Below are positions 1 through 64,000 of a DNA stretch of 64,000 bases, one piece after another (the first letter of the stretch is position 1; each line of letters starts with the position of its first letter). The position numbers and the translations under genes were made by a program. The stretch lies in the NCBI GenBank assembly GCA_963800555.1, contig CAWDBH010000006.1, positions 5,851-69,850 of the forward strand, in the 5' to 3' direction. Origin of the DNA: an uncultured Candidatus Micrarchaeota archaeon. GTDB lineage: Archaea > Micrarchaeota > Micrarchaeia > Anstonellales > Bilamarchaeaceae. A model generated the notes under the pieces. The model was given only the letters and a program-made list of their open reading frames with translations. It had not been told where the DNA came from and searched no databases.

Positions 1-1824
1 CATCGGAAAATCCATAACACTAAGAAGTGCCAGCGTCATTCGTGTAATGCATCTTCGGAAGTTGAATGTTCATACTGCAAGGAGATGTTTTGCAAAGAGC
101 ATGCCGAGCCACGATTGGTTTTGATTGGGCACGGACCGTCGATAATAGAAAATACCCCTACAGGGCTCAAACAAGAATATGAAGCTGATTACAGAAAAAA
201 AGGAGGCCACCCCTGTACAAACTGGACAATTATCAATAGTAGAAGACTGAAAGCCGAGAAGCTTTTCAATGAAGCTAAATATGCGACGATTTTAGGGCAT
301 AAGTCGTTAGATGAAGAAATCAAAATTCGTCTCTCATATTTAGATGTTGAAGAACAAAAAGAAATAGAACCAATATTAGCTACTCTGGTTGAACAAGAAA
401 AACATCGAGTTAAACTCCTTAAAGAGGAAGGAGGGACAGAATATGAATTTTCAGCTAAGAGACCTCGGGAAATAGATTTCGATCTTAATGCTTGTGAATA
501 TTGCAAAACTTCTCCAGTTTCGCTTAGTGAATGTTCGTCTTGTGGGCGAATGTTTTGTATGTATCATCGCGATCAAAGAAGCCATAAATGCCCTGCCTTC
601 ATAGAAGAATTAAAGAGGCAGCGAAAAGAAAGTGAAGAAATCAATAAGAACTTGAAAATAGAGAAGGAGAAAATTAACGCCAGGAACCGCTGGATTGCGA
701 TCCTGTTTGTTCTCATAATTGGAGCAGCATTATTCATTTCTGTGATGTCAAGCGTCCTCAAGTATCTCCAACCTTGTTCGGATAAAACGAGAGGTGGTTC
801 ATGCTCTAGTAACAAACCATATTATTGTATGGACGGGGAATTGGTCTACTCTCCGGAACGTTGCGGATGCCCTGATGGATACGCGGCAGAATCAGGAGTA
901 TGCAAGAAACTACTAATTTGTACGGATGGAACAGCTTATGGTAATTGTTCACAAATTCTGCCGTTTTTCTGCGACAATGGAAGCCTAACAAATAATGCAC
1001 AAGTTTGTGGATGCCCCAATTCCGAGATCATAGCTAATGCGACTTGCAAAACACCCCAGAATTGTTCTGACGGCACTTCACATGGCCAATGTTCTACTGA
1101 CAAGCCACTTTTTTGCTTCGATGGCACTTTAACTCAGAACTCTTCCTTATGCGGATGCCCTAATGGCTATTTGCCTGGTGGTCAGGATTGCAGGATAGCA
1201 GTTAACTGTAACGATGGCACTCAAGATTCTAGTTGTTCTTCCAACCAGCCAAATTATTGCTATAATGGGACTCTTTTTGAAAACGCTAGCGCATGTGGTT
1301 GTCCGAATGGTTATCTTCCGCATGGAGATAACTGCGAATCGTGGGGGGATGATTTCTTCTCAGATGTCGCTTCTGACCGAGGCGCTGCATACCAATATTG
1401 CCCTTCACTTAGCGAGTATGCGCAATTAAGATTTTCCACAATGTCGAATAATATTGAGATAAGTCATTACGGCTCAGAAACAGATATGCAGAGTTTTTTT
1501 GGAACTGTTTACAATACTTGGTTCGAAGAAGAGGTTCTGTATCCTGCGGGTTCTTCCCCTAGCGACTATATCGATAATCTCCAGGTTGTAGCTCCACTTC
1601 ACTGGCAAGGGCTCATAGACCCAAAATATGCGTATTATGGATATTACATGGCTGACGGTCCATCATATGAGATATATCAGCCTTGCCCAACGACTGAAAT
1701 CCCCGGGCCAAACATAAATATCTCCCAGTTCTATTCATCAATGGGTTGCTCCTTTACGATTGACACCTCGACATGGTTTGTTGTCGAATTAGCGAGTGAT
1801 TGTCCAGGCAAAGTTGGAGGTTGA
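1..1824 (+). CDS. 5'-partial membrane protein: two AN1-like zinc fingers, one TM helix, four extracellular Cys-rich repeats, C-terminal globular domain
   Basis: Frame is open from base 1. CSYCKEMFCKEH..P...HPC and CSSCGRMFCMYH....HKC motifs; TM WIAILFVLIIGAALFISVM; repeats C.DGT..G.CS..(K/Q)P.(Y/F)C..G.L......CGCP. Confidence 0.7.
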   Translation, partial: HRKIHNTKKCQRHSCNASSEVECSYCKEMFCKEHAEPRLVLIGHGPSIIENTPTGLKQEYEADYRKKGGHPCTNWTIINSRRLKAEKLFNEAKYATILGHKSLDEEIKIRLSYLDVEEQKEIEPILATLVEQEKHRVKLLKEEGGTEYEFSAKRPREIDFDLNACEYCKTSPVSLSECSSCGRMFCMYHRDQRSHKCPAFIEELKRQRKESEEINKNLKIEKEKINARNRWIAILFVLIIGAALFISVMSSVLKYLQPCSDKTRGGSCSSNKPYYCMDGELVYSPERCGCPDGYAAESGVCKKLLICTDGTAYGNCSQILPFFCDNGSLTNNAQVCGCPNSEIIANATCKTPQNCSDGTSHGQCSTDKPLFCFDGTLTQNSSLCGCPNGYLPGGQDCRIAVNCNDGTQDSSCSSNQPNYCYNGTLFENASACGCPNGYLPHGDNCESWGDDFFSDVASDRGAAYQYCPSLSEYAQLRFSTMSNNIEISHYGSETDMQSFFGTVYNTWFEEEVLYPAGSSPSDYIDNLQVVAPLHWQGLIDPKYAYYGYYMADGPSYEIYQPCPTTEIPGPNINISQFYSSMGCSFTIDTSTWFVVELASDCPGKVGG

Positions 1825-1866
1825 TCCAGAAAAAAGCATATATACGTCTTCTGCCCATAGCATCAC

Positions 1867-4374
1867 ATGGCAAAGCATCAGACTCTCGGAGATAACGTCA
1901 TCCCATCGAGATATACCCTCGTCTTCGAACCGGACCTCAAAACCTTCAAGACGACAGGCAGCGAAACCATCGAATGCACTGTCAGGAAGGAAACCACGAG
2001 AATAATCCTCAATTCAAAGGAGATAGAGATCAAAAGCGCCACAGTCAAATCGAACGGCGCCACGCAATCCGCATGCGTTAACGAGGACAAGGAGCTGGAG
2101 AGGGTCGAGCTCGTCCTGGCCACTCCGGTCGAAGGCCCGATAGAGATAGAAATCGATTTCACCTGCATCAACAACGACAAAATGTACGGGTTCTACAGGA
2201 GCACGTATGAAGTGGATAAAAAGCAGAAAACCCTGCTCAGCTCGCAGTTCGAGGCGGCCAACGCGCGCGCCGCTTTCCCTTGCTTCGACGAGCCGGAGTT
2301 CAAGGCCGTATTCAAACTATCAATGAAGATCGACAAGAACCTCAGTTCGATATCCAACATGCCGGCCCTCAAGGAAATCAGTTCTCAAAACAAGAAGCTC
2401 ATCGAGTTCGACGAGACGCCGAAGATGTCGAGTTATCTGCTCTATCTCTCGGTGGGCGAGTTCGAGATCCGGGAAGATAAGGTAGGAAAGCTAATCATCC
2501 GGGTCATAACCACTCCGGGCAAGGGGAAATTCACAGAGCTTCCGATGCAATACGCCAAGGAGTCGGTCAAATGGCTGCAGGAGTATTTCGGAATAGACTA
2601 TCCGCTCCCTAAGCTCGATTTCATAGCCATACCAGATTTCGCGGCCGGGGCCATGGAGAACTGGGGCGCGATCACATTCAGAGAAATAGCGCTGCTGGGC
2701 GAAGAGAAGACCGCCCTGTCCAACAGGCAGTATATCGCGAGCGTGATAGCGCACGAGACCGTCCACCAATGGTTCGGGGACCTGGTGACCATGAAATGGT
2801 GGGACGACATATGGCTGAACGAGAGCTTCGCCGAATTCATGAGCAACAAGTGCATGGACGAGCTCCATCCAGACTGGGATTTCGGCATACAGTACATAGA
2901 GAACACAGTCGGGACCGCGTTCGCGGCAGACGCATTGAAAAGCACGCATCCTATAAGCGTGGATGTGGCCGACGTGGGCGCCGTGGATTCGGTCTTCGAT
3001 GCCATAAGCTACCAGAAAGGTGGGAGCATCCTGCGCATGCTAGAAGATTTCGTAGGCAAAGAGATATTCAAGGACGGGCTCCACCGCTATCTGGAGAAGC
3101 ACGCCTATTCCAACGCGACCAAGCATGACCTATGGGATGCCATCCAGGAAGCGTCAGGGAAGAAGATCCGGGTCTCGGATATCATAGAGAGCTGGGTGAT
3201 GAAGCCCGGCCATCCATTGATCCATGTGAAAGAGGTGCCTGGCGGGTTCTCCCTGGAGCAAGAACGATACATGCTGCTGGGAAGCGAGAAAGATAATTGG
3301 CCGATCCCATTGCATTACCTGGATGAGAGCGGAGTTTCAACAATGTTAATGAAGGAGAAAACCCAGAAGCTGAAAGGAAAAAACTGGGTGATGCTGAACT
3401 ACGGGCAGAAAGGTTTCTATAAAGTGAAATACGAAGGCGATTTACTCGATAAAATCGGAAAGCTCATCAAAGAGGACAGGATAAGCGACATAGACGCCTG
3501 GGGCGTGGAGAACGACATGTTCGCTTTCGTCCGATCGGCCAGGATAACCGTGGATGACTACATAGATTTCGTTGAGAAATACTGCATGGACAAGGGCTAT
3601 CCGACCAATTCCAGCATCTCCTCCCATTTCACCTGGCTCTGCTTCATGGGATATGAGAAGAAATTCGGTGAGAGGGCGAGAATAGCAAGCATAAGATTCC
3701 ACAAAAAGATGCTGAGCGAACTCGGATGGGAGAGGAAAAAGGAAGACGGCGTCATAGAGACCCAGCTTCGGAGCGGCGCCATAGGCAGCCTCGGGTTAGC
3801 CGGGGACAAGGATACCCTGGCAAGGGCGAAAAAGGAATTCGATTCTTTCGTCAAAGACGGGAAAGAGATAGATGCCAATATCCGCGGAGCGATCTACGCT
3901 CTCAACGCCTGGCAGGACGGGAAATTCTTCGACCTGTTCCTGAAAAGATACAAGGAGGAGCCTGCTCCGGACGAGAGGAGGAGGAACCTCATGGCTTTAG
4001 GCAGGTTCAGCGATTCGGTTTTACTATACAAAACGCTGGAGCTGAGCGATTCCGATGAGGTGAGATTGCAGGATTCCTTCCTGCTTCCGGCCATGGTATC
4101 GAGGAACCCGATAGGGAAGCCGCTCATCTGGGGCTGGACGAAGAAGAAGTGGAAATCGTTCATGGGGAAATACGACTCAGGGACCCACATGCTTGCGGGT
4201 TTTGTGGATGACCTGGCGGCAGCCTCGGACGAAAAGACATTCGAAGAGATAAGGGGGTTCTTCGAAGATAAGAAGAACCGGCGCAGCGACATGGAGATGG
4301 AGCTCAGCCACACCTTGGAGAAAATAGAGACGAACATAAAGTTCATGGAGAAGAATTCCGAAAGCTCAACCTGA
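1867..4374 (+). CDS. M1 family zinc aminopeptidase (tricorn-interacting factor F2/F3 / PepN-like)
   Basis: GAMEN motif, HETVHQWFG-x-WLNE (HExxH-18-E), SYQKG, ERAP1-like C-terminus. Confidence 0.95.
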   Translation: MAKHQTLGDNVIPSRYTLVFEPDLKTFKTTGSETIECTVRKETTRIILNSKEIEIKSATVKSNGATQSACVNEDKELERVELVLATPVEGPIEIEIDFTCINNDKMYGFYRSTYEVDKKQKTLLSSQFEAANARAAFPCFDEPEFKAVFKLSMKIDKNLSSISNMPALKEISSQNKKLIEFDETPKMSSYLLYLSVGEFEIREDKVGKLIIRVITTPGKGKFTELPMQYAKESVKWLQEYFGIDYPLPKLDFIAIPDFAAGAMENWGAITFREIALLGEEKTALSNRQYIASVIAHETVHQWFGDLVTMKWWDDIWLNESFAEFMSNKCMDELHPDWDFGIQYIENTVGTAFAADALKSTHPISVDVADVGAVDSVFDAISYQKGGSILRMLEDFVGKEIFKDGLHRYLEKHAYSNATKHDLWDAIQEASGKKIRVSDIIESWVMKPGHPLIHVKEVPGGFSLEQERYMLLGSEKDNWPIPLHYLDESGVSTMLMKEKTQKLKGKNWVMLNYGQKGFYKVKYEGDLLDKIGKLIKEDRISDIDAWGVENDMFAFVRSARITVDDYIDFVEKYCMDKGYPTNSSISSHFTWLCFMGYEKKFGERARIASIRFHKKMLSELGWERKKEDGVIETQLRSGAIGSLGLAGDKDTLARAKKEFDSFVKDGKEIDANIRGAIYALNAWQDGKFFDLFLKRYKEEPAPDERRRNLMALGRFSDSVLLYKTLELSDSDEVRLQDSFLLPAMVSRNPIGKPLIWGWTKKKWKSFMGKYDSGTHMLAGFVDDLAAASDEKTFEEIRGFFEDKKNRRSDMEMELSHTLEKIETNIKFMEKNSESST

Positions 4375-4397
4375 AAGGCATCATCGCTTTCATCAAT

Positions 4398-5873
4398 TCA
4401 TGCCGCGGGGGCAGGCTTCTTCTTCCTGAACTTGAAGTACCAGACCGCGATCACGATCAGCACCGCTCCGACGAGGATCGGGAGCAGGCTCACGGGGTTC
4501 TGGACCTCAGGGTACACGTTCATCTCCTGCGTGAACGTCTTGTTCTTCCATTCCCCGGACGGGTCGCGGTACCCGACATTTATCTCGACCGGATAGGTCC
4601 CCGCGGAAGCGTTGACCGTTGTCGAGAACTGCACCGTGGAGAAATCGCCGCTCTGCAGGACGCCTATGTCCTGCGTGGGGGATACATCCAGGGTCTGCAG
4701 GGCGGGCGAGCTGACCGAGACGTCCACGTTGTCGATGCTGTACGAGCCTAGGTTGGAGACCTCAACTGATATCGTCTGGTCCTGACCCGTCGTCACGGGC
4801 AGCGGCTTGGCATCCAGGTTCACGCTGACGTCCGCGTCCGAAGTCACGGTTATCGGCACGTCCATCGCGGATTCCTTCTGCACGTCGTTCTCCACCCAGG
4901 ATATCGGTGAGGAGATCGTGTTGACGCCCGGTGCGAGCGCGGTGTTCACTACGACCGACACGGTCGAGGATCTGCCCGGCGATATGTCTCCGAACTTCAG
5001 CTCGTTCTGGTCCTTCAGGCTTATGCTGGAGGGGAACGAGAGCCTGAAATCCTGCAATGTGTCAGGGCCGTCGTTCTGTATCTCGATGGTCAGGTTGCTG
5101 TCCTTCTTGGTGATGACCTCGCTCATCTGGGTGATCACGAGGTCGAGCTTCTCGCTCCGTATCGTCACCCTCATGGACGACGCTCCGGTCTGCAGGTTGC
5201 CGAGCTCGTCGTTGTACTGCAGCAGAAGCGGCACGTCCGTGGGCCCGTCCGGCGCGTTGCGCGAATCGAGCATCACGCTGAACGGCATGGACTGGTTATC
5301 GTCTATCTCAGGTATGAATATCTGATCCACGCCGTAGAACTGCACCTCGGAGCCGTTAATCGGGATGGTGATCTTCAGGTTCGTCGCCTTGCCTCCGTGG
5401 TTGGATATCATCATGGTGGCGTTGTCGATCCCGCTCAGGGTGTTGTTCGATATAGAGAGCGAGATCTTCGGGCTGTCCACCACTGTGACTGGGATAGAGG
5501 CCGTGTTGACCGTCTGGTGGGGCTCGCCGTTTGACACCTGGCCGACGAATCCTGTGAAGAATACGTTGATCAGGTAGACGCCCGGGGCCGCATCCGGCTT
5601 TATCGTGAACGGTATGGTCACGACCGTGGAGCCGCCGTCGCTGATGTCAGCCATGTTCGGCGCGCTCGTAACTATGATCTCCGGCGGATTGTTTATGCTC
5701 ATGGTGATGGCCGAGGCCTGCTCTGCTCCGGTTGGGTTCGTGACCGTCACCGTGGCCACTCCAGTGGCTCCAGGCTGGTAGATGTTGCTGGATATCGTGA
5801 ACCCGTTCACGGACAATCCGGCGAAGCACACTCCCGCCACAATCAACAATATCATCAATTCCTTCAGTTTCAT
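4398..5873 (-). CDS. COG1361 S-layer-domain / Ig-like membrane-anchored protein
   Basis: Signal peptide, repeated Ig-like beta units (N.G...A....G.I.PG.S), C-terminal TM plus basic tail; AGGTG upstream of ATG 5873. Confidence 0.8.
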   Translation of the reverse strand: MKLKELMILLIVAGVCFAGLSVNGFTISSNIYQPGATGVATVTVTNPTGAEQASAITMSINNPPEIIVTSAPNMADISDGGSTVVTIPFTIKPDAAPGVYLINVFFTGFVGQVSNGEPHQTVNTASIPVTVVDSPKISLSISNNTLSGIDNATMMISNHGGKATNLKITIPINGSEVQFYGVDQIFIPEIDDNQSMPFSVMLDSRNAPDGPTDVPLLLQYNDELGNLQTGASSMRVTIRSEKLDLVITQMSEVITKKDSNLTIEIQNDGPDTLQDFRLSFPSSISLKDQNELKFGDISPGRSSTVSVVVNTALAPGVNTISSPISWVENDVQKESAMDVPITVTSDADVSVNLDAKPLPVTTGQDQTISVEVSNLGSYSIDNVDVSVSSPALQTLDVSPTQDIGVLQSGDFSTVQFSTTVNASAGTYPVEINVGYRDPSGEWKNKTFTQEMNVYPEVQNPVSLLPILVGAVLIVIAVWYFKFRKKKPAPAA

Positions 5874-5887
5874 TTTTTGCACCTTCC

Positions 5888-7360
5888 TTAGTCGATCATT
5901 ATCTCCACGCCTCTCTTCGTCTCCTTGACGTGGATGAGGAGCGCGAGCGCGGATCCCGCCACCAGCACGCAGCCGGCGACGAGGAATACGAAATGGTATC
6001 CGAGCATCTGCGCCTTCATTATCATGAGAGTCACTATCTTCTCCAGCATCAACGGGTCCGTGGTCCGGACCACGCTGTACTGGGCCACATTCAGCAGGCT
6101 GGAGTTCGTGGCATTGTTGAGCAATGTCGTGAACAGGGCTATGCCGAACGCCCCGGATATGTTCCTGGCGAGCGCGAGGATGGACGAGGCTATGCCTATC
6201 TCGCTCTCATCCACGGCTGAAGCTATGATGTTGGTCCTCTGCGACATGCCGAACCCCATGCCGAAAGCCATGATGCTCACCGGTATGATCACGTCCAATG
6301 CCGATGACCTGGGGTCCAGCCTCAAGAACATGAATACCCCGATCCCGGCTATGAGCGTGCTCGCGGCTATCACGTACCTGGGTTCCACCTTCCCTATGAA
6401 CATCACCCCTATGGGGGCGGCCAGCATGAGCATGAACGCCATGGGCATGAAGAGGTACCCCGTCTGGGTCGCGTCGTATCCGAGATAGGTAGTCGCGAAT
6501 ATCGGTATGAGGAAGACGCTGCCCATCATGCCCATGAAGATGATGACGTTGTTCACGAGCGTCGCGTTGAACGCGCTTATCTTGAAGAACTTGAAGTCCA
6601 CTATTGGTTCTGGGTGGTCGACGTCTATGCGGTAGAATATGTAAGCGAACAGCGCGCACACCACGTAGCATGCGATGGCTGGGGTCGAGAGCCATCCCCA
6701 CGTGACTCCCTGGTCCAGAACCAGCACGAGGGCGGACAACGCGATGCCCAGTGTGATCGCCCCCCACCAGTCGAATTTCACGGTCTTCTTCTCGGAGACC
6801 GATTCCTTCACGAATATGAGCGCCATCGCGAGGCCCAGCACCCCGACGGGCAGATTGACCAGGAATATCGACCTCCAGCCGAACGTATCTATCAGCGGCC
6901 CGCCTATCAGCGGCCCGAAGACGCTCGCGGCGGCGAACGACGCGGACCACAATCCCAGCGCTTCCGCTCTCTCCTTGCCCTTGAAAGTGACGGCGAGTAT
7001 GGCCATGGCCGTCGGATAATCAGCCGAGCCGGCTATCGCCTGGATGATGCGGAAGCTGATCATCGATGTCAAGTTCCACGCCATGCCGGCCAGCACCGAG
7101 CCGATGATGAAAATCGTGAATCCTAGTATGTATACTTTCTTACGGCCTATCGTGTCGCCTAATTTCCCCCAGATGGGCACGAAAATCGCGTTGGCCAGGA
7201 TGTACGCTGTCGCTATCCAACCTGCCTCCGTGAATGTGATGCCGAAATCGCTCATGATCTTCGGTATGGCCAGGTTCACTATGGTCTGGTCCAACCTGCC
7301 GAGGAATGTCCCTATTATGACTGTAAGGAGTATCCACCAGCGAAGGTTGTCCGAAACCAT
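5888..7360 (-). CDS. MFS DHA2 (EmrB/QacA-type) efflux transporter
   Basis: LDQTIVNLAIP, GKLGDTIGRKK MFS motif A, WRSIFLVNLPVG, ~14 TM. Confidence 0.93.
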   Translation of the reverse strand: MVSDNLRWWILLTVIIGTFLGRLDQTIVNLAIPKIMSDFGITFTEAGWIATAYILANAIFVPIWGKLGDTIGRKKVYILGFTIFIIGSVLAGMAWNLTSMISFRIIQAIAGSADYPTAMAILAVTFKGKERAEALGLWSASFAAASVFGPLIGGPLIDTFGWRSIFLVNLPVGVLGLAMALIFVKESVSEKKTVKFDWWGAITLGIALSALVLVLDQGVTWGWLSTPAIACYVVCALFAYIFYRIDVDHPEPIVDFKFFKISAFNATLVNNVIIFMGMMGSVFLIPIFATTYLGYDATQTGYLFMPMAFMLMLAAPIGVMFIGKVEPRYVIAASTLIAGIGVFMFLRLDPRSSALDVIIPVSIMAFGMGFGMSQRTNIIASAVDESEIGIASSILALARNISGAFGIALFTTLLNNATNSSLLNVAQYSVVRTTDPLMLEKIVTLMIMKAQMLGYHFVFLVAGCVLVAGSALALLIHVKETKRGVEIMID

Positions 7361-7361
7361 C

Positions 7362-8042
7362 TTAGCGGTACACCCACATCTTGGCTGACATGCCGTTCTT
7401 GAGCTCAGGGTACGCCTTGGTGTCGAACAGGACGTTCACGTCGAAATTCTGCTCCTGCCTTGCGTCCGATATCGAGAACACTATGTCGGATTGGACCGAT
7501 GTCTGGCCGACGGTCTCTACCACGCCCTGGTACTGCTTGCCCGGGAAGGCGTCCACCGTGAAGACCACCTTCTGCCCTGGCTTGATGTACTGGAGTCCCT
7601 TGTCCTCCTCCAGGGTGCCGACGACCCGGTACTGCTGCGGGTCCACCATCTGCACGACTGGCGTGCCCGGGGCCGCGAGCTGGCCCGGGGTATCCGTGAT
7701 CGAGACTATTATGCCGGATGTCAGCGCCGTTATGGTCTCGTTGCCCACGACCGCGAGCTTCTGGCCCTGCGATACCTGGTCGCCCACATTCACATAGAAC
7801 TTCTCGATCAGCCCTGGCTGCGTGGGGCTCAGGGCGATTATCGGGGCCACGATCTGCGAATTCTCTATGTAGACCTGGTTCTCCGTGCTTATGATGTACC
7901 ATACCCCGATGACTATCACCGCGATTATGATGATCAGTGCCGCATCGAAGATCAGCGGGTGGCTCTTTATCGTGTCGAAAAGCCCCTTCCGTTCATGCTC
8001 CGCCTTCTGAGGGGGAGGAATCTCTTGTTTATGGTCGCTCAT
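7362..8042 (-). CDS. HlyD/EmrA-like membrane fusion (adaptor) protein, short form
   Basis: N-terminal TM, lipoyl motif VGDQVSQGQKL, IKPGQKVVFTVDAFP, LKNGMSAK; GGTGA upstream of ATG 8042. Confidence 0.85.
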   Translation of the reverse strand: MSDHKQEIPPPQKAEHERKGLFDTIKSHPLIFDAALIIIIAVIVIGVWYIISTENQVYIENSQIVAPIIALSPTQPGLIEKFYVNVGDQVSQGQKLAVVGNETITALTSGIIVSITDTPGQLAAPGTPVVQMVDPQQYRVVGTLEEDKGLQYIKPGQKVVFTVDAFPGKQYQGVVETVGQTSVQSDIVFSISDARQEQNFDVNVLFDTKAYPELKNGMSAKMWVYR

Positions 8043-8044
8043 AT

Positions 8045-8497
8045 TCACCAACTCAATTTCGAAATTAACCTGCTGACATTCTCCAGTGACTGGCAAAGCT
8101 CTTCTGTCTCTGCATCGTTCAGCGTGGAGATATTCTTTTTTATGCTCTCCTTGATCGATTTACCGTTATTAGCCAGGAATTTCTTTCCTGTTTCTGTGAT
8201 CGCTATCCGGACAACCCTGCGGTCGCTCTTGTCCGCGAGCCTCGTGACCTTCCCCTCCGCTATGAGGTTGTTGATTATGGATGTCATGTTCGGCTTGGAG
8301 CGGTGCAATCTGTTCCCGAGCTCGGACATCGTAAGGTCGCCATGCTTCAGGAATCCCAATGCCCAGTATTGCGGATCCAGGAGCGCCGGTCTCGGCCCTT
8401 CCGAATCGCGGCACCGCATGATGAGGAAAACCCTCACCAGCTGCACTATGTCCTCTGATATCTTCTCGGAGTTATCCATAGCATCCCTGCTGGTCAT
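8045..8497 (-). CDS. MarR family transcriptional regulator
   Basis: wHTH plus DRRVVRIAITETG motif; first gene of the efflux operon. Confidence 0.9.
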   Translation of the reverse strand: MTSRDAMDNSEKISEDIVQLVRVFLIMRCRDSEGPRPALLDPQYWALGFLKHGDLTMSELGNRLHRSKPNMTSIINNLIAEGKVTRLADKSDRRVVRIAITETGKKFLANNGKSIKESIKKNISTLNDAETEELCQSLENVSRLISKLSW

Positions 8498-8707
8498 CTC
8501 GATTATTAGTTAAAATTATGAATAGTTAAGCTTTTTAACTGATGCAAAACCCTCTTCCTGCACGGATAACATTGAGTCTGTCTTATAAACGTGTTGACAA
8601 AACCTTTCTGATCGCAGGGGCCTTTAGGCTGGACTTCTCGTTGATGCCTATCTTGAAAAAGCCTGATTTATAAAAGAAATATGAGATTCAGGTGAAAGGG
8701 GAACTCT

Positions 8708-9268
8708 ATGGCATTGGATATCGTTGTAATCTCGGTCGGCGCGATTCTCTTAGTCATCATTCTCGGCTTCATAGTAATCTTCAACTCTTTGATCACCGCA
8801 AGGCAGAAAGTGAAGAACGCGTGGGCGCAGATAGACGTGCAGCTGAAAAAAAGGGCAGACCTGGTCGGCAACCTGGTCGAAGTTGTGAAAGGATACTCCA
8901 AATACGAGAAGAAACTTCTCACGGACATAACGCAAAGGAGGGCGAATGTGATGAATTCGTCGGATCCCTCACAACTCATAGCCGAGAGCAACGGCCTGGC
9001 ATCCAGCCTGAAAAGCGTGTTCGCGGTGGCTGAGAATTACCCTGACCTCAAAGCCAACGAGAATTTCCTCGAACTGCAGAGGCAGCTCTCGCAGCTGGAG
9101 GACAGCATCGCATACGCAAGGATGGTGTACAACGACGTGGTGACCATCTACAATACTTTGATCATGACATTCCCCCAGAACCTGGTCGCAGGGCCTCTGG
9201 GATTCAAGGAGAACAAACTGCTCGAGACGGATGAGATCCAGAGATTGGCTGTGATCGTGAAACTATGA
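8708..9268 (+). CDS. lemA: LemA family protein
   Basis: NAWAQIDVQLKKRADL, AVAENYPDLKANENF, FPQNLVA. Confidence 0.95.
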   Translation: MALDIVVISVGAILLVIILGFIVIFNSLITARQKVKNAWAQIDVQLKKRADLVGNLVEVVKGYSKYEKKLLTDITQRRANVMNSSDPSQLIAESNGLASSLKSVFAVAENYPDLKANENFLELQRQLSQLEDSIAYARMVYNDVVTIYNTLIMTFPQNLVAGPLGFKENKLLETDEIQRLAVIVKL

Positions 9269-10953
9269 AATTCTGCGTGGCATTCATACTGATCCTGCTT
9301 ATCGGAGCCGTGGCGGCGAAGTCGTACACCATACCGAGCGCCAACCTGGACTACACCATCAACAGCGACGGGACGGTCACTGTCGTGGACACGGTGACGT
9401 ACGATCTGTCCGGGAGCTTCACGCAATTATACCTGGACCTGCCTCCCAACCTGCAGATAACCGACGCGGGCGGATCCTGCGGGCAGACGCAATGCACCTT
9501 CTCCACCCAGATGTACAACGGTTACCAGGAGCTCGACCTCAACGGCAATTACATGGACGAAGTCGTGACCGGGGTGTTCACATACACAGTGCAGGGCCAG
9601 GTGCTGGAGCAGGAGGACACCGCGCAGTTCTTCTATCAGCTGTGGGGCGACCAGTGGGACCAGGGAGTAGGCAATTTGAAAGCTACCGTGCACCTGCCGG
9701 GCGATGCGAGCAGCACGACCTTCTTCATCCACCCTGGAACCCTAGATATAGCGAATCAATCCCAAGGCCAGGAAATTGATCTCTCATCCAACGCATACCC
9801 GGCCAAGACATACCTGGAGATAAACCTCCTCATGCCCAAGGAATGGTTCACGAACATGACTCCTGCTAGCAATTACATGTCGAAGCAGGATATAATCGAC
9901 GGAGAAGTGACCTACCTGCAGAACGAGAGGGATTCGCAGGGTCTGTTCTTGATGCTGATAGTGCTTCTGGGAGCCTTATTCCCGGTGCTGTTCATCGCAT
10001 TATACATCATGTTCGGCAGGGAGAAATCGTTGGCAGCGCTGAATTACCTGGCCGAGTATGAAAGAGACCCACCGGCGGGAATCTCACCTGCGGAGGCAGC
10101 ATATCTGGTGGAGATCAGGGATGATCCGAATTCTGTATCCGCCGAGCTCCTCATGCTGGCGCATGATGGCTACCTCACCATGGAGGAGAAAGAGGTTCCC
10201 GCGGGTGGCATAAGCTCGTTGCTCGGGGGGAAGAAAAAAGCGTTGTCGTTCAAGGCGACCGAGAAGGCCCCGGAGAACCTGAGAATATACCAGACCATCC
10301 TTCTGGATTTCATCAGGCACAGCCCCGGAGGGGAATTCTCCACAGCCGATTTCAATAGATTCGAATACAGGTACATTATCACCAGCATGCTATTGGGGTT
10401 CATGATGGGGGTGAAGAACCTGTTCAAGCAGGACAACTATTTCGTAAACACGGGCAACACGATTATGTCCTCGTTCTCCGGATTGATCTGTTTGATTTCG
10501 TTTGTAGTCGTTTTACTTGTGAATGGATCGGGCACCATCTTCTGGGGGTTCATACTGCTCATCATCGAATCGTTCATCTTCCTCTTCATCACGAACGCGA
10601 AGCCGCAGATACTCGGGCGGTGGACCGATGAAGGGCGGATTGCCGAGGCGAAATGCAAGAACTTCAAGAAATTTCTCAATGATTATACCTTATTGAAAGA
10701 CAAATCGGTCAAGGATATCGCGGTGTGGGAGGTCTACCTGATCTACGCGACCGCATTCGGGATATCGGATAAGGTCGTGAAGGCGATAAAGGTGGCGATG
10801 CCGGATTACGATACGAACCGGTCCATGTTCTACCGGAGCGCGATCTATATCCCGGTCATGTCGATGGCCATGCGCTCATACACATCCGGAGGAGGCGGCG
10901 GGGGCTTCGGTGGCGGCGGAGGAGGCGGAGGCGGCGGTGGCGGAGCGAGATGA
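9265..10953 (+). CDS. DUF2207 membrane protein
   Basis: Follows lemA; WEVYLIYATAFG motif and Gly-rich C-terminal tail. Confidence 0.88.
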   Translation: MKFCVAFILILLIGAVAAKSYTIPSANLDYTINSDGTVTVVDTVTYDLSGSFTQLYLDLPPNLQITDAGGSCGQTQCTFSTQMYNGYQELDLNGNYMDEVVTGVFTYTVQGQVLEQEDTAQFFYQLWGDQWDQGVGNLKATVHLPGDASSTTFFIHPGTLDIANQSQGQEIDLSSNAYPAKTYLEINLLMPKEWFTNMTPASNYMSKQDIIDGEVTYLQNERDSQGLFLMLIVLLGALFPVLFIALYIMFGREKSLAALNYLAEYERDPPAGISPAEAAYLVEIRDDPNSVSAELLMLAHDGYLTMEEKEVPAGGISSLLGGKKKALSFKATEKAPENLRIYQTILLDFIRHSPGGEFSTADFNRFEYRYIITSMLLGFMMGVKNLFKQDNYFVNTGNTIMSSFSGLICLISFVVVLLVNGSGTIFWGFILLIIESFIFLFITNAKPQILGRWTDEGRIAEAKCKNFKKFLNDYTLLKDKSVKDIAVWEVYLIYATAFGISDKVVKAIKVAMPDYDTNRSMFYRSAIYIPVMSMAMRSYTSGGGGGGFGGGGGGGGGGGGAR

Positions 10954-10982
10954 TTTAAATATCTCTCATAGGATGAGATAGC

Positions 10983-11948
10983 ATGGCAATCATCGAGATC
11001 AACAAATTGACCAAGCACTTCGGCCACATCAAGGCTGTTGAAGGCGTCAGCCTCGAGATAGAGGATGGCGAGGTGTTCGGTTTCCTTGGTCCCAACGGCG
11101 CTGGGAAGACCACAACGATAAAGATGCTCGCGACTTTACTCGCGCCGACCTCCGGCACGGCGACCGTGAACGGCTTCGACATCATGAAGCAGCCCTCCAA
11201 GGTGAGGGAGAGCATCGGCATAGTCTTCCAGGAACCAAGCACCGATGAGCTGCTCACCGGCAAGGAGAACCTGAAGCTGCACGCGCTGATATACAACATC
11301 CCGTCCATCGATGCGGAGAAGAGGATCAACGACGCGCTCGAGCTCGTGGAGCTCACCGAGCGCAAGGACGACCTGGTGAAGACGTACTCCGGCGGGATGC
11401 GCAGGAGGCTGGAGATCGCGCGTGGATTGCTTCACAGGCCGAAAGTCATGTATCTCGACGAGCCGACGCTGGGCCTGGACCCCCGCGGCAGGGAGACCAT
11501 GTGGAAATACGTGAAGCGCCTCGTGAAGGAGGAGCACATGACGATCCTGCTAACCACCCACTACATGGCGGAGGCGGACGAGCTCGCGGACAGGATATGC
11601 ATAATCGACCAGGGGAAGGCCGGAGCGATAGACACCCCGGACAACCTGAAGAAGCTGGTCGGCGGGGACATAATCACGATCACGGCTGATTCCCCGGCCA
11701 TAGCCAAGATAAAGGACCTCAAGTTCGTGAAGGGCGTGGAGCAGAAGGACGGGGAGTACCTCATCACCGTGGATGATGCGGCGGCGCATCTACAGGAGCT
11801 CCTCAAGAAGCTCGGCAAGGTAGAATGCGTAGAGGTGAGGAGCCCGACGTTAGACGACGTCTTCATGAAATTCACGGGGCGCGGGCTCGAGCAGGCCGAA
11901 GGCGGCTGGTTCGACAAAATAGTGAACGAGGAAGTGAACAAGTCATGA
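10983..11948 (+). CDS. ABC exporter ATP-binding subunit (DrrA-like)
   Basis: GPNGAGKT, YSGGMRRR, LDEPTLGLD. Confidence 0.95.
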   Translation: MAIIEINKLTKHFGHIKAVEGVSLEIEDGEVFGFLGPNGAGKTTTIKMLATLLAPTSGTATVNGFDIMKQPSKVRESIGIVFQEPSTDELLTGKENLKLHALIYNIPSIDAEKRINDALELVELTERKDDLVKTYSGGMRRRLEIARGLLHRPKVMYLDEPTLGLDPRGRETMWKYVKRLVKEEHMTILLTTHYMAEADELADRICIIDQGKAGAIDTPDNLKKLVGGDIITITADSPAIAKIKDLKFVKGVEQKDGEYLITVDDAAAHLQELLKKLGKVECVEVRSPTLDDVFMKFTGRGLEQAEGGWFDKIVNEEVNKS

Positions 11949-12715
11949 CGCTCATCGACACGTTGACCCGGGATGTGAAGGGCATATACGCCATATGGTG
12001 GCGCGAGACCACGGTATTCATGCGCGAGACGCCCAGGGCGGTCTCGGCAGTGATAAGCCCCATAATCTGGCTCGTGGTCTTCGGAGCGGGCCTCGGCGCG
12101 AGCCTCAACATACAGGGCATCAATTACCAGAGCTTCATATTCGGCGGCGTGCTCGTCCAGACGTTCCTCTTCTCATCGTTGTTCTACGGGGCTTACCTCG
12201 TATGGGACAGGAAGATAGACCTGCTCAAGGCTATCCTCGTATCGCCGCTCAACCGTGAATCGATATTCCTCGGCAAGGTGCTCGGAGGGGTGACGATCTC
12301 GGTCCTGGAAGCGATCATAGTCCTCATCGTAGGATATTTCCTCGGCATCCAGTACACCGCAATCATGATAGTCTCGGTGCTGGCCGTCGTGCTCTTCGCA
12401 TCCGCAGGGCTCACGGCATTAGGGCTCGCGGTGGGGAGCCTGATGGAATCGCCCGAAGGCTTCCAGCTCCTTTCAAGCCTCGTCCTGTTCCCGCTGTTCT
12501 TCCTGTCCGGAGCGCTTTTCCCGGTGAGCAACCTCACAGGGCCGTTAGGCCTGCTCGCGACGGTCAATCCCGTGACGTATATCGTGGATCTGATCCGCTT
12601 CATCTTAACTGGTGTCCATTACATAGCTCCGGCCACCGACGCGGCTGTCGTGGTGCTGTTCATAATAGTGGCGAACATCGTAGGTATGGTCACATTCGCA
12701 CAGATGAAATCGTGA
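11945..12715 (+). CDS. ABC-2 type permease (DrrB-like)
   Basis: 6 TM, FFLSGALFP, NPVTYIVD; ATG 11945 overlaps the upstream stop. Confidence 0.92.
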   Translation: MTLIDTLTRDVKGIYAIWWRETTVFMRETPRAVSAVISPIIWLVVFGAGLGASLNIQGINYQSFIFGGVLVQTFLFSSLFYGAYLVWDRKIDLLKAILVSPLNRESIFLGKVLGGVTISVLEAIIVLIVGYFLGIQYTAIMIVSVLAVVLFASAGLTALGLAVGSLMESPEGFQLLSSLVLFPLFFLSGALFPVSNLTGPLGLLATVNPVTYIVDLIRFILTGVHYIAPATDAAVVVLFIIVANIVGMVTFAQMKS

Positions 12716-12752
12716 TCCATTTGGGCTAGTAGCGCCCCCATTTAGAGCGCCG

Positions 12753-12772
12753 TCCGATGGATACCCATCGGA
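12753..12772. terminator. Perfect 8-bp hairpin between convergent genes
   Basis: TCCGATGG-ATAC-CCATCGGA. Confidence 0.35.
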
Positions 12773-12847
12773 TGAATTCGTGATGAACTTCGACGTGCTG
12801 GGCATATTGGCCGAAGCGGCCGTGAGCTATGGATAGCGCGACGCAGG

Positions 12848-13777
12848 TCATGGCACGATGATGGTGCCTGAACCGTTGCCGATGGTTCGGTCCGCATTCT
12901 CCAATGCGGTTATCACTGCATTTCTATGGGTGGACTCGACAAAACGCACCGCGGCCTCGATCTTGGGCTTCATGCTCCCGACCTCGAACTGATTGTCTGC
13001 TAGGTACGCTTTGCATTCTTCCACACCGACCCGGGTGAGCTTCCTCTGGCTCTTTTTCCGGTAATCCAGGAAGACGTGGTCAACATCCGTGAGTATCATG
13101 AACAGGTCGACCTTCAGCTCTCTCGCCAGCAGCGATGAAGCGAAATCCTTGTCGATCACCGCATCGGCCCCCTTCAGCGTGGATCTCTCTTTTATGACGG
13201 GCACTCCGCCGCCTCCTGCGCATATGACTACCTTGCCATCGGACATGAGCTTCCGTATGGTATCCAGCTCGAGGATCTCAAGGGGCATCGGGGATGGAAC
13301 CACCCGCCTGTACTTGCGGCCCTCCCGTATCAATGCCCATCCGAACACCTTCGCCAGCTTCTCAGCTTCGCGTTTCTGATAGAACGGCCCGACCGGCTTG
13401 GACGGGTTCTTGAAGTGCGGGTCGTCCTTGTCCACAATGGTCCGCGTGAGCACGCATGCGACATCCTTCCTGATACCGGCCTTGGACAGCTCGTTCGCCA
13501 TCTCCTGCTCTATCATATATCCGATCATGCCCTGGCTCTCCCCGCCGCACACATGCAGGGGCATCACAGGCAGGTGGGCCCTCGCGCTCTCGTAGCGCAG
13601 CAGGATGTCGCCCACCTGCGGTCCGTTGCCGTGGGTCAACACGACGTTATGGCCGCGCTTTATGATCTTCGTGATGTGCCTGGCGGTGTTCCTTATGTTC
13701 GATCGCTGCTCCTCGAACGTGCCTTTCTCGCTTTCCCGCAGTATCGCGTTCCCGCCCAATGCGATCAGGATGTTCAT
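12848..13777 (-). CDS. arcC: Carbamate kinase
   Basis: ALGGNA, THGNGPQVG, RRVVPSP, GGGGVPV, VIDKD, GSMKPK. Confidence 0.96.
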   Translation of the reverse strand: MNILIALGGNAILRESEKGTFEEQRSNIRNTARHITKIIKRGHNVVLTHGNGPQVGDILLRYESARAHLPVMPLHVCGGESQGMIGYMIEQEMANELSKAGIRKDVACVLTRTIVDKDDPHFKNPSKPVGPFYQKREAEKLAKVFGWALIREGRKYRRVVPSPMPLEILELDTIRKLMSDGKVVICAGGGGVPVIKERSTLKGADAVIDKDFASSLLARELKVDLFMILTDVDHVFLDYRKKSQRKLTRVGVEECKAYLADNQFEVGSMKPKIEAAVRFVESTHRNAVITALENADRTIGNGSGTIIVP

Positions 13778-13781
13778 GGCA

Positions 13782-14699
13782 TCACTTCATCAGCAGGTCA
13801 AGGATGGCTGCCGCCCCGTACAATTTGTTCTCCGCCTGCTGCCATACGACGGATTGCTTCCCTTCTATCACATCATCGGTTATCTCGAGGCCGCGATGGG
13901 CGGGCAGGCAGTGCATCACCACCGCGTCTTTCTTGGCCAGGCTGAGCAGCTTCGCGTTGATCTGGTAGCCCTTGAACGCTTTCATGCGCTTCTTCGCCTC
14001 TTTCTCTTCGCCCATGCTCACCCATACGTCCGTATAGAGCACATCCGCGCCGGCAGCCGCCTCTTTGGGGTCCGTGACGACCCTGAGCTTGGACCCTGTC
14101 CCCTTTGCGATCTCCTGGGCCTTTGATAGGATCGCCGCGTTGGGTTCGTAACCCTTCGGGCATGCGAAGGTCGCGTTCGCCCCCCCGCTCGCGGCCGCAA
14201 GCAGCAGGCTGTTGGCCACATTGTCCCCATCACCTATGTAGGCGATCTCTATCCCCTTCACCCTGCCTTTCGTCTCATATATGGTGAGCATGTCGGACAC
14301 GAGCTGCGTCGGATGCTCGAGATCGCTCAGCGCGTTTATCACGGGAATGCCGGAATAGCCGGAGAATTGCACCACCGTGTCATTGGCGAAGACGCGCGCC
14401 ACTATCGCATCCAGGTAGCCACCGAGCACCCGCGCGGTGTCCTTTATGGGTTCGCCCCGCTTCAGCTGGAGCTCGGCCTCCGCGAGATAGATCGGGGTTC
14501 CGCCGAGACGGATGATAGCTGCCTCGAACGAGGTCCTCGTGCGCGTCGAGGGCTTCTCGAAAAGGAGGCCGATTATCCTGTTGTCGAGCGAGCGCAGCTC
14601 CTGTCCGGCCTTTATCGAGAACTTCAGTTTTTTCGCCTGCTCCAGCAGCGGATAGAACCCTTCGACCGGGATGTCTGCGAACGATATTATGGAGTTCAT
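13782..14699 (-). CDS. argF: Ornithine carbamoyltransferase
   Basis: STRTR, HPTQ, DVWVSMG, HCLP motifs; likely ATG 14699 with GGTGA upstream. Confidence 0.93.
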   Translation of the reverse strand: MNSIISFADIPVEGFYPLLEQAKKLKFSIKAGQELRSLDNRIIGLLFEKPSTRTRTSFEAAIIRLGGTPIYLAEAELQLKRGEPIKDTARVLGGYLDAIVARVFANDTVVQFSGYSGIPVINALSDLEHPTQLVSDMLTIYETKGRVKGIEIAYIGDGDNVANSLLLAAASGGANATFACPKGYEPNAAILSKAQEIAKGTGSKLRVVTDPKEAAAGADVLYTDVWVSMGEEKEAKKRMKAFKGYQINAKLLSLAKKDAVVMHCLPAHRGLEITDDVIEGKQSVVWQQAENKLYGAAAILDLLMK

Positions 14700-15119
14700 T
14701 CGATCACCAACTGTCAATTCCCGGCACGATTTATATGTGTTAGGCCCGGGAAAACCCATATTTTCAAATATGGGATGAGAGGGCCGAATTTGTTCTCTCA
14801 GACGATATTCCCGCGGAAATCGAGGCGGACAGCGCGATCGCTCGGGAAGACACAAGACGGCGAGCGCAGGCTGGTCCTGCGCACGGCGGCTGGAAGAAGA
14901 AAAGCTGGCAACGCTAGCGTCCTTGGTGCGCCCCTTTTCTACGAATCCGTAGCTCCTAGAAGAATCGCTATCCTAGCGGTATCATTGATTTTTAATGGTT
15001 GCTAATGATAATACCTGAAATGGTGGGAATGATGCAAACTACGATGCGCAGCTCCAAATTCAGGAAGACGGTTGCCATGGTGACGTGCGCTGCCGCGCTC
15101 GTGTGCTGGAAGCCCCACT

Positions 15120-16469
15120 TCATCGATGCGATGATGCCACTATCCTATCAGCATCAAACAGCCAAACGTCATGGCTTTCCTTGATGTTAAAGCCTTTTTT
15201 GTTGAAGAAAATCCATTTGATTGGTTTTTTACTTTTCAGCGATTTTGCAGATTGCTTGAGATGTTCCAATTCTTTTTCGCCCTGCTTCTTTTCGGTCCAT
15301 TTACATTCTCCGATATAAAGTGCTTTGTCAGTTTCCACAATCAGATCGATCTCTCTTTGTTCGAACTTTCCCCTTTCTATTTCAACGCTTCCCCACCACA
15401 TACCGGTCTTTTCAATACGCTCACCTTTATTTTGTAAAAAACGACTTAAGTGATTCCTACAAAGGAACTCGAACCGTTTACCAAGAAATGCGTTTAACTG
15501 GCCTTTATCTGGCATCTGTTCTTTCCCATAGACAAAACTGAACCAAAATGCCAGTAGATTATCTCTTATGACATATACGCCCTTCTTGCTCCGGTACTGG
15601 TTTTGATCAAATGGCACCACCCGTTCTATCAGCTTGAAATCATTCTGCAAGGCCATGATGTATTTTGATAGTGTGGTCTGCTGGATGCCCATTTTATTGG
15701 CGATCTCGCCAGTTGACACTAGGCCATAACCGATTGCTTCCAATATCGAAAAGTACTTTTTGTAAGCCGATCCGAATTCCTGCCTTAGGATATCCTGGCC
15801 TTCTTCGTGCAATTGCCCAGTATCGAAAAACAGCCCTTCAATGGACGGAGCGCCTTCGTACCTCTCTAGAAGTTCGTAATAATAAGGAATCCCGCCAAAA
15901 ACGCAATAATCGGCTATTTTTTGTTCTGAAGATTCGGTACTAATGTCACCCAGGATATGCCAAACCACATCCGGACTTAGCGGATTCAATATGAGTTTGA
16001 AGGTTGCCCGATTGAACAACGGGGCCTTTTGTCTTGTAAAAATCTTATCCATCATACTGACATAAGATCCGGATAGGATGAGCACCTTGTTTGTCTTCTC
16101 TTTATATAACTCCCAAATCCTCTGCAGCTCATAAGGTACCGACGGATTAATCTCAAGAAAATTGGGGAATTCATCGATATACAAAACTCTCTCCTTGGAT
16201 TTCATAAAGAAATATTCAAACGCCTCTTTTATAGTATTAAATGACGGCTTGTAGTCTTCTGCCAAAACATCGGCTAGATCCTTTGCTGCTTGCTTTTCCT
16301 CTTTGGGGACAACTATTACCTTCAGGCCTTTGTTTTTTTTCAAGAATTCGTCAACCAGTCTGCTCTTACCAACTCTTCTCCGCCCGCTTATTATTACCAT
16401 CGCCGAACGTTGTTGCAGTACTGCTTGTTGCAGCAGCTCCAACTCCTTTTCCCGGTTGTAGAACTTCAT
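15120..16469 (-). CDS. Archaeal AAA ATPase - wHTH - DUF234/PD-(D/E)XK nuclease protein
   Basis: FYNREKEL, GRRRVGKS, IDEF, GGIPYY, EIDL...GECKW; visibly AT-rich. Confidence 0.9.
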   Translation of the reverse strand: MKFYNREKELELLQQAVLQQRSAMVIISGRRRVGKSRLVDEFLKKNKGLKVIVVPKEEKQAAKDLADVLAEDYKPSFNTIKEAFEYFFMKSKERVLYIDEFPNFLEINPSVPYELQRIWELYKEKTNKVLILSGSYVSMMDKIFTRQKAPLFNRATFKLILNPLSPDVVWHILGDISTESSEQKIADYCVFGGIPYYYELLERYEGAPSIEGLFFDTGQLHEEGQDILRQEFGSAYKKYFSILEAIGYGLVSTGEIANKMGIQQTTLSKYIMALQNDFKLIERVVPFDQNQYRSKKGVYVIRDNLLAFWFSFVYGKEQMPDKGQLNAFLGKRFEFLCRNHLSRFLQNKGERIEKTGMWWGSVEIERGKFEQREIDLIVETDKALYIGECKWTEKKQGEKELEHLKQSAKSLKSKKPIKWIFFNKKGFNIKESHDVWLFDADRIVASSHR

Positions 16470-16804
16470 CTTATCCACTCACAGGATTATCCTATGGTAG
16501 GATAACTATTTAAATATTACACTTTCCAGGATTCCCAGGGCACTTCGGCAATAATTTATTTGCCGTTATCGACGCCAGGATAAATGTCCATTCTTTGGGG
16601 TTGTTTTGGTTGTGAAAGTAAATCCCAGATGTAGAAATATTTCGGGAGCTGGCAAGAACGGCGTACTGTTCTTGGCTGTCGCGAACGGAGTGCCGTTCGC
16701 TCCATGGCAGAAAGCAAATGGATCTCTCCCCCTGAATCGCTACTATTTTGCTCTGACGGCAATCTCCGGCTTTAACGAAAACCCGCTAAAAAATTGAAAA
16801 AAAT

Positions 16805-18010
16805 TTACTTCTTGCCCTTCATCGATTTGGAGACGAACCCGATTATCCTTCTGACCACGATTATCGCCAGTATAATGACTATGATGGCGAACACGTACCA
16901 GTAGCTCACCAGCGTGTCGATGATCGTGAGGCTCTTCACTGTCATCGGGTAATACTCTGTGTCAGTGAACGAGTTCCCCTGCGGGTCCTGATAATCCATC
17001 ACCAGGCCGGATATCTGCTGGCCCGCGGTGGCATCCTTGTCCACATGGATCAGGTAAGTCAAGTTCTGGGATTGCCCCGGGGCGAGGTCTTCGATGTACC
17101 GCTCCGTGCCGTCCGTGCTGAACGGGTAGATCGGGCTTATCCGTACCCGGACCTTCTTCGCGTCCTGGGTCCCTGTGTTCGTGAGGGTTATCTGGACCTC
17201 GAAATCGCTGCCTGCGGCCAGGGTCGTTCCGTCTGTGTAGCTGGCGACGAAATCGGCTTTGTCCTTGAGCGGCATCGTGAATGTGAAATCCTGCGTGGCC
17301 GAAGGCGTGTTGTCCCCCGTGTACTGCAGCTCCGCGGATATCGGGTAATCTCCGGAGCTGGCGTTCTTCAGCGCTTCCACGGTGAATGTCACGGGGGCGC
17401 TGCCATGCGCCGGTATCTCTCCGATGTCCTGGCTCTCGCCCGCCCATTTGATCTCCAGTCCTGGAGGTGCGCTGAAAGTCACGTGGCCGGATTGGATCTT
17501 GCCGGTCCCGTTGTTCTGGAACATCACCGTCACCGTGCCGGTGTCGCCAGGGTAGAGGTCGACGGGGTTCGAGGATGCCACCGATGCGGACACGGACGGC
17601 GTACCGAGCACGACGATGTTTATCGTGTTGGAGCTGGAGAACTTGTCGAAGTCCTTCTGGTAATTGGTCACGACCGTGATGGGGTAGGTGCCTGATTGCG
17701 CGAGGGAATCCACCGGTATGACGAAAGACGCCGTGAGGGGCGCGTCCCCGAGGCATAGCGAATCATAGTATTGCGTGTCCAGCCCGCTCACCGAGAGCGG
17801 ATAGGACGTCATGGATTGCACCGAGATGGTGTCGGCGCATGCGCCGAACTCGATGTTCCTCAGATAGACCGTCAGGATGACGGTATCGCCCGGGTTCGAC
17901 GGGTTCTCGCTCAGCGTGTAATTGTATATCTCGAGCTGAGGGTCCACTGCCGCGAATACGACGGCTGATAATATCAGCATCACCAAAAGACTATACACCA
18001 GTTTCATCAT
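16805..18010 (-). CDS. COG1361 S-layer-domain / Ig-like membrane-anchored protein
   Basis: Signal peptide, three Ig-like units, C-terminal TM; paralog-like to 4398-5873. Confidence 0.8.
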   Translation of the reverse strand: MMKLVYSLLVMLILSAVVFAAVDPQLEIYNYTLSENPSNPGDTVILTVYLRNIEFGACADTISVQSMTSYPLSVSGLDTQYYDSLCLGDAPLTASFVIPVDSLAQSGTYPITVVTNYQKDFDKFSSSNTINIVVLGTPSVSASVASSNPVDLYPGDTGTVTVMFQNNGTGKIQSGHVTFSAPPGLEIKWAGESQDIGEIPAHGSAPVTFTVEALKNASSGDYPISAELQYTGDNTPSATQDFTFTMPLKDKADFVASYTDGTTLAAGSDFEVQITLTNTGTQDAKKVRVRISPIYPFSTDGTERYIEDLAPGQSQNLTYLIHVDKDATAGQQISGLVMDYQDPQGNSFTDTEYYPMTVKSLTIIDTLVSYWYVFAIIVIILAIIVVRRIIGFVSKSMKGKK

Positions 18011-18020
18011 TGACACCTTC

Positions 18021-19655
18021 TCATATAAGTTCGCGTTTGAATAGCATGACGCTCAGCGCCAGCGTGAATATAGCGAATACTGCAAGGAATATGACGTCCG
18101 GCATGACCATGGAGATCGTGAACCCCTTGATCATGATGCCGCGGAGGGCGTCCGACGCGTACGTTATCGGGAGGACCTTCGTTACCGCCTGGAGCGCTGG
18201 CGGCATGGTCTCCACCGGGATGAAGACCCCAGCCAGGAACATGCTCGGCATCGTGATGATGGCCGCCGTCGCCTGGTACTGCTCCTGGGATTTGGTCAGC
18301 ACCGAGAGCACCATGCCGATGCCTGTTGCGCCTGACGCGTATATCAGTATGAGGATGAAGATGTCGAGTAAGCTGCCCTTGATCGTCACTCCGAATACGA
18401 GCACCGCCGCGAACACGATCAGGCTCGAGCGGATGGTCTCGAATATCATATAGAACGCAAGGGTCCCCGCGATTATGGTCGTGTTGGAAGTCGGCGTGAG
18501 GAAGACCCTCGTGAGCGATCCGTCCTGCCGCTCTCCTGCTATCGCGCGGCCCATGCCCATGGAGGCGCCCTGGAACACTATCAATGCGAGGATGCTCGGT
18601 ATCAGGAAATCCAGACCCGGCCTGCCGAAACCGTAAGGCTCGATCTGCACGAACTGGATGGCCTGAGAGGGTATGCTCTGCGCGGCCGAGGCGATCTGGC
18701 CTGTCTGAGCTCCGGCCGAAGCTATTATGTTCGCCGAGACCGCGTCGGTCTGCGCGGCCGAGATCGCCTGCGCGTAGATCTCCCTGGAGGATGCGTACAT
18801 CTCCGTGGCGTCCAGAGTCATCTTGTCGGCGGTACCCTGCATGCCGTCATACACCGAGATCTGGTTCAGCGTCGGCTGCTGCGCATCGCTGGCAGTCATG
18901 GCCGCGTAGAAGCCCCAGGGGGTGGAGATGTTGTTCTCGTACTCCCAGACCAGCTCGTTCGGGTCGAATATCTCCCCGAGCGTGTTCTTCATGGCCTCTG
19001 TCGTGGAGGATACCATGCCCCTGGTCTGCGCGTCAGTGTACCTGATATCCATGTAATTGGTGCCTATGCTTTCCATCGCCGATTCGCTGCCGGATGTATC
19101 TGGCAAGGGCCGCTCCGCCGCGCCGAGCTGCTGGCTGAGCGATTGCATCTGCTGCGCCATCGTGGCTATCCTCTGCGTTGTGAACTCCGTGGAAAGCTGC
19201 TGGATGAACGCCTCGGTGGATGAGATGGTGATCTGAGCCACGCTCGGGTCGGATTCATCCACTATCGCGGATATCTTGGCGGTCTTGCCCGCCTTGATAT
19301 CGCTCTCGAATCCCTGAGGGATGATGAATAGTATCTTGATCTGCCCGCTCTCGATCATGGCCTTCCCTTCGTCCTGGGTGCCGACTATCTTGGTTATGGC
19401 GAAAAGCTGGTTGCCGTTCAGCTCGTTGATGACCATGTGGGATGTCTGGGTGTTGTCATAATCGGCTATGGCGGCCGCGGTATGCTTCGGGATCTCTCCT
19501 GATGTGTATCCGAAGATGAGGATCATGATCAGCGGGAAGAACAGCATCATGATGAGCCTGGTGTTATCGGCCCGCAGCACCATCCAGTTCTTCTTGATGA
19601 TGGCGTATATCTTTCCAAGATCGAAGAGCTTCTCCACGTCGCCGTTGTTCGCCAT
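18021..19655 (-). CDS. ABC-2 permease with a large extracellular helical insertion
   Basis: N-terminal TM, long Ala/Gln/Ser-rich insert, ERQDGSL..VFLTP, FLAGVFIP, LPITYASDALR. Confidence 0.88.
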   Translation of the reverse strand: MANNGDVEKLFDLGKIYAIIKKNWMVLRADNTRLIMMLFFPLIMILIFGYTSGEIPKHTAAAIADYDNTQTSHMVINELNGNQLFAITKIVGTQDEGKAMIESGQIKILFIIPQGFESDIKAGKTAKISAIVDESDPSVAQITISSTEAFIQQLSTEFTTQRIATMAQQMQSLSQQLGAAERPLPDTSGSESAMESIGTNYMDIRYTDAQTRGMVSSTTEAMKNTLGEIFDPNELVWEYENNISTPWGFYAAMTASDAQQPTLNQISVYDGMQGTADKMTLDATEMYASSREIYAQAISAAQTDAVSANIIASAGAQTGQIASAAQSIPSQAIQFVQIEPYGFGRPGLDFLIPSILALIVFQGASMGMGRAIAGERQDGSLTRVFLTPTSNTTIIAGTLAFYMIFETIRSSLIVFAAVLVFGVTIKGSLLDIFILILIYASGATGIGMVLSVLTKSQEQYQATAAIITMPSMFLAGVFIPVETMPPALQAVTKVLPITYASDALRGIMIKGFTISMVMPDVIFLAVFAIFTLALSVMLFKRELI

Positions 19656-20602
19656 CAGTCCCTCAACTCCTTGCTTGTCAGGTTGAGGAAGACGTCCTCT
19701 AGGGACGGCTCCGTGGATTTGAGCTCCTTGACCTCGACCCCTTTCTTCTCCAGGAAATTGGATAGCTTGTGGAGCACGCCGCCCTCGACGCTCGCCACGG
19801 TCATCACTATAGTATGATTATGGGTATCCACTGCCGTGGCTTTGACCAGCGACGATACGTCCTTGATGAGCTTCTCATCGGTGCGGTCCAGCTCCAGCAT
19901 TATCTTGTGCCCTCCCCCGTATTTCGTTTTGAGCTCGCTAGGGGTGCCTTCCGCTATTATCTTGCCGTGATCCATGATCGCGATCCGCTCGCACAGCTTG
20001 TCCGCCTCTTCCATGTCGTGCGTGGTATAGACTATCGTGACACCTGATTCGTTGAGGGATTTCGTCAGCTCCCTGATGGCTATCCTGCTCTGGGGGTCCA
20101 ACCCGGTCGTGGGCTCGTCCATGAAGAGTATCTCGGGCCGGTGGAGGAGGCCTGCCGCGACCGAAAGCCTCTGTTTCATGCCTCCGGAGAAGCCCCCCGC
20201 CTTGACGTCCTTCTTGTCCAGGAGGTTAACTATCTTCAGCAGCTCGAGGCTCCTCTTCTCAAGCTCCTCCTTCTTCATGCCGAAAAGCGCTCCGATGTAC
20301 CAGAGGTTCTCCATGGCGGTGAGCTCGTCGAACAGGGCGAATTCCTGGGGCACGACGCCTATCTTGCTCCGCACGAGCGATGCCTGCGTCCGGACATCGA
20401 AGGAGGCGACCCTGGCCTCCCCGGCGCTCGGGACGAGGAGCGTGGTGAGCATCTTTATGGTCGTGGTCTTCCCCGCGCCGTTCGGGCCTAGGAAACCGAA
20501 GATCTCACCTTTCATTATCTTGAGGTTGGAGTTGTCGACAGCGGTGAACTTCTTGAATCTCATGGTCAGTCCAGAGCAATCTATAGCGTATTCTGCAGCC
20601 AT
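19655..20602 (-). CDS. ABC exporter ATP-binding subunit
   Basis: GPNGAGKT, FSGGMKQR, MDEPTTGLD. Confidence 0.95.
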   Translation of the reverse strand: MAAEYAIDCSGLTMRFKKFTAVDNSNLKIMKGEIFGFLGPNGAGKTTTIKMLTTLLVPSAGEARVASFDVRTQASLVRSKIGVVPQEFALFDELTAMENLWYIGALFGMKKEELEKRSLELLKIVNLLDKKDVKAGGFSGGMKQRLSVAAGLLHRPEILFMDEPTTGLDPQSRIAIRELTKSLNESGVTIVYTTHDMEEADKLCERIAIMDHGKIIAEGTPSELKTKYGGGHKIMLELDRTDEKLIKDVSSLVKATAVDTHNHTIVMTVASVEGGVLHKLSNFLEKKGVEVKELKSTEPSLEDVFLNLTSKELRD

Positions 20603-20636
20603 CCAAATCCGTCCAAATGCGATATCACGTGATATA

Positions 20637-20882
20637 TTAAAGGCTTTTGAGTATCTTTTCAGCGAACTCTTTCAGCTTATCCGATTTCAGGAGCACGATT
20701 CCTTTCCCGTCGCTTCCGAAAACAACGAGCTTGTCGCCAGGCTCTATGCTGAACTCCTTCCTAGCTTCCACAGGGATGACTATCTGGCCGCGCTCGCCGA
20801 CGGCTACTGCCCCGTAGAAGTGCTTCCCTTTCATGACTTCTGTCATATTCATACTTTTCATACTATGCATATTAATACGCAT
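20637..20882 (-). CDS. AbrB/MazE-like DNA-binding regulator
   Basis: VGERGQIVIPVEARKEFSIEPGD; exact start uncertain. Confidence 0.9.
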   Translation of the reverse strand: MRINMHSMKSMNMTEVMKGKHFYGAVAVGERGQIVIPVEARKEFSIEPGDKLVVFGSDGKGIVLLKSDKLKEFAEKILKSL

Positions 20883-20895
20883 ATGCGGGGCGATT

Positions 20896-21630
20896 TCAGA
20901 ATATCGTTATCCTCAGGCTCCGGTCCAGGTCGCTCGCCACCATGACGATGGTCAGGACCACCGTGGCGATCATGAACGCCGGGGTATAGAAGAACCAGAA
21001 TATGCACACTACCGCGTAGAATATCGCCCTCAGGCTGTCCGAGAAGCGGTCATACACGTCGTCCATGAGGCTCGCGAGGTAATTCGCCTTGTCGTCATGC
21101 TGCATGGTGTCGATCACCTCATCGTCCACCCAGAGCAGGATGGGGATGTAGTTCAGTATCCTGCATTCCGATATCAGCATGAACAGCGAATAGACGAGCA
21201 GCGCGCTGATCGAAACCATCTTCAGCGCGGCGAATTCCCCTCCGGCATTGCTGAGGACCGAGAAACCGGACAGCAGGAGGCCGAACGATATGAGGACCGC
21301 GGAGAGCAGGGCTCCGTTGGTCATGATCAGGTTTCTGACGATCTCCCTGGCTTCGGGATACGCCTTGGCGTTGAGTATCCTCTCGGCCCAGTTCTTCCGG
21401 TAGGCCCTTCGCAGGCTTTTCGCGCTATGCGACGTCTCGGCTTCCTTGACCCTCGCGGAATGCACAAACAGGTGACTGTATTTAGTCTCATCCTGCTCTT
21501 CCCGCTTCTCTTCCGGTTTCGATACCCGCTTATCCGCGATGCGCCTGCTGACGATCGTTATCGCCACGCAGACCACCAGCACGCCGAAAGCCAGAACATC
21601 CTGGTTGGTTAAGAGGTCCAGTAGAGCCAT
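20896..21630 (-). CDS. DUF599-like membrane protein
   Basis: R..W.....A....RN motif, LRAIFY, ~4 TM. Confidence 0.7.
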   Translation of the reverse strand: MALLDLLTNQDVLAFGVLVVCVAITIVSRRIADKRVSKPEEKREEQDETKYSHLFVHSARVKEAETSHSAKSLRRAYRKNWAERILNAKAYPEAREIVRNLIMTNGALLSAVLISFGLLLSGFSVLSNAGGEFAALKMVSISALLVYSLFMLISECRILNYIPILLWVDDEVIDTMQHDDKANYLASLMDDVYDRFSDSLRAIFYAVVCIFWFFYTPAFMIATVVLTIVMVASDLDRSLRITIF

Positions 21631-21667
21631 GGCTTGAAATCAGGATGGATGTTTTTATCCCTTTGGA

Positions 21668-21919
21668 TTACCAGATCCTGATCCCGCCGCTCGTCAATAT
21701 GAGGAACAGCAGGTAGACTGGCGCGCAGCAGACGATGCCGAGGTAATCCCAGACGTTCAGGCCCCTCATGCAGACCTGCCCGAGGTATCCGGTCGCGGTC
21801 CCGTCGGCGCAGCTGAAATGGATTATCGCTATCGCCAATGCTATGCAGACTATCCATGTCAGGCTTCCGCCGAAATTTATGACCGTCCTGTTCTCGCGAT
21901 AAGCGTCACCTGGTGCCAT
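21668..21919 (-). CDS. Small hypothetical membrane protein
   Basis: 83 aa, two hydrophobic segments, fits gene packing. Confidence 0.6.
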   Translation of the reverse strand: MAPGDAYRENRTVINFGGSLTWIVCIALAIAIIHFSCADGTATGYLGQVCMRGLNVWDYLGIVCCAPVYLLFLILTSGGIRIW

Positions 21920-21996
21920 GGCAGCGATTCGGCAGCATAAAATTTAAGGTTTGGGGCCAAGGGAGCGCTTTTTAAGCTTGCCTTCCCAGCCTCCTC

Positions 21997-22281
21997 ATGG
22001 CAATCGATATGATGACATTAGTGAATCTGGCGTTGTCGCTCGTGATCGTGGTCATGGGCGCCTGGGTATTCATGAAGATCAAGAACGCTATCGCCCTCTA
22101 CGTCGCGGTCGGGTTCGGTTTCTTCGCGGTTGCGCATTTCATGACCCTGGAAGGCATGGGCACATCCCTCGCATCTCCTCTCGCGGTGCTCCGCGTGCTC
22201 GGATACATGTCCGTGATCCTGGGGCTCTTTATCGCAGTGAAGCAGGCGACCGAGATTAAAACGACCAAGAAGAGAAAATGA
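21997..22281 (+). CDS. Small 3-TM membrane protein
   Basis: 94 aa, three TM helices, basic tail; TTTTAAG box upstream. Confidence 0.7.
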   Translation: MAIDMMTLVNLALSLVIVVMGAWVFMKIKNAIALYVAVGFGFFAVAHFMTLEGMGTSLASPLAVLRVLGYMSVILGLFIAVKQATEIKTTKKRK

Positions 22282-22297
22282 ATGAATAGGTCATGTA

Positions 22298-22417
22298 ATG
22301 GCCCTTAAGCGTGAGCTAGGTCTATTGGACACGGTGCTCTACGGAATCGGCATTGTCATGGGGCTGGTATACTATCCCATAACATTAGGCGTTGGGCTAC
22401 CGCATCCAAGCATTTAA
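22298..22417 (+). pseudogene. 5' remnant of an amino-acid permease paralogous to 32383-33663
   Basis: MALKRELGLLDTVLYGIGIVMG...TLGVGL versus MALKKELGLVNTVLNGLGVILG...ALGAGL; stops after 39 codons. Confidence 0.8.
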
Positions 22418-22536
22418 TCTTATTCCGGTCGTGTTGGGTGATTGCATGAATGAATGTAAAGAAACCTCTCTTTCTATCTTATACCTGTGCTAACAAATTG
22501 ACTTTATAAACGCTCAGCTATATTGAGGGTAATACA

Positions 22537-22821
22537 ATGAAAGCAATAAGGATGAAGGAAGCGGATATGCTTCCGAAGCTAAAAAAAGAATTGGGGCGCA
22601 TAGCTTACATATCATTGGTTGCGGACATAGCGATATCCGTAGTCACTCTAGCTTACCAGAGTACGCATCTAGCTAGCTTCATACCTATAGAACTTTTTCT
22701 CGGGGATATCCTTGCAGTGATAGTTGCTGCTTCGCTCATAGTCTTGGCAGCAATAGCAGTTTTGTCAATCAGAGGAGACGGAAAAGAGGCCAATAATAAC
22801 GGGTCATCCAACAAAATTTAA
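22537..22821 (+). CDS. Small 2-TM hypothetical protein
   Basis: 94 aa ORF, TTTATAAA box upstream. Confidence 0.6.
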   Translation: MKAIRMKEADMLPKLKKELGRIAYISLVADIAISVVTLAYQSTHLASFIPIELFLGDILAVIVAASLIVLAAIAVLSIRGDGKEANNNGSSNKI

Positions 22822-22851
22822 AATAATCTGCCGATATGGGCGTAGAGTCAC

Positions 22852-24193
22852 ATGAAGAACGATCTTGTCGAGGAGTCTGTTTTAGTATTGAGCGTCTTGA
22901 AATGGGTTTTCCTTGCATCTATCATCGGGGTCCTCGTTGGTGCATCGACTGCAATTTTCCTCAGAAATCCTCGGTGTGAGCACACAGGTGATGGAGGGCC
23001 AGCCATATTACTTACTCGCGCTTCCATTAGCTTTCCTGGCAAGTACTTTGTTGGTAACTAGGCTGGCCCCCGAAGCCGAGGGTCATGGCACCGAGAAGGT
23101 GATCGAGGCGATCCATAAGAGGAACGGGAGGATTGCCCCCATGGTCGTACCGGTCAAACTTTGCGCCACCATCATCACCCTTGCCAGCGGAGGCTCTGCG
23201 GGCAAAGAGGGGCCATGCGCCCAGATCGGGGCCGGCATCGCATCCGTCTTCGCTGATATCTTCTCTTTCAGCGATGCCGATCGTAAAAAGATAGTCATCT
23301 GCGGCATCAGTGCCGGCTTCGCAACGGTATTCGGAACGCCAATCGCAGGAGCCATATTCGGTGTCGAGGTTCTTGTCGTTGGAGGGATGTTCTATTCCGC
23401 TCTCCTGCCCTCCCTTATCGCAGGCCTCATAGGGTATCAAACCGCTCTTGCGATCGGGATACAGTACCCTTCGTATCAGGTGGTTATCCCCCCGGATTTC
23501 GGTGGAGTGTCACTGCTTGAAGTCATCGGGGCGGGGCTGTTCTTAGGGATAATCGCGTTCATCTTCATCGAAGTCCTAGGATATTTCAATAAATTGTCGG
23601 AGGGGCTTAAGCTCTCGAAACCGGTCAAGGCAGTGGTGGGTGGCGCGTCTCTGGCGCTGATTGGCTTGGTATTCTCCACCGCTTACCTCGGAGTAGGGTT
23701 CGGAACGATTTATTCGGCATTGCGCGGAGACAATATCGCGTCCGGAACTTCATTCTTGAAGATTGTGACGACTTCAATCACGCTGAATTTCGGAGGGAGC
23801 GGCGGCATAGTAACACCTATCTTCTTCATCGGATCTACGGCCGGTTCCCTCTATGCCCATCTTCTCGGGCTCAATCTAGCCACCTTTGCGGCCATAGGCT
23901 TCGTCGCCCTTCTAGCCGGAGCGACGAACGCTCCTATCGCGGCCATCGTGATGTCTATAGAGCTTTTCGGACCGGCCTTAGCGTCATTCGCGACGGTCGC
24001 TTGCATAGTAAGTTACGTGATAGTCGGCCACAGGAGCGTCTATCCTTCGCAGCTGCTGAGGATGACAAAATCGGATTCGCTTGAAGTCGGTGGCAATGAG
24101 ATCGGAGACCCTATGACGCAGCTCAAGTCAAAAGGCAGGATAGGCTTCGCGGAGGAAAAACTGAGGCGGTTCTTCCATCTGGATGATGACTGA
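22852..24193 (+). pseudogene. CLC family chloride channel/antiporter with a +1 frameshift near 22963-22967 (real lesion or sequence error)
   Basis: GHGTE, GGSAGKEGP, FGTPIAGAIF, GGIVTPIF; the first helix (LKWVFLASIIGVLVG) is in a different frame from the rest. Confidence 0.85.
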
Positions 24194-24338
24194 CCGTTGC
24201 TGCATCTGTGAAGAACCTGATTTCTTGAACCTGGGGCAAGAAAATGGGGTTCCGGGTTTAGCCATTATAATTTAAGCGTTGAGATATTTTTCAATAAACA
24301 GGAGATATATTTTTCAGACAGGATCAAAAGGTGAAACT

Positions 24339-24746
24339 ATGAAGACAATCAGGATAGTCGAAAACGACGAAGTCGGCATCGTGGCGGACATCTCCCATGC
24401 ATTGGGAAGCGCCAAGATAAACATTAATTCGATCCATGTTGATGTGGTGGCAGGCAAGGCCATAATCACGATCGGTATTTCGGATGCCGCCAGGGGTAGG
24501 GAAGTCCTTGAATCTGCTGGTTATACGGTAGAGGAAACCGATGAGCTCGTGATAGCCCTGGATGACAAGCCGGGCGAGCTGGACACAGTCGCACGCATAT
24601 TGGCAAAAGGGAGGATAAATATCGAAAAGATGATCACGCTCTCCAATAACGGCGAAAAGTCGGTCCTATCCATCAAGGTGGATGATCCCGCAAAGGCCGC
24701 GGTCCTGCTGAAGAAATATCTGATAGCGGATGATATGTCCATGTAA
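24339..24746 (+). CDS. Double ACT domain protein
   Basis: ENDEVGIVADIS..L....INI and DDKPGEL..VA..L....INI; AGGTGA upstream. Confidence 0.88.
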   Translation: MKTIRIVENDEVGIVADISHALGSAKININSIHVDVVAGKAIITIGISDAARGREVLESAGYTVEETDELVIALDDKPGELDTVARILAKGRINIEKMITLSNNGEKSVLSIKVDDPAKAAVLLKKYLIADDMSM

Positions 24747-24791
24747 TTTCCACATGCGCTAGTTGCTCGTCCTGGAGGTCATCTGAAAGCT

Positions 24792-26099
24792 TCAAACTTT
24801 CTTATCGATGATGCTTCGGGCTATCTCGATGCTCCGCTTCAGCGTCCGGTTCTCGCTCTCGTCCTGGGCGATGAGCTCGGAATCTATCCGGTTCTTCATC
24901 GATACGAACGATTTCGCCTCGTCGTTAAGGACGTCGAGCCCCATCATGGTCGCTATCTCATCGTATCTCTGCCCTTCGGCATAGATCTTGTATATGCGAT
25001 CGGAGACTTCCTTGTGCTCCTTGCTCATCGCGAAATGCATCATCCTGGACAGCGAGGTTAGGATGTCCGTCGGCGGGTAGACGCCGCGGTTGTGCATGTC
25101 CATATTGAGTATAAGCTGGCCTTCGGAGATGTACCCGGTCGTGTCCGGTACAGGATGGGTAATATCATCGTTGGGCATGGTCAGGAACGGCAGCTGGGTT
25201 ATGCTCCCCGGCACGTCTTTCTGTAGCCCGCAGCGCTCGTACATGCTGGCCAAGTCGCTGAAAAGGTAGGACGGATACCCCTGGCGCACGGTGAGCTCCT
25301 CTTTAGCAGATGAGAGGTTCCTCAATGTATCGGCGTAATTAGTCATATCCCCTATTATCGCGAATACATCATAGCCCTTCTCGAAGGCGAAGTATTCTGC
25401 GGCCGTCAGCGCGTTCTTCGGAGCCAGCAGGGCTTCCCCAGGCGGGTCGCTCTCCGAATTCAGGAACAGCACGGAGTTGTTGGTTATCCTGAACTCCTCG
25501 AGCTTGGTGGTTATGTAATTCTCCTCATCATGGCTCAGGCCGATGCCCGCCATGACGACGACGAAATGGTTCTTCGAGTTCTGGATCGACTGGCGCATGA
25601 TCTGCATGATTATCTCCAGGAGCGGAGCGCCTACAGGGGAGAAAAGCGCCAGTTTCTGTCCCACCACGATGCTGTTGAGCAGGTCTATGGAGGATATCCC
25701 GGTCTCGATCAGCCTGCTCGGCACTTTGCGGTAGTAAGGGTTCAGGATCGAGCCGTTTATGTCCATCCTCCGGTTGGAGAATATCTCCAGCTTGCCATCC
25801 CTGCTCTCGCCCTTGCCATCGAAAATCCGCCCAAGCATGAGCTCGGAGACCGGAAGCTTGACAGTCTCGAAAGTCCCCCGGATGCCGACCTTCCGGCCCA
25901 GGCCCGAAGTGCCTTCGAAGACCTCGATGAAATAGACATCCCCGTCTATCGCTATGACGCGGCCCTTCCTTCGCTCGCCTTTAGATGTCAGTATGTACAC
26001 TATGTCGCCATAGGACGCCTCGATCCCCTCGGCGACCAGGATCGGGTCCTTTATCTCCTTCACGCTCGTGTAGCGGACAATCCTTTTCCAGTTAAACAT
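24792..26099 (-). CDS. atpB: A/V-type ATPase subunit B (divergent)
   Basis: IETGISSID, GQKL, GYPSYLFSDLASMYERCG, DITHPVPDTTGYISEGQ, SLSRM. Confidence 0.93.
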   Translation of the reverse strand: MFNWKRIVRYTSVKEIKDPILVAEGIEASYGDIVYILTSKGERRKGRVIAIDGDVYFIEVFEGTSGLGRKVGIRGTFETVKLPVSELMLGRIFDGKGESRDGKLEIFSNRRMDINGSILNPYYRKVPSRLIETGISSIDLLNSIVVGQKLALFSPVGAPLLEIIMQIMRQSIQNSKNHFVVVMAGIGLSHDEENYITTKLEEFRITNNSVLFLNSESDPPGEALLAPKNALTAAEYFAFEKGYDVFAIIGDMTNYADTLRNLSSAKEELTVRQGYPSYLFSDLASMYERCGLQKDVPGSITQLPFLTMPNDDITHPVPDTTGYISEGQLILNMDMHNRGVYPPTDILTSLSRMMHFAMSKEHKEVSDRIYKIYAEGQRYDEIATMMGLDVLNDEAKSFVSMKNRIDSELIAQDESENRTLKRSIEIARSIIDKKV

Positions 26100-27735
26100 A
26101 TGCCAACCGTTCCTTTATCTCCTTGAGAAGATTCTCTGCGCCTTTCTCATCGCTACCCTTCATGCCGCTTATCCTAGATTCGATTTCCTTGTCGAATTTG
26201 ATCTGGCCGGATTTGCGGAACACGGAGCTGATGAAAGCATGGTACTCCACGACCGCCTCGACCATCGCGGATGTCTTCAATCGCGAGCTGTAGACATCGT
26301 TTTCGTCATAGGCGTTCTGGACGAGGAAATCATTCCGGGCGATTCGCGTCACATGCAGGGTCATCTTCTGATCCGGGGACAGTGCTTCATAGCCGACTAT
26401 CTTCTCGACCTCTTCGATCTCGAACCCCTTCCCTATCAGGGTTCTCAGCATCTTGATGTTGGCTCCGGCTTTACCGCGGACATCATCCCAGCCCCCTACC
26501 AGATCGGTGAAATATTTCGAGAAGCTGATGCGCAGGTCGACGGCGGGGAAGATCCGCGCGTGGGCGAGGTCGGAGCTCATGAAGATGGCAACCCCCGCAG
26601 AACTGGCCGCGTACTGGGTTATAGGCTCGGAGAAGTCGCCGCTCGGCGGCGAGATGGACGCGATCATGGTGAGGCATCCTTTCTTCCCTCCCAAGGTCTC
26701 CACGCAACCTGACCTCGAGTAGAATTCCTTTATCCTTTCCTGCAGGTAAGGCGGGTAGCCTTCCTCAGCCGGGATGACTTCCATTATGCCTCCTACCTCT
26801 CTCAGGGCCTCAGCCCAGCGGCTCATGGAATCGACCATCAGGAGCACGCTTTTCCCGGTGTCGCGGAAGTACTCCGCTATAGTCGCCCCCGCATATATGC
26901 TGCTCTCGCGCGCGATGATAGGCATGTTCGATGTGTTCGCTATGACGGCGGTGTCATCCAGCTTCCCGCTTTCGCGCATGGTGCTGATGAAATCCGCCAT
27001 CTCGTTCCCCCTCTCGCCGCAGCCCACGAAGACCTTCAGGTTGGTGTCAGCGTATTCGGCGAAATTGTGCTGGAATGTCGTCTTGCCGGACCCGAACCCC
27101 CCCGGGATCGCGGTGGTCCCCCCTTTCTTCACCTGGAGGAACGCGTCTATGACCCGCTGGCCGGTCGTGAGCATCTCGTTCTCGAAGACGCGCTTCCTGA
27201 ACGGGCGCGGCTCCCGGATGGGCCACTCGTGGGACATCGCCACAGGTTTTCCGTCGACATGGCACACCGGCTCGTAGATCGTGAACTTGCCTTCGCTAAC
27301 ATCCTCCACGGCACCGGAGATATCCGGAGGGAGCAGTATCGCCTGGCCCTCCGCGGTCCCTATCGCCTGGCCGCCCGTGAGCTTCCCGCCTTTCTTGATT
27401 GCGGGCTTGAAATCGAATTTAGTTTTGAGCTTGTTGCCTATGGAAGCGGTATAGAACGGCCTCCCTTCGAGGGACATCTCCAGGCCGTCGAAGAAGTGGC
27501 CGAGTATGTGGGGGCCGACCTCCACGGTTATCGGCCGCCCGAGTTCCTCTACCTTGTCGCCTACCGACAGGCCGTCTGGGCTGGTGAACACCTGGATCGA
27601 GCAGATGCCATTGCCGAGGATATCGATTATCTCCCCATAGCCCTCTTCGCCAATGCGGACCGTTTCGTACATCCTGGCCGAGATTCCGCTGGCGCGGATG
27701 ATTATGCCCTTTATCGTGGTTATCTTCCCCATCAT
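26092..27735 (-). CDS. atpA: A/V-type ATPase catalytic subunit A (divergent, short)
   Basis: GGFGSGKT P-loop, GCGERGNEM, ANTSNMP, DSMSRWAEALRE, PAEEGYPPYL, GDFSEP. Confidence 0.95.
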   Translation of the reverse strand: MMGKITTIKGIIIRASGISARMYETVRIGEEGYGEIIDILGNGICSIQVFTSPDGLSVGDKVEELGRPITVEVGPHILGHFFDGLEMSLEGRPFYTASIGNKLKTKFDFKPAIKKGGKLTGGQAIGTAEGQAILLPPDISGAVEDVSEGKFTIYEPVCHVDGKPVAMSHEWPIREPRPFRKRVFENEMLTTGQRVIDAFLQVKKGGTTAIPGGFGSGKTTFQHNFAEYADTNLKVFVGCGERGNEMADFISTMRESGKLDDTAVIANTSNMPIIARESSIYAGATIAEYFRDTGKSVLLMVDSMSRWAEALREVGGIMEVIPAEEGYPPYLQERIKEFYSRSGCVETLGGKKGCLTMIASISPPSGDFSEPITQYAASSAGVAIFMSSDLAHARIFPAVDLRISFSKYFTDLVGGWDDVRGKAGANIKMLRTLIGKGFEIEEVEKIVGYEALSPDQKMTLHVTRIARNDFLVQNAYDENDVYSSRLKTSAMVEAVVEYHAFISSVFRKSGQIKFDKEIESRISGMKGSDEKGAENLLKEIKERLAYV

Positions 27736-28268
27736 TTCTCACCCATCGCCTTGTCCGCGTACAGCGGCAGGATGAACTCCTTGATGAAAGTCGGCGAGAA
27801 ATCCGCGTAAGCGTTGCCGCGGTATAGTTTGAGCTCCAGCTTCTTCTTGCTCAATTCCGTGGGAGACTCGGATTTCATGTAAGGATAGAATTCAGCGCTC
27901 GCGATCGCGCTCTCCGGCTTCCCGAACATCTGTTGGAACTTCGCCAGGGCGAATCGCGCGTAGTCTTTCGGGTGAGCACCTATCCTCTTCTCGGTTTTTT
28001 CCCATGCCCGGTTGAACGAGCTGATGAGCACCTTGTAATCCTCATAGAGCTCGGTGTAATCGTGCTCCCTTTTCAGGTATGCTTCGGAGTTCTTCAGTAT
28101 GGAATCGTAATATTCTTTCATTATGGCCTTCTTCCCATTCCTTTTCTGCTCGATGAGGGCGAGATAGGCGTTCTCCTTTTCCTTATAATGCTGGGCGATG
28201 CGCTCTTTGGCCTTTTTTTCCTCCGCGTCTATCACATTGAGGATGGCCTGCACGTTCCCTTCGATCAT
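27732..28268 (-). CDS. atpE: Probable A/V-ATPase subunit E
   Basis: N-terminal charged coiled coil, 178 aa, translationally coupled upstream of atpA. Confidence 0.6.
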   Translation of the reverse strand: MIEGNVQAILNVIDAEEKKAKERIAQHYKEKENAYLALIEQKRNGKKAIMKEYYDSILKNSEAYLKREHDYTELYEDYKVLISSFNRAWEKTEKRIGAHPKDYARFALAKFQQMFGKPESAIASAEFYPYMKSESPTELSKKKLELKLYRGNAYADFSPTFIKEFILPLYADKAMGEK

Positions 28269-28561
28269 AATTCGAGCACCTCGCCTATCGTCTCCTCGGC
28301 CTTTTTCAGGTACACTTTGGACTTGGAGGATTTGTACCGCTTGATGGATTCCGTCAGTGATTCGTTCAGTGCTGCTATGGCCCCTTCCGTTTTGGAGGAG
28401 AGGCCCTTCCGGGTCTTTTCCATGTCGGCCGAATACTCGTCATCTATCATCTTCTTCTTGTCGGCCCATCCCCGTGCCTCGGAGGCCTCGAAGTCGGTGA
28501 TGTTCTTCCGCATCCGCCCCTCGGCTTCTTTCAGGCGAGCTGCGACATCGTATATCTCCAT
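28265..28561 (-). CDS. Probable A/V-ATPase subunit H/G (peripheral stalk)
   Basis: 98-aa charged helix (LKEAE...), coupled to the E-like gene. Confidence 0.55.
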   Translation of the reverse strand: MEIYDVAARLKEAEGRMRKNITDFEASEARGWADKKKMIDDEYSADMEKTRKGLSSKTEGAIAALNESLTESIKRYKSSKSKVYLKKAEETIGEVLEL

Positions 28562-28603
28562 GGATTTCTAATAGGCGGCAATAATTAATATGTTTGGCTG
28601 TCA
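28562..28603. promoter_or_regulatory. Candidate bidirectional promoter of the two ATPase half-operons
   Basis: ~42-bp gap between head-to-head genes with a central AATAATTAATAT. Confidence 0.45.
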
Positions 28604-29239
28604 TTGAGGGTTGTGGACGAATACAGCGAAGTGCTGATTGGCATGACATGCGCGGTCTATGGATCGCGTATAATCCCCCAGGCGGCATTAGATGCGATGG
28701 AAGGCGAGAGGCTCCAGGACATCCTGCCCCAGCTGATTACTTTCGGCGAGGACGAGATTGTCGCGGCCCTAAGGAACGGGGACCATGCCGCTATCGATGT
28801 CTCCTGCGGGCGCGGCCTGCTGAAGTTCGTGAATGGTATATCGCTATACCTGCCCGATGGCATCGCTAAGATATGCGCTTATCTCTACGACATGTGGTTC
28901 CAGTACCTCTCCCGGGCGAACCGGCCCGCATCGACAAGCGCCGACAAGGATGATCCGGTGAATTACGGGAAGGAGGAATTCTCCAGGTTCGTGATGGACA
29001 AGATCACCGAAATGGCTTCGAAACTATCGCAGGAGGACCGCCTGGCGGTCAGGACGTTATCTTCGTTCGTGCTCTATAACCAGGGGATGAGGATCGCGGA
29101 TGATAAGCGGGCCCATGGCCTATGGGCGCTCATGGATCTCCTTTACCGGAAAACCGATGAGACCGAGCACCTCTCGCGTATCCTGCATACCATGCTCATA
29201 AGGGAAGAGATATGGAAGAAAAACCTGTTTGTCGGATAA
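28604..29239 (+). CDS. Possible reduced A/V-ATPase subunit C(d)
   Basis: Helical 211-aa ORF heading C?-F?-D-x-I-K; assignment by position only. Confidence 0.4.
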   Translation: MRVVDEYSEVLIGMTCAVYGSRIIPQAALDAMEGERLQDILPQLITFGEDEIVAALRNGDHAAIDVSCGRGLLKFVNGISLYLPDGIAKICAYLYDMWFQYLSRANRPASTSADKDDPVNYGKEEFSRFVMDKITEMASKLSQEDRLAVRTLSSFVLYNQGMRIADDKRAHGLWALMDLLYRKTDETEHLSRILHTMLIREEIWKKNLFVG

Positions 29240-29427
29240 AGGACGACTTCGTGCGCCAAGTCTTACTCATGATCGGCATATCCGAAGGTAAGAGCCGGTT
29301 CGTAATCTCGGACAACGAATCCGATAAATGGCAGGACGCCAATACCGTGGTCATCCCGCTCTATGACGCCAAGGAGTACATAAAAAAGAGGATACCCGAA
29401 TATGGTAGAGAAGTATACGAAGAGTGA
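29212..29427 (+). CDS. Possible reduced A/V-ATPase subunit F
   Basis: 71 aa; LLMIGI and VVIP..Y.K..I resemble subunit F motifs; directly before D. Confidence 0.5.
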   Translation: MEEKPVCRIKDDFVRQVLLMIGISEGKSRFVISDNESDKWQDANTVVIPLYDAKEYIKKRIPEYGREVYEE

Positions 29428-30004
29428 GCTGATTAAGCTCAGGAAGGAGCTCAAGACCCTCACGAACTCGAAGAGGCTACTGGAAGAGAGGAAGAAAGAG
29501 CTCTACCGCCTTTTCCGTTCGATGCTCAAGGAGCTTGCGATCCGGGAGGCCGAGTACAATTCGCAGCTGGCTAAGGTCAAGGATTCGGTTCTCACCGTAG
29601 CTGCCCAGCACAATTACATGGAAATCGTGGATGACGCATCCATACAACCGCAAGCCGTATGCACAGTCTCGAACCAAGTGTACATGAAAGGCGTCTTCGT
29701 GGAAGGTGGGAGCGTGGATTTCCCGGACCTCAAGGGTCAGTTCGTGTCGCAAGGCCTCAAGCGGGCTTTCCTGGCCGAGTTCAAATCGCTGATCGCGCTC
29801 GGGATACGTCTCGACAGCATCGTGAAAAAAGTCGTGGTGGTGAAGGACGAGCTCAAGAACGTGAGCAGGAAGCAGGGCTACATAGAGAATATCCTCATCC
29901 CGAGGGTTGAGGGGAACATAAAAATAATCGAGCGCATGTTCGAGGAGCGGAGAAGGGAAGAGCTCATAAAGGTCAAGAGATTCAAGAAGAAAGGTGTAAA
30001 ATGA
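29402..30004 (+). CDS. atpD: A/V-type ATPase subunit D
   Basis: TKSELIKLRKEL...LLEERK, ELKNVSRK..IENILIP, EERRREE. Confidence 0.88.
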   Translation: MVEKYTKSELIKLRKELKTLTNSKRLLEERKKELYRLFRSMLKELAIREAEYNSQLAKVKDSVLTVAAQHNYMEIVDDASIQPQAVCTVSNQVYMKGVFVEGGSVDFPDLKGQFVSQGLKRAFLAEFKSLIALGIRLDSIVKKVVVVKDELKNVSRKQGYIENILIPRVEGNIKIIERMFEERRREELIKVKRFKKKGVK

Positions 30005-30252
30005 AGCTCATCGACATACTTGAGTACGCAGTGCTCCTCGCTTTCATCTACACGTTCCTTTACGGGCCGGTCACCGGGAAACTATTCATAATGTACGTCT
30101 CGGTGCTCGGGTTCTTCATCTTCTCGGGAGCATCTTGGTTCGTATCGGCTGATACGCCCGTCGTGAAAGAGTACAAGCGGTATGCGATTTTCATAGAAGC
30201 GATTGCCGTCCTGATCGGGCTAATCATGATGGCGTATGTCTGGTTGTTCTAA
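30001..30252 (+). CDS. Small 3-TM protein inside the ATPase operon
   Basis: 83 aa hydrophobic ORF overlapping the D stop and the I start. Confidence 0.7.
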   Translation: MKLIDILEYAVLLAFIYTFLYGPVTGKLFIMYVSVLGFFIFSGASWFVSADTPVVKEYKRYAIFIEAIAVLIGLIMMAYVWLF

Positions 30253-31682
30253 TGTTCTCCACAAGGAACGTCTATAGGTTCGCGGTGCTCGTGCGCAAGA
30301 GCGATGCAGAGCGTACCATAGAGAAGCTGATCGCTCTGGGCGTCTTCCATCCGAAAAAGGTAGAGAAGAGCTTCGACGGGCCGTTCTCCTCCCGTTCAGC
30401 CACTCGCTTCCTCCCTTACGAAAAGAAGATTGCGGACATCACAGCGAAGATGGAGGCCGCAGGATTGACCTGCAGCGGAAGGCTGAAAATCGATGACCGG
30501 GACAAGTTCCTGGATTCCGCAGTAAAAGACCTCGCGACACTCGAGCAGAAGGCCGAAGCCAACAAGGCGGTCTCCGCGGATCTTCTGAGGCTCAAGGCTG
30601 CGTCAGAGCTCCTGGATTTCAAGAAAGCGGTGTCGGAGCTTTCCAAGTCGAGCGAGATGGCTGATGGATTCGTGATTATCGAGGGTTGGGTGGACAAGGG
30701 CAGCCTGCCGGTGCTGAAGAAGGAATGCGACGGTCCTAACACGCTCTTCGAATACATCGAAGGCGTAGATGGGCCGACGCTCCTGAAGAACCGATGGCCG
30801 TTCTCGCTGTTCGAATACGTGTCCAAGCTGTACCCGCCGTTCCGTTACGGTTCGGTTGACATAACGCCCATAATAGCCATCACATTCCCGATAATCTTCG
30901 GCGTGATGTTCGCGAGCGTTCTCGACGGGCTCATCCTTCTGATTATCGCAGCACTCTGGTATTGGAGGAGCAGAGGCGAGATGCCCCAGCTGCTCGCGAT
31001 ACTTGCGATGTCGGCGATATTCTTCGGATTCCTTTTCGGCGAATCGAGCTTTTTCGGCACGGGACCGGTCATAGACGTCTACAGCAATCCGATACTGCTG
31101 ATCGAGATAAGCATCGGCATCGGGTTCGTCCACATAACGATCGGCCATCTGCTCGGCATCGCCAATTGCCTCTCTGAAGGGAACAAGAAGGAGGCCGTGG
31201 CCCATGTCGGCTACATACTCCTCATGTTCTCCGCGCTCGCTTTCCTGCTCTCACCGCCCATTTCGTACGCGGGCATAGCTATAAGCGTCCTGATGATAAT
31301 CAGCGGAGGCGTAAAATCCATATCCGAAATCCCCCATGCGATAGGGCATCTCTTCTCCTATGCGCGCATATTCGCCATAAGCATTTCGCATTACAGCATC
31401 GCCGCGGTCTTCGACGCGCTGGCAGGGAAATTCGGATGGACGACCCCGGAGGGCATCCTCGTCTCTCTCATAATCCTGATGTGCGGGCATTTCATACTCC
31501 TGACCATCGAGCTGCTGATAGCCCTGGTCCATACGCTGAGGCTCCACATACTCGAGTTCGGGACGAAATTCATGTCCACCGGAACCGAATGGTTCAATCC
31601 TTATAAAGTGATGAATAGATATTCGGATGTGGGATCAGTTGGAAAAATGATCAAGAGGTCGTCTGATGCTGCTGTCACCTGA
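30252..31682 (+). CDS. atpI: A/V-type ATPase subunit I (a), shortened
   Basis: IEGWV, PTLLKN, FPIIFGVMF, SYARIFA (essential Arg), HTLRLHILEFGTKF. Confidence 0.92.
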   Translation: MFSTRNVYRFAVLVRKSDAERTIEKLIALGVFHPKKVEKSFDGPFSSRSATRFLPYEKKIADITAKMEAAGLTCSGRLKIDDRDKFLDSAVKDLATLEQKAEANKAVSADLLRLKAASELLDFKKAVSELSKSSEMADGFVIIEGWVDKGSLPVLKKECDGPNTLFEYIEGVDGPTLLKNRWPFSLFEYVSKLYPPFRYGSVDITPIIAITFPIIFGVMFASVLDGLILLIIAALWYWRSRGEMPQLLAILAMSAIFFGFLFGESSFFGTGPVIDVYSNPILLIEISIGIGFVHITIGHLLGIANCLSEGNKKEAVAHVGYILLMFSALAFLLSPPISYAGIAISVLMIISGGVKSISEIPHAIGHLFSYARIFAISISHYSIAAVFDALAGKFGWTTPEGILVSLIILMCGHFILLTIELLIALVHTLRLHILEFGTKFMSTGTEWFNPYKVMNRYSDVGSVGKMIKRSSDAAVT

Positions 31683-32370
31683 AATCATTGCGGTCATTGG
31701 CGCGCTGATAGCCATAATTGTACCTGGCGTGGGCTCAGGATACGCCATGCAACGGATAGGCGAACTATCGGAGACGCTGCTCAACACGAAGGTGAGCGGG
31801 TTCTTCACCAATTCCCTGGTCTTCTCGGTGCTCGCGGAGACCCCGACCATCTACGGCCTGCTCGTCGCCATACTTATTTTGATCACCATACCCAAAGGCC
31901 TTACAGAACCGCAAAGTTATGCTCTGCTATTATCCGCCATCCAGGTGGCCATACCCGGCATCGCCGCAGCCTACGCGATAGGCCTGGTCGCACAGGCCTC
32001 GCTCATAGCGATCAAGGAGAAGCCGGCCCTTTTCGGGAAGACGCTCATACTCTGCGCGCTTCCTGAGGCGATAGCCATCTACGGCCTGATAATCTCCCTC
32101 CTGGTGCTTCTCGGAGCGGGCGCCTTCGGGGTCGTGAAGGTTACCACTATGGACCAGGTCGGGTCGCTCGCAATCGTTACCATGATAATATCTGTCACGG
32201 CGGTGGTGGCCATATTCATCGGGAGGATAGCCGTCAGCGCTGTGAAGTCCCTGCTCACCAACGAAGGGGCGTTCACCCAATCGCTGATAATCGCCGTCCT
32301 GCCGGAATCAATCGCCATCTACGCCCTGCTCGTGGCCGTGCTGATACTATCGAACAGCGGCCTGGTCTGA
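31666..32370 (+). CDS. atpK: A/V-type ATPase proteolipid subunit K(c), three fused hairpins
   Basis: LAETPTIYGL, LPEAIAIYGL, LPESIAIYAL. Confidence 0.92.
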   Translation: MLLSPEIIAVIGALIAIIVPGVGSGYAMQRIGELSETLLNTKVSGFFTNSLVFSVLAETPTIYGLLVAILILITIPKGLTEPQSYALLLSAIQVAIPGIAAAYAIGLVAQASLIAIKEKPALFGKTLILCALPEAIAIYGLIISLLVLLGAGAFGVVKVTTMDQVGSLAIVTMIISVTAVVAIFIGRIAVSAVKSLLTNEGAFTQSLIIAVLPESIAIYALLVAVLILSNSGLV

Positions 32371-32382
32371 CTGGGGAATGAC

Positions 32383-33663
32383 ATGGCATTGAAGAAGGAG
32401 CTAGGTCTTGTCAATACAGTCCTGAACGGCCTCGGTGTGATTCTAGGCGCCGGCATCTATTCCTTGGTGGCGCTCGGCGCAGGGCTCGCCGGGGACATGC
32501 TCTGGCTGCCATTCTTGATATCAGCGCTGATAGCCGTTTGCACAGCGCTGAGCTATGCCGAGCTCTCAAGCGTGTTCCCGAAGGAGGCGGCCGAATACAA
32601 CTACACCCGCAAGGCCTTCAGCAAGGAATCGCTCTCGTTCTCTGTCGGATGGCTGCTCGCCATAGGTTCCGTGATAGCCGCGGCGACCGTGGCCCTGGGC
32701 TTCGGCGCGTACCTCTCCACCCTCACCGGGATAACTCCGGCCGTCGGCGCCGTCTGCCTCATCTTCGCCATGAGCCTCCTGAATTACTGGGGGATAAAGG
32801 AATCCGCGGCATTCAACAGCTTCTCCACCCTGGTGGAGGTGCTAGGCCTCGTACTGGTGGTTATCATCGCGTTCATGAGCCCGCAGAAATCCGGCGTCGA
32901 TTTCCTCCAGATGCCCGCAGGGGGATGGGCCGGCATAATGGCCGCGGTGTCCGTGGTGTTCTTCGCCTACATAGGCTTCGAGAACCTGGTCAACATCAGC
33001 GAGGAAGTCAAGGACAGCAGGCGCGTGATACCGCTGGCCCTCGTGATCTCCCTCGTAGCCTCCACGCTGCTATATCTGCTGGTGTCCATAGCCGCCATCC
33101 ACGCGGTGGGGTGGGAAGCGCTCTCCCAGTCCAAGGCCCCGCTCACTCTGGTCGTCACAGAGGAGCTCGGCCCGTACGCCTCGGTATTGTCGTACATCGC
33201 GCTCTTCGCGACCGCCAACACGGTCCTCATGTTCCTGATCGTCTCCTCGCGCATACTCTACGGCATGTCGGAGGGCGGCTCCCTCCAGAAGCTCTTCTCC
33301 AGGACCGGCTCGCGCGGGACGCCGTACCTCTCCGTGGCGGCCGTGGGGCTGGTGGCCGCGGTCATCGCTTACGCCCTGGACATCCAGACCGTGGCGCAGC
33401 TGGCCGACCTCGCGGTGTTCATAGCCTATCTATTCGTGAACGCTTCGCTGATATCGCTGGCCGGCTCGAAATACAGCCGCGGGTTCGAGAGCCCGCGCAT
33501 CCTCGGGATCCCCGCCCTCGCATGGTTAGGACTCATCTCCGCCCTTTTCCTACTCACGAATTTCCCGCCCGTGCTGTGGCTGATAGAAGCTGCAATCGTG
33601 CTGGTCGGGCTCGTGTTTTTCCTCTTGAACAGGACTAAGAACGTATTTTTATTCCCACCCTGA
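32383..33663 (+). CDS. APC family amino-acid permease
   Basis: ILGAGIY, SYAELSS, FFAYIGFE..N.SEE, SRILYGMS. Confidence 0.93.
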   Translation: MALKKELGLVNTVLNGLGVILGAGIYSLVALGAGLAGDMLWLPFLISALIAVCTALSYAELSSVFPKEAAEYNYTRKAFSKESLSFSVGWLLAIGSVIAAATVALGFGAYLSTLTGITPAVGAVCLIFAMSLLNYWGIKESAAFNSFSTLVEVLGLVLVVIIAFMSPQKSGVDFLQMPAGGWAGIMAAVSVVFFAYIGFENLVNISEEVKDSRRVIPLALVISLVASTLLYLLVSIAAIHAVGWEALSQSKAPLTLVVTEELGPYASVLSYIALFATANTVLMFLIVSSRILYGMSEGGSLQKLFSRTGSRGTPYLSVAAVGLVAAVIAYALDIQTVAQLADLAVFIAYLFVNASLISLAGSKYSRGFESPRILGIPALAWLGLISALFLLTNFPPVLWLIEAAIVLVGLVFFLLNRTKNVFLFPP

Positions 33664-33676
33664 CACAAATTTATAT

Positions 33677-36600
33677 ATGGCGCAAAAGGAGATCGAGCCT
33701 TCTCAGCAGCTGCTGGACCAGACCGGCCAGAAGCGGGACCTCTCCGTAGTGCCGCAGATCAGGCCAATCGATATCAAGAACGATATCGCCCGCTCATCAT
33801 CCGCCCTAGACAAGATGGACATACCAGCCCTCGGAATGAGATTCAAGGCCGAGCTCGAACGCACCAGGGAGCTGCTGAACGCATCCAAGGACGCGGTTTC
33901 CCTAGATAAAGCGAAGGAGAGGATCGAGCGCCTCTCCGGATTCTTCAAGGCCGAGAGCGGCATCCTGGGGAACGTCCCATCCGAGCTGCCCAGACGCTTG
34001 ACGCTCGAAAAGATAATCGATGCGATAGACTCCACGCTCGGCGATCCCGTCCGCGCGAAATCCGTGCTCGAGGCCGCGTCGCTGTACATTGCGCATGCGG
34101 GCAGGTACAACGCAGAGCGCGCCGAGCGGGACGCGCTTTTCGATTTCATGGTAGATAAGGGTGCCGCAGCCGGCTCCCCGTACAACAGGCTGGATGAAGG
34201 CATCCTGCGCTCGTTCCAGGCGAACGCCCTCATCATGGAGGATAACGAGAAGAAATTGGTCGCCGCCTGGCGCAAGGAGATCTCGCGCCAATTGCCCCTT
34301 GTGAAAAGCCCTTCGGTGGCTGGCGCCCTCAAGTCATTGGACCAGGATCCTGAAATCGAACGATATCAATGCCGAGGAATCCGCGCAGCGCTACCGCGCC
34401 ATCATGGGCATCGCCCCCCCGCTCACCGCGGAGACGAGGCTCGGGTCCATGCGCGATTCCGCGTTCGAGCTCTCGAACAAGGCGGGCGATACTGGCTGGT
34501 ACGGGACGAAAGCCCTCGAGGCGCTAGATTCCGGGGATTCCGGCATGGCGTCGCTGGCGCTTTCCATGGGCATGCTCAGCAACGCATCAGGTTCACAGTA
34601 TCTCGTTCCGGGGACTCGCAAGGAGATATCGGAGAAAATCATCAAGCGCGAGGCAATACCCCGCCCGCAGCTGAGCCGCTATCTGGACGAGGTGCATTCC
34701 GCGACCATACTGGTGGAGAGCGCGCGATTGGAGCGCGAGGCGCCGCTGGTCGGCACGCAGGAGCGCAGATCCATGGCCGAGACGATCCGCCTGGCAGCGA
34801 CCGAAATCCGCGAGCGCGCATCGGACGGGGATCTGGAATCCGCGAGGCGGCTGATAGAGATGGCAGATGGCTATTCCCGGCTCGTCAAGGCGAATGGCTG
34901 GAAGGCGTGGCCTGGCTCGTCGGAGATGGCAGCGGGGCTGCGCGAAGAGCTCAAAGGAAATGATGGCACGGCGGCTTTCGAGGCGGGGCTCGCGGTTTCG
35001 TCTTTCGCAGGCGAGACCAAAGAGTTCCGCGCCGAGATCTCGAAATGGGGGCACGGCTTATCATCGGAGAAGGAAGCCGTCTCCGAGGCGCTGTCGAAAG
35101 TGGACGAGCTCGCAGGTTCGGGGGGGTCCGCTGAAGCGAGGCGCGTGCTCTCATGCGCGGTGATGTACGCCGATGCGGTCGTCCGCCTCAGCAACGTAGG
35201 GCGTGGGAGCCCGTCCGAGATAGACGGGCACGTCCCTCCGGGCATCCTCGTAGGCATGGAATCATCGCTCTCCGCTATCATATCCGGGGATGTCGCGGGA
35301 AAAAGCGCCGAGGACGCTTTCATGGCCGGGTATTCGGCATGCATGCAGACATACGCCACGCTGCGCGCGAGCTCTTTATCATCGCTCATGCGAACCCGTC
35401 CTGCGGGGCAGGAGACGATCAAGGCAGCGCTCGAGGAATCGAGATCCAGGAGTGCGGCCGGGGATTTCCCGGGCGCGATTAGCCTGCTGACCTATGTCGA
35501 GGAGTTCTACGGCCCGCGCACTCCGAAGGCCGCAGCCGGCTGGAGATACGACCAGCTCAATTCCAAGGTCGACGGGTTCAGCCGCGGCAGGGACGGGATG
35601 GTACAGGCCATCGCTGCCGAGCTCAGAGCATCCAAACAGGATGGGCATGCTTCAGCGGAGAGGCTTTTCGACAGCTCGTTATCGCTCATATCAAGCACGC
35701 AGAACATGGTCGCCGGATTCGGCGTCCTCAAGGACATGTACTCGGGGAAGGTCCCGATGCTGCCGAAAGTGGCGGCAGGGGAGGTCCCGCTCGGAAATCT
35801 TCGCAAGGACGGCACCTACCAAGTCATACCATTGGAGCAGGTGAAGCGGTTCGAGGCGGATCCGTCCATGAAGAAAGGCCCGCGGCTGGAGAAGCTCCTG
35901 GACGATTGCCGCGCCGCCGCGCAGAGCGGAGATGCGGATGCGTACGGCCGCGCGGTGAAGGCGTTCAACGAACGTTTCGGGCTCGTCACGAACGGGGCCG
36001 TGAGGGCGCGGGCGTTCTCGGATGCGGCCAAGCAGGTGGACCAGGCGATGCTCGGCATCGGCCAGATGCGCGAGGTGTACGGGTCGGGCAAGGGAAGGGA
36101 CGATATCCTGGTCGCGCTCGGGCTGAAGGCGATCGAGATACGGGACAAGCTGGCGAAAGGCAAATTCCCGGAAGCGGAATTGGCATCGCTGATATCCGAC
36201 CTCGGCACAGAGCGGAAGCTCGCGATGGGGGTCAGCCTGCTGAACCAGCAGATAGGCGTCGGAGACGAATATTCCAAGTATGCCAGGTCCGAGAACGAGC
36301 CCCAGACCGTGGCGCATCTGGCACGCTCCATGGAGAGCCTGCTCCAGGCGAAGAGCCTGCTGATCGCAGGGAAAGCCGATGAGGCGCGTGGGAAATACGA
36401 GGCCGCGATGCATTACCGCACCAACGCGCTCATCTCGTACAGCGCCGAGAACGCTGTGAACCTGGAGGTCACGGCCACGGCCCACCGGAGGCGGCCCGGG
36501 CCGAGCGGGATAGACGAGCGCTTCTTCCCGGCATTCTGGTACAAACGGCAGGAGGCGGAGTTCGGCGGCTATTTCTCATCGATGATGGGCGTATTCGATT

Positions 36601-38903
36601 CGATGGTCGGAGGAGAGCTCACCAAGCAGGCGCGGGACGCGGGTAGGGGCTCAATGCTAGTGGAGAGCTCAATATTCGGGGTGCCTGCGAACGCCCCGAG
36701 CCAGTTCCTGGACAGCTTCAGGCGGGAGCAGGGCGAGGTCAGGAACCGGGTGCTGCACGGCGATCTCGCTGGCGCGGAGCGGATAGTCAAGTCCATGCAG
36801 GAGCGCGCGGAGACGAACCGGTGGGTCGCGAACGCAGCGCTCATCGGAGTCGGATTGGGGACCGCGTTCATACCTGTCGTAGGGGTATGGATATCCGGTT
36901 CCATATTCACGGGGATGGCCGTGGACCGGATCGCGACGGAATACCGGCGCGACGGGCATGCGTCAACCGAAGCATGGCTCATGCTCGGCCTCACGGTCGG
37001 TACGTTGGGTATTGGAGTGGCCGCGAGCGCCACCGCGCGCATGGCTAACCTCGCAGGGACCGCAGCTAGGACGAGCAGGCTGCTCTCGCTCTCAAAAGGA
37101 TTCACATACGCCAACATCGGCGTCGGCTCATTCATGTTCGGGTACATGGGCGCGAGCACCTGGAGCGTCTACCAGGATTACAAGGCAGGGAACGCGCACT
37201 CCAGGGATGTCATATTATCCGCAGGCATGACGCTCTTCCCTGTCGTGCACATGACCGTGTCCGGCGTCTCGGCTTATCGGGCCAGGACCGTGGCCGCGCG
37301 GGCGGGCCAGATCCTGCCTACTGATCCGGAGTTCGATCCCACGCCCGGCAGGTTCAATACTACGGAGGTCCAGGTGCCCGGGTTCGACTCGCCCGAAGGC
37401 ATATTCGGATTCATGCAGCGCCTTTCCGGCCAGGACCCGCTGGCGGTCGCGCAGTTCGGGCGGCTCCCAGCTCCGACCAGGTCCGCCTTGGTTTCGTGGA
37501 TGAGCAAGCAGGGCCCGGTGCGCACTGCCCTGGAGGCCGGCACGCCAAACGACCTCGCCATGCGGGGCATACGCGATGGCATGCCGCAGCACGAGACCCG
37601 CGCCCAGGCCGACATGGTGCTGCTCACAGACCGCGCGCAGCTGGCCGGATTGCTGAGGGATATCCTGAACCCTGGCAAGACTCCCGGCGAGCTTTCGCAG
37701 AGGAACGCCGCGCACGCGACACTGGAGAGGATACGCGCTTCGAATCCCGATGCGGCACGATACATCGACCGGCTAGTGAATGACGAGGCTTACAGCGGCT
37801 TGAGGTTGGATCTGCTTTCGGGTAAGCCGCTCTCGCAAAGGAGCGTCACGATCCTGCAGAACAATTCTGTCTTGATAGGCGCGGAGCTGCCCCAGGAGAT
37901 GCGGCCCATCGCGGCGGCAATGGGAGAAAGGGAGCCGACCCGGGCCAGCGCAGGAGACGAATCCGGAAGGAAAACAGAGCCCAGGATGGGAAGCGTTACC
38001 CCAACCCGCGGCGAATCGGTTGAGGTCGAGGGTACATCAAAAGCTCCGGAAACTACCCCGAAGGAGAAGATCAAACTCACGGTCGAAGAGAGCAAAGCGT
38101 TCGTGGACAATCCTAAAACGGTCGTAAGAGGGCTCGGCCTCGACCCGGTCGTGGAGGATATAGCCGTCAACAACATAGCTGAGGATAGATGGCTTGATCC
38201 TGCGAACAAGCAACAGGCCGAGATGAATCGGGATCGAGCGCTAGTATATGCTGAGATGGATAAATATTTCCGGGATGCTGCCAAGGAGCTCGGCTGGAGC
38301 CAGGACGCGATCAACCAGTATTCCAAATCGTTCATCTCATTGCTGGACATATCTGAAAGGAACGGTTACACGACTTACGGCCATTCGATGCGAGTGGCGG
38401 AGTATACAGATATGGTGCTGAGGGGCAGGGCAGACATATCTCCTAAAGAAAAGGCCAAGATACGGCTCGCCGCGCTCATCCACGATGTCGGGAAAATCGG
38501 GGTGGCGAATGATCTGTGGCGATTCCCCAGTATCCCCCCAGACTCAGACAAAATCCTGATAGATGCCCATTCTACCCATTCCAAAACAATAGCTGATGGG
38601 CTTTACGCCAGGATCGGCATTGTCAATGAAAAGGAATTCAAGGATATTTCAACAATGGCCGGATACCATCAGGAATATTACGATGGCACGAAGCATAATC
38701 ATGTGAAGGGCAATAATATTCCACTGGGGACAAGGATAATATCAATCGCAGATACGTATGATGCTATGACATCTAACCGATCATACAGGAAAGCGTTACC
38801 CTCAGAAACCGGAATTAATCAAATCCAGAAATTTCGTGACATCCAATTTGATCGGAAACTTGCTGATGAATTCGTCGAGCGCATTAAAGAGAAAGGAAAG
38901 TGA
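33677..38903 (+). CDS. Giant (~1740 aa) helical membrane protein with a C-terminal HD-GYP-like domain; +1 frameshift near 34342-34346
   Basis: ORF 33677 joins ORF 34404 if one base is removed at GACCAGGATC; hydrophobic cluster ~36820-37270; HSMRVA, IHDVGK, HQEYYDG, ADTYDAMTSNRSYRK. Confidence 0.75.
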
Positions 38904-38906
38904 TAA

Positions 38907-39536
38907 TTATAGTATGCCGGCCCTGATTAGACCGAGCGTCACCCCACCAATTGACTGTGGAATCACGTGCATCACCCCGAATCTTCCTTCAGCTCTAGCA
39001 CCAAAATCAAGAAGGTAATTTAGCATATCCTTTTTCTCATTAATGGGGCTGCAGTGAAAAATAGCCATGGTCGCTTCCTCAATGACTTCCTTCCTGTCTT
39101 CCGCAAAAATCATTTTCTCCATCCGTTCGACGAAATCCTCCGGCTTGGGGAATGGTCCTGCGTTAGAGGTCGTGCACAAAGCCTTGATCAGCCCGAGTTT
39201 CACTTCCCTGTCCGGCTCCTTCTCGATCGCGGTGATCAGGGGTTCGAATGAATATTGGGCTATTAATTTTTTGGTAATAACCTCTCCCGACTTGGTTTCA
39301 TCTGGTTTTTTGGTTAGCAGCCCCTTCAGCATCGCTGCCCCACTCATACGTGAGGTCGTATCTCCTCCAGATATCAGGCGGAGCGCTTCATTCATGCTAC
39401 CTTTAGAAGCGGAATCACTAGTCGGTCCCTCTTGCATACCCTGCGTTCTACGAAGAGCTGTTTGTGGGTGTGCACTGGGAGAAGTTGAATCTGCCTCGGC
39501 CGGCCTTCTGCGTCTGTTCATCTCTGTTTGAGCCAT
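38907..39536 (-). CDS. HEAT-repeat-like protein, paralog 1
   Basis: EAL..I...D...R..GA, FEPL..A.E.EPD.EVK..L.KAL. Confidence 0.75.
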   Translation of the reverse strand: MAQTEMNRRRRPAEADSTSPSAHPQTALRRTQGMQEGPTSDSASKGSMNEALRLISGGDTTSRMSGAAMLKGLLTKKPDETKSGEVITKKLIAQYSFEPLITAIEKEPDREVKLGLIKALCTTSNAGPFPKPEDFVERMEKMIFAEDRKEVIEEATMAIFHCSPINEKKDMLNYLLDFGARAEGRFGVMHVIPQSIGGVTLGLIRAGIL

Positions 39537-39611
39537 ATTTACCAAATATAATTATGCTTGAAACAGTATAAAAAAGTATGGTTTTGGTCTATGTAATGAT
39601 ATGGAAGTAGT

Positions 39612-40166
39612 TCACAATATGAAAGTGAGCGCGGCCCATCTTGTATCCACCGTTACGATATCCATTATCGCCCCGCTGATCGCGAGCACGACCTGCTCAC
39701 TGACCTCCAGAGCGATATACCTGCGTCTGATATCTCCCTCCAGGGCAATCAGCCTTTCCATCGCATCAGTTCTGTCGTAGCTGAAATGGTGGAGGGCCAG
39801 GGCCGCTTCCCAGACTACTTTATCGTCTCTCTCCCTGCGGATCAATCTCTCGAGGCGCGGGACGGTGTCGCCCGGCCTTCGGAAATCCTGAGTCGGGATC
39901 GAATTGAGCACCTTGAGGAGATGGTACCTCACTTCAGCATCAGGCTCTCTTTCAGCAGCCACCAGCGCGGGTTTGAACGCCATCGGGGACCCGAGTTTCT
40001 CCAGGGTCTTCGCCCCCTCCAGCCGCTCTTTCCTATCCTGCAGGGTTATCTGGAGGAGGGCCTGCTGCAACCCGCCGGCTTCTTTCTGCGCGGCGAATTC
40101 CCGCTGTTTCGGTTTGGATCTAAATGGGATTATGTCTGCCTCTCTCCCTCCGCCCATCAGCTCCAT
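39612..40166 (-). CDS. HEAT-repeat-like protein, paralog 2
   Basis: QALLQIT.QDRKERLEGA, AFKPAL.AAEREPD.EVR..LLKVL. Confidence 0.75.
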   Translation of the reverse strand: MELMGGGREADIIPFRSKPKQREFAAQKEAGGLQQALLQITLQDRKERLEGAKTLEKLGSPMAFKPALVAAEREPDAEVRYHLLKVLNSIPTQDFRRPGDTVPRLERLIRRERDDKVVWEAALALHHFSYDRTDAMERLIALEGDIRRRYIALEVSEQVVLAISGAIMDIVTVDTRWAALTFIL

Positions 40167-40268
40167 ATCATGGGATATCCTAGCTACAATATAAAAAACA
40201 TGAGTTTTGTTCTATGTATCTATATGTAAGCTAATGAAATCCACCTGGTCCGAATCGAAGGAGCTAGT

Positions 40269-40820
40269 TCATTTGCACAATTCGACCATCACGTCCAGGA
40301 TCGCAACCCGAACAATATGGTCGTTCCCGAATCTGCGCTTCGCCTTGTCATTCAATCTCAAAACATTCTCCGGGGCAGTGGGGTTGTCATTGCTCAGACG
40401 GAAGATCGCCCGGGCAGCTTCCCTGACCACGTTCGCATCCGTTTCCTTAAGGGTAAGCTCCTCAATACGCTGTATCGTATTCGCTGGCATGGTGAACTGC
40501 AACGGGGCCGAGCCCAACGCCTTTAGGAAACTGCGTTTTACCTCCTTATCCCGCTCGCTCTCAGCCAGGGTAAGCAGCGGATCGAACGCTCTCTCGGCAA
40601 GCTTCGGGTCGATAGGCTCCTTCGACATAAGCCTCATGATCGTTTCCGCGCCCTTGATCCTCCGTTCCGGAGACTGCCCGCATATCTGCATGAGCGCTTC
40701 CTCCAATTCAGCGTTTCCCTCGAACCTGGCGAACTCCTGTCTCCCTCCAACTAATCCAGGAGGTGCATTTGTCTTGATGCCACTAGATTCCAATCCGGTC
40801 CTCTTCGCTGATCTGGCCAT
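40269..40820 (-). CDS. HEAT-repeat-like protein, paralog 3
   Basis: EALMQI....E.RIKGA, AFDPLL...ESERDKEVK..FLKAL; likely start MARSAK. Confidence 0.75.
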   Translation of the reverse strand: MARSAKRTGLESSGIKTNAPPGLVGGRQEFARFEGNAELEEALMQICGQSPERRIKGAETIMRLMSKEPIDPKLAERAFDPLLTLAESERDKEVKRSFLKALGSAPLQFTMPANTIQRIEELTLKETDANVVREAARAIFRLSNDNPTAPENVLRLNDKAKRRFGNDHIVRVAILDVMVELCK

Positions 40821-40842
40821 ATCATCAAGCCTTTCCGCTCTC

Positions 40843-41436
40843 TTATATCTCGTCCGATTCGAGTAGGTGGGTGATCGCAACCGCAATCCCTTTCGAGATC
40901 GCATGCTCTTTCCCGTGCGCTTCCTCCGCCCGGTCCCTTATTCTGATCATATACGCTAATCCGTCGCTTCTATCATGCGGGCCATGCAGATAAAGCGCTA
41001 TAGCAGCTTGCCTGGCTATAAGCATATCTGTTTCAGTCGAATCGGTTCCCGCAACTTCCGTTAAGATGAGATTTTCCAGACGTTCGACCATATTCAGCGG
41101 CTTTTCCACGTCCCGCGCCCTCGAGGTCGCGCATAGCGCTTTGAGCAGTTGGAGCTTCACTTCCTTGTCCTGCTCTTTCTCAACCGCTTCGAGAATGGGT
41201 GTGAACGACTTGCCTGACCTCAGTTTCTTAAGGCTCACCGCCCCGTCCAGCCTTTCTTTCCTATCATCCTGTGTTATCCGGAAGAGAGCATCCTGTATGT
41301 CGGCCTTTCCCTTCTCGGTGACGAGGAAAAGATTGCGATCCCGTTGCGCGTGCGCTATCTTTTGGGTATCTGTTTCGGGCAAGGCCTGCACGGGTATTGG
41401 CCCCGAGTGCTTCCCACCTCTGCCAGTGAACGTCAT
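40843..41436 (-). CDS. HEAT-repeat-like protein, paralog 4
   Basis: DALFRITQDDRKERLDGA, SFTPILEAVEKEQDKEVK..LLKAL. Confidence 0.75.
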   Translation of the reverse strand: MTFTGRGGKHSGPIPVQALPETDTQKIAHAQRDRNLFLVTEKGKADIQDALFRITQDDRKERLDGAVSLKKLRSGKSFTPILEAVEKEQDKEVKLQLLKALCATSRARDVEKPLNMVERLENLILTEVAGTDSTETDMLIARQAAIALYLHGPHDRSDGLAYMIRIRDRAEEAHGKEHAISKGIAVAITHLLESDEI

Positions 41437-41535
41437 AGTTATAATTCATGATGACAAAAGTATTAAAATATATGGTTTTTCTATATGTACTGTTATGGAT
41501 TCACAGATACCGCCTGCCGAGGCGTAAAAACCACA

Positions 41536-43011
41536 TCATGCAGTCTCGGGCCCGGTGCGGTCCGTCTTGACGCCATAATCCGCGGCTTCGGCCGCGAACC
41601 AGCTTCCGTACTTGTCACGCACCTTCTCCTCTATGGGCTTGTTCTCCTTTATCGCGATCTCGACATCCTTCTTCTCGATGAGGTCCTTCTTGGCCGTGGT
41701 CGCCATGTCCCCGGCCATCTTGATTATGCCGGTCAGGTTCCTGAGCCTGAGCGTCAAACCCTTCGCGTTGTCCACGCGGCGGGCGATGTCCCGCGCTTCG
41801 TCCAGCATAAGCATCACGGCTTTCCTGTCCGCATGCGGGATCTTCCCGTCCTTGATTATCTCCTGCGCGACGAATTGTACCAAGCTCTGCTGGTTAGGTG
41901 CGGTGTCATCCATGTATGCGTTCATGAGGACCTCGTATCCATCCCCGCGTATCCTGGAACGCAGGGGGGGCGTTATGTGCTTGATGTCGTTGATGTTGCA
42001 CGCGCCGACGAACAGGAAATCGCACGGCACTCCTTCCACCCTGACCGAAGCGCCGCTGCTCATCGGGTTCCTGCCGACTATGGTGAACACCTTGTCCTGC
42101 ATCGCCGTGAGTATATATCTCTGGAGATTGCCGAGGGTGGAAAGCTCGTCTATGAAGAGGACCCCTTCGTGGGCCTCATGGACCGCGCCCGGAACCACCC
42201 TCGAGTAAGTAAGTGTTCCGATGACGTTATGACCGCCGTAAGGGTCATGGCGTATATCCCCGAGCAGTTCGGTCTCGCTCCCTCCGCTGGCCTGGACGAA
42301 TGTGGTGCGGGTGAGCGAGGCGATTACCTTCCTCTTGGATTTCTTCGCCAGCTCCTTCGCCATCTCCTCCATCTTCTTGAGCTCCTCCTGGCGGAGGACT
42401 ATGATCTTGCCTTCGGCATTGCGTTCGTATATCAGGACCTCTTCCCTGCCCTCGGGGCTCCTGCGGGTCGTCGCGACCCTGACATGGTCCCCTTCAGGCG
42501 GCGGCACATTCATCTGGGGTGGCGCGTATCTGTCGAAAAGCCCGCCGCGTTGCACCTTGTCGGCTCCGCATTGAGGGCAGACCAGGTCCGTGAACGGGCT
42601 CATGGCGCCGCATCTGCGGCATCTGTACCCTAGCCGCTCAGCCACGAAACTAGGGGTATCCAGAGGAGAGACCTCCTTCCCGAATTGCCTCCCTTGCTTC
42701 TTCTCCTCTTTCTTGTCCCTCTCTATCTGCTCTTCATCCCGGACCACCACGATCGGGCGCTCGGGGTTATCAGTATTCTCCATGACGGATATCTCGTATT
42801 TCGGCTTGGGCAGGACGCTCGCTATGGCCTGGGCAATCATGCTTTTCCCGGTTCCTGGCGGGCCAACGAGGAGTAGATGCCTCCGCTGGTACGGCACCAT
42901 CTTGGCTATCTCGACCGCCTCCGGCTGGCCTATTATCCGCTCGAAGGGGTCTTTGGGTATGATTACGTCTTTGGTGGTTTCGAAGTCCAGAGCCATGATG
43001 TGATTATCCAT
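41536..43011 (-). CDS. LonB-related AAA+ ATPase lacking the protease domain, with a zinc-ribbon insertion
   Basis: FETTKDV.IP, GPPGTGKS, CRRC..CPQC, GAVHEAHEGVLFIDE, VPCDF, LRSRIRG.GYEV, LTLRLR; ends before any Ser-Lys protease domain. Confidence 0.88.
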   Translation of the reverse strand: MDNHIMALDFETTKDVIIPKDPFERIIGQPEAVEIAKMVPYQRRHLLLVGPPGTGKSMIAQAIASVLPKPKYEISVMENTDNPERPIVVVRDEEQIERDKKEEKKQGRQFGKEVSPLDTPSFVAERLGYRCRRCGAMSPFTDLVCPQCGADKVQRGGLFDRYAPPQMNVPPPEGDHVRVATTRRSPEGREEVLIYERNAEGKIIVLRQEELKKMEEMAKELAKKSKRKVIASLTRTTFVQASGGSETELLGDIRHDPYGGHNVIGTLTYSRVVPGAVHEAHEGVLFIDELSTLGNLQRYILTAMQDKVFTIVGRNPMSSGASVRVEGVPCDFLFVGACNINDIKHITPPLRSRIRGDGYEVLMNAYMDDTAPNQQSLVQFVAQEIIKDGKIPHADRKAVMLMLDEARDIARRVDNAKGLTLRLRNLTGIIKMAGDMATTAKKDLIEKKDVEIAIKENKPIEEKVRDKYGSWFAAEAADYGVKTDRTGPETA

Positions 43012-43099
43012 TCCCGTATATATAAAGGCTTGTTACGCTCGCCGAAGACGGGTTCTGGCTCGCGCTGGAAAAGCGGAAAAATAAAGGAGTGTTATCCCA

Positions 43100-43420
43100 G
43101 TGCCTTCTGATTTGAGAAGGGCATCCGGGAATCTCCTGTTCTCATGAGAATAATAGGCAAGGAGAACGGATAAAATTATTGGAGGGCGGGAGGTAGCCGT
43201 TCTCGCTTGCCGTCTAGTGTGACCACAGGTACCTAAAACGGAGATAAGCCCGGGACCCTGGTCGGAGTCAACGGGCATAATCATCCGTTTCTTTCTGTGG
43301 GAGGATAACAAGCCGTGGTTGCCCACGATTGCCGGACTAATGTCCGGCAAGTTGAGAACGGATCAAAATAATGTGAGAGAGGCGGGAGTGACCCGTCCTC
43401 AGCCTTGCCATCAGTGTAAA
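43100..43420 (-). ncRNA. Candidate tandem structured RNA element (two related hairpin units) upstream of the Lon-like gene
   Basis: Hairpins at 43156-43211 and 43346-43409 share stems and loop sequence; G-U pairs and a GCAA tetraloop favour the minus strand. Confidence 0.5.
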
Positions 43421-43471
43421 AGAAACCCGGTTCCATTCGAACCTCCGAGTTCCTTTGGTTTTCTTTCAATC

Positions 43472-43909
43472 TCATAACGGGAAGAAATACATCTTCCTTC
43501 CCACCTGCCTTTTCTGCAGGACTCCTATGTCGCAGAGGCGGTTGAGCCTCGCGGATGCAGCGTTCTTTCCTTTGTAATTGAATCTGGAGCGTACCTCTTC
43601 CGCGGTCGCTTTCCGCGTCTCCTTTATGAAATCGACGATCTGCTCGTCGATCTGCGGCAGGAGGTCTTCCATGCTTGTCGGGGAGAGGGGGTTGCTTGGC
43701 GAGGATCTGGTCTCGATCGCTTCTAGTCTCTGTAGGATGTTCTTGAGGAGCCTGTTGGTGTTTTCCCTCTCCTCCATGAGCCTGAATACAAGCTCACCGA
43801 GGATGACCGGGTCCCTGAACTTCTGCATGTTGCTTTCAAGGTCGCTTCGGATCTCTTTGACGAACGCGCTGTCAATAGGTTTATATTGTTTGTCGTCGTT
43901 ATCGTCCAT
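43472..43909 (-). CDS. Coiled-coil plus C-terminal winged-helix DNA-binding protein
   Basis: ERENTNRLLKNILQRLE coil; ATAEEVR..F.YKGKNAASARLNRL...G.L.K..VGR wHTH; likely start MDDND. Confidence 0.75.
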   Translation of the reverse strand: MDDNDDKQYKPIDSAFVKEIRSDLESNMQKFRDPVILGELVFRLMEERENTNRLLKNILQRLEAIETRSSPSNPLSPTSMEDLLPQIDEQIVDFIKETRKATAEEVRSRFNYKGKNAASARLNRLCDIGVLQKRQVGRKMYFFPL

Positions 43910-44182
43910 CGGAATCACCGAAATGTTGCGACGAAATCGCGCAACTGTCATGACTCTATCATGACACATTTAATAAAGCTTTCGGTCATTCAGGCTTTGC
44001 ACAAAAATCTATTTTTGCACAACAATTCAAAAAAATTCTGTTTTTCACGTCAGAATCGGTGCTACAAGATTTTAGCGATGTTTTAAGATGTTAATCTGTG
44101 TTTTCACAGATATCCATAGTTTTCCGTGATTCCATCATGATTCCTGGAAAGGCTTTAATGCCCAAACAGCACTGGATGTAGC

Positions 44183-44503
44183 ATGGACCGCGAAATGAAG
44201 AAAACCCAAGAGGAGCAGCAGAGGATGCAGAAAGAGCTTTTCGAAGCCATCAACACTACGCTTGGCGGGAAGAAATTCTTCTGCAATATAGTCGTGCACC
44301 AGAGCGATGCGCCGACCAAGGCAGGCATCGTCCATAACAACAGCTTCAGCCAGCTGAGTAACCTTGATTTCAATTCCGATTCGTTCGACCTTGTCAAGAA
44401 CATGCTGCTGAACTACAAAGGGATGGTGGAGCAGAGCGTGTCATCCCTCCTCGGGATAATGCCACCGCCTCCGGCATCCGCGCCCACGAAGGAGTATCAG
44501 TAG
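44183..44503 (+). CDS. Hypothetical protein
   Basis: 106-aa ORF with typical codon usage, TTTAAT box upstream. Confidence 0.65.
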   Translation: MDREMKKTQEEQQRMQKELFEAINTTLGGKKFFCNIVVHQSDAPTKAGIVHNNSFSQLSNLDFNSDSFDLVKNMLLNYKGMVEQSVSSLLGIMPPPPASAPTKEYQ

Positions 44504-44547
44504 AAGTTATAAGGTTAGCCGACCAGTTCCAACCGACCGGTGACATC

Positions 44548-45096
44548 TTGAAACCCCTGACGCAGATCGCCACGAAGATACTAGCCGCGTTCCGGAAGCG
44601 GGATCAGCGCTCCTTGCGGAAACTCAACGACGAGGTGCTCAAGCTCGCGGGACTTGATCGCGACAAGGTCTGCTTCGAACTGGCCATCTACTCCTATGTG
44701 CTCTCCAAAGTAGTATCCAAGCCGCGCTACCTGGACAAGGAATACGAGCAATCCCTCAAGGGGATCGCGCAGGTCTTCCAGATGATTGTGGACAAGATGG
44801 AATCGCCCGACCAGGATGAGCTCATCTCGCTTTTCTCCGACCTAGAGAGCGCGCTGGCGCATCTCGAAGAGAAGGACCCGCGCTTCATAGTCGATCTCGT
44901 AACCAAAGGCAGGCTGAAGATGGCGGCCACGATCTACGCGCAGGGGATCGGCTTGGGAGTCGCTGCCGAGATGACCGGCCTCGACAAGCAGGAGATACTC
45001 GATTACGCCGGAGAGACGATGATGTTCGACCGGCTGAAAGAGGAGATGACTATAGAGGAGCGGCTCAAGAACGCGAGGAAATTCCTCTCAGGCTGA
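44548..45096 (+). CDS. Hypothetical helical protein with a possible C-terminal HTH
   Basis: IYAQGIGLGVAAEMTGL...EILDYAG; operon with the next genes. Confidence 0.7.
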   Translation: MKPLTQIATKILAAFRKRDQRSLRKLNDEVLKLAGLDRDKVCFELAIYSYVLSKVVSKPRYLDKEYEQSLKGIAQVFQMIVDKMESPDQDELISLFSDLESALAHLEEKDPRFIVDLVTKGRLKMAATIYAQGIGLGVAAEMTGLDKQEILDYAGETMMFDRLKEEMTIEERLKNARKFLSG

Positions 45097-45100
45097 TGAT

Positions 45101-45781
45101 ATGACGAAAGACATCCTCTGCGATTCCGGGGTCCTGATCTCATTGACCGCAGGCTGCCTCGACCGGATGATCTATTTCTTCTCCGAGACCCAGAAGGTCC
45201 GCTTCATAATCCCGCCATCCGTGGAATACGAGACGGTCACGAAACCGATGCAGGCGAACCTCCGCAAGCACCTCTTCTCTGCCATAAGGATAAAGGACAT
45301 GATAGAGGACGGCGTCGTCTCGGTCGTGGACGCGAAGCTAGAGCGCGAGACTAACAAGATCATGAGCTGCGCCAACAACCTCTTCTACATAAAAGGGAGC
45401 CCCATCCGGCTGATGCAGTACGGGGAATCAGAGATGCTCGCGCTGGGCGACGAGCTCGGGATAGACTACATACTAATCGACGAGAGGACGACCCGTCTCC
45501 TGATAGAGGCTCCGTTCCACCTCAAGCAGCACCTGGAGACAGAGTTCCAGACCAATGTTATGGTGAACAAGGGCAATTTCAAGGAGCTCGCGTCGCGCAT
45601 ATCCTGCTTCAAGGCTCTGCGCAGCAGCGAATTAGTGATGCTCGCGTACGAGAAGGGCTATTTCAAGAATTTCAACGGCCTCGAGAAGCAGGCGCTGGAA
45701 GCCGCGCTCTACAAGATGAAATACTCCGGATGCTCGATAAGCTTCGACGAGATACTCGACTACGTCACGCGGGTGGGATGA
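45101..45781 (+). CDS. PIN-like domain protein
   Basis: ILCDSGVLI, PPSVEYE, GESEMLAL, LIDER acidic pattern. Confidence 0.7.
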   Translation: MTKDILCDSGVLISLTAGCLDRMIYFFSETQKVRFIIPPSVEYETVTKPMQANLRKHLFSAIRIKDMIEDGVVSVVDAKLERETNKIMSCANNLFYIKGSPIRLMQYGESEMLALGDELGIDYILIDERTTRLLIEAPFHLKQHLETEFQTNVMVNKGNFKELASRISCFKALRSSELVMLAYEKGYFKNFNGLEKQALEAALYKMKYSGCSISFDEILDYVTRVG

Positions 45782-46468
45782 GTGCAGCAGTTCCTCGAAT
45801 CCCCGCAATCCGAGCGCGTCAGCATAGCTGTGGACAACCGGGAGGATCCGGAATTCGACAGGATGCTGCGCGGTTTCGGTGCGCATATCGAGCGCCGCAT
45901 GCTCGATGTCGGAGATTTCATCTGCTCGGCCCGCCTTGTCGTTGAGAGGAAGACGCGCAATGACTTCGAGAGCTCGATCGTGGACGGGAGACTGTTCTCA
46001 CAGTTGCCTAACATGATCGCGAACTACGGGCGGGCGGTCGTGATTGTCGAGGGCGTGACTGATGAAGGGAGGCTATCGCGCGCGGCGGTTTTGGGTGCGT
46101 ATGCGAGCATCATCGCTGATTACGGCGTATCGCTCATGTTCACGCGTGACATGGAAGGCACGGCGGAGTTGGTGTTCCACCTGGCAAGGCACGAACAGAT
46201 TGCGAACAAGCAGCCGATGAGGATATACGCGAAGAAGCGCACGTTCAATCCATCGCAGTCGTCCCGCGCCATAGTCGAGATGCTCCCTATGATCGGGCCC
46301 AAGCTCGCGAAATCGCTATTGGTGCACTTCGGCAGCATCGAGGCTCTGGCACATGCGTCCGAGCGCGATATCGCCGAAGCCGCGGGGGTCGGGAAGAAGC
46401 GCGCGAAATCGATAAAGCAGATCCTATCCTATCCATACAAGGAAGAAGACGACCAGTCGATGTACTAA
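45782..46468 (+). CDS. xpf: Short XPF/ERCC4 nuclease with HhH2
   Basis: VDNRE, GDF....VVERKT..DF..S..DGRL, LPMIGPKLA HhH. Confidence 0.9.
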   Translation: MQQFLESPQSERVSIAVDNREDPEFDRMLRGFGAHIERRMLDVGDFICSARLVVERKTRNDFESSIVDGRLFSQLPNMIANYGRAVVIVEGVTDEGRLSRAAVLGAYASIIADYGVSLMFTRDMEGTAELVFHLARHEQIANKQPMRIYAKKRTFNPSQSSRAIVEMLPMIGPKLAKSLLVHFGSIEALAHASERDIAEAAGVGKKRAKSIKQILSYPYKEEDDQSMY

Positions 46469-46499
46469 TTCTTATTCTTCACCCGCCCTATCGTAATCC

Positions 46500-46814
46500 A
46501 TGAAACTCATATACCTGCTTCCGATTCTGCTATTGGTCGTCGGCTGCCTTGGACTGAACTTGACGAAATTATCCGATATCAAAGCCGACCCGGGTAAATA
46601 TGCCGGAACGGATGTCACTGTCAAGGGGACGGTCGAGAAATCCGTCAAGATAGGCCAACTCTCGGCTTTCAGCCTGGATGATGGGGGCACGACGATGGGA
46701 GTGTCCAGCGAGATGCTTCCGCCTGTAGGGGATAACGTCACAGTCAGTGGGACCGTGGTGAAGGACAGCGTCTTCGGATATTACATCCTGGCCAAGGATG
46801 TTAAGATAGACTAG
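46500..46814 (+). CDS. Exported OB-fold protein / lipoprotein
   Basis: Signal LLVVGC; YAG.DVTVKGTV...PPVGDNVTVSGTV. Confidence 0.7.
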   Translation: MKLIYLLPILLLVVGCLGLNLTKLSDIKADPGKYAGTDVTVKGTVEKSVKIGQLSAFSLDDGGTTMGVSSEMLPPVGDNVTVSGTVVKDSVFGYYILAKDVKID

Positions 46815-46865
46815 TCAATCCGGGGGAAGCCCAACCATTTTATTCCTTGATTGTCTATATCCCGC

Positions 46866-47762
46866 ATGCGCATCCCATGCGGCTCCATCTCCATAGGCCT
46901 TGACAGCCCAGATGGCGATTTTTCTTTCTTATCGCATGCGCATTCCGATCATACTGGCGGGCTCAAGAGGAAGAGGTCCCTTCTTTCCAGCCAGGCCACG
47001 ATCGACCTCGCCGGGATAGGCGCGGAAGCGATCGGAGTCGATGGAGCGAAACTCATCGATGCGGGGCACATACTCGGCGCGAAGCAGCTCCAGGTGGATT
47101 CGGACGGCAGGCGCGTCGTATATACCGGAGACATCTCGCTCCGGCAGAACATCTTCGGCATGAAGGCCGAGATTCCTTCCTGCGATCATCTCATCATGGA
47201 AGCGACATATGGCGACCCGTCTTACGTTTTCCCTGCGCTCGAGGATGTATATTCACAGGTATCCGGATTCGTGAAAGAGAACAACAGCAGGAATATCATC
47301 ATAGGCGCGTACGAGCTCGGCAAATCGCAAGAGCTCGTGCGGCTGCTCAACGAGAGCGGGATAGCTCCGATAGTGACTGAAAAGACGGATGATTTCTGCA
47401 CCGTCTACGAGAAGCACGGTATCAAGCTGGACCGGCTCGTCGTCGGGAGCGAAGAGGCCGAAGAGGCGATGTCCCGCGCCTTCGCGGCCATCGTTCCTAT
47501 GTGGAAGGCGAAGAGGTATTTCGCGAAAAGATTGGCGGACGCGTTCGAGCGTCCGACCGTGTGCGCGGTCGCGACCGGGTGGGCTCTGCACTACCGCTTC
47601 AACACGGACGCCGCTTTCCCGCTCAGCGACCATGCGGATTTCAACGAGCTCGTGCATTACGTCGAGCAGAGCGGCGCGAAAAGCGTGGAATTCTTCTGCG
47701 GCGACGGAAAAAAGGTCATGGACGTGGCGCGTTCGAAAAGTGGAGCAATTTTAAATAGTTGA
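46866..47762 (+). CDS. Metallo-beta-lactamase/beta-CASP nuclease (SNM1-like)
   Basis: SHAHSDH, AGHILG, YTGD, EATYG, LGKSQEL, LSDHADF. Confidence 0.88.
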   Translation: MRIPCGSISIGLDSPDGDFSFLSHAHSDHTGGLKRKRSLLSSQATIDLAGIGAEAIGVDGAKLIDAGHILGAKQLQVDSDGRRVVYTGDISLRQNIFGMKAEIPSCDHLIMEATYGDPSYVFPALEDVYSQVSGFVKENNSRNIIIGAYELGKSQELVRLLNESGIAPIVTEKTDDFCTVYEKHGIKLDRLVVGSEEAEEAMSRAFAAIVPMWKAKRYFAKRLADAFERPTVCAVATGWALHYRFNTDAAFPLSDHADFNELVHYVEQSGAKSVEFFCGDGKKVMDVARSKSGAILNS

Positions 47763-47821
47763 CCACTTCATTATCTTCAGACTTGCTAGGCACAGCTAAC
47801 AAGCGAGTTTTAGGATCATGT

Positions 47822-47893
47822 GGCCATGATGGCGTAATGGTAGCGTGAGAGGCTGTGGCCCTCTAGGCCCGTGTTCGATTCACGGTCATGGCC
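47822..47893 (+). tRNA. tRNA-His(GUG) with encoded G-1
   Basis: GCCATGA/TCATGGC acceptor, AGAGG-CTGTGGC-CCTCT anticodon arm, CCGTG-TTCGATT-CACGG T arm, C discriminator, followed by a T tract. Confidence 0.95.
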
Positions 47894-48040
47894 CTTTTTT
47901 AATACTTGCTGCAACATGTTGCAGGTCTTTCTTAAGTGGTTCCCGTTTTCGGTTATCTGTTTCAAGAGATGATTATCGCAAAGATCGCAAAATCGGCTTG
48001 TTTTTGCGTTTTTCTTCCCCATTTGGTTCCTAGTCTTGTT

Positions 48041-48991
48041 TCAGCTTGCTTTCTTCATCTTTTTGTAATCGTCAATCATCTGTTTAATCAGAAATTCGAC
48101 AAACGGCCTGAAATCGCCGAAATGGGCCTTCTCCTGAGTGTCGAAGTATTCATCCCGCTTGTCATAGGGGATATCAACAAACGGATACCCATTAGCTTGG
48201 AGGATAAAGTTCATCAAAAGGCGGGCCATCCTTCCATTCCCGTCAGCGAATGGGTGTATCGTGACCAGTCTGGCATGGAACTTAGCCGCGAGCTCCAACG
48301 GGTGCACACTGCCTTCATTGGCGGAGTACCACTTCAATAGCTGTGCCATGAGATTCGGCACCGTCTTCCAGTTGGGGAACTCATATTTACTGGTCCTGAT
48401 GAATACATTGACGTTCCTCCATGCCCCTCCATGCTCTTCATACCCTGGAATGGCCTTGAGCAGCATCAAGTGCAGCCTAAGGACCATTTTTTCATCGATA
48501 TCCGCCTTCGTTTCCAGATATCTGTCGTATAGCGCAAGGCAATCCTTCATGTTCAGGACTTCGAGCTCGTCCCTGCCAGCTTCATAAGTCTTGCGCAGTT
48601 TCAGTATCTTTTTCGTCTGATCAAGCGTGATCCTGCTTCCTTCTATGGCGTTTGTGTTGGTGATGAACTGAGCTCGCTGCGTTTCCAGCCACCCGGCGCG
48701 GCTGGCTCTGCCCATCCCCTCAAGAAGACGCGCATGGGCATTCTTTATCCGCTCCAGCCTGAGCGCTGTATCCTTGTCTATGAACTCCGTATCCGGCCTG
48801 ATGATTTCCTTCAGGATGTAAGCAGATACCTTCTGATCCAGCTTATTGCGCAGCGTTTTTGCTTGTTTTGAAGTAGGTTTTTTGGAGCCGACGTAGAGGT
48901 AAATCTTTTTCCATTTGTTCTCTCCGATGCGGATGGTTTTCTCCAAGTAGAAGTATGGTTTGCCCTTCACTTTCCGTTGCGTTATCTCCAT
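48041..48991 (-). CDS. Fic family protein with N-terminal basic beta domain
   Basis: HPFADGNGRMAR; TNAIEG autoinhibitory motif. Confidence 0.93.
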   Translation of the reverse strand: MEITQRKVKGKPYFYLEKTIRIGENKWKKIYLYVGSKKPTSKQAKTLRNKLDQKVSAYILKEIIRPDTEFIDKDTALRLERIKNAHARLLEGMGRASRAGWLETQRAQFITNTNAIEGSRITLDQTKKILKLRKTYEAGRDELEVLNMKDCLALYDRYLETKADIDEKMVLRLHLMLLKAIPGYEEHGGAWRNVNVFIRTSKYEFPNWKTVPNLMAQLLKWYSANEGSVHPLELAAKFHARLVTIHPFADGNGRMARLLMNFILQANGYPFVDIPYDKRDEYFDTQEKAHFGDFRPFVEFLIKQMIDDYKKMKKAS

Positions 48992-48993
48992 GG

Positions 48994-49142
48994 GGTTATA
49001 ACCACGCTAATATTTATAAAATGTGGTTATAACTTTGTAACCACCCAATATCATAGAATTTGTGGTCATAACTATTTATGGCCCGCTGATTTCTATTAAT
49101 CCAAGAAAATAATGTGGCTACAAGAATTCAAATCGTAGTCAC
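48994..49142. promoter_or_regulatory. Cluster of GTGG(T/C)(T/C)A(T/C)A motifs around the fic TATA box
   Basis: GGTTATAACCAC 48994, GTGGTTATAAC 49023, GTAACCAC 49037, GTGGTCATAAC 49062, GTGGCTACA 49114, GTAGTCAC 49135. Confidence 0.6.
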
Positions 49143-49176
49143 ATGTGACCCGGGTTATCTCCAGGTTTCAAGATTA

Positions 49177-49959
49177 TTATCTTAAGCGCCAAGATTGTTT
49201 GGCGTGCCTTTTCGTCTTCAGCGCTATCGCGGTCATCTCTAATCTATCAGTATCCAGTATCGCGATCCCATTCGCGAATGTGCCATTTGCGACACACGGG
49301 CAGGATATCCAGTCATTGCAGGTGATTTTTGCACTGACCCCAAATCTGATATTTCTGACCTTTTTATTGTCGAAAATCCGTAATCCTTCGACATGGTCAT
49401 GGCCGGATATGCCGAATCCGCATCTGTTTTTCATCTGGAATCCGATTTGCGGCATCGCGCCTTTCGGGTCGATGATGTCCTGGTCACGGCAGCCGGTAAT
49501 GTCCGGGTAGGCGTAATGTGAGATAAGGACTGGTATTCCGTCAAATCTTTCCACAGTGTATTCAGGAAGCCCTCTCAAAAACCGGACGTCTTCCTTGCTG
49601 ACCACTGCCGGAAGGTCATTCTCATAAGAATAGACACCCAGCTTCTTAGCCAATGCCGCCCGTCTGAGAGGTTCCATTCTATAGTAATCCATTGGATAAT
49701 GGATTCCGCCAACATGCGCGGGCAGCTTCCCGATCGCAGCCAAGTCGTGATTCCCAGCCACTGCGATATCGCAATGCTCTTTCACCAGCTGAACGCATCC
49801 ATGCGCGTCCCTGCTTTTGAGAAAACCGAAAAAAGGGACGCTATATCCGATGATATCTCCAAGGCAGACTATCTTGTCGCAACAGGATTCAAGGATCCCG
49901 ATGGCCTGTTTCAATCGAATCTCATCCTCATGGATGTCCGAGATGAATCCGATTTTCAT
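49177..49959 (-). CDS. Calcineurin-like metallophosphoesterase
   Basis: ISDIH, LGDIIGY, GNHD, GHDH. Confidence 0.9.
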   Translation of the reverse strand: MKIGFISDIHEDEIRLKQAIGILESCCDKIVCLGDIIGYSVPFFGFLKSRDAHGCVQLVKEHCDIAVAGNHDLAAIGKLPAHVGGIHYPMDYYRMEPLRRAALAKKLGVYSYENDLPAVVSKEDVRFLRGLPEYTVERFDGIPVLISHYAYPDITGCRDQDIIDPKGAMPQIGFQMKNRCGFGISGHDHVEGLRIFDNKKVRNIRFGVSAKITCNDWISCPCVANGTFANGIAILDTDRLEMTAIALKTKRHAKQSWRLR

Positions 49960-49986
49960 ATTGCTTCCCGTAGAGGAGTACTTCTA

Positions 49987-50090
49987 AACATTTAAGTTTC
50001 TTCCCTGCAATATATTGTAAGAAAACGCATGATGTTGTGCGTCTGCAACGTGAATCGAACTCGGGGATGGAACCTCGGTCATGGCCCTTT
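49987..50090 (+). repeat. att-like repeat copy 1 ending in the tRNA-His 3' end
   Basis: TCCCTGYAATAT..TTG...TGATGT..TGCRACGTGAATCGAAC...CCTCGGTCATGGCCCTTT. Confidence 0.8.
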
Positions 50091-50185
50091 ATTTTTTATG
50101 CAATATTGTCATTAAAAGTAAAGAAATATATACTTTTGATGCATAATAGCACTATTTATAAATCCTTTTCATCACTATATAATGT

Positions 50186-51415
50186 ATGAAAACTAAATGG
50201 GACTGCCTGTTCACATTATTCGAGCTGAAAGAAGCACGCCTCGCGGACATCTCCGAAAAACTCAAAACAAATCCGTCTTCAGTCAGGCAACGCCTGGTCG
50301 GATTTCTGAAGGGCGGGATCATACTTCAGGAAAAATCCACATATTCGCCCAACAGGAACAATCCCGACACGCTCTACATCTTCAACATAATGAAATTCTG
50401 CAAAAATCGCGGCATAAACTACAACCTTTTCCTTAACAGGGAATTCGCTGATGTCTTGAAGGTGGGTTTGAGCAAAGACGAAGCATCCCTCTCTGATTTC
50501 AAGGCATTGAATTATAGGACGGCCAGAAAATACTTGACCTACCTCTCAAGGATAAACATGCTCTTCGTGGTTTCCAAAAAACCGCTTAGGGTGAAATTGA
50601 TCTCCGATCCTATTTTCGATGACGTCCTGGCCCTCTTCAAGATCAAAAAAGAGGCTGCGCAACCGGTCCAAACAGCGATATCTGGAGATAATTACAAGGA
50701 GATCGAAAAACTGCTGGCCAATCTGAATGAGCTGAAAAAGAACATCAATTTCGCGGATATCGATGAAGAGCAGAAGATCGAATTCACTTCAGCATCCACC
50801 CAGCTGGAAGGTAATACGTTCACTCTTGAAGAATCGAAGGAGCTGCTCCTGCACGATATAGTTCCCCACGACAAGAAACTGAAAGAGGCCAACGAGGTCA
50901 AGAATTACTATGCGGCAGTCAACCATATGCTGAACCGGTTGGACCAGCCGATGTCAATAGATTTCATAATCGATTTGCACAGGATCGTGATTTTCAATCT
51001 CGGCGTGAAAGAAGGCGTCAGGAACGTCGCTGTTTCCATAAAAGGGAACCCGTTCTACAAAGTCTCACAGTTCCAGGAGATATTCCCGAAGCTGGATGCA
51101 TTGTGCAAAAAAATCAATGATTTCAACGCGAAGAAGAGGAAAACCAAAGAGGTCGTCGAGTTCGCGACATTCGTCCATAACGAATTCCAGCACATCCATC
51201 CTTTCGAAGACGGGAACAGCCGCGTCACCAGGTTGCTATGGAACTACGTCCTTATGCAGAACGGATTGCCCCTCATCAATATCTATTCGAATACGCGGCA
51301 AGAATACCTGTCGCTTACCAAATTGGCCAGGGAAAGGGATGACGCGAAGCTGAACTCGTTCTTCGTGAGGATCATCAAGGATAACCTGTACAAACTGGCT
51401 AGAGCGCCTCAATGA
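50186..51415 (+). CDS. Fic family protein with N-terminal wHTH
   Basis: LADISEKL.TNPSSV HTH; STQLEGN; HPFEDGNSRVTR. Confidence 0.9.
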   Translation: MKTKWDCLFTLFELKEARLADISEKLKTNPSSVRQRLVGFLKGGIILQEKSTYSPNRNNPDTLYIFNIMKFCKNRGINYNLFLNREFADVLKVGLSKDEASLSDFKALNYRTARKYLTYLSRINMLFVVSKKPLRVKLISDPIFDDVLALFKIKKEAAQPVQTAISGDNYKEIEKLLANLNELKKNINFADIDEEQKIEFTSASTQLEGNTFTLEESKELLLHDIVPHDKKLKEANEVKNYYAAVNHMLNRLDQPMSIDFIIDLHRIVIFNLGVKEGVRNVAVSIKGNPFYKVSQFQEIFPKLDALCKKINDFNAKKRKTKEVVEFATFVHNEFQHIHPFEDGNSRVTRLLWNYVLMQNGLPLINIYSNTRQEYLSLTKLARERDDAKLNSFFVRIIKDNLYKLARAPQ

Positions 51416-51470
51416 AAGTATGACCGCGTTTTGGCTGAGGGTCTGTGGTTATTGACTTTTCAAAAAAATT

Positions 51471-51607
51471 AACATTAAAAATTCTCCCTGTAATATCTTG
51501 CCTGTAGATGCTTGATGTCGCATGGTTGCGACGTGAATCGAACCGTGGGAACGGACCTCGTTAAAGGAATCGTTTGTCTTTCTTTAGGCCTCGGTCATGG
51601 CCCTTTT
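51471..51607 (+). repeat. att-like repeat copy 2 ending in the tRNA-His 3' end
   Basis: Colinear with 49987-50090 plus a 28-bp insert flanked by CCTCG. Confidence 0.8.
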
Positions 51608-51635
51608 TATCAAATATCTTGGTCGTTGCGCAAAT

Positions 51636-52211
51636 TCAAACCATTATCGAGCCACGGAACCCCCTGGCGGAATAGTAAGAATCCGCGCCATTGTGATACA
51701 CGAAAACAATGCCGTAGCGGCGATCGCAAAAGATGGCCCCCCCGAGCTTCCTGATATCGGAAGGCGTTTTCACCCAGCTCGACGTCTTCGTATCGAAATT
51801 CCCGAGTTTCTGCAACTCTCGATACTGTTCTTCCGATAATATCTCGATGCCCATGGCAGCTGCCATATCGATCGCGTTATTTTTCGGTTTATTCTCTTTT
51901 CTCGACTCTAACGCTTCACGGTCGTAGCAAAAGCTTCTGCGGTCAATGGGGCTTTCCGCTGAGCAATCGTAAAAAGCGTATCCGCCCGTCTTCTTATCCT
52001 GGCCGACAACATCCGGTTCGCCGCCGGTTCTTTCCATCTCGTTGAGCGACCATAATTTTTCAGCATTAGCATCCAGCCTTGCTTGCACTTTGACCCATTC
52101 AAGGCCTTTATGGCGGCCCATGTTTTTCTCAAAGCGGGCTTTCAATACTTTGAGAATCTCTTCACGCTGTTCTGGTGTCAATCCCTTTTTTGCTCTGTCT
52201 TTTTGCGGCAT
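51636..52211 (-). CDS. DUF4256 family protein
   Basis: LKARFEKNMGRH, SLNEMERTGGEPDVV, FDTKTSSW, YHNGADSYYSARGFRG. Confidence 0.85.
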   Translation of the reverse strand: MPQKDRAKKGLTPEQREEILKVLKARFEKNMGRHKGLEWVKVQARLDANAEKLWSLNEMERTGGEPDVVGQDKKTGGYAFYDCSAESPIDRRSFCYDREALESRKENKPKNNAIDMAAAMGIEILSEEQYRELQKLGNFDTKTSSWVKTPSDIRKLGGAIFCDRRYGIVFVYHNGADSYYSARGFRGSIMV

Positions 52212-52253
52212 GATCTCCCCTAACATCTAACCACGCTTGCAGATTTTATAAAA

Positions 52254-53165
52254 TTATCTGCGTAGAATAGCAATCTTATCCTGCTTTTGATCCCGGCGTT
52301 TCTTCACGTAGTCTTCGTACTGCCGGACATAGGTGCTGAACAGATATTCGACGAATGATTTCGGTCTCTTCGTCGCATCGACTTTCCTAAGGACCAGATA
52401 ATACAGCAGTTTCTCGTCATTGAAGATATTGAGTAAGGGATACCCTCTCTTCAACAGGACCAAATTCATCAGGAGCCTCGACATCCTGCCATTCCCATCC
52501 CTGAAAGGATGTATCCTCACGAATTTTAGGTGGGCGAGCACGCCAAGCTCAAACGGATGGATGGTGCCTTCCGATTCCTTGAACCAGGCAAAAAATCTTT
52601 TCATGAGGGTTGGCACTTCGTTGTGAGGAGGGCATATGTAGCTGCCGACCCTGACGTCGACGTCACGGTAGCGCCCAGCCCCATCCAACACGCCGTCCAT
52701 TTGGATCTTATGCAGCTTCAGCACCAAGCTTTCATCGATCGATCCAGAATAGCCGAAAAGAAAATCGATGCATCTCTTCATGTTCTTGATTTCACGGATG
52801 TCCTTCTCCTTCGCCTTTATCTTCCCGCCACGAAGAACTGTGTCGGTATCTTCGTATGTGATAGGATTGCCTTCGATCGCATTGGTGTTGAAAATAAAGC
52901 TCACGAAACGCTCACGTTCCTCTTTCCATAGCCTGGAATCCAGATGATGCTTTTTAGAATAGTTTTTTCTGATCGATTCTATCGTTCTGATGTCTTTATC
53001 GCTCAGGATCTGTTTCGGTTTTTCTCTTCTCGGTTTTTCGAACCCGGAGGGCGTTGCGACACCGAGGTATTTTCTATTCTTTTTCCATTTTCCATCCACG
53101 TATTTATTCTCAGTAAGATAATAGTAAGGTCTGCCTTTGATGATTTTCTTTTCTATATAGCTCAT
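52254..53165 (-). CDS. Fic family protein, same architecture as 48041-48991
   Basis: KGRPYYYL...KWKK..KYLG N-terminus; TNAIEGN; HPFRDGNGRMSR. Confidence 0.93.
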   Translation of the reverse strand: MSYIEKKIIKGRPYYYLTENKYVDGKWKKNRKYLGVATPSGFEKPRREKPKQILSDKDIRTIESIRKNYSKKHHLDSRLWKEERERFVSFIFNTNAIEGNPITYEDTDTVLRGGKIKAKEKDIREIKNMKRCIDFLFGYSGSIDESLVLKLHKIQMDGVLDGAGRYRDVDVRVGSYICPPHNEVPTLMKRFFAWFKESEGTIHPFELGVLAHLKFVRIHPFRDGNGRMSRLLMNLVLLKRGYPLLNIFNDEKLLYYLVLRKVDATKRPKSFVEYLFSTYVRQYEDYVKKRRDQKQDKIAILRR

Positions 53166-53294
53166 AATGACAATTAGGGGGCAGGTATTTTTAAACATTT
53201 AGGGGGCAAAGCAAATTTTACATAGATGTAGTCACATTGAATTGGTTCATTCAACTGCCTAGCCCTTTTTTATCCTACACGCTGATTGATTACC

Positions 53295-53918
53295 ATGCGC
53301 GCTTCACCAATAGCTTACGCCCTCGCGTTCATGGCGATCATCATCATAGCCTCATACGTCATGAAGCCGGATATAATCCCCGCGATAGCCAATTCCATCC
53401 CGCTATATGTATTAGCAGCGCAGATATGCCTGACCCTCCTCATCATAGCGATTCTTCTGAAACCCAAGTTCCTGGATGCCGCGCTCTCATCCGTATCAAT
53501 AGATAGTCGATCACTCGCCTTCCTGATATCCATGACCGCAATGTGCGGGAGCCTCTTCTACCAGTTCGGCATGCAATACACTCCATGCGAGTTATGCTGG
53601 TTCCAGCGCATCTTCATGTATCCGCTTCCGTTCATCATCGGAGTTTCGCTCATCAGGAAGCGGGATGATGTATTCGAATTCGCGATCCCCCTCTGCGTGG
53701 TCGGGGCGCTGATAGCCTCATACCATTATCTCATCCAAGTATTCTCTGTCTCATCTTTCGCGTGCTCCCCAGACGGGTCGTGCAGCCTGGTCCAATCCAT
53801 GGCTTTCGGTTACATCACGATCCCCCTGATGTCCTTGACCGCATTCATAAGCATCGCAGCATTGCTCTACCTGGATGCCCTGAGTGAAAAGCGAGCCCTG
53901 AAAGATTCACGGCCATGA
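53295..53918 (+). CDS. dsbB: Disulfide bond formation protein DsbB/BdbC
   Basis: PCELCWFQRIFMYP, second Cys pair CSPDGSC, FGYITIP. Confidence 0.9.
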   Translation: MRASPIAYALAFMAIIIIASYVMKPDIIPAIANSIPLYVLAAQICLTLLIIAILLKPKFLDAALSSVSIDSRSLAFLISMTAMCGSLFYQFGMQYTPCELCWFQRIFMYPLPFIIGVSLIRKRDDVFEFAIPLCVVGALIASYHYLIQVFSVSSFACSPDGSCSLVQSMAFGYITIPLMSLTAFISIAALLYLDALSEKRALKDSRP

Positions 53919-53978
53919 ATTCCATCGAAAAACCATAAATACATAAATCTGTGCTGCCTAATCATAATCCGTGGGGAT

Positions 53979-55313
53979 ATGAGGACTACTGCGAAGTCGC
54001 GCGATCTCGCCGATAGGATGGAAAAGCAGAGGGCAGCAGACCGGTCCGCTCAGAGGCGCTTGATGCGGGGACGGCAGTTCATGCTCGCGGGCGTGAACGC
54101 GGACCACATCTATGGCGTGGATGAAGGCGGCAGACGCGTGGACCTCAAGGTCAACACCTACGGTTGGAACGTGCTGCTCGAATTCAGGAGGGAGCGCGCC
54201 TCCATCGACGAGGGATTCATGGAAGGGAGCCATATACCCAGCGCTACCGTTGCGTCCACGACAGACATATACCATGCGGTCAGGGCAATGAAGCATATCC
54301 GGGAGGAGTACCCCCGCGAGCTCGAGCGCAACGAAGCGCTTTGCAAGAACATAGACGAACTGCATGCCATGCTATACATAAAAGGGGACAAGTTCGATGA
54401 CAAGCGGCTCGGAGAGATACGCGGCATGCTGGCCGCATATGACGCCGAAGCGGCCGGGAGCGGCTCCGTGCAAAAGCAGCTGGCCAGCCGTAAGATGGAT
54501 GACGTCCTGGCGAGGATCGATGAGGCAATGGGGCGCACCGGGTTCAAGAAAAGGACCAACATAACCGCCGCGTGCGCGCTGCTCACATCATTCAAGACCA
54601 GGTACCTCCGGCGCGAGGGCCAGGTGGCGGGGATAAACCTATACGATCAGGTGAGGGAGGATGGGCTCCGGGCCATAAGGGACCGGAGGCTCAAGGGAGT
54701 CCTGTCGAACCTCGCGAGGAAGCTAGAGGGGGAAGAAGGGCTGGGCGTCGCATGCACCCTCATCTCGGATCGCGTGATGATCAGCGCCATGAGGGTGGCG
54801 AAGGAGAAGGTCTCCAGGGGGAAGCATGACGAAGCCCTGAGGATAATCCGCGTCTGCATCGATGCCCTGAAAGGGGACTGGTTCAAGCGGCAGCTGCAGC
54901 CGGCCCATGATTTCGTGAGATCCCGCAAGGATGCCGGAGGGTCCGGCTGGAGGGAGGAAGCGAGAGGAATGCTCGAGTCGTTCGCCAGGCTCCTCGGCCA
55001 GCGGAACACCAGGTACATACTCGACGAACTGAAGAAAACCAATGACGCCTACCTGCAGGGGGAAGGCAAGACGATCGCCTGGATGGAATATGGCAATGCG
55101 AAGATACGCGAGGCTCTTGTCGGGGAGCCGCTCCGGAATGCGCTCGCATGGGTGGATGAACTGAAAAGCGAGGCAGCAGGCACGGAGCTGGAATCATTGC
55201 ACAGGAAACTCATTCTGAGGAACGGGCAACCCAAAGACATGGCGACGATAAGGGAGCTCCTGAAGGAAGCTGGGCGCGCCTACGAGCATGCCGCCATCGC
55301 ATTGGTCAGTTGA
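53979..55313 (+). CDS. Hypothetical basic helical protein
   Basis: 444-aa ORF, no motif recognised. Confidence 0.7.
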   Translation: MRTTAKSRDLADRMEKQRAADRSAQRRLMRGRQFMLAGVNADHIYGVDEGGRRVDLKVNTYGWNVLLEFRRERASIDEGFMEGSHIPSATVASTTDIYHAVRAMKHIREEYPRELERNEALCKNIDELHAMLYIKGDKFDDKRLGEIRGMLAAYDAEAAGSGSVQKQLASRKMDDVLARIDEAMGRTGFKKRTNITAACALLTSFKTRYLRREGQVAGINLYDQVREDGLRAIRDRRLKGVLSNLARKLEGEEGLGVACTLISDRVMISAMRVAKEKVSRGKHDEALRIIRVCIDALKGDWFKRQLQPAHDFVRSRKDAGGSGWREEARGMLESFARLLGQRNTRYILDELKKTNDAYLQGEGKTIAWMEYGNAKIREALVGEPLRNALAWVDELKSEAAGTELESLHRKLILRNGQPKDMATIRELLKEAGRAYEHAAIALVS

Positions 55314-55395
55314 AATCCGGAGCTCCGGCTGGGTTATATCGCGCATCCTGCGTATTTTAAAATCTTCAAGCAGTCCACAATTAAGGTGTTTGAAG

Positions 55396-58300
55396 ATGCG
55401 TTTTGCAATATTGGTCTTGTTCGCTGCATTGGTCGTTGGGGTCTCATATGCCATACCTCTCCCTACGGAGATAACCTCCTGCGGGACATACAACACGGCA
55501 TATACCAGCTATTACCTTGGCGCATCGATCAACGGATCGGGCAATTGCATCTACCTGGAAGCCAATCGCATCACTCTGGATTGCCGGGGCAACAACATCA
55601 CCGGTGATGGGTCGGGCACGGGCATCATTGTAGATACCGGCAACAATGTCACCGTGGAGAACTGCAACGTGCAGGATTTCAACGACGGTATAGATTTCTC
55701 CAACACAGCGAACGATACGCTCCTCAATTCGAATATATCAGCCACCGCGGGTAATGGGATCTATCTGGAATCGTCATCCCAATCCGTGAATATCTTCGGC
55801 ACCTCCGCTTCATCCCAAGACTCCGACGGCATCTATGCCTACTATTCGGATAACGATTCTTTCACAAATATCAATGCGTCATCGAGCAATTCCGCAGCAT
55901 TCCAGATCGATGATTCCTACAACGAGACCGTGACTGGTCTCAATGCATCTTCAGGCAATGATATCGGCCTGGTCCTCGATTATTCCTTCAACAACACAAT
56001 AACGAATGTCCAGGCATCCACGCCTGAGGGCGAATACGGCGTATATGTCTTTTATTCCGATAACAACACCTTCACCGATGTCAATGCATCATCCAACTAC
56101 TATGGTATATACATGGATAACAGCGCCGGAAACACTTTCACAGGTGTCAACGTATCAGCCCTGTACTGCGGCATATATCCGTATTATTCCGATAACAACA
56201 CATTCATCGATGTCAATGCATCATCCATTTCCACCAGCTTCTATGGCATGTATCTCCGGTATTCCGATAACAACATAATCTCAGGGAGCTGGCTCAGCAG
56301 CCTTAACGATTACGGCCTGTATGTGGATAACAGCGCGGATGACACAATCGCCAACTCCACGATAATCTCAACAACAAACGTCCCGCTTGAGCTATACTAC
56401 TCCAGCAACAATGCTATCACGAACAACACGTTGGTCTCGGTCAACGGGAATTCGGTATTGGCGTATATCTATTATAATTCGGAATACAACACGTTCAGCC
56501 TGAACAATTTCACCGCGACGAAGAGCTATTACATTGATAACAACTGGAACGAACCAAACTATTTCGATGCCACCATAGACGGCGTGAGCCAAGGGAACAT
56601 CTACTCCAACGTCATGGACGGTTCGGATGCCGTGTCCGGGTCGGTGAGCTCATCCATCCCGGGCATGTACGTCGGCACCGACGGCGCAGTGCCATACCAG
56701 GAGCAGTCATCCGAATACCATATGTATCAGGCCACGGACTATGCGCCCCTGACGCCATTGGACGACAACGCCAGCGTCTGCCATGTCCTAGGCACCCCGA
56801 ACAGCGTGTACACCCTAACCGAAGACGTGCGGGGCCTCTCGGGCAGCACGAATTTGGCCTGCTTCGACGTGGAAGCCGACAACGTCACGATCGATTGCAT
56901 GGGTCATTCCATACACGGGCCCTCGAACCTGCAATATTATTATAACGTGTACGGGAGCGGCGTCTACTCGGAATACTTCAACACCACCGTCCAGAACTGC
57001 AACATCACGAATTACCAGAACGGCGTGTATTTCGATGATAACGAGAACGGGACGATAACCCAGGACAATTTCTCGGGCGACATCGATGGATTCTACCTCT
57101 ATTATTCAGATTACGATTCGATATCCAACAACCGCATGGACAGCAACCAGAACGGGTTCGCGGTCTGGTACTCGAATTACAACCAGATCTATCTCAACAG
57201 CGTGACGAACACGCTGACCTCCAATTACTATGACGAGTCCTCCTGCCCCCTCCTTTATGCATGGAACGGCAGCTCCTACGGATTCGTAGGTGATATAAAT
57301 GGCCCCGGCATCCTTTCCGAACCGATGGGGAACGGGCAGTACAGGAAGCCGACCCCCGCTGACTACATAAAGATAAACCAGATGCAGCAGAACGGGAGCG
57401 AATACGACCTGCAGGTCACGGAAGAATACAACGAGATATCCTATCTCGACCAGATGGACCTGCTCACAGTGGACCATGCCCCTGGCATAAGCACCTATCC
57501 CACGCTGGTCCGCGCTAACCAGAGCTTCTTCTACACGGTGAACGACAGCGGCATACAATCCCCCGTTTCCTGCGAATCGGATGGCCAGGACTGCCTCGCT
57601 GCCATAGAATCACCTGACGGCTATTACGTGGACGGAGGCGCCAACGATACGACGAGCATCATCGTGGACCTCGGCAATTTCTCGGATTCGGGCCCCGTGA
57701 AGCTGCTGCTGAGCGGCTACAGCGTCTGGGGCGCGGTCGCTCCGGTGCAGAAATCGATCCAGGTGCTCGGCACGGACGGGAAATGGGTCAACGCGTACTC
57801 CGGCAGCCAGCTCAGCAGGCCGACCGGTTTCCCGCGCACATACGTCATCGACCTGACCGGGAAATTCCAGACCAGCAACCACACGGTGAACATCACATTC
57901 GATGCGGCGAGCTTCGATTATGTCGCCGTGGACACCAGCCAGCAGCAGCCGCTGACGGTAACGAGCCACAACGTCTCTTCCGCGGATCTCGAATACCGCG
58001 GCTACTCGGTGGCCGCGAACGGCCCGGTCCCTTACCCCGATTACTACTCGCTCACGAACTCGACCTCTTTCCCGGACGCTTCGGGAAACTTCACGAGATA
58101 CGGGGACGTGACATCTTTGCTCGGCAGCGCAGATGACGAATACGTCATCATCAACCACGGGGACCAGATGTCGGTGTCATTCCCGTATTCCCAGGTCCCT
58201 GGAGGCGACGTGAGGGAATTCTACCTCTACAGCTACGGTTATTACAAACCAAGGCAAGACCTGTACGGCGATAGCGTCGCTCCATTGCCATTCACGGGCA

Positions 58301-61071
58301 TGTCCAACTACCCGTATCGCGCGAACGAGAGCTATCCGGACGACGCAACCCATGACGCATACCTGTCCATATGGGACACGCGCAGCTACAAGCCGAGCCC
58401 GCCGGATTCGACCGGAGGCTCGCTGCCATACTCCACCGGAAATATGGTGTACAACAACTCCGTCGTAGGCTCGACCGCCAGCACGGGGCTCTACCTGGAC
58501 TATGAATCAGACACGCAATTGCTGGACAACAACATATCCGGAGTCTTATACGGCATCTATGAAGCGGACTCTTCGGATGTCCTCGCTGACAGCAATTCCA
58601 TGCATGGGATCGCTGGGAACGCTTTCTACCTTACCAATAATGAAGGGTCCGGAGTCACCAACAACACGATCGACAACTCCACGATAGGGATATATGTCGA
58701 TGACGACAGCAGCGACCTCATCTCGGGCAACAGCTTATCGAACGTGATCAGCGGCATCAGCCTCACGGACGGGACCGATTCGGATACTGTCTCAGGCAAC
58801 TCCGTGAGCGCGAGCGGCACCGCTACGACGTTCGACTATCCTTACGATGTGGCATACGGCCCTGACGGCTACGTCTATGTGGCAGACAGGGACAACTGCG
58901 TCATAGAGCGGGTGAATCCGACGACATCCGAGACAGACATAGTCGCAGGGCAACCCCAGGATTGCGACTATGAGGAAGGCACGGGCTCCAGCGCGCTCTT
59001 CGATTACCCCGGAGCGCTCGCTTTCGGGCCTGACGGCACCCTCTACATCGCAGACAACTGCATGGTTAGGGAGATGAACATCACGACGTACCAGACGTCC
59101 CCCGTCGCAGGAAGCACGAGTTGCGGCTATCAGGAGGGCATAGGCTCCGCTGCGCATTTCGAAGATTCATACGGCCTCGCGTTCGGGCCTGACGGCTACC
59201 TCTACGTGGCGGATACGGACAACACCGTCATACGGAGGATCAATCTGACGACCGACGAGACGTCCTTGGTGGCGGGTCTCCACGGCAGCCATGGCTATCT
59301 GGAAAACGCCACCAACGGCTCCAATGCCCGGTTCGACTACCCGACGGCCCTAGCTTTCGGGCCCGACGGCTACCTCTACGTGTCAGACAGCGAAAACGGC
59401 ATGATAAGGAAGATCAACGTCACGACCACCGGAACATACTACGTGGGTGGGGCTTGGGGTTGCGAATACTTCCAAGGCGTCTACAACGCGTCTTACCTCT
59501 GCGTCCCGGAAGGCCTGGCTTTCGGCCAGGACGGTTATCTTTACCTAGCCGATAGCGACAACTTCCTGATCAAGAAACTGAACACCACCACGGGTCAGAT
59601 ATATATCGTGGCCGGGAACCCGAACACGTATTATGCCGAAGGCATCGGTTCCAACGCCAGCTTCTATTACCCGCAAGGCCTCTCAGCCGGTTCCGGCAAT
59701 ACGATATATCTCGCGGACACAGACAACAACCGCATCCGGAGCATCGACACGGCCACGGACCAGACCTCGCTCGTAGCCGGGAACGGATATGAGGGATACA
59801 TATTCGGTTATCAGCAATCGGCGCTGCTGCTGCAGGACACGGGAGACGATACCATAGCGAACAACACGTTCGGCTCCCAGATGCCTGTCGTGAACCTGCT
59901 TGATTCAGGTGACAACCTCTTCGTGAACAACACGCTGTCTTCCACGTCTTCGGACCTCCTTACCGTGGATTCGGAATCTGGTGATAACACCTTCTACTGG
60001 AACACCTTCGGAGACACGAGCGGGCTCTACGTCAACGATTCGGACGGCGGAAACGCCTATGATTCCGAAACCCCGTCAGGCACCGATGAGGGCAACATCT
60101 GGTCCAACGTCATAGGCGGGCAGGTGATCATCAACGGCTCCGCGCCTTCGACCGGATTCCCGGATTATTTCGTCGGGACCTTCGGAAGCGGCTATCCATA
60201 CAGCGATGCCACTTCGCAGGGCAAGACCATCGGAGTGACCGACAACGCCCCGCTGACCGCCGTGGGAGGGACACAAGTAGTATATCAAAGCTCGGGCACG
60301 CAACACCAGACGGAGACGGTGGCCTGGACCACATCGTTCAACTGCACGAGCGGCGTGCTCACGGCCACGGGGGCGTCAGGCCTCGAGGTGATGCTGTTCC
60401 AGCCGACTGGCGCGTACACGGATACCGAGCTATCCGGCCAGAACGGAGTCGCCACGTTCAGGGTGCCATCGAGCGGGCAATACGAGCTGAACCAGCCATC
60501 ATCAGGGGATTACCTGTCATACACATCGGATCCGATGGACCTGGAGCTCTGCTCCCAGCCGGTGGTCAACGTGACCGTCCCGATGAATAATACCCCGCCC
60601 CAGAACACGACCATCCCGCCAACCAACAGCACCCAGACTCAGAATAACGAGTCCATCACCGGGCAAAACAGCAGCGCCGGGCAGAACCAGAGCGGAAGCG
60701 GCAATATCACGGCTCCGTCCGGTCCGACGCAATCGGATGCGGCAGAAGCGATCGCAGCGGCAAGCTCGGCGATAAGCGACGCGAGCAACGCAGGGAAGGA
60801 CACAACGGATGCCGAATCCGACCTTAAGCAGGCGCAGGCGGATATGGCGGCCGGAGACTATACCGATGCGATATCCCTGGCCAATAACGCGAAGGAGCTA
60901 GCGGCGAATGCCGCCGCGGCGCCATCGCAGCCATCCTCCCTACCGCCAGTGACGACGACACAGTCCTCGGGCTTCAACTGGATGCTGCTCGGGGGCATAG
61001 TGCTGATAATCGTGATAGTCGCCGGGGGAGCGATCCTGCTGCTGCGCGGCGGCAAGAAGCAGAAGAAATGA
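55396..61071 (+). CDS. Giant cell-surface protein: parallel beta-helix (NosD/PbH1) repeats, SCP-x-LY-x-WNG domain, NHL propeller, C-terminal TM
   Basis: Signal MRFAILVLF; YYSDNNTF.DVNASS repeats; F..P.GLAFGPDGYLYVAD NHL repeats; many N-x-S/T sequons; TM plus KKQKK. Confidence 0.88.
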   Translation: MRFAILVLFAALVVGVSYAIPLPTEITSCGTYNTAYTSYYLGASINGSGNCIYLEANRITLDCRGNNITGDGSGTGIIVDTGNNVTVENCNVQDFNDGIDFSNTANDTLLNSNISATAGNGIYLESSSQSVNIFGTSASSQDSDGIYAYYSDNDSFTNINASSSNSAAFQIDDSYNETVTGLNASSGNDIGLVLDYSFNNTITNVQASTPEGEYGVYVFYSDNNTFTDVNASSNYYGIYMDNSAGNTFTGVNVSALYCGIYPYYSDNNTFIDVNASSISTSFYGMYLRYSDNNIISGSWLSSLNDYGLYVDNSADDTIANSTIISTTNVPLELYYSSNNAITNNTLVSVNGNSVLAYIYYNSEYNTFSLNNFTATKSYYIDNNWNEPNYFDATIDGVSQGNIYSNVMDGSDAVSGSVSSSIPGMYVGTDGAVPYQEQSSEYHMYQATDYAPLTPLDDNASVCHVLGTPNSVYTLTEDVRGLSGSTNLACFDVEADNVTIDCMGHSIHGPSNLQYYYNVYGSGVYSEYFNTTVQNCNITNYQNGVYFDDNENGTITQDNFSGDIDGFYLYYSDYDSISNNRMDSNQNGFAVWYSNYNQIYLNSVTNTLTSNYYDESSCPLLYAWNGSSYGFVGDINGPGILSEPMGNGQYRKPTPADYIKINQMQQNGSEYDLQVTEEYNEISYLDQMDLLTVDHAPGISTYPTLVRANQSFFYTVNDSGIQSPVSCESDGQDCLAAIESPDGYYVDGGANDTTSIIVDLGNFSDSGPVKLLLSGYSVWGAVAPVQKSIQVLGTDGKWVNAYSGSQLSRPTGFPRTYVIDLTGKFQTSNHTVNITFDAASFDYVAVDTSQQQPLTVTSHNVSSADLEYRGYSVAANGPVPYPDYYSLTNSTSFPDASGNFTRYGDVTSLLGSADDEYVIINHGDQMSVSFPYSQVPGGDVREFYLYSYGYYKPRQDLYGDSVAPLPFTGMSNYPYRANESYPDDATHDAYLSIWDTRSYKPSPPDSTGGSLPYSTGNMVYNNSVVGSTASTGLYLDYESDTQLLDNNISGVLYGIYEADSSDVLADSNSMHGIAGNAFYLTNNEGSGVTNNTIDNSTIGIYVDDDSSDLISGNSLSNVISGISLTDGTDSDTVSGNSVSASGTATTFDYPYDVAYGPDGYVYVADRDNCVIERVNPTTSETDIVAGQPQDCDYEEGTGSSALFDYPGALAFGPDGTLYIADNCMVREMNITTYQTSPVAGSTSCGYQEGIGSAAHFEDSYGLAFGPDGYLYVADTDNTVIRRINLTTDETSLVAGLHGSHGYLENATNGSNARFDYPTALAFGPDGYLYVSDSENGMIRKINVTTTGTYYVGGAWGCEYFQGVYNASYLCVPEGLAFGQDGYLYLADSDNFLIKKLNTTTGQIYIVAGNPNTYYAEGIGSNASFYYPQGLSAGSGNTIYLADTDNNRIRSIDTATDQTSLVAGNGYEGYIFGYQQSALLLQDTGDDTIANNTFGSQMPVVNLLDSGDNLFVNNTLSSTSSDLLTVDSESGDNTFYWNTFGDTSGLYVNDSDGGNAYDSETPSGTDEGNIWSNVIGGQVIINGSAPSTGFPDYFVGTFGSGYPYSDATSQGKTIGVTDNAPLTAVGGTQVVYQSSGTQHQTETVAWTTSFNCTSGVLTATGASGLEVMLFQPTGAYTDTELSGQNGVATFRVPSSGQYELNQPSSGDYLSYTSDPMDLELCSQPVVNVTVPMNNTPPQNTTIPPTNSTQTQNNESITGQNSSAGQNQSGSGNITAPSGPTQSDAAEAIAAASSAISDASNAGKDTTDAESDLKQAQADMAAGDYTDAISLANNAKELAANAAAAPSQPSSLPPVTTTQSSGFNWMLLGGIVLIIVIVAGGAILLLRGGKKQKK

Positions 61072-61095
61072 TTTTTTTATTTTTTATTTATTATT
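61072..61095 (+). terminator. T-rich archaeal terminator
   Basis: TTTTTTTATTTTTTATTT immediately after the stop. Confidence 0.55.
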
Positions 61096-61236
61096 GCGGG
61101 TTATGATAGGCAATAATTATTGCTGGTTATGTTCCACAATATAATAGAACTTCATGATGCCTAAGTGCGGATTGATTCCGTCCATTCCAATTCTGTTTTT
61201 GGAAACTCTATTAAACGTACTTCCAGATTGATTATC

Positions 61237-61617
61237 ATGCTGAAGTACCTCTCAAGAGATCAAATTATCGTTATTCACGACCGGATAATAGAATCTTTCA
61301 GCAAGGAAAAAGGGGACATGAGTCTCGGAAACCTTGAGGCAACGTTGGAAAGAGTTGAAGGGTATCAAGGAGAGGATAAAAACGCGTTATTCTGGAAGGC
61401 CGCCATTCTCCTAGAAAGGATTGTTCTTGGCCATCCATTTATAGACGGCAATAAGAGAACCGCCTACGAAGTGTCTAAGATTTTTCTTCAGGCAAATAAG
61501 TTCACATTGAAAGCCGAAGAAGATGAAGTAATCAATTTGCTCGTCGGAATCGCAAAATCCAAGAAAAACAGATATTCTATCAAAGCATGGCTTGAGGAGC
61601 ATTCCAAGAAGACTTAA
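61237..61617 (+). CDS. doc: Doc family toxin
   Basis: YLS...I..IHD.II start; HPFIDGNKRTA. Confidence 0.9.
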   Translation: MLKYLSRDQIIVIHDRIIESFSKEKGDMSLGNLEATLERVEGYQGEDKNALFWKAAILLERIVLGHPFIDGNKRTAYEVSKIFLQANKFTLKAEEDEVINLLVGIAKSKKNRYSIKAWLEEHSKKT

Positions 61618-61642
61618 AAACAGTTTTGAGGTAATCCAAACC

Positions 61643-61756
61643 ATGGCAGAAGGAAAAAAGAAGGAAAATTATATACCTACTTCATTGCTACTGAAATTGC
61701 TGGAGAAAAACCTTAAGGAAGATAAGAATCTTCTAGCCAGATTGCACTATCTCTGA
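61643..61756 (+). CDS. 37-aa peptide, candidate Doc antitoxin (below the ORF-track cutoff)
   Basis: GAGGT upstream; MAEGKKKENYIPTSLLLKLLEKNLKEDKNLLARLHYL. Confidence 0.6.
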   Translation: MAEGKKKENYIPTSLLLKLLEKNLKEDKNLLARLHYL

Positions 61757-61757
61757 T

Positions 61758-62945
61758 TCAAAGTCTTTTCAGGGATTGCCATATTGAGGAGAGCAGCCCG
61801 CCAGACTCGGCCGGTTCTTCCGAATGCAATACGCCGAGCAGCTGGTCTATCTCCTTGAGCTCAGCTTCCATGTCCGCTTTCGGGTATCTGGATAACTCAG
61901 CCTTCCTCTTATCTATCCGAAGGGACTTCTCGTACTCCTCCTTGTCGGAGAGCTTGTCTTTCCTGAGCTCCCGTATCCGCTCCACGACCGCTTTCGCGCT
62001 GCCGATGTTCTTCTCATAGAAAGCTAGGATGCTCTCGTCCTTGTCATCCACCGCGAGGAACGGGGTCTGTTTCAATGCGCTCAGGGTCTCGAAAAAGCTC
62101 CTGCTCCCGAGCACGGCCTTCTTGAACCTGCTGGTCTCGGGGCAAACATGCGAAAGCTTCTTCTCGCTGAAGCCGAAGGATTCGCAGAGCTGCTTCGCAT
62201 CCCATCTCCCGATCTCCGGATAATCGATGAAGAATTTCGCCAGGCCCGCCATCTCCTCCTTCCCCGGGAACTCGCTGAAATAATTTTCCGGGGAATGCTT
62301 CCCTATCTCCTTGAGGAGCTCGACGACCGGCATGGACAGGAGGGAATCGATGTAATCCTCCCTGATGGCCTTGAGCTTATCCAGGCTCTCCATGAGCTCC
62401 GCGTACCTTCGGGCCTTCCCGGCATCGACCGGGGTCCTCTCCAGCTCAGATACCTCTGCCATTACCTTCTCTATCTTGATCCTCTCCCTTTTGAGGGACG
62501 CATCCTTCTCCTCCAGCTCCTCCTTCGCTTTCTCGTATCTCCCCTCGGTCTCCATTAGCTCTTCGAAATACGCGAATTCGTTTTTCGCCGCGGGCATCTT
62601 GTTCAGCTTGATGAACTTCACGGCCTGGATGAACCGTTTCCCCTCTTCTTTCGGGACGTTCCCCTTCTCGAACTCGGCCGCCACTTCCTCTTCGAAATGG
62701 CCGAGCTCCTTGGATAGCTCGAATCCTTTCTTGACGATCCGCATCCGGGTCATGATGGCCGGATTCCACAGGCTCTTCTCCCTTTGCGTGGTAGCCTCTA
62801 TATCCCCGATCAGCCCCTTGAGCTTCCCGGCCAATCGGAGGACCGTGGGGCGCTGGCGCTCATCGATTCTCCCTACCCGCTTCTCTAGGGCGAGCAGCTC
62901 TCTTTTCAGGCTGACGATATCATCTGCGCTGCCCATTCTGCTCAT
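61758..62945 (-). CDS. Hypothetical coiled-coil protein
   Basis: 395 aa, E/K-rich helical. Confidence 0.75.
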   Translation of the reverse strand: MSRMGSADDIVSLKRELLALEKRVGRIDERQRPTVLRLAGKLKGLIGDIEATTQREKSLWNPAIMTRMRIVKKGFELSKELGHFEEEVAAEFEKGNVPKEEGKRFIQAVKFIKLNKMPAAKNEFAYFEELMETEGRYEKAKEELEEKDASLKRERIKIEKVMAEVSELERTPVDAGKARRYAELMESLDKLKAIREDYIDSLLSMPVVELLKEIGKHSPENYFSEFPGKEEMAGLAKFFIDYPEIGRWDAKQLCESFGFSEKKLSHVCPETSRFKKAVLGSRSFFETLSALKQTPFLAVDDKDESILAFYEKNIGSAKAVVERIRELRKDKLSDKEEYEKSLRIDKRKAELSRYPKADMEAELKEIDQLLGVLHSEEPAESGGLLSSIWQSLKRL

Positions 62946-63262
62946 CGCTTCTCGCTTTTCTGGGCCTCTTTGGCCGCCGGCTCTTTCGAGGATTTGTCCA
63001 TGACGAACGCTATGACCACATAGAAGAGAACTGCCAGGATGACCAGGTTAGCTGCGCCGCCTATGAGGCCGAAACCCCCCGTGCGCGCGGCTCCAGCCGC
63101 TCTCCCTGCCATGCCAGACACATTCCCGGCGTAGCTCCCGCCCTGGGGTTGCATGGCGAACCTGGATACCAGGCCGGAGATGAAGCTCCCAAGATAGCTA
63201 GCGACAAGTAGCGCCCCTGTGCCTATCAGGTTCCATTTGTTGGGTTTGAGAAATGATGCCAT
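62942..63262 (-). CDS. Small 2-TM membrane protein
   Basis: MASFLKPNK start, two TMs with a Gly-rich loop. Confidence 0.7.
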   Translation of the reverse strand: MASFLKPNKWNLIGTGALLVASYLGSFISGLVSRFAMQPQGGSYAGNVSGMAGRAAGAARTGGFGLIGGAANLVILAVLFYVVIAFVMDKSSKEPAAKEAQKSEKR

Positions 63263-63266
63263 ATGA

Positions 63267-63707
63267 TCATCCGCTGCCGTTCTGGGTTGGGTGGTGGATC
63301 CCATGCCATTTATTGAACTGGCCCAATCCGACCGTGTCGTTCATGCCGAGCTCTCGGCGGAGGTCGCTCCCCAACTTCATTATCTGCGAATACTGCGCGA
63401 ATGTCGACTCATTCAGGCAGCCGAACATCCTGCCGCCCAGCCCATATTCGCTATGGAGCTGCCGCGCTTCCGAATAATTGCCGTCCATGACCGCCTGCTT
63501 GAACTCCTGGATACCGGTCGCGTTGAACGTCGAATTAGTCATGTTGCAGCGACTGCCCATCATGTTCGGTCTGTGCGCCGTGACGTTCCTGCTCCAGTTT
63601 CCATGCCATGTCGCGTTCATATAGCCGTTGTAGATGCTCGGCATAGCTACTGCTAGCCCGACGAGGGTTACCAATACCGCAACGACCGCTAATATCTTCA
63701 GATCCAT
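63267..63707 (-). CDS. Exported hypothetical protein
   Basis: Signal peptide MDLKILAVVAVLV; multiple N-x-T/S sequons. Confidence 0.7.
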   Translation of the reverse strand: MDLKILAVVAVLVTLVGLAVAMPSIYNGYMNATWHGNWSRNVTAHRPNMMGSRCNMTNSTFNATGIQEFKQAVMDGNYSEARQLHSEYGLGGRMFGCLNESTFAQYSQIMKLGSDLRRELGMNDTVGLGQFNKWHGIHHPTQNGSG

Positions 63708-63773
63708 AGCTGTCCAGCCTCTCATTTCTGTAATGCTAATGTAACTTTAATGTAGTATTTGTTTATATAACTA

Positions 63774-64000
63774 TCATTTCTCAAGCCGCTTGTCCCCGTC
63801 GTCGAATCTTATCTGCACGTGCGTCCCGTCGCAGAACGGCTTGTTCTCGGATTTCCCGCACCTGCAGAGCGTGATGCGGTTCCTTATCTCGTACACCGTC
63901 CCGTCGGACGATTGGACCGGGACCTTGCCCTTCACCCAGATCGGCCCGCTCGCATGCGCTCCGGGATCCTCGATGATGCTTATGGACTGCGGGAATTCCG
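63774..64000 (-). CDS. CDGSH iron-sulfur domain protein (3' part only)
   Basis: Minus-strand translation SGPIWVKG...RITLCRCGKSENKPFCDGTH...LEK*. Confidence 0.9.
   Translation of the reverse strand, partial: EFPQSISIIEDPGAHASGPIWVKGKVPVQSSDGTVYEIRNRITLCRCGKSENKPFCDGTHVQIRFDDGDKRLEK

Follow-up and report, generated by a model that had tools for sequence, protein, structure and literature searches.

Small integrase-less cassettes between copies of the tRNA-His tail in a Candidatus Micrarchaeota archaeon

The tRNA-His gene and the adjoining island

The window analyzed here, a stretch of 64,000 nucleotides from a Candidatus Micrarchaeota genome (G000), harbors the sole tRNA-His gene that ARAGORN detects in the assembly (tRNA-His (GTG), 47823 to 47894, plus strand; Rfam tRNA 60.8 bits, E = 1.1e-11). 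G-1 is encoded at 47822, and this tRNA is the single Rfam match at E ≤ 1 between 47000 and 54000. It is the integration target of a 5.4-kb island extending 3' of it (47895 to 53265), with a GC content of 0.43 to 0.48 versus ~0.55 in the flanks. The left flank encodes a metallo-beta-lactamase-fold protein of 303 amino acids (46851 to 47762, plus strand; Pfam Lactamase_B_2 below cut-off), which anchors the locus in relatives: an orthologue is present in all 41 genomes searched, with 93% identity in G004 and 57 to 71% in other species of the genus. The right chromosomal flank begins with a DsbB-family gene (53286 to 53918, plus strand; Pfam DsbB E = 3.1e-12) that is 77% identical in G004.

Four modules occupy the island in the window. 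Cassette A encodes the 316-amino-acid Fic1 (48041 to 48991, minus strand; Pfam Fic E = 6.7e-24) and, as a passenger, a metallophosphoesterase of 260 amino acids (49177 to 49959, minus strand; Metallophos_2 E = 9.7e-11), and cassette B encodes Fic2 (409 amino acids; 50186 to 51415, plus strand; Fic E = 2e-14). Cassette C contains a gene for a DUF4256 protein of 196 amino acids (51636 to 52226, minus strand; DUF4256 E = 9.9e-91). The Fic3 gene of cassette D (52254 to 53198, minus strand; Fic E = 1.1e-23) has a longest open reading frame of 314 amino acids and probably starts at the Met at 53165. This gene content, read initially from the translations, is confirmed by Pfam.

Copies of the tRNA tail separate the modules

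The last 12 bases of tRNA-His, CGGTCATGGCCC, cover the end of the T stem, the 3' strand of the acceptor stem, and the discriminator, and with the following T tract they form the attL core (47883 to 47900, plus strand). As the initial annotation had claimed, exact copies start at 47883, 50076, and 51592, each followed by a T-rich run; they are the sole three in the 1,461,579-bp assembly, all in the island, while the reversed control has 0. Allowing ≤1 mismatch, the window contains 4 matches versus 0.43 expected, a number reached by 0 of 100 shuffles.

The second core and its T-rich run (50076 to 50093, plus strand) mark the boundary between cassettes A and B. The boundary between B and C (51559 to 51603, plus strand) is a double core, in which a decayed core (51559 to 51570) and the exact third copy (51592 to 51603) are separated by a 21-nt spacer. 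Two cores with this 21-nt spacing are also seen in G048 and on contig C68 of G018, and directly 3' of tRNA-His in G010 and G006. Where the initial annotation counted three intervals, the first two hold as cassettes A and B, and the third consists of two cassettes fused by a deletion that removed the distal end of cassette C, including its own core; the outer part of the array has decayed. A degenerate fourth repeat, R4 (53188 to 53271, plus strand), closes the island with a decayed P-arm (the motif described below), a decayed core ending at 53265, and a T tract. It shares 18 of 24 bases with the tRNA end and 6 of 12 with the core. R4 and the distal end of the G015 Fic3 cassette share homology as far as the core of that cassette, and the sequence downstream of R4, TTTTTTATCCTA, is common to G004, where it follows a core with 11 of 12 bases. 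A contig from a pond metagenome matches 47736 to 47901 at full identity and continues with 99 unlike bases.

A conserved arm precedes the tail copies

The colinear repeats of roughly 100 and 135 bp that end in the second and third exact cores (R2 and R3) are real: R3 as a query recovers R2, the 90-nt alignment being 71% identical (E = 1e-5 at genome scale). Both contain a 57-nt motif, the P-arm, at 49986 to 50042 in cassette A (plus strand; model R1, 50.8 bits, E = 2e-13) and 51469 to 51525 in cassette B (plus strand; 42.9 bits, E = 6.1e-11). In the consensus of 31 distinct copies, a TATA-like box accompanies two boxes of the form TGCA-N6-TGCA. Among 40 genomes of the genus, 22 contain matches to model R1, 41 in total, 13 of which are its own training set; at the level of the order, the P-arm is matched in 26 of the 73 genomes that belong to the family of this archaeon versus 1 of the 77 from other families. 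A profile built from 9 copies, all from other genomes, finds only four places in this genome, namely, R2 (E = 8.9e-10), R3 (E = 4.1e-5), and two on other contigs, and a tRNA 3'-end copy follows at each. The P-arm invariably lies at a fixed distance upstream of the tail copy, which ends ~100 nt past the motif start. Between P-arm and core of cassette A, a 17-nt inverted copy of the tRNA-His T arm (50049 to 50065, plus strand) is 94% complementary to 47868 to 47884, and the copies of tRNA-His type in G016, G021, and G048 retain it. A conserved motif was also looked for on the near (P') side of the modules, and none was found; of 30 arm-plus-core junctions and 13 tRNAs, one each is followed by a TGCA-N6-TGCA box (≤1 mismatch), compared with 173 of 5,000 random windows that contain one.

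The conserved TATA-like box, the two phased TGCA-N6-TGCA boxes, the T tract after each core, and the constant 99 to 108 nt from motif start to core end in all nine tRNA-His-type copies would also suit a regulatory or small-RNA module, made up of promoter, operator boxes, and T-tract terminator, in which the tRNA-like tail arose by chance. Such a module might produce, for example, a ~100-nt transcript that combines an antisense T arm with the 3' end of tRNA-His. We consider this very improbable, as the tail matches the upstream tRNA each time (His, Asp, Thr, and others) and copies of the repeat bound integrase-bearing elements, which together are the signature of att sites. Moreover, the P-arm consensus folds into 6 pairs at −1.6 kcal/mol, single-strand folds of the repeats are no better than those of shuffles (z, +0.06 to −1.44), and a search for an Rfam family matching the repeats found none. 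A regulatory role could nevertheless exist alongside the att role. In the reading that we favor (below), the P-arm would serve either in recombination, as an accessory site, or as a promoter/operator reading across the junction.

The arm is the distal end of tRNA-site integrase elements

Scanning for the repeat elsewhere, as the initial annotation had suggested, located the P-arm at other tRNAs and at integrase-bearing elements of 8 to 18 kb, where it forms the distal (attR) end. Contig C8 of this genome carries, in order, tRNA-Thr, an integrase, 18 kb, a P-arm, and an exact 13-nt tRNA-Thr tail. In G054, tRNA-His is followed by an integrase, 8.1 kb, a P-arm, and a tRNA-His tail; no replication genes were seen in this 8-kb element. 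Since the same arm ends tyrosine-integrase elements, the proposal that the repeats are att-type junctions is upheld. Elements of this family enter the 3' end of tRNA genes and carry a replacement 3' end, which keeps the tRNA intact; the original tail is displaced to the far end of the element. All four modules of the island derive from this one tyrosine-integrase element family of Candidatus Micrarchaeota.

The recombinases of the family are tRNA-site integrases of ~400 amino acids with a C-terminal zinc ribbon, each adjoining its own tRNA. An integrase lies directly 3' of tRNA-His in G018, G054, and G010, and an integrase fragment is found there in G012. The window itself has no recombinase, as was noted at the outset: the 6 PF00589 matches of the assembly are all on contigs C3, C8, and C18, and no Resolvase match exceeds the cut-off. 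Searching with these six integrases (tblastn) revealed no integrase fragments in the island, nor in any of the four modules. The six are 43 to 53% identical to the two tRNA-His-site integrases of relatives, which are only 57% identical to each other; an integrase close to the tRNA-His type, and with it a cognate helper, was looked for and not found in this 86%-complete assembly.

Cassettes recur in different orders among relatives

Within 7 kb 3' of tRNA-His in 25 genomes of the genus, clustering of 142 open reading frames yields 98 clusters, of which 81 are singletons, and across 8 genomes the distance from the tRNA to a conserved 105-amino-acid flank gene ranges from 83 to 6,102 nt. Gene content at the locus thus varies among relatives, as had been predicted. 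Nor is the array a single large element in decay. Integrase-less modules of 0.7 to 3 kb that are bounded alike are present in G021, G048, G045, G018, G012, G043, and G047, and this genome has another arm-bounded one at tRNA-Asp. In relatives, modules stand alone, reordered, or beside other cargo, and homology ends exactly at the tRNA copy. In G015 the order is tRNA-Fic3-core-DUF4256, so that this genome and G015 possess the same single-gene cassettes in opposite order with breakpoints at the core. The DUF4256 cassette begins directly 3' of a core in G015 and G045. G004 has the order X-DUF4256-core-DsbB, in which the core of the DUF4256 cassette has 1 mismatch and the DsbB-family gene lies directly 3' of this last core.

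Sequence identity of the cassettes does not follow host distance. Fic3 is 87% identical to the first gene 3' of tRNA-His in G015: the Fic3 cassette shows 87% protein and 83.5% DNA identity, including 87% over 71 noncoding nt, and DUF4256 shows 79.5 and 81.8%, whereas the flanking genes are 52 to 62% (protein) and 67 to 69% (DNA) identical. Compared with G004, DUF4256 has 82.5% protein and 85.2% DNA identity, and the flanks have 90 to 97% and 85.5 to 87.4%. Cassettes are therefore 82 to 85% identical in DNA to the close and the distant relative alike, while the flanks are 87 and 68% identical.

Fic2 homologues occupy 18 loci in Micrarchaeota assemblies. Fic2 is first at the locus in G003 and G011, and in G024 (locus L164) a homologue lies between two tail copies of another tRNA. 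A tRNA-His-type tail with T run was found downstream of Fic2 at 0 of the 16 other loci checked, one of which (L166) has a lone 2-mismatch tail match without T run. In many genomes Fic2 may thus no longer be, or may never have been, a two-ended cassette.

Probable serial insertion and exchange in trans

We think it probable that the array arose as integrase-less cassettes were inserted one after another at a specific site, and exchanged, through integrases acting in trans. Newer insertions at tRNA-His would displace older modules outward, after which R4 and the DUF4256/Fic3 junction would have decayed. The modules retain cis sites and encode no recombinase, from which we infer mobility in trans; a full-length sibling element, such as those directly after tRNA-His in G054 and G018, would supply the integrase by which modules are excised, reinserted, and exchanged between species. 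Of the initially proposed serial capture by a trans-acting recombinase, the recurrence of reordered cassettes with breaks at the tRNA copy is observed; this genome also encodes integrases of the family at other sites, and relatives have them directly 3' of tRNA-His. The only public sequencing runs containing the stretch are low-depth contigs, and no excision products, circles, or deletion junctions were found in them.

Possible but rather unlikely, in our judgment, is a fossil origin, in which tandem full-length elements lost their integrases and most of their cargo by deletion, leaving modules that are now immobile. Differences between species would then reflect homologous recombination between arms and cores or conserved flanks, not an integrase acting on cassettes. 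For archaeal elements, the available text of a review (PMC8371274) describes tandem integration as well as loss of the integrase after integration. The integrase fragment in G012, the missing junction reads, and the lack of a close tRNA-His-type integrase in this assembly agree with this origin, and the array is indeed partly fossil, given the 6/12 core of R4 and the deleted DUF4256/Fic3 core. However, all four modules are free of integrase remnants, the R2 and R3 cores are still exact (12 of 12), and integrase-less modules of 0.7 to 3 kb with intact arm and core are present in at least eight genomes. The opposite cassette order in G015 with breaks at the core, and a cassette identity independent of host distance, likewise argue against a fossil origin.

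Relation to known systems

Cis-mobilizable elements (CIMEs), which stem from bacterial conjugative elements, lack recombination genes of their own between attL and attR and stand in tandem with or beside autonomous same-site relatives, the presumed source of a helper integrase; their mobilization has been experimentally shown. The island units, known from sequence, resemble them in being attL/attR bounded, free of recombination genes, in tandem with or beside autonomous relatives that use the same site, and presumably moved by a helper. The comparison extends to accretion-mobilization in streptococcal ICEs; related literature includes ICEberg 2.0 (PMC6323972) and PMC5704250. Tycheposons of Prochlorococcus, as far as their description is available (10.1101/2020.12.28.424599), are similar in that each newcomer shifts the elements already present deeper into the island, the island is dotted with degenerate remnants and additional partial tRNAs, and the host genomes are small and streamlined. 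They differ in being bacterial and in having integrases and replication modules of their own as defining features, whereas the archaeal units are far smaller, encode no integrase, and have one specific arm motif in common. The array thus resembles CIME or tycheposon stacking.

As in the tRNA-gene islands made by tyrosine integrases that the Islander database covers (PMC4383910, consulted in part), the tRNA is regenerated, a displaced 3' fragment marks the far end, and several elements are stacked on one tRNA. Here, in contrast, most units measure 0.7 to 2.2 kb, with one or two genes but none for an integrase; they have a conserved 57-nt arm in common, recur as separate units in other orders and genomes, and reside in a DPANN host. 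In its available text, the above-mentioned review of archaeal tyrosine recombinases, which treats tandem integration and integrase loss after integration, contains the terms "DPANN" and "Micrarchaeota" 0 times.

The term "integron-like" in the initial annotation is an analogy at most. An array of one- or two-gene cassettes with repeats between them, an order that varies among relatives, and a recombinase outside the cassettes recall integrons or integrase-less clusters of attC sites (CALIN), and integrons have been reported in Archaea (10.1101/2022.02.06.479319, available in part). Yet there is no IntI or attI, and where attC sites would be imperfect-palindrome hairpins, the repeats here are tRNA-tail copies behind a conserved, linear arm. 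Co-orientation is lacking, with 4 of 5 genes running against the direction of the array, the cassettes are not promoterless, having their own upstream TATA-like boxes, and the recombinases of the family are the zinc-ribbon integrases found beside their own tRNAs. A true integron or CALIN is contradicted by these features, and we regard it as extremely improbable.

Fic proteins as cargo

All three Fic proteins match the PADLOC profile of SoFic, a single-gene Fic anti-phage defense system (PDLC03963; PMC12249575, available in part), with E values of 1e-25 to 1e-30 (Fic1, 1.5e-28) over most of the profile, a match that any class II Fic protein may achieve. Fic1 and Fic3 possess the canonical HPFxDGNGR motif (HPFADGNGR and HPFRDGNGR, respectively) and an upstream TNAIEG motif. 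Fic2, with STQLEG and HPFEDGNSR, differs in having GNS instead of GNG and an extra N-terminal domain. The "wHTH" label given to this domain corresponds to a MarR match that exists below threshold (E = 0.004; 17.5 bits, cut-off 24.6). Because the island Fic proteins are class II, with their own inhibitory motif, the label "toxin" is unproven. Since most of the cargo consists of SoFic-type class II Fic AMPylases, the tRNA-His locus is probably a small, exchangeable defense island, and it illustrates how these small DPANN archaea may gather and swap defense-type genes. The metallophosphoesterase of cassette A is a rare accessory gene; among 98 other genomes of the family, a single one has it (E ≤ 1e-20).

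A tRNA-His gene and copies of its 3′ end delimit small cassettes

The only tRNA gene detected in the window by ARAGORN is tRNA-His(GTG) on the + strand at 47823-47894, which is also the sole Rfam match in 47000-54000 at E<=1 (60.8 bits, E 1.1e-11). Its final 12 bases, CGGTCATGGCCC (the core), comprise the end of the T stem, the 3′ strand of the acceptor and the discriminator, and are followed by TTTTTT. Repeats made of the tRNA tail and a T tract had been noticed at 47883, 50076 and 51592 in the initial annotation; the same 12-mer with a T-rich run indeed recurs at the latter two positions, and scanning the whole assembly (1,461,579 bp in 22 contigs) returned these three exact copies, all at the tRNA-His array, and no other. 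With up to one mismatch allowed, the window contains four matches to the core, compared with 0.43 expected, and none of 100 shuffles reached four. A repeat search revealed a weak fourth copy at 53249-53272 (18 of 24 bases matched), in which the decayed core ends at 53265, and a possible decayed core, TATGGCCC, ends at 49084 between the Fic1 and metallophosphoesterase genes (7 matching bases and no T tract). An intact target tRNA-His with direct repeats of its tail at the distal boundaries is what is found at integrative elements of tRNA sites. The GC content is 0.43 to 0.48 inside 47.9-53.3 kb and ~0.55 outside.

The array is flanked by a beta-lactamase-fold gene on the left and by DsbB on the right, and we read it as four modules. 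Module A (47895-50087) consists of Fic1 (48041-48991, - strand), a Metallophos_2 gene (49177-49959, -), arm R2 and a core, while module B (50088-51603) contains Fic2 (50186-51415, +), arm R3, a decayed core, a 21-nt spacer and an exact core. They are followed by module C (51604 to ~52240), with a DUF4256 gene (51636-52226, -) and its distal end lost, and by module D (~52241 to 53265), with Fic3 (52254-53198, -) and R4, whose arm and core are both decayed. Pfam agrees with the gene content read earlier from the three intervals, namely Fic and metallophosphoesterase, Fic, and DUF4256 and Fic; the winged helix assigned to the second Fic gene corresponds only to a sub-threshold MarR match.

The third interval had been taken as one cassette. 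Its two genes stand, and we divide it into modules C and D because of the arrangement in two relatives. In G015, Fic3 (87% identical) is the first gene past tRNA-His and is followed by R4-homologous sequence ending in a 10/12 core, with DUF4256 next; this DUF4256 unit opens with TTATCAAAT, as does the sequence past the R3 core in the window. In G004, an 11/12 core comes after DUF4256, and the flank beyond it, TTTTTTATCCTA-DsbB, is the one found past R4 in the window. Relative to both genomes, ~150 nt including a core are missing from the DUF4256-Fic3 junction of the window.

A perfect palindrome, TGCAACATGTTGCA, is located at 47910-47923, 16 nt past tRNA-His; no second TGCAA-N4-TTGCA exists in the 1.46-Mb assembly, and its half-sites are the same as those of the arm boxes described below. 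A conserved near-side (P′) box, which this palindrome at 47910 had suggested, was rejected as a general feature, as a TGCA-N6-TGCA box (<=1 mismatch) follows 1 of 30 arm-plus-core junctions and 1 of 13 tRNAs versus 173 of 5000 random windows.

A shared 57-nt arm precedes the tRNA-tail copies of an element family

The sequences ahead of the second and third cores (R2 and R3) align with each other (71% over 90 nt, genome-scale E 1e-5) and with sequences of genus relatives, such as those of G016 (81%, E 1e-21) and G021 (78%, E 7e-13). Alignment of 13 copies gave R1, a 57-nt sequence model of the motif, which we call the P-arm. R1 was found at 41 places in 22 of the 40 genus genomes, 13 of these sequences being those that trained the model. 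At the level of the order, 26 of the 73 genomes from the same family contain it, versus 1 of 77 from other families. A profile made from nine copies of other genomes matches exactly four places in the genome of the window (G000) at E<=10: R2 (E 8.9e-10), R3 (E 4.1e-5) and one place each on contigs C8 (E 1.7e-4) and C5 (E 2.5e-3). From 31 distinct copies we derived the consensus ttTAAAtatt-N5-cTGCAATATaTTGcA-nAaAnA-TGCaTGATgTTGcATG, in which a TATA-like box accompanies a pair of TGCA-N6-TGCA boxes spaced by about two helical turns.

A tRNA 3′ end lies 30 to 45 nt past each arm copy, the identity of the tRNA varying by place, and the distance from motif start to core end is 99 to 108 nt in all nine tRNA-His-type copies. 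The arm on C5 is followed by an exact 13-nt tail of tRNA-Asp, whose gene is 1.7 kb upstream, and that on C8 by an exact 13-nt tail of tRNA-Thr, whose gene is 18 kb away with an integrase directly adjoining it. In G054, a beta-lactamase-fold gene, tRNA-His, an integrase with Phage_integrase and zinc-ribbon matches, six cargo genes, the P-arm and a tRNA-His tail follow one another over 8.1 kb; G018 likewise has an integrase, the P-arm and a tRNA-His tail, split over two contigs. The genes of the G054 element include the integrase, a MarR-like regulator, DUF6036, MacB/FtsX, CARDB and an ABC ATPase; no primase or helicase was found in it. The repeats of the window are thus tRNA-tail copies preceded by a family-specific arm, and the same arm-and-tail structure bounds integrase-bearing elements, which agrees with their initial description as att-like. 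Since a tRNA tail follows each arm and integrase-bearing elements are bounded likewise, the P-arm represents the distal (attR-side) arm of a family of tyrosine-integrase elements whose insertion sites are tRNA 3′ ends.

A small RNA or tRNA-like structure was rejected as an explanation of the repeats: Rfam matches nothing besides the tRNA, the consensus fold of the nine tRNA-His-type copies has 6 pairs (-1.6 kcal/mol), and single-strand folds of the repeats are no better than those of shuffles.

Between arm motif and core, the window carries inverted copies of the tRNA-His T arm at 50049-50065 (17 nt, 94% complementary to 47868-47884) and 51533-51547. A comparable inverted stretch resembling a T arm occurs in those arms of G012 and G043 that target one other tRNA type and is absent from the tRNA-Asp and tRNA-Thr arms of G000. 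At 51559-51603, two tRNA-His tail copies form a double core with a 21-nt spacer between them. Double cores were also found in G010 (L034, 2338-2382), G006 (L036, 1140-1184), G018 (G018:C68) and G048 (G048:C25), the spacers of the G010, G006 and G018 copies being homologous. They stand either after an arm (R3, G018:C68 and G048) or directly 3′ of tRNA-His (G010 and G006). In G010, an A-type core lies in the tRNA and a G-type core 21 nt further, ahead of the integrase, and in G018 the double core is at the far end of the element. Such double cores would fit a two-core attP with crossover at either core.

The tRNA-His locus is hypervariable among relatives

An orthologue of the left flank gene is present in all 41 genomes searched, with tRNA-His next to it in most. 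Beyond the tRNA, this locus proves hypervariable, the breakpoints falling at the cores. The 142 open reading frames of at least 90 amino acids found within 7 kb past tRNA-His in 25 genus genomes fall into 98 clusters, 81 of which are singletons, so the variable content expected from the initial annotation was indeed observed; together with atypical composition, it is a feature of tRNA-site genomic islands. In eight genomes, a conserved gene of 105 amino acids is separated from the tRNA by 83, 157, 2430, 3087, 3158, 3482, 4894 or 6102 nt. An integrase is found directly past tRNA-His in G018, G054 and G010. Integrase-less arm-plus-core modules of 0.7 to 3 kb are present at tRNA-His in G021, G048, G045 and G018 and at other tRNAs in G012, G043, G047 and G017; such a module at tRNA-Asp in G000 carries an AAA_14/DUF4143 ATPase.

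Cargo at tRNA-His includes AbiEi/AbiEii in G045 (L142/L111), a short Fic and a serine hydrolase in G048, an AAA/STAND-type ATPase with AIPR behind the integrase in G018 (L025), a short-chain dehydrogenase and a glyoxalase-like protein in G021, and TrmB with DUF4256 in G004. Given the AbiEi/AbiEii and ATPase-AIPR cargo, the site probably behaves as a defence island across the genus, and tRNA-His emerges as a hot spot for genes of the Fic, AbiE and AIPR types.

The cassettes and their chromosomal surroundings have diverged to different degrees. In the distantly related G015, four flank genes are 52 to 62% identical to those of G000 in protein and 67 to 69% in DNA, compared with 87% and 83.5% for the Fic3 cassette (including 87% over 71 non-coding nt) and 79.5% and 81.8% for DUF4256. 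In the closely related G004, in which the Fic3 cassette was not found, the four flank genes reach 90 to 97% in protein and 85.5 to 87.4% in DNA, and DUF4256 82.5% and 85.2%. The cassettes are thus about equally similar to the close and the distant relative. The Fic3-DUF4256 order of G015 is reversed in G000, which under insertion at the tRNA requires independent acquisitions. A contig from a pond metagenome is identical to the window over 47736-47901 and continues with 99 unlike bases, thus departing right after the core and T tract; this single low-depth contig hints at a breakpoint there.

Integrases are encoded elsewhere in the genome

The initial annotation had reported no recombinase in the window. 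In agreement with this, no PF00589 match lies on the window contig, all six matches of the assembly being on contigs C3, C8 and C18, and no Resolvase match above the cut-off was found in the assembly. Elements with an integrase inside were found among the siblings of the array, namely in G054, G018, G010 and on contig C8 of G000. The six G000 integrases are 43 to 53% identical to two tRNA-His-site integrases of relatives, which are 57% identical to each other; a cognate helper integrase of the tRNA-His type was not found in the G000 assembly, which is 86% complete. Public-run contigs covering the stretch (four Logan runs, depth ~2 to 6, in which uncovered parts carry no weight) contained no joints, and a look for RNA runs containing it returned none.

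The CIME concept describes integrase-less, att-bounded units that are moved by a helper. Cassettes A and B lie between exact cores and contain no integrase or resolvase, and the G054 element, with its integrase, the same P-arm and a tRNA-His tail, has the features of an autonomous relative. We propose that units were inserted serially, so that newer ones would adjoin the tRNA, and that an integrase provided in trans would excise and reinsert the integrase-less units, with the arm possibly having a role in recombination or regulation. The original interpretation holds in its core, namely att-type repeats, serial capture and a recombinase working from another place, while serial insertion and action in trans are our inference. 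Alternatively, the array could be a fossil stack of tandem full elements that lost their integrases, which the decayed outer junctions would fit, as would an integrase fragment found past tRNA-His in G012. This alternative leaves unexplained why tblastn with the six G000 integrases revealed no integrase remnants in the island, why intact small units recur in many genomes, and why cassette and flank similarities are incongruent.

Fic proteins and other cargo

Fic proteins have the catalytic motif HxFx(D/E)GNGRxxR, and those of class II also have, within one polypeptide and on the N-terminal side of the Fic core, the inhibitory motif (S/T)xxxE(G/N); the motif definitions behind this class assignment are reportedly those of Engel and colleagues. 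Fic1 (HPFADGNGRMAR) and Fic3 (HPFRDGNGRMSR) have HPFxDGNGRxxR, and Fic2 (HPFEDGNSRVTR, HPFEDGNSR) departs from the motif. N-terminal to the Fic core of the same chain, TNAIEG is present in Fic1 and Fic3 and STQLEG in Fic2. By these definitions, we take Fic1-3 to be Fic proteins of class II, which carry an inhibitory helix of their own, as opposed to toxins paired with a separate antitoxin; the earlier label of AMPylase toxins is therefore putative. The PADLOC profiles SoFic and PDC-S04 are matched by all three (E 1e-25 to 1e-30). SoFic has been described as causing abortive infection through AMPylation (PMC12249575), and on the basis of the profile matches a defence role for Fic1-3 is plausible.

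Nine of 30 arm loci have a Fic homologue within 1.5 kb; some pairs of these loci share one gene, leaving seven distinct genes in seven genomes, compared with 7 Fic matches in the whole G000 assembly. Homologues of Fic2 were found at 18 loci in Micrarchaeota assemblies. Among the 17 evaluable upstream, a tRNA-His 3′ end lies within 200 nt in 7 and at 540 nt in one, and in G024 the arm and the tail of another tRNA lie upstream. In the seven, the homologue is the first gene past the tRNA-His 3′ end, in the same orientation and at 100 to 190 nt (L152, L154, L155, L157, L158, L159 and L161). This is the position of the integrase in full elements. Fic2 as a cassette with two ends everywhere was rejected, since none of 16 other loci has a tRNA-His-type tail with a T run within 1.5 kb downstream; L166 has a lone 2-mismatch tail match without a T run, and a second tail follows the homologue only in G024, where it is that of another tRNA. 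Likewise rejected was the metallophosphoesterase as a recurrent cassette, the gene being found in 1 of 98 other family genomes, with no arm or tRNA nearby.

GTGGTTATAAC-like words are repeated upstream of Fic1 (48994-49072) and downstream of Fic2 (51440-51452; likewise in L168), and inverted repeats of the form CTACA...TGTAG are found close to several Fic genes; such sequences may act as operators or terminators for the Fic cassettes. Outside the array, 8 kb downstream of it, there is a fourth ORF with a Fic domain, a short one (61165-61617, +; 150 aa, Pfam Fic E 6.4e-12).

Relation to known mobile systems

The initial annotation had called the array integron-like, a label that fails on every integron trait tested. 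Unlike an integron with IntI, attI and the Pc promoter, the window lacks an integrase and the array begins at a tRNA gene. No long hairpin resembling attC was found on either strand of R2 and R3 (-9.4 to -14.8 kcal/mol), whose folds differ from those of shuffles by z from +0.06 to -1.44. Whereas integron cassettes are co-oriented and mostly promoterless, four of the five array genes are on the - strand and one is on the +, and TATA-like boxes precede the metallophosphoesterase, Fic2 and Fic3 genes. A broader convergence in function is tempting to consider, and we offer it tentatively, as a possibility we think doubtful: in this Micrarchaeota family, a tRNA-anchored platform of one-gene, integrase-less units, each with the 57-nt arm (TATA box and two phased TGCA-N6-TGCA boxes) ~100 nt before the tRNA-tail core, which the integrases of full-length siblings would routinely excise, reorder and pass between species. 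The arm would then be a cis site licensing recombination, possibly also a promoter acting across the junction into the next gene (integrase or Fic2), and some elements would have two cores 21 nt apart, with crossover at either.

DPANN archaea have very small genomes, and to our knowledge little has been written on how they gain genes. Tycheposons pile up at tRNA genes with partial tRNA copies separating the elements, as seen in the window array, and remnants in islands are described for them as well (10.1101/2020.12.28.424599). tRNA-site islands with displaced fragments are textbook knowledge (Islander, PMC4383910), and tandem integration and integrase loss have been noted in archaea in a 2021 review of archaeal tyrosine recombinases, which mentions neither DPANN nor Micrarchaeota (PMC8371274). 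Limited searches of the open-access literature returned no title or abstract on tRNA-site integrative elements of this kind in Micrarchaeota or DPANN archaea. What appears to be new is the host group, the 57-nt arm that the elements share, the one-gene units of very small size with their permutation, and the double-core variant. A single motif marks a whole element family in 26 of the 73 sampled genomes of one Micrarchaeota family, ranging from 18-kb integrase carriers to 0.7-kb single-gene units. If the small units truly move in trans, they would be an archaeal counterpart of CIME and tycheposon stacking with integron-like modularity and a simple system for the cis requirements of a tRNA-site integrase.

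Other tail copies and integrases were observed in the G000 assembly, many tRNAs of which were detected only with introns allowed. Further stacks are present on contigs C3 and C18. On C3 (L099, 21928-31761), tRNA-Leu is accompanied by two more tail copies (27445 and 31749, 1 mismatch each) and by two integrases. On C18 (L100), 3.4 kb separates two integrases, both of which have the 18-bp palindrome GATGCCAAATTTGGCATC in front of them, and a Fic gene adjoins one of the two. The first part of contig C16 (167-1604) carries six exact 13-nt tails of an intron-containing tRNA-Glu at a regular spacing of 285 nt, forming a tandem repeat.
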